From: Candidatus Thorarchaeota archaeon
GTDB taxonomy: Archaea > Asgardarchaeota > Thorarchaeia > Thorarchaeales > Thorarchaeaceae
DNA: 22,740 bases
Assembly: GCA_011364905.1 (NCBI GenBank)
Contig: RDNZ01000044.1
Coordinates: forward strand, 1-22,740
Reading direction: 5' to 3'
Part shown: positions 1 to 22,740 of the stretch, piece after piece
Layout of the letters: each line of letters opens with the position of its first letter
Position numbering within the stretch: the first letter of the stretch is position 1
Notes under the pieces: model-generated
Database searches by the model: none
Told to the model about the DNA's origin: nothing
Seen by the model: the letters and a program-made list of their open reading frames with translations, nothing else
Made by a program: the position numbers and the translations under genes

Positions 1-502
1 GGTTGTCTCCATCCTGGTCATCATAGTAGTCCGAGATCCCGTCTGAGTCACTGTCAACATCGTTGGGATCGGTCTTTGTGGTCCGTACCTCTTGGATGTT
101 GGTCAGACCGTCCCCATCATTATCATCCTGTGCATCATTTATCCCATCATCATCACTATCAGTATCAGTGGGTAGAGTCAGGGTGATGTTATTCTCCTCA
201 TAGTCTGTGAGTGAATCTCCGTCAGTGTCGGCTTGATTCGGATCGGTACCGAGATAGATCTCCTGCCAGTCAGTCAGCTTGTCCCCGTCAGAGTCCTTGG
301 AGTTCGGGTCTGTGCCGTAGGTGATGACCTCTGCAAAGTCAGATAGATTATCTCCATCTGTGTCCGACTTCAAGGGATTAGTGTCATAGGTCAGCACTTC
401 TTCTCCATCGTTTAACTTGTCTCCGTCAGTATCAGGATTATTGTAGAGCGTGCCCTCCATGATGATCTCCCGTGCATCCGCCAGACCATCCTTGTCAAGG
501 TC
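1..502 (-). repeat. Protein-level tandem Ca-binding repeats D-[TS]-D-G-D-x-L-x-D-x-x-E-x(3-5)-T-[DN]-P (~9 units visible)
   Basis: DLDKDGLADARE / DTDGDKLNDGEE..TNP / DTDGDNLSDFAE..TDP / DSDGDKLTDWQE..TDP / DTDGDSLTDYEE / DSDDDGINDAQD / DNDGDGLTNIQE..TDP / DSDSDGISDYYD / DQDGDN. Confidence 0.85.
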
Positions 503-1705
503 TCGCCCATAGGTCGATACCCCGCCTATGTTGGTGCCATAGGCATACTCCTGACCACCGAAGTTGTCGAGGTCTCCCACGCTCAGTGCTCCAGTGAATC
601 CGTTAGCAGTGATCTGCTTAACCCGCCATCCGGTGGAGTTGTACGTGGTGAGCGTGTTGGGTGTCCCCACAAGCACCTGCGAGTTGGTCAGATTCCCGAT
701 GTTTGCGAACCTGATGTCGTTAGGTTGTCCTCCCATGGTCTTGTTCCAGGACAACACACCGTCAGACGTGTATACTCTGAGTTGGTTTGATGCAGTCCCA
801 AGGGCAAACTCGTGCCCTCCATCGGTTACGAGGTCTCCAATCCTGAGAGCTGAGATACTGCTACCGAGTTCAAGTTTCAACGCTGGGCTCCCCGTGCTAT
901 TCCACGCGTTGAGGGTCCCATTGGTGTTGCCGTAGAGCACGTCCCAGTCTTTAGTAGTCGTGAGGTTTCCCATGGCCACAACAGTGATGGCGGTGCCACT
1001 TGTCTTCTCAAACACAATCGAACCATCGTCCTGCAAGAGGGTGAACCGCTTACCCTGAGAGGCCACGACTAGTTCTGTTTGAGGGTCGGTATCGATGTTG
1101 GCACCAGCAATCAGTCTCACCTTGCCATTACTCAGATAACTCCAGAGTTGCGTGGTGTTGGTATCAAAAGCATAGACGTAGAAGTCGTCACAGCCCACAA
1201 CGACCTCCTCGAACGCATCGCCATCGAAGTTTCCACCTGCAACAGCATAGACCGGCTCTGGCAGAGACATGTTCATCTGTACCGTCTTGTCAGCACCAAT
1301 CACAAGCACGCCATAGTCTGTGCCTATGAGTATCTCCTGACCATCGGCAGCTGTGCCATCAAATGATGCCAGTGCGTGTGGTGTCGAGCCTAGGTTGAGT
1401 CTCCACAGCAGGGTGCTGTTATCATCAAGCAAGAACAGGGTACCATTCTGCGTAATGACAGCCACCTCGTCTCGCGAGTCCGCATCAAAGTTGTCGACAA
1501 CAAGGTCCACAACCTGGTTCCCCACACTAGTGGACCAGACGATGGCCGTGTCGAACGGTGCGATCTCTGCGAGAGCATGTGGAACCTGTTGAACCTGTGG
1601 GTTCGTGATTGTCACGGGGTGTACACCCGTGTTAGACGTCTGAACCTGCATTCCTGCAACTGCACAGACGACCAATAGGGCTATGATCACATGATAGGTC
1701 TTCAA
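1..1705 (-). CDS. Secreted FG-GAP-like beta-propeller protein with Ca-binding (TSP3-like, DxDxDxL) repeats; 3' end runs off the window
   Basis: Not in the ORF track; translated by hand. The TTG start at 1705 overlaps the upstream TGA (TTGA) and follows GGAGG. The frame is open to position 1: MKTYHVIIALLVVCAVAG (signal peptide), then ~8 blades (DNFDADSRDEVAV, GNFDGDAFEEVVV, ANIDTDPQTELVV, GDLVTDGGHEFAL, GDLDNFGGQEYAY...), then Asp-rich repeats. Confidence 0.9.
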   Translation of the reverse strand, partial: MKTYHVIIALLVVCAVAGMQVQTSNTGVHPVTITNPQVQQVPHALAEIAPFDTAIVWSTSVGNQVVDLVVDNFDADSRDEVAVITQNGTLFLLDDNSTLLWRLNLGSTPHALASFDGTAADGQEILIGTDYGVLVIGADKTVQMNMSLPEPVYAVAGGNFDGDAFEEVVVGCDDFYVYAFDTNTTQLWSYLSNGKVRLIAGANIDTDPQTELVVASQGKRFTLLQDDGSIVFEKTSGTAITVVAMGNLTTTKDWDVLYGNTNGTLNAWNSTGSPALKLELGSSISALRIGDLVTDGGHEFALGTASNQLRVYTSDGVLSWNKTMGGQPNDIRFANIGNLTNSQVLVGTPNTLTTYNSTGWRVKQITANGFTGALSVGDLDNFGGQEYAYGTNIGGVSTYGRDLDKDGLADAREIIMEGTLYNNPDTDGDKLNDGEEVLTYDTNPLKSDTDGDNLSDFAEVITYGTDPNSKDSDGDKLTDWQEIYLGTDPNQADTDGDSLTDYEENNITLTLPTDTDSDDDGINDAQDDNDGDGLTNIQEVRTTKTDPNDVDSDSDGISDYYDDQDGDN

Positions 1706-2700
1706 GATGCGGTTCCTCCTATCTCTCTAGGATGTTGTTTCCAGGGCTTCACCTGGAAATAGTCAAAGAAATCAGCCTCTACAAGGCTGACCTCCTCAAA
1801 TGGTACTTTCATCTCATTCAGTCTGTGAATGATGGGCAGGAGCTGTTCGCTTGGGTCGTCTATGAACAGCTTCATTGCATTCCTGCCAGCTGCTGCTGTG
1901 TATTCTACGCCTGGGAGTGATTCGATCCGTTTTATCATATCCTGGGTCATTGTGTGGAGCACCACTCGAATGCTCTCTCCTTTTCCAGGGAGTGTCGAGA
2001 TCAGTTCCTCGGGAGTTCCGAACTGACTCACTTCGCCCTCCTCAAGGAGGACCACTCGTGTACAGTAATCAACAATCTCAAGGTCATGGCTGATGATGAC
2101 CATGGTCGTACCGAGCTCGTAGTTGAGCTCCTTAAGGTAGTTCAGGGTCTCATGCCTCAGGTGAGCATCGAGACCAGTTGTGGGCTCATCCAAAAGTAAC
2201 ACAGGGGGGTTGTGAATCATCCCAAGACAGATGGACACTCTCTTGCGTTCTCCGCCGGAAAGCCTGTCTATCCTTTTGGTGATGAGTTCCTCATCGAACC
2301 CGAGAATCGTGAGAACATTTCTGGCACGCTCTTCGATCTCCTTTGACCGTAGACCAAACATGCGCCCAAAGAACTGAGCATTCTGGAGAGCGTTAAAATC
2401 ATAATACAGGCTCAGGTGTTCCAGCTGAGGGACATAACCCACGAGAAGACTGATCAGCTTTGACTTCTTGGTTACATCATAACCACCAACGAAGGCCTGG
2501 CCATCAGTGGGTTTGAGTTGTCCTGTGAGAACTCTGAGAACCGTGGTCTTGCCAGCCCCTGAAGCTCCAATGACTCCTAGGAACTCCCTTTTGTTTGCAA
2601 AGAATGAGGCGCCTTTGAGCGCATAGAACTTCCCGAATGCCACCTTGAGGTCTATGATGTCAATCTCTCGATAGGTCTCCTTGGGTTCAGCCTTCGCCAC
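1702..2700 (-). CDS. ABC transporter ATP-binding protein (ABC-2/DrrA-like exporter type) with C-terminal ACT-like extension
   Basis: Walker A GASGAGKT, Q-loop YVPQ, signature LSGGE, Walker B LLLDEPT, H-switch ISH. The likely start is the GTG at 2700 after GGAGGTG, just past the upstream stop; the ORF track starts at 2724. Confidence 0.93.
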   Translation of the reverse strand: MAKAEPKETYREIDIIDLKVAFGKFYALKGASFFANKREFLGVIGASGAGKTTVLRVLTGQLKPTDGQAFVGGYDVTKKSKLISLLVGYVPQLEHLSLYYDFNALQNAQFFGRMFGLRSKEIEERARNVLTILGFDEELITKRIDRLSGGERKRVSICLGMIHNPPVLLLDEPTTGLDAHLRHETLNYLKELNYELGTTMVIISHDLEIVDYCTRVVLLEEGEVSQFGTPEELISTLPGKGESIRVVLHTMTQDMIKRIESLPGVEYTAAAGRNAMKLFIDDPSEQLLPIIHRLNEMKVPFEEVSLVEADFFDYFQVKPWKQHPREIGGTAS

Positions 2701-2701
2701 A

Positions 2702-5700
2702 TCACACACCTCCAACCTTCTCACTCACGCTCTGGAACATCTTGCGGCCCATCTCGATATCCTCCATGAGCACACGTAGAGCCTCAATCTTCTGTATCCT
2801 GTCAATGTCCTCCCTTTGGATTAGTTCCTCCAATTGTGTGAACGCAGCAAGGAGCGCACTGAGCGTGTTGTCAATCTCGCGGACAAGCTCATCGTCAATC
2901 TCCGGTATCCTGAGACGTTTCTTCATTCTTCGTCTGTTCCAGAAAAGGAACACAATCAGTCCGCCAAATATTGCGAGTGATGTAATTAGTGCCAGCTCTG
3001 CCATTGTCAGAAGAGTGAATGGCGGAGGCGTAGTTGTTGGTGGCTCAACCTCATACATATAGAAGCTGACACTGGCATAGGTCATGGCATAATCTTCATC
3101 TCCCAGAATGAGGAATATCCCATTGATCCTCCCCGCCTTTCTCCAGTAGCTTGGTGCGAACTGTGAGGAATAGAGACCATCCTCCACAAAACCTGCGATG
3201 AAGAATGTCAGACTCCCATTTGGCAGCTCATAGGCAATCGCGACGAATAGATCGTTCACTGGGTTTCCATAGTAGTCTGAAATTTCCAGATTGACGTAGA
3301 CACTTCTCCCAACTTGATAGTACGAAGTGTTTTCTGAGAGACTGGTCGAAGTGGTCAGCGTGTTTCGAAGGAGATACTGGTTGAGATTGTCAAGAAGCAT
3401 GCTATTGTTGCACTTCACCAGGTTCTTGTTCATGAATATCTTTGATGAGCCGAATAATGCGAGTTCTGGGTCCGTCGTGTCAAGCAAGGCAATACTCTTG
3501 CCATTGAGCCTAGCATTGGCTAAGGACTGATTGTTCATAATGTAGGTCCCGCCACCAAGCCAAATGCTCTCCAAACCATTGCCCAGAATGGTACTAGTCA
3601 CAATCGCAGTCGTGTTCTCCTCATCATGTGTCCCATCAAGATAATAGCCGTACTCCATCAGAAGAGGATTGAGGACTGTGATGTTTGCATTGTCATTATT
3701 ATCACCTAGGATAATCAGTGTTCCACCATTGTTTGAGAACTCTCGGAGGGTATCTATCTCTGTCTGGTTAAACATCTCTGTTGGGGCGACGATGAATACG
3801 GTCGAGAATGTTGTTAGCAGATCTGAGTCCAACTCCATCCCAGGCGTTTCGACGAGGTCAAGGCCCACCTCCGCCATGGACTTCTTCATATTGGATAGAC
3901 CCGAGAATGTTGTCATTCTGAAGGCATCGAAGAGACCTGAGAGCGAGTCCAGACTGCCTAGATCGTTGAGACTAAAGCCAGTAAGCATGTCCGATTGGCT
4001 GGAGCCGCCCTCCTGAGCAAGTGGGAATCCCAGACCTCCTGCTTCACCCGTGAGGTTTTCGGCGCTTCCGAAACCTCCCGCGTCTCCGAGCAGTGATCCG
4101 AATCCTCCTCCATGGGATGTGTCAAAAAGCATCATTGCCCTCGGATAATGGAGGACTCTCTCAAGGGTGATATTCGTACTCCACCCATACTCTGTTTCAA
4201 GCACATAGTCACACCTATGATATCCATCCATGCCAATGGGTGGTGCGAGCAAGAACAGCGAGAAGTCGTAGAATCCCTCAATCGTTTCTGCGGCGGTTAG
4301 GGACATGTTACCCCACATTGACGCATTTCCGTAACTCGTGATTGTCAGGTTCCCAAGTGACTCAGTGGTTGACAATACGAAACTATAGAGTCCGAAGTCT
4401 GCTGGAAATCTGATGTCAAAGGGTGCAAAAGGCAGTTTCTTCGGGAACACAGATGTCGATGGAATTGGTTCGATGATGAACACATCACGCATGATGAAAT
4501 CATCCAAGATACCCACTGTTGCAGTTGCCAACAGATTAGTATTGGTGACCAGACTGATGATTTGACTCAGTCCTGTTGATGCTGCCCAGGCAGCAGTTCT
4601 GATTCCTTCAGTTTCAGGACGCCAATCGGTTACGAGTTTCTTAGCTTTGAACGGCTCAATCACATCGTAGTTGAAGTATCTGGAGAAAATAGTCCCATTG
4701 CTACCACCGCCTTCAAGCACTAACATTGCGGCGAGGGCGGACGAATTGTACTCTCCGATGTTCATGATGATTGCCGATGACTCATAGGTGTTCCCAGTTT
4801 GTGCAATCCTTGGGACGTCTGCATCTATTATAATGAGGTCTCCCTGATCTGTAACCGTTGAGGGCACTTCGCTTTCCCACATGGCATCAATTGATGCATC
4901 AAGGACAGTACGATTTTCGCCAAAACCAAGCGCTAGGGTGACATTAACAAGCTCGTCTACATCCAGCGTTCCAAAGTCCCATTGTAGTGCCAGACCCACA
5001 TCGCCATCAAAGGTGGTTGAACCGGTCAAGTTGTTTTCGGACACATGATTCGATATAGTGGATGAATTGCCAACCTCGAATGCCGATAAGGGGATGCTTG
5101 AGTTCATACCTACATAGAAATTCCCATAGTTCTCTGAGAGACCATAGGCGAAGAGCTGTTCGTTATCTAGGCCGTATTTGCCATGGTCACTCTCGCCATC
5201 CAGATAGAGGTCGAGTGAGTACGAAACGTAGAGACTTACGTTCTCAACCGGCTCACTTCCTAAGTTCAGGATAAAGGGGGTTATTCTGAAGGCTGTCAAC
5301 GGGAGTGGTGAGTAGGTTGTGAGATTATATGACTCAACCAAGAAGGTCACATAGATTGAGTCGTTATAAGATAAAACACCAATATAGCGGTTGTAGGGTA
5401 CACTAGCAGAAGCCATGACCACCTGATGGAATTCACTCTTCACATCAAACATCATCAGATTCATAGGGTCCTCATTGTTCCATTTCAATGAGAACATTCC
5501 CATCATGAGATGAGTCCCAGAGTCTTTTGGATTACGTTGATCGAGGGCGACGAGTGTTGTGCCATAACTGCTCATCAACATTGACGTAGATGCATCGGTC
5601 CCACTGGCTGATATGAGACCAAGTGCCAACAAAGGCAGACTTGTTATTCGTGCATACGGTTTTCCTGGGGTCTGCTGAGTACTCAGATAATCGAAGGCTG

Positions 5701-7069
5701 CCTGTAGATTGAGAAGTCCGGCGCCTCCATCATTGGCACCATAATCAATCGGAGTCGCGGTGTCACGAAGGATATTAGCTAGAGCGATTGGGGTGACCCT
5801 GTCAAATGCCTGCAGTAATATTGCCGCGGCACCCGCCGTGATTGCTGCAGAGGCAGCTGTTGTATCAGCTATAGTATAGTTCTCATCTATGGTCTCACCG
5901 AGGGAACCCCCTAGTAGTCCGCCAAGACCGCCAAGGCCTCCCAAGTCGCCAAGACTCAAGTCACCAAAGCCAAGACTTGCAAGTCCTACTCCTGCTTTGG
6001 CTCCAACAACTCCTACACCAGGAGCTACCAGATCCGGCTTTGTCAATAGGGATAGAGATGGCCCTCTCCCAGAGAAATCGGGAATCTCACCTAGTTCGGT
6101 GTCATAGGCACCGACACAGAAGGCAGCCGCATTTCCACCGGGGGACATGACTGTCAAGTAATCCGGTCCGTCGTCTCCTGCTGCAGCAATAACGATAATA
6201 CCCTTCTTGGCTGCTACCTCAACAGCCTCTGATACTGCATCATCTGGTGCTCCGAGCGTGTTGAATGGTAGAAGGATAATGTCTGCTCCTCTGCTGCTTG
6301 CCCATTCAATGCCAGATACTATCCAGCTTGGTGCTGCGAAGAGACCCCCAAGGGTCACCTTTGCAGAGAGCAGTGTCGCGCCTGGTGCAATCCCAGAATA
6401 GACGCCACCAGACATATTCCCTGTACCGACAGCCACTGATGCAGCATATGTACCATGGCCAATCAGGTCAAGCGGAAGAGTATCTGCTTCAACGAACGAT
6501 GCAAACGCAGACACACTTAGGTCCGGATTAGCCGGGTCCACACCAGTGTCAAGGACTGCTATCACAGATCCTGTACCATTGTATCCTGCATCCCAGAGGT
6601 CTCGTGCATCTATCCGGTCGATGAGCGGAACATAATCCTCCGTTGAGGTCGCGGCTGTAGCTGATGTCTGCACTTGCTCAATGGGGGTCATATCATTGGA
6701 CCAAATCTTAGTGATGAACTCCTCCTTGGCTAGGTCCTCTATGGCTGAGCCTAGCATCTTAACATGAAGCATACCTATCGTTTCGAAGGCTTCTATCATC
6801 TCTGCTGTGTGGTCCGCAAAAAAGACAGCGTTCTCAGCTTTGAACTCACCCGCGCGCTCATCATACCCCACAAGAACATCAAGGTGCTGACCCGTCGAAG
6901 TCTGATTGAGAAGCGAATCATCGATCTTATCCATTGGATTCACAGTCTGCGATGTCATTCCAATAACTGGCGTAAAGGTGGAGAATCCACTGACCATTAT
7001 GATGCAGACTAACAAGTAAGCCGCTACCCTCTGGGTCACATGCTCCAGTGTTAGTTTCACACCTGTCAT
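2702..7069 (-). CDS. Large membrane-anchored S8 subtilase-like protein (probably catalytically inactive) with GIFT/DUF4350-like domain, C-terminal TM helix and cytoplasmic tail
   Basis: N-terminal hydrophobic signal; IAVLDTGVD (Asp) and GHGTYAAS (His); AAAGD in place of AAAGN; FSGRGP and KPDLVAPG; DTTAASAAITAGAAA in place of SGTSMAxPHVAG. GIFT-like segment LFDTSH...EIDTLREFSNNGGTLIILGD...ANITVLNPLL. TM LALITSLAIFGGLIVFLFW followed by NRRRMKKR. The ATG at 7069 is preferred over the track start at 7084. Confidence 0.88.
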   Translation of the reverse strand: MTGVKLTLEHVTQRVAAYLLVCIIMVSGFSTFTPVIGMTSQTVNPMDKIDDSLLNQTSTGQHLDVLVGYDERAGEFKAENAVFFADHTAEMIEAFETIGMLHVKMLGSAIEDLAKEEFITKIWSNDMTPIEQVQTSATAATSTEDYVPLIDRIDARDLWDAGYNGTGSVIAVLDTGVDPANPDLSVSAFASFVEADTLPLDLIGHGTYAASVAVGTGNMSGGVYSGIAPGATLLSAKVTLGGLFAAPSWIVSGIEWASSRGADIILLPFNTLGAPDDAVSEAVEVAAKKGIIVIAAAGDDGPDYLTVMSPGGNAAAFCVGAYDTELGEIPDFSGRGPSLSLLTKPDLVAPGVGVVGAKAGVGLASLGFGDLSLGDLGGLGGLGGLLGGSLGETIDENYTIADTTAASAAITAGAAAILLQAFDRVTPIALANILRDTATPIDYGANDGGAGLLNLQAAFDYLSTQQTPGKPYARITSLPLLALGLISASGTDASTSMLMSSYGTTLVALDQRNPKDSGTHLMMGMFSLKWNNEDPMNLMMFDVKSEFHQVVMASASVPYNRYIGVLSYNDSIYVTFLVESYNLTTYSPLPLTAFRITPFILNLGSEPVENVSLYVSYSLDLYLDGESDHGKYGLDNEQLFAYGLSENYGNFYVGMNSSIPLSAFEVGNSSTISNHVSENNLTGSTTFDGDVGLALQWDFGTLDVDELVNVTLALGFGENRTVLDASIDAMWESEVPSTVTDQGDLIIIDADVPRIAQTGNTYESSAIIMNIGEYNSSALAAMLVLEGGGSNGTIFSRYFNYDVIEPFKAKKLVTDWRPETEGIRTAAWAASTGLSQIISLVTNTNLLATATVGILDDFIMRDVFIIEPIPSTSVFPKKLPFAPFDIRFPADFGLYSFVLSTTESLGNLTITSYGNASMWGNMSLTAAETIEGFYDFSLFLLAPPIGMDGYHRCDYVLETEYGWSTNITLERVLHYPRAMMLFDTSHGGGFGSLLGDAGGFGSAENLTGEAGGLGFPLAQEGGSSQSDMLTGFSLNDLGSLDSLSGLFDAFRMTTFSGLSNMKKSMAEVGLDLVETPGMELDSDLLTTFSTVFIVAPTEMFNQTEIDTLREFSNNGGTLIILGDNNDNANITVLNPLLMEYGYYLDGTHDEENTTAIVTSTILGNGLESIWLGGGTYIMNNQSLANARLNGKSIALLDTTDPELALFGSSKIFMNKNLVKCNNSMLLDNLNQYLLRNTLTTSTSLSENTSYYQVGRSVYVNLEISDYYGNPVNDLFVAIAYELPNGSLTFFIAGFVEDGLYSSQFAPSYWRKAGRINGIFLILGDEDYAMTYASVSFYMYEVEPPTTTPPPFTLLTMAELALITSLAIFGGLIVFLFWNRRRMKKRLRIPEIDDELVREIDNTLSALLAAFTQLEELIQREDIDRIQKIEALRVLMEDIEMGRKMFQSVSEKVGGV

Positions 7070-7073
7070 TGAA

Positions 7074-8765
7074 TCACTTCTCAATTGTGCCTTGAATGAG
7101 GCCTCTGGTGATAGCTACATAGTAGTCCACCATGTCCGCCACCGATTTTGTCTTAACAATCTTAACTGGTATATTCTGTTCTTTCAGAGCTCTGACGCAG
7201 TTCTCAGCAACTACTTCGAGAGGCTCATCGGTGAACACCTTGAGAAGCTCTCCTCTCTGAAGCACAAAACGAACACCTTCAACTTTCTCCAGCGTTACGC
7301 GAGCTCTTGGGTCAACCTCCTCTAGGACGATACCTACTGAGAATCCCCTCGAGGGCATTGATTCCTTCAATTTGGCAGGACTGCCGAATGCGACGAGACT
7401 CTTTCCTCGAATGAAGACAGCCACTTTGTCACAGAACTCCGCTTCTACCGGGTAGTGCGTAATGACAATTATTGATGTTCCATACTCTTGATTGATATAG
7501 GTGAGGTAGTTCCACAGCTCGTTTCTATTATCTGGGTCCAGCCCTGATGTTGGCTCATCCATCAAGAGCACTTTGGGCTTGTGAGCCAGTGCAATAGCTA
7601 TGGAGACCCTCCGTTGTTGGCCCCCGCTAAGTTCCTTTGTGGGACTATTCCCCTTCTCCAGAACTCCAAAGTCTCTTAGGAGAGTCTTTCCTCGCTGGAT
7701 GAGTTGCCATTCGGGAATGTCGTACTGTTTTCCAAAAGCAATGATGTTCTCCAGTGGCGTAAAGGTGTCGTACATGTAAGACAGGTCCTGAGGGCAGTAT
7801 CCAAAGAAGTGTCTCACTTTCTGAGTTTGTCTTGAGTCAATGCCTGCTATCCGCGCAACACCTGTTGCAGGGATATCACCAATTAGTGCTTTCACAGTGG
7901 TTGACTTACCGGCTCCTGACTCTCCGATAATAGCCAGCATTTCCCCTTCACGCATCGAGAACGACACATTTTCGATGAGCTTTTTCCCACTTTTGACAGT
8001 AACAGTTAGGTTTCTGGCAGCCAATACATCTCTGTATTCAGGGGCTTGTTTCCACGCAAATGGCATGATATAGACTTTGCTTGCCATGATTGTGAGATTG
8101 GGATTGTAGCTAGGTCCAATCAATAGCTGGGGCTGAGCAACCATGTATATCTTCGGATCTCCCACCTCTTCTTCTGGTGCAATCCTAACCTCAAGTGTGC
8201 CTTCAGGGAGAATGGGTGCTGGCCTAGTTGCAGCGCCAACAATTGTGCCTTTGATCATGATAGGCGTCTTGTCCGACTCCCTCCGACCCCAGACTGTACA
8301 CTCCACCTCTTGATTCTTCATCTTTTCTAAGTCTTTCACAGCCTGTTGGAGGTCCCGACCATCATAGTATAGGTCATCAGCCATGTTTCTCTTCAAATAA
8401 TTCTGAACCGTTACCTGGGTGGCGGCCACATCATCCTGACCTGAACCCTCTCCGCCAATAGTGAGGACCTTATCAAGAACACCCGCTCGTTGTCTCCGGA
8501 GATCCTCCTCGACGTATACTGCAATTCGTCTCGTCAGGACTCCTTTCTTCACTTTCAAGATACGCCCTCGAAACTTCACATCCTTGCCTGTTGAGTTCAG
8601 TCTTCCCTCGACTTCGCAGTGTAGTTCTCGTGTTTGTCGAGTGATGCACCAATCAATGGCCTCTGCCATTCGGGCTCCAGAGAAAAAGCCTTCCTCAACA
8701 AAGGCTGGTTTTTCCTCAGCGAGCGATTCCAAACGGTCTGTATCTTGAATCATCTTTGTCATCAC
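7074..8765 (-). CDS. ABC transporter ATP-binding protein with ~240-aa N-terminal extension made of two similar beta-rich domains
   Basis: Walker A GESGAGKS, YCPQ, LSGGQ, LLMDEPT, ITH; internal duplication in the N-terminal part. The start may instead be the ATG at 8762 or 8753. Confidence 0.92.
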   Translation of the reverse strand: MMTKMIQDTDRLESLAEEKPAFVEEGFFSGARMAEAIDWCITRQTRELHCEVEGRLNSTGKDVKFRGRILKVKKGVLTRRIAVYVEEDLRRQRAGVLDKVLTIGGEGSGQDDVAATQVTVQNYLKRNMADDLYYDGRDLQQAVKDLEKMKNQEVECTVWGRRESDKTPIMIKGTIVGAATRPAPILPEGTLEVRIAPEEEVGDPKIYMVAQPQLLIGPSYNPNLTIMASKVYIMPFAWKQAPEYRDVLAARNLTVTVKSGKKLIENVSFSMREGEMLAIIGESGAGKSTTVKALIGDIPATGVARIAGIDSRQTQKVRHFFGYCPQDLSYMYDTFTPLENIIAFGKQYDIPEWQLIQRGKTLLRDFGVLEKGNSPTKELSGGQQRRVSIAIALAHKPKVLLMDEPTSGLDPDNRNELWNYLTYINQEYGTSIIVITHYPVEAEFCDKVAVFIRGKSLVAFGSPAKLKESMPSRGFSVGIVLEEVDPRARVTLEKVEGVRFVLQRGELLKVFTDEPLEVVAENCVRALKEQNIPVKIVKTKSVADMVDYYVAITRGLIQGTIEK

Positions 8766-17371: not shown

Positions 17372-18190
17372 TTAGAGCTTGCTAGCCAGACCTTCATACT
17401 CCGACTTGATTTTGCGCCCCATATCGGAGCCTCCAAAGTCCCCGGGTGTGATTGTCAAGTCATTACCATCAATCACAGCTTCAAGAACCATGACTCCGGG
17501 CGATTCAATCTTTAGACCCGGCTTTCCACCTCGCTCGAATCGCTCTGTGTACACAAGCTCCGAATTTCGGGTGACCGAAAGCATTAGGTATGCCATCTTC
17601 TTCTCTGCGAGAGACACCGACGGGGCAGGCGGAGGCAAGTCTTCTACGGTCTCAGCGACAAGGATTGGTTTCGGTGTGGGTTCTGGAGCACCAACAATTG
17701 GTTCAGGTTCCGCCTTTGGTTCAGGGGCCTTGACCACTGGCTCCGGTTCTGGCTCTGGAATTATCTTCTTCTTGGGAGCACCAGCAATTGGTTCTTCGAC
17801 TTTTGGCTCTCCCTTGTATGCGAGCACACCATCGTCAAAAGCCCATCTACCTTCCAAGACTCCACGAAACTCTGCAATTCTATTTGCTACATCTTGGTCT
17901 GCATCATCTTTTTCCATCATCTCGACAAAACGATCTGACGCCATACCAATAGTAGTAATTCCCACTTGATGTCCTGATTTCTGTAGACCCCTGGCTATTC
18001 TGAGTGCATGCATTCGTGTTGGCATGTTGACATTACGGCCAACCCAGGCCCAACAAGCGTCATTGTACTCGTCTAGCACAATAATCGCATTGTCACTGTT
18101 CACCAGCGCAGTGTCCAACTTGACAGTGGTTATTTCTCCAGAATCATCTCGCAGCATGAGCATGTACGGTTTTCTTGAAAGGGTCTTCAT
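17372..18190 (-). CDS. Gelsolin-like domain protein with Pro/Glu-rich linker and C-terminal domain of unknown function
   Basis: ATG at 18190 after GGAGG (track start 18277 is unlikely). VKLDTALVNSDNAIIVLD..ACWAWVGRNVN..RMHALRIA matches the gelsolin core. Linker PEPEPEPVVKAPEPKAEPEP...LPPPAP. Confidence 0.7.
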   Translation of the reverse strand: MKTLSRKPYMLMLRDDSGEITTVKLDTALVNSDNAIIVLDEYNDACWAWVGRNVNMPTRMHALRIARGLQKSGHQVGITTIGMASDRFVEMMEKDDADQDVANRIAEFRGVLEGRWAFDDGVLAYKGEPKVEEPIAGAPKKKIIPEPEPEPVVKAPEPKAEPEPIVGAPEPTPKPILVAETVEDLPPPAPSVSLAEKKMAYLMLSVTRNSELVYTERFERGGKPGLKIESPGVMVLEAVIDGNDLTITPGDFGGSDMGRKIKSEYEGLASKL

Positions 18191-18277
18191 AGGAATCTGA
18201 TACCTCCGAAAATGTAATCCCAGTCTTCTCCTGCTCGCACATTGCATAAAAGAAATTCTTGGATGTAAAGAACGCAC

Positions 18278-18544
18278 TTAAGAACCCAAGCTCGTAGAGG
18301 TCATATCTATCTCGCTGTCAATTACAAGAATTGACTGTGTTTCCTCTATACCCTTGATCTTTCGAACTTTCGCCGTGATGATTTCCACTAATGTTTCCAT
18401 ATCGCGGCCCCTCACTTCTGCAACGATGTCATAGGGCCCAAATACTTTGTGTGCCTCTTCTGTGACTGAGAGGGCAATCATGTCCCTGAGGACCGAGTCC
18501 TCTTGTCCCACAGCCGCTTTGATCAGAATGTAGGCTTTTACCAT
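18278..18544 (-). CDS. Stand-alone Lrp/AsnC ligand-binding (RAM) domain protein
   Basis: MVKAYILIK...EAHKVFGPYDIVAEV...KVRKIKGIEETQSILV; no HTH; ATG at 18544. Confidence 0.88.
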   Translation of the reverse strand: MVKAYILIKAAVGQEDSVLRDMIALSVTEEAHKVFGPYDIVAEVRGRDMETLVEIITAKVRKIKGIEETQSILVIDSEIDMTSTSLGS

Positions 18545-18619
18545 ATCTGTCACCCAGAATGACACGGTTTGAGTTTGTTGAACTGATAACTCTTACTCTT
18601 AGTTGAGAAAATAAGTCAC

Positions 18620-18760
18620 AGTCTCGCAAAAATCGTGCAGGTGTGAGAATTGTGGAAATCGCAATTTTTCCAATATTAATTGTATTTATCGCAATATTCT
18701 ATATATAGGAATATTTTCGAATATATGTTGTTAGTTTTGCGATAAAATCGCAGACTATCA
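18620..18760. promoter_or_regulatory. AT-rich divergent control region with inverted repeats and spaced TCGCA motifs
   Basis: TTTATCGCAA (18685-18694) and TTGCGATAAA (18737-18746) form a perfect 10-bp inverted repeat. AATATTC-tatatatag-GAATATT (18693-18715) is a second dyad. Confidence 0.55.
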
Positions 18761-18799
18761 GCGCGAAACATTGCAGATGGTTCTGCAGAGGTGACCGAT

Positions 18800-19054
18800 A
18801 TGGGAAAGATGACTTTGAATACCGTTCCATGCCCTGAATGCAAGGGATCAATTGAAGGAATAGTCATTGAGGAGGACTCAATCACTAATGCCAAGCGGAT
18901 TCCGGTCTTAGTTCCCGCGAAATGTAGCAACGGTCACAATGTGATTCTTTTCGTCGATAGGAAATTCACGGTTCGAGATGTTGAAACAGCTGGAACAGTG
19001 GTTGACGAAGATGGATCAGTAAACAAAGCCATGAAATGGATGGATGGTTTCTAG
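18800..19054 (+). CDS. Small Zn-ribbon-like protein (CxxC...CxxxH)
   Basis: ATG at 18800 after GAGGTGA; CPEC...CSNGHNVILFVDRKFTVRDVE. Confidence 0.8.
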   Translation: MGKMTLNTVPCPECKGSIEGIVIEEDSITNAKRIPVLVPAKCSNGHNVILFVDRKFTVRDVETAGTVVDEDGSVNKAMKWMDGF

Positions 19055-19068
19055 GGGAGGCAGCGAAG

Positions 19069-19458
19069 TTGATTCAAAGTGTGTATCTAGTGAATGAGGG
19101 CGGTGAAACTATCGCCTCAGTACCCATAGGAGAATTCCAATTAGACGAGGCTCTCTTTGGAGGATTCCTATCAGCGATTCAGATGTACAGCAAAAAAATC
19201 TCTGGCAAGAATGTCAGTGAGTTATCTTTGGAGAGCTATCGCATCATCATCTCCAAGGCTGACCGTGTTTTTCTGGTCACCATTCATGATTTGGGTGACA
19301 AGAATGCTGCTGAACTGAACAACAAAATCAGTGATTTGTGTAAGGGCACGCTCGGAGAAGTAGTCACCGATGAGACAATCAAACTGATCAAAGCTGCAGC
19401 CAGCGAGGCGCAGAGTGCAATGAAACGCGCAAACGAATGGGCATCAAAGATGCTGTAG
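19069..19458 (+). CDS. Longin-domain protein
   Basis: TTG at 19069 after GGAGG; IQSVYLVNEGGETI...LDEALFGGFLSAIQMYSKKI...VSELSLESYRIII...VFLVTIHD. Confidence 0.8.
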   Translation: MIQSVYLVNEGGETIASVPIGEFQLDEALFGGFLSAIQMYSKKISGKNVSELSLESYRIIISKADRVFLVTIHDLGDKNAAELNNKISDLCKGTLGEVVTDETIKLIKAAASEAQSAMKRANEWASKML

Positions 19459-19469
19459 GGGTGTAGACA

Positions 19470-20837
19470 ATGCAACTAGTCGTACAATATACGTCAGAAC
19501 TGGTAACTGCAGTTGGCCTTTTTATTGGAGCCATACTGCTAGCCAGGTTTACTTGGAATCGAGTCAAGGACCTCCCTCCTGAGGAGAAACACTTTGGACG
19601 CCCGCTTTGGGTTGCGGTAGGAAGTGTCTTCTTTTTGGGTCTTACCTCATTGGTCAACTTTTGGTATGGATCCGGGATAAGTCAGCTAGAGGTTTATTGG
19701 TATATCACTGCCATTCTTGGTTCAGGACTGCTAATGATATCTGCTTTGATGATTATGGGATCAAGGAGAATGGCCATTATCCCAATCGGCATGATGGCTG
19801 TAATCGCTGTGATTGCCTTTGCTGAAACAGTGATTGGCGCTGGGACTATCCTGGGTGGATTCACCGATTACGCGGTCAACTTCTTTGCATTAGTCCTTTT
19901 TAGCATTCCATTCGCATTGTTTTCATATCTGACATTTAGTACTCGGAGAATCACGAGCTTTGCATTGGCTGTACTCTCACTCACCTACCCTTTGATTCTT
20001 ATCGCGACTGCATTCACAGATCCTTCCATTGTAACTGCAATTCTGGGACTACGTCTATATGGACCTGCGATATTAATTACAGCCCTAGCTCTGCCTAAGT
20101 CGAAGATTGGTGCTGAGCTGATCGCCTATTCATTCACAGTCAGCTCACTGTTATACTTCATGACCTATCTATTGGTGTCTCCATTAGTTGGAGATGCTGC
20201 AATGATGACATCAATCACACTCATTGCGTTGGGAGCGATTCTGTCTATTGGAACCGGTGCATATGCATTTACAAGGTGGAGTCAGAGTAGGAACTCAGCG
20301 ACACTCACACTGGGAACCTTCTTTTTCATTTCGGGTTTCTCCTGGTTGATAGTAGCATTGAACCATGTAGATTTTCTTGGAGGACTTAATGCAGAGTATA
20401 TCGCACTACTACTAGGCCTCATTTCTCCAATGCTTCTTAACTTGAGTTCAGTTGTCGCATTAGACTGGAAAAGAGCTCTACTTCTCCCCCTGCTAATTAT
20501 GGCTGCACCATTCATCATGATGCTTGGAGGATGGACTGCTCAAATCTTGCCAGATGCAATACCAAATCGTGGTATTATAATGGCAATATCTGGCATACTC
20601 CAAACAATACTCCCTCTCGGACTCTATGGCCTACTCTGGTGGAGAATGAGAAAAGCCGGAGCGCCTGGACGGAACAGAGCTCTGTTTCTAGCATTAGGTG
20701 TCGTTTTCCTAATCCTAGGAACCGCAGGTGGAAATGCTGTATCTCTCGTTTCATCAGCATCCATTCTAGCCGCCTTTGGAGTCTGGTGGTTAGGTGTCAC
20801 TGGTCGTGCTGACCAACTACTTGGCACTATGGTCTAA
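19470..20837 (+). CDS. Polytopic membrane protein, ~15 TM, with an apparent internal duplication (7+1+7)
   Basis: About 15 hydrophobic segments with short loops. The halves share patterns: MGSRRMAIIP vs LDWKRALLLP, and IPFALFSYL..STRR vs LPLGLYGLL..RMRK. Confidence 0.85.
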   Translation: MQLVVQYTSELVTAVGLFIGAILLARFTWNRVKDLPPEEKHFGRPLWVAVGSVFFLGLTSLVNFWYGSGISQLEVYWYITAILGSGLLMISALMIMGSRRMAIIPIGMMAVIAVIAFAETVIGAGTILGGFTDYAVNFFALVLFSIPFALFSYLTFSTRRITSFALAVLSLTYPLILIATAFTDPSIVTAILGLRLYGPAILITALALPKSKIGAELIAYSFTVSSLLYFMTYLLVSPLVGDAAMMTSITLIALGAILSIGTGAYAFTRWSQSRNSATLTLGTFFFISGFSWLIVALNHVDFLGGLNAEYIALLLGLISPMLLNLSSVVALDWKRALLLPLLIMAAPFIMMLGGWTAQILPDAIPNRGIIMAISGILQTILPLGLYGLLWWRMRKAGAPGRNRALFLALGVVFLILGTAGGNAVSLVSSASILAAFGVWWLGVTGRADQLLGTMV

Positions 20838-20850
20838 GAGGTGGCCCAAG

Positions 20851-21387
20851 ATGGCAGGGAGATTACCGATCTACAAGACTGTGCTTGTTGGTGAGGGCGG
20901 TGTTGGTAAAACAAGTATCACCCTTCGCTACACAGAGGATCGCTTTGACGATGCAATGAAGATGACCATCGGAGTCAACTTTGCATCCAAAAAGGTGACT
21001 ATTGGCGAAAACAATGTCACCCTTATGCTGTGGGACCTAGGTGGTCAACCAAGATTCCGCGAGGTCATCTCAGACTATTTCAAAGGGGCACGAATTGCCA
21101 TAGCAGTGTACGACGCGACGAGAACCTTCTCACTCCAGCGATTATCTGATTGGCTTGGTAGAGTGAAGGACAATGCTCCCGACTGTCAGATTATCTTCGT
21201 GGGCAACAAGATCGATGAACGCGATGACGGAAGTGGTGTTACTCTCGAGGAGGCCGCCGTGATGGCCCGTGAATACGGTGCTGGATGCATGGAGGTCTCT
21301 GCAAAGACAGGTGAAGGTGTATCTGAGATGTTCGAGGCTGCTGCCGAAATCGCGCTCACAAAACACAATGAACTAGTCAGCAACTAG
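20851..21387 (+). CDS. Rab-like small GTPase (Ras superfamily)
   Basis: ATG at 20851 after GAGGTG. G1 GEGGVGKT, G2 TIG, G3 WDLGGQ, G4 NKID, G5 SAK; RabF-like motifs IGVNF, RFREVI, YFKGA, AVYDAT; no C-terminal prenylation Cys. Confidence 0.93.
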   Translation: MAGRLPIYKTVLVGEGGVGKTSITLRYTEDRFDDAMKMTIGVNFASKKVTIGENNVTLMLWDLGGQPRFREVISDYFKGARIAIAVYDATRTFSLQRLSDWLGRVKDNAPDCQIIFVGNKIDERDDGSGVTLEEAAVMAREYGAGCMEVSAKTGEGVSEMFEAAAEIALTKHNELVSN

Positions 21388-21426
21388 CCCTTACTAGGCA
21401 GTCCTTCTTGGACTGCCACCCCCTCC

Positions 21427-21435
21427 TTGTTTTTT
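21427..21435 (+). terminator. Possible archaeal oligo-T terminator
   Basis: TTGTTTTTT about 40 bp after the GTPase stop codon. Confidence 0.3.
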
Positions 21436-21524
21436 CCCATTCAGATATAGGGCACCAATGGAGAAAGAGAAAGTCGAAAAACATAATAATCCTGCATCGA
21501 TAATGGCCGACCGGGGTAGTTGGC

Positions 21525-21872
21525 ATGAGTGATAACGTGAACTTGACAGAGAAACTTCTCAAGAAGCTCAGGGATGTTGAGGAACAATATGGTGCGAAAA
21601 CGGAGCAATTCGAACTAGATGGGATCGATATTTTGCGTCAACTAGTTATGGCAACAGGTTCTGCAGAGCGACAACATCTCTTTCAAAGATACTTGGAATC
21701 TGGACCGCCTGAACAGGTAGAACGTATGAAGGAAAAAGGTCTTCTCAATACATTTGTACAATTTGCAGATATGCTCTCGCTTACTCATCCCCTGACAGAG
21801 AGTTTCTATTGGGTACTGCTTGAGAATCTTGTTGATTCGACCGTGAGTAGAATCGAAAAATATGCCACTTAG
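21525..21872 (+). CDS. Hypothetical helical protein
   Basis: 115-aa ORF with protein-like composition and an amphipathic helical pattern; GGGGT upstream of the ATG. Confidence 0.7.
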   Translation: MSDNVNLTEKLLKKLRDVEEQYGAKTEQFELDGIDILRQLVMATGSAERQHLFQRYLESGPPEQVERMKEKGLLNTFVQFADMLSLTHPLTESFYWVLLENLVDSTVSRIEKYAT

Positions 21873-21993
21873 TTCTGATGTGATTGTCGAATCAGAGATT
21901 AAGAATATCTATTCATGTATGAGAATACAAAGAACTGTAGTGGGCAGCTCATGCTGCCCAACTCTTACTAGTAAAAGAAACGGTTGCAGTGGT

Positions 21994-22176
21994 TTATCCG
22001 GACATGGCAAACCTAGGACACTTGTCCTTGTTTATGCCAGGAGTTTCACAAGGTTTGTTCATGCCTGTGTAGAACTTGAAACCATCAACACCGCATTTTC
22101 CTTCGGCCGCATTATACTCTGGACAGGTCATTGCACATTCATCCGTTTTGGTCTTTTGTTTAGTCCTAGGTCCCAT
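21994..22176 (-). CDS. Small Cys-rich protein (putative metal-binding)
   Basis: MTCPEY...GKCGV...PCETP...KCPRF. The start is the ATG at 22176 or 22131. A TTAATA box lies at ~22215-22220 on the minus strand. Confidence 0.55.
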   Translation of the reverse strand: MGPRTKQKTKTDECAMTCPEYNAAEGKCGVDGFKFYTGMNKPCETPGINKDKCPRFAMSG

Positions 22177-22261
22177 AGTTCCCGGACTGTTATCAGCTCC
22201 ACACTATAGGCGCATATTAAGATTGTTCGCTTGATTGTCTTCTAGTAGACCTCTCCTCGTA

Positions 22262-22740
22262 TCATAGAAGTCCGCGGTCCTCAAGGACATCTCTTAAGAC
22301 AGCCGGGAAGTCTGTAAAAATGCCGTCCACTTCCATATCTAGTAGTCGCTCCATGTCTGGCTTATTGTTGATTGTCCACACATGGACTGCTATGTCTTTG
22401 TCATGGGCCAGTTTCACAAATTCCGGTGTAACAATTTGAAGTGAACCGCTCCGCTCAGGAACTTGAAACGCCTTGTATGGCACATTGCGCACAAGCAATT
22501 TCATTGCTCCCATTCTAGATCCTATGACAAAGTTACGAATCTCATTGGGATGAGCAGAGGTAGGTATCATAGGAGCTTTCTTTCTGAACCTCTTCAGTTG
22601 CTTCGGATGAAAAGAGGCTATCATAATATTCTCGGTTCTTCGATTCTCTAACAGAATCCGTGCTACTTCATCAGGTGCTTCTTTGAAAGTGTCCTTGATG
22701 TCTAGGTTGAGGATGATGTTTGGGAACCTTTTGAGTACCT
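22262..22740 (-). CDS. Glycerophosphodiester phosphodiesterase (GDPD family), 5' part outside the window
   Basis: The frame is open to the window end: VLKRFPNIILNLDIKD...IMIASFH...VHVWTIN...LLDMEVDGIFTDFP. Confidence 0.9.
   Translation of the reverse strand, partial: VLKRFPNIILNLDIKDTFKEAPDEVARILLENRRTENIMIASFHPKQLKRFRKKAPMIPTSAHPNEIRNFVIGSRMGAMKLLVRNVPYKAFQVPERSGSLQIVTPEFVKLAHDKDIAVHVWTINNKPDMERLLDMEVDGIFTDFPAVLRDVLEDRGLL

Follow-up and report, generated by a model that had tools for sequence, protein, structure and literature searches.

A candidate small-GTPase switch module in Asgard archaea that combines a Rab-like GTPase with longin-fold, zinc-ribbon and tandem seven-helix membrane proteins

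Can a small GTPase of an Asgard archaeon be matched to its likely regulators, and to a membrane partner, from the genes that stand beside it? Eukaryote-like small GTPases and roadblock/longin proteins occur by the dozen in Asgard archaea. Their GTPase genes generally lie outside operons with such regulators, and pairing a GTPase with its GEF or GAP is hard (PMC10933270). The locus described here was found in Candidatus Thorarchaeota archaeon (assembly GCA_011364905.1), within a window that comprises the whole analysed stretch of 22,740 nt (contig RDNZ01000044.1, positions 1-22,740, forward strand). Genes were called from an open reading frame listing combined with direct reading of the sequence, giving the following features:

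18648-18794, + strand: control region with putative promoter function
18648-18668 and 18678-18698, + strand: direct repeats in the control region
18685-18694 and 18737-18746, + strand: arms of a perfect 10-nt inverted repeat in the control region
18700-18709, + strand: TATA-like box in the control region
18736-18754 and 18771-18788, + strand: predicted 5' leader hairpins (fold z -2.0, modest)
18788-18794, + strand: ribosome-binding site of gene 1, GAGGTGA, abutted by the second leader hairpin
18800-19054, + strand: gene 1, zinc-ribbon-like protein, ATG start, 84 aa
19069-19458, + strand: gene 2, longin-fold protein, TTG start, 129 aa
19470-20837, + strand: gene 3, membrane protein with 15 transmembrane helices (15-TM), 455 aa
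20851-21387, + strand: gene 4, Rab-like small GTPase, 178 aa; orthologues begin MAGRLPIYK
21397-21435, + strand: terminator-like element, an 8-bp GC-rich hairpin (21397-21417) followed by T6 (21430-21435)

The original prediction had described four co-directional genes 11-14 bp apart, most of them with a ribosome-binding site, preceded by a structured control region and followed by a T-tract, and each part of this layout was recovered. The gaps measure 14, 11 and 13 bp, and a purine-rich, Shine-Dalgarno-like site precedes all four starts (by direct reading GAGGTGA, GGGAGG, GGGGTG and AGAGGTGG for genes 1 to 4, respectively). An alternative start of the longin gene at ATG 19036 was rejected, as it overlaps the zinc-ribbon gene and is unsupported by the N-termini of orthologues. 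Repeats, TATA-like box and predicted hairpins are all present upstream, and nine orthologous upstream regions have kept the TATA-like block, GCGCAAGAC-GTTGCAG, a TGCAG/CTGCA stem and GAGGTGAC; both the TATA-like box and the hairpin abutting the ribosome-binding site are conserved at these nine loci. The hairpin downstream of the operon folds with -16.7 kcal/mol (z -4.0), a stability equalled by none of 200 shuffled sequences. The bacterial-type terminator scan did not list this element because its T run begins 12 nt past the stem; the consensus patterns for promoters and terminators in such scans are bacterial and uninformative for an archaeal host. A mangrove metatranscriptome library holds one 242-nt contig that matches 19054-19295 exactly, for which DNA carry-over is possible, and the same run gave no RNA cover for the remaining operon.

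Conservation of the gene neighbourhood was assessed in 44 parsed gene clusters, a few of which represent one locus fetched twice. The genes stay together in two main orders: 25 clusters read Zn-longin-TM-GTPase as in the window, 13 read GTPase-Zn-longin-TM, and three carry the GTPase gene in convergent orientation. The remaining three comprise one cluster truncated where its contig ends and a tandem second copy, which was fetched twice and has no zinc-ribbon and GTPase genes of its own. Lack of linkage of the membrane gene would have counted against the original prediction; every readable complete locus shows this gene together with those for the longin, zinc-ribbon and GTPase proteins, and nearly all loci have the zinc-ribbon gene directly 5' of the longin one. 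Metagenomes provide well over 100 instances of the module. Searching by the GTPase subfamily alone returned about 41 loci, about 30 of which also hold the other three genes; subfamily members stand alone at seven orphan loci and at G000:C32. One locus (L059) encodes zinc-ribbon protein, longin protein and GTPase only, and the membrane gene can thus be missing from the neighbourhood. Among the genomes searched, the module is present in Thorarchaeia, in Atabeyarchaeia chromosomes and in one further Asgard family, and in the main family 43 of 85 genomes have it, which marks it as accessory. We found no paper describing this four-gene module.

Thirty loci retrieved with larger flanks share only these four genes; a fifth conserved gene was sought in them and none was found, the recurrent extra open reading frame clusters being antisense shadows of the four. 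Flanking genes for an AsnC-type domain and a GDPD are syntenic among close relatives. A putative gelsolin-like gene, unrecognised by Pfam, lies upstream in 15 loci of the window's gene order; it is not shared by the other gene order or by Atabeyarchaeia. For the four proteins, matrices of pairwise distances correlate with r of 0.70-0.92, highest for the membrane and longin proteins (0.92), values that are inflated by shared ancestry, and the four protein trees agree on most subclades. The longin tree separates the two gene orders with a support of 97, and both module types coexist within single genomes, this one included. Mere inherited synteny of functionally unrelated genes might be argued from the many loci that come from related genomes and from the equally syntenic AsnC-type and GDPD flanks. 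However, only the four genes persist across two rearranged orders, in-genome paralogous copies and three Asgard families while their flanks change, and they are set 11-14 bp apart and include a dedicated GTPase subfamily; we thus disfavour this explanation as highly improbable.

The GTPase is the best defined component. Pfam Ras matches it with 142.1 bits against a cut-off of 21.6 (E 1.5e-41), and the G1-G5 motifs are intact as predicted (GEGGVGKTS, T39, WDLGGQ, NKID, SAK) and invariant across 35 family members; the sequence also contains the catalytic Gln66. Its best solved relatives are Rabs, namely Rab6B (3.7e-33), Ypt6, Rab18, Rab14 and Rab2, with the best E values ranging from 1e-33 to 1e-30, and a Thorarchaeota Rab (7ezb) matches with 2.7e-28. 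Three subfamily copies in this genome score 278-298 bits, the next GTPase scoring 161 bits: the GTPase belongs to a distinct, dedicated subfamily. The claim that it has no prenylation cysteine extends to the family, since none of the 35 members ends in a CAAX, CC or CXC motif. One member has a cysteine five residues from its end, which is not a CAAX box.

For the gene 2 product, the longin label is supported at the level of the fold. Secondary structure assigned by DSSP to its AF2 model (E2-9, E14-19, H27-45, E51-54, E57-64, E67-74, H80-90, H101-128) gives the predicted longin topology, a five-stranded sheet in the order b-b-a-b-b-b-a-a with two C-terminal helices and no N-terminal helix, and in the fold search longin and roadblock tie at the same Z. 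Together, model topology and fold search support a longin fold within the roadblock/longin superfamily. In sequence searches, the window protein has zero Pfam matches at E <= 0.1, and across the 35 family members no Pfam longin model rises above threshold, with Fuz_longin_1 sub-threshold in eight (best E 0.0015) and Robl_LC7 sub-threshold in three, while the family profile returned chance-level rows only from PDB sequences (E >= 0.24). The protein ends in a conserved tail, EWASKML, and in the second gene order it carries an insert of 15-19 aa.

Its neighbour, the gene 1 product, deserves its earlier designation as a Zn protein at the level of motifs. C11, C14, C42 and W80 are invariant in the family alignment and H46 is nearly so, forming a CxxC...Cx3H site followed by a conserved C-terminal tail, KAxKWMDSF, and the protein presumably binds metal through this site. 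All Pfam zinc-ribbon matches are sub-threshold (Zn_ribbon_Brz in 13 and Trm112p in eight of 35 members).

A Rab-like GTPase without a lipid anchor next to a longin-fold protein could also be part of a membrane-identity or targeting device instead of a signalling one, in which the membrane protein serves as a fixed dock that localises the GTPase for the recruitment of cytoskeletal or membrane-remodelling factors. Sec12 for Sar1, and SR-beta with the longin-like SRX domain of SR-alpha, are parallels for such a dock. The closest relatives of the GTPase, Rab6, Ypt6 and Rab18, fit this proposal, as do longin-fold partners of the kind seen in TRAPP, Mon1-Ccz1 and SRX and the putative gelsolin-like gene upstream in the window's gene order. 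That gene is, however, limited to this order and unrecognised by Pfam, genes for coats, SNAREs or ESCRT are not linked to it in the 30 loci with larger flanks, and internal membranes are undocumented in these organisms (PMC10933270), which leaves a fixed dock quite unlikely in our view.

The membrane protein had been described as a double 7TM protein, and its architecture bears this out: the 15 helices form a 7+1+7 internal duplication of two homologous seven-helix bundles (approximately residues 1-211 and 241-449) joined by TM8 as linker helix. In the predicted topology the N-terminus lies outside and the C-terminus inside, both bundles ending inside, as read from alternating K/R-rich loops. 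Conservation is much higher in the predicted cytoplasmic loops than in the outer loops (0.56 vs 0.30, permutation p < 1e-4). The majority of the invariant residues, namely E216, Y220, R269, T278 and G445, are located within or beside cytoplasmic loops, as is the nearly invariant R403, and all lineage-specific indels fall in outer loops. We also searched the cytoplasmic loops for an indel matching the 15-19-aa longin insert, and none was found. The 1 TAG stops reported inside some membrane genes of the second order were dismissed: there the profile match runs past the end of the gene and takes in its own stop codon. The family is small, with 69 cluster representatives among 1.84 billion, and in public records bearing a name both the membrane protein and the longin-fold protein are called hypothetical.

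Each half of the membrane protein models as a GPCR-shaped bundle, whose predicted helices can be superposed, in their order and packing, on the transmembrane domains of solved GPCRs. No Pfam family was found for the 35 members at E <= 1, including 7tm_1/2/3, Frizzled, 7TMR-DISM, HisKA_7TM and rhodopsin, so that these searches reveal no relation to GPCRs at the sequence level. A HisKA_7TM lead from the Atlas scored only 0.85. A soluble domain is absent from the protein, and Pfam gives no kinase match. With Foldseek, the model returned nothing from the PDB at E <= 0.001 (best E 0.2), and the bundle resemblance surfaced only with an exhaustive aligner, its top structural rows all being receptor-type bundles. 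The originally proposed analogy to 7TM-to-G-protein signalling holds for fold resemblance only; a sequence relation to GPCRs is lacking, and instead of a G-alpha the operon encodes a small GTPase of the Ras family.

Seven-helix bundles include pumps and channels, and the membrane protein may instead be the effector of the switch, a transporter or channel of two parallel bundles (compare the 3+1+3 logic of SWEET) whose activity the GTPase gates while the longin and zinc-ribbon proteins regulate the GTPase. Linkage and co-divergence fit this arrangement, the cytoplasmic face is the constrained surface, and transporters and LYCHOS occur among the weak Foldseek rows. Against it stand the absence of any transporter-family match above noise in sequence or fold, the receptor-type bundles that fill the top structural rows, and the lack of a substrate-related gene conserved nearby, and we regard an effector role as unlikely.

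Taken together, we lean towards reading the four genes as one regulatory module, a membrane-associated small-GTPase switch. MglB, TRAPP, Mon1-Ccz1 and Ragulator are other longin/roadblock platforms. Roadblock/longin platforms are described as binding small GTPases in a conserved orientation and acting as GEFs or GAPs (PMC10933270, citing Levine 2013). In the proposed mechanism, the 15-TM protein would reside in the cytoplasmic membrane with both bundles N-out/C-in and its conserved face towards the cytoplasm, and the longin-fold and zinc-ribbon proteins would assemble on or near this face. The longin protein would contact the switch regions of its cognate Rab-like GTPase and set its nucleotide state as GEF or GAP, and the membrane association of the GTPase would depend on the complex because it carries no lipid anchor. 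Candidates for the input side are the bundles' variable outer loops, and the GTP-bound GTPase may act on effectors encoded outside the operon. We infer which proteins touch one another, which way information flows, whether the activity is that of a GEF or a GAP, and what the signal and output are; the suggested roles in binding, ligand sensing, GEF or GAP activity and recruitment draw on the linkage of the genes, on analogy between folds and on the membrane protein's conserved cytoplasmic face. A complex prediction for all four chains, in which the membrane protein served as partner, run without controls, scored 0.28 (mark 0.32) and speaks neither for nor against binding. Overall, the interpretation put forward in the original prediction is partly supported.

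Our best reading of the module is as an analogue of the actinobacterial conservon (CvnA-CvnB-CvnC-CvnD; Mfp operon), with every component drawn from a different family. Both link four genes, which encode a membrane-embedded input protein (a candidate one in the Asgard module), a member of the roadblock/longin superfamily, a small protein and a Ras-superfamily GTPase, and the conservon proteins can form a membrane-associated signalling complex that has been likened to G-protein-coupled regulation (PMC4316618, PMC13343842). Both also occur in several paralogous copies per genome. Whereas CvnA is a HAMP-histidine kinase (HAMP, DHp, HATPase), the Asgard module has a 7+1+7 GPCR-shaped protein without a kinase domain, and in place of the MglB-type roadblock protein CvnB it has a platform protein of predicted longin topology. 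CvnC, a protein without an assigned function, probably belongs to the Pfam family DUF742; the small protein here is a zinc ribbon, and DUF742 is absent among the Pfam families listed for it. CvnD belongs to the MglA family, while the Asgard GTPase is Rab-like with best matches to Rab and Ras, and falls outside the MglA family because it keeps the G3 Asp (WDLGGQ). The hosts differ as well, an actinobacterium in one case and an Asgard archaeon in the other.

The MglA-MglB pair, a bacterial and archaeal Ras-like GTPase with its roadblock GAP, comes without either a membrane protein or a zinc-ribbon partner; in the present module the GTPase is of the Rab/Ras-like branch and the platform protein lacks the roadblock N-terminal helix. 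Compared with eukaryotic longin RabGEFs (TRAPP Bet5/Trs23, Mon1-Ccz1, Fuzzy-Inturned) and Ragulator/LYCHOS-type control, the longin protein is a single domain of 129 aa without TRAPP or tri-longin architecture, the GTPase is unprenylated, and homology to these platforms is not evident in sequence. Another conserved Asgard gene neighbourhood unites a Rab-like GTPase and a member of the roadblock/longin superfamily: an operon in which the GTPase gene stands with genes for a LAMTOR1-like roadblock protein and a DENN-domain protein. It differs by this DENN-domain protein and by having neither a membrane nor a zinc-ribbon protein, and it is reported from most Asgard lineages (bioRxiv 10.1101/2020.10.19.343400), whereas among the genomes searched the module was found only in Thorarchaeia, Atabeyarchaeia and one more family.

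A more far-reaching version of the switch would be a true prokaryotic 7TM-to-small-GTPase pathway, in which an external or membrane signal passes from a tandem GPCR-shaped receptor through a longin/zinc-ribbon adaptor on the receptor's conserved cytoplasmic face to the nucleotide state of the Rab-like GTPase, the seven-helix unit and its longin/GTPase link predating the duplication. A locus from another Asgard lineage (L130), with a single-7TM protein, a longin-like protein and a GTPase as neighbours, hints at a link of this age. We consider the pathway in this full form unlikely.

Among Asgard GTPase genes the module is an exception, in that one dedicated GTPase subfamily stands beside one longin-fold, one zinc-ribbon and one polytopic membrane protein, and their fixed adjacency means that matching proteins can be taken straight to expression and assay as one cognate set. 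It thereby offers a testable switch, its likely regulators and its likely membrane partner in close relatives of eukaryotes. With a GTPase devoid of a lipid anchor, the module may exemplify a pre-eukaryotic means of bringing a Rab-like switch to a membrane. If the membrane protein signals to the GTPase, this would be receptor-to-G-protein logic built from parts unlike those of the eukaryotic and actinobacterial versions, and a true 7TM-to-small-GTPase pathway would bear on the origin of receptor or membrane control of GTPases before eukaryotes.

The source genome, a metagenome-assembled Thorarchaeota one of 3.08 Mb in 95 contigs, is about 81% complete. Four consecutive genes occupy 18800-21387 on the + strand of the window, and the ORF listing combined with reading of the sequence gave intergenic gaps of 14, 11 and 13 bp. 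Judged by the N-termini of orthologues, their start codons are ATG 18800 (zinc-ribbon protein), TTG 19069 (longin-fold protein), ATG 19470 (membrane protein) and ATG 20851 (Rab-like GTPase), each with a purine-rich ribosome-binding-like site on its 5' side. In the intergenic region upstream lie direct repeats, a TATA-like box and an inverted repeat of 10 nt without mismatches, and the leader folds modestly better than shuffled sequences (z -2.0). Nine orthologous upstream regions retain the TATA-like block, the GCGCAAGAC-GTTGCAG block, GAGGTGAC and a TGCAG/CTGCA stem that adjoins the ribosome-binding site and varies in its loop. The last gene is followed by a GC-rich 8-bp hairpin, with z -4.0, and then by a T6 tract. 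The original prediction of co-directional genes 11-14 bp apart, most with a clear ribosome-binding site, with a structured control region in front and a T-tract behind, was therefore right throughout. RNA evidence for the module consists of one short contig of an RNA library.

The neighbours of the module in the window are:

17372-18277, - strand: 301-aa protein, syntenic 5' of the module in 15 loci
18278-18565, - strand: 95-aa protein with an Lrp/AsnC-type ligand-binding domain (Pfam, 1.5e-11)
22262-22738, - strand, running off the window: putative glycerophosphodiester phosphodiesterase gene (our own reading)

The Lrp/AsnC-type protein comprises the ligand-binding domain alone, lacking a helix-turn-helix. 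Its gene is divergent from the operon, with which it shares the control region; 14 loci with the window's gene order keep it there, but the other order and Atabeyarchaeia do not. The 301-aa protein has no Pfam match, and a protein whose N-terminus resembles it by eye is encoded on contig 43 of the window genome (L048:4993-5916, - strand), adjoining a third, partial longin-like gene copy and a putative roadblock protein, so read by eye. Nine loci with the window's order share the phosphodiesterase-like gene 3' of the module, probably as inherited synteny only.

The GTPase matches Pfam Ras with 142 bits, and its closest solved structures are Rab6, Ypt6, Rab18 and Rab14. As predicted, all five G motifs are present, together with the catalytic glutamine, and neither the window GTPase nor its aligned relatives carry a C-terminal prenylation motif. 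Module GTPases form, by profile score, a dedicated subfamily, since the profile of operon-linked GTPases recovers three copies from the window genome at 278-298 bits, and the best of its other Ras-family genes, roughly 20 in number, reaches 161 bits. Besides the window module, this genome holds a second module and an orphan:

G000:C14:46843-48794 (locus L046): second module in the order GTPase, zinc-ribbon, longin, membrane protein; at the end of contig 14, membrane gene cut
G000:C32:17903-18409 (L047:4904-5491, - strand): orphan GTPase of the subfamily, 277 bits, unrelated neighbours; 7 further loci have orphans like it

When 301 genomes of the phylum were searched with the membrane protein, 43 had it, nearly all of one family and frequently as two or three divergent copies. 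In 400 genomes, a profile search placed the module in 43 of 85 genomes of the main family, within Thorarchaeia, in all three of a second, the Atabeyarchaeia, including two closed chromosomes, and in 3 of 19 of a third; two weak matches fell outside these families. Conservation of the four genes among Asgard genomes was borne out by 44 parsed clusters (a few being one locus fetched twice), 41 of which are complete: 25 in the window's order, 13 in the GTPase-first order of the second module and three with a convergent GTPase. The three incomplete clusters comprise one cut by a contig end and a tandem second copy, fetched twice, without its own zinc-ribbon and GTPase genes. About 30 of the roughly 41 loci found via the GTPase subfamily also encode all three partners; seven others hold an orphan GTPase, and a single one has zinc-ribbon, longin and GTPase genes without the membrane gene. 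In genomes labelled Jord-, Loki- or Odin-, the Rab-like genes score lower and none of these partners lies beside them. That the four genes are neighbours merely by chance synteny is effectively excluded, and the data support a functional unit. No fifth gene is common to the 30 loci with larger flanks. The four proteins have correlated distance matrices (r 0.70-0.92, inflated by shared ancestry) and trees with most subclades in common, so the modules duplicated and diverged as units.

Two loci deviate. At L059:2691-4028 the zinc-ribbon, longin and GTPase genes are accompanied by only 136 bp at the expected membrane-gene position, and at L060:1586-3127 the membrane gene is reduced to a 73-codon remnant; either could reflect true loss or an assembly artefact. 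A separate locus is Hermodarchaeota-labelled:

L130:755-3254 (G333:C576, a 3.4-kb contig), mixed strands: single seven-helix protein of 225 codons, adjoined by a 237-aa protein and a Rab-like GTPase (138 bits)

Of the two repeats in the membrane protein, the seven-helix protein matches the second alone (E 1.7e-11), and the 237-aa protein has a weakly longin-like N-terminus (E 6e-5). This single example may represent a simpler form of the linkage.

The membrane protein has no Pfam match among 35 family members, named public records call it "hypothetical", and among 1.84 billion cluster representatives a profile search returned 69 matches only. Family-averaged hydropathy gives 15 helices, and charge bias, with basic loops alternating accordingly, predicts an outside N-terminus and an inside C-terminus. 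The predicted structure, a confident one (pLDDT 87.5, pTM 0.85), was built, like all structures here, on alignments of 28-35 sequences. TM1-7 is homologous to TM9-15, because residues 40-160 match 272-395 at 95-96% probability in a half-versus-half profile comparison; with TM8 as the helix that resets the orientation, the arrangement is 7+1+7. Predicted cytoplasmic loops are far more conserved than outer loops (mean identity 0.56 versus 0.30, permutation p < 1e-4), and every lineage-specific indel lies in outer loops.

In the zinc-ribbon protein C11, C14 and C42 are invariant and H46 nearly so in the family alignment, with weak matches only to zinc-ribbon families. It ends in a conserved KAxKWMDSF tail with invariant W80 (19037-19054), loosely like the conserved EWASKML tail of the longin-fold protein with invariant W124 (19438-19458). 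These tails are a possible docking motif, and one idea is that two tails would serve two homologous membrane bundles.

We found no published description of the module in the literature searched. According to a structural study (PMC10933270), Asgard GTPases generally do not share operons with genes for roadblock or longin proteins, and a conserved Asgard operon of a LAMTOR1-like protein, Rab-like GTPase and DENN protein (bioRxiv 10.1101/2020.10.19.343400) differs in gene content. Among the Asgard-eukaryote families in the accessible part of a 2026 preprint (10.64898/2026.10.28.762692) are GPCR-like structural clusters and '7TM proteins'; we found no mention of this operon there. By logic, the closest system is the conservon of actinobacteria, a membrane histidine kinase, MglB-type roadblock, small protein without assigned function and MglA-family GTPase, reported as a membrane-associated complex and likened to G-protein-coupled regulation (PMC4316618, PMC13343842). 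All four Asgard parts come from different families, and the module is therefore an analogue of the conservon, not a member.

Two other roles for the module are live, namely a reverse flow in which the GTPase gates a transporter-like membrane protein, and docking or identity without a signal. We lean slightly towards signalling from the membrane inwards, in which the variable outer side of the seven-helix bundles would be the likely input and the conserved cytoplasmic face would seat the longin and zinc-ribbon proteins. The longin platform would bind the anchor-less GTPase at the switch regions, setting its nucleotide state, with effectors encoded outside the module.
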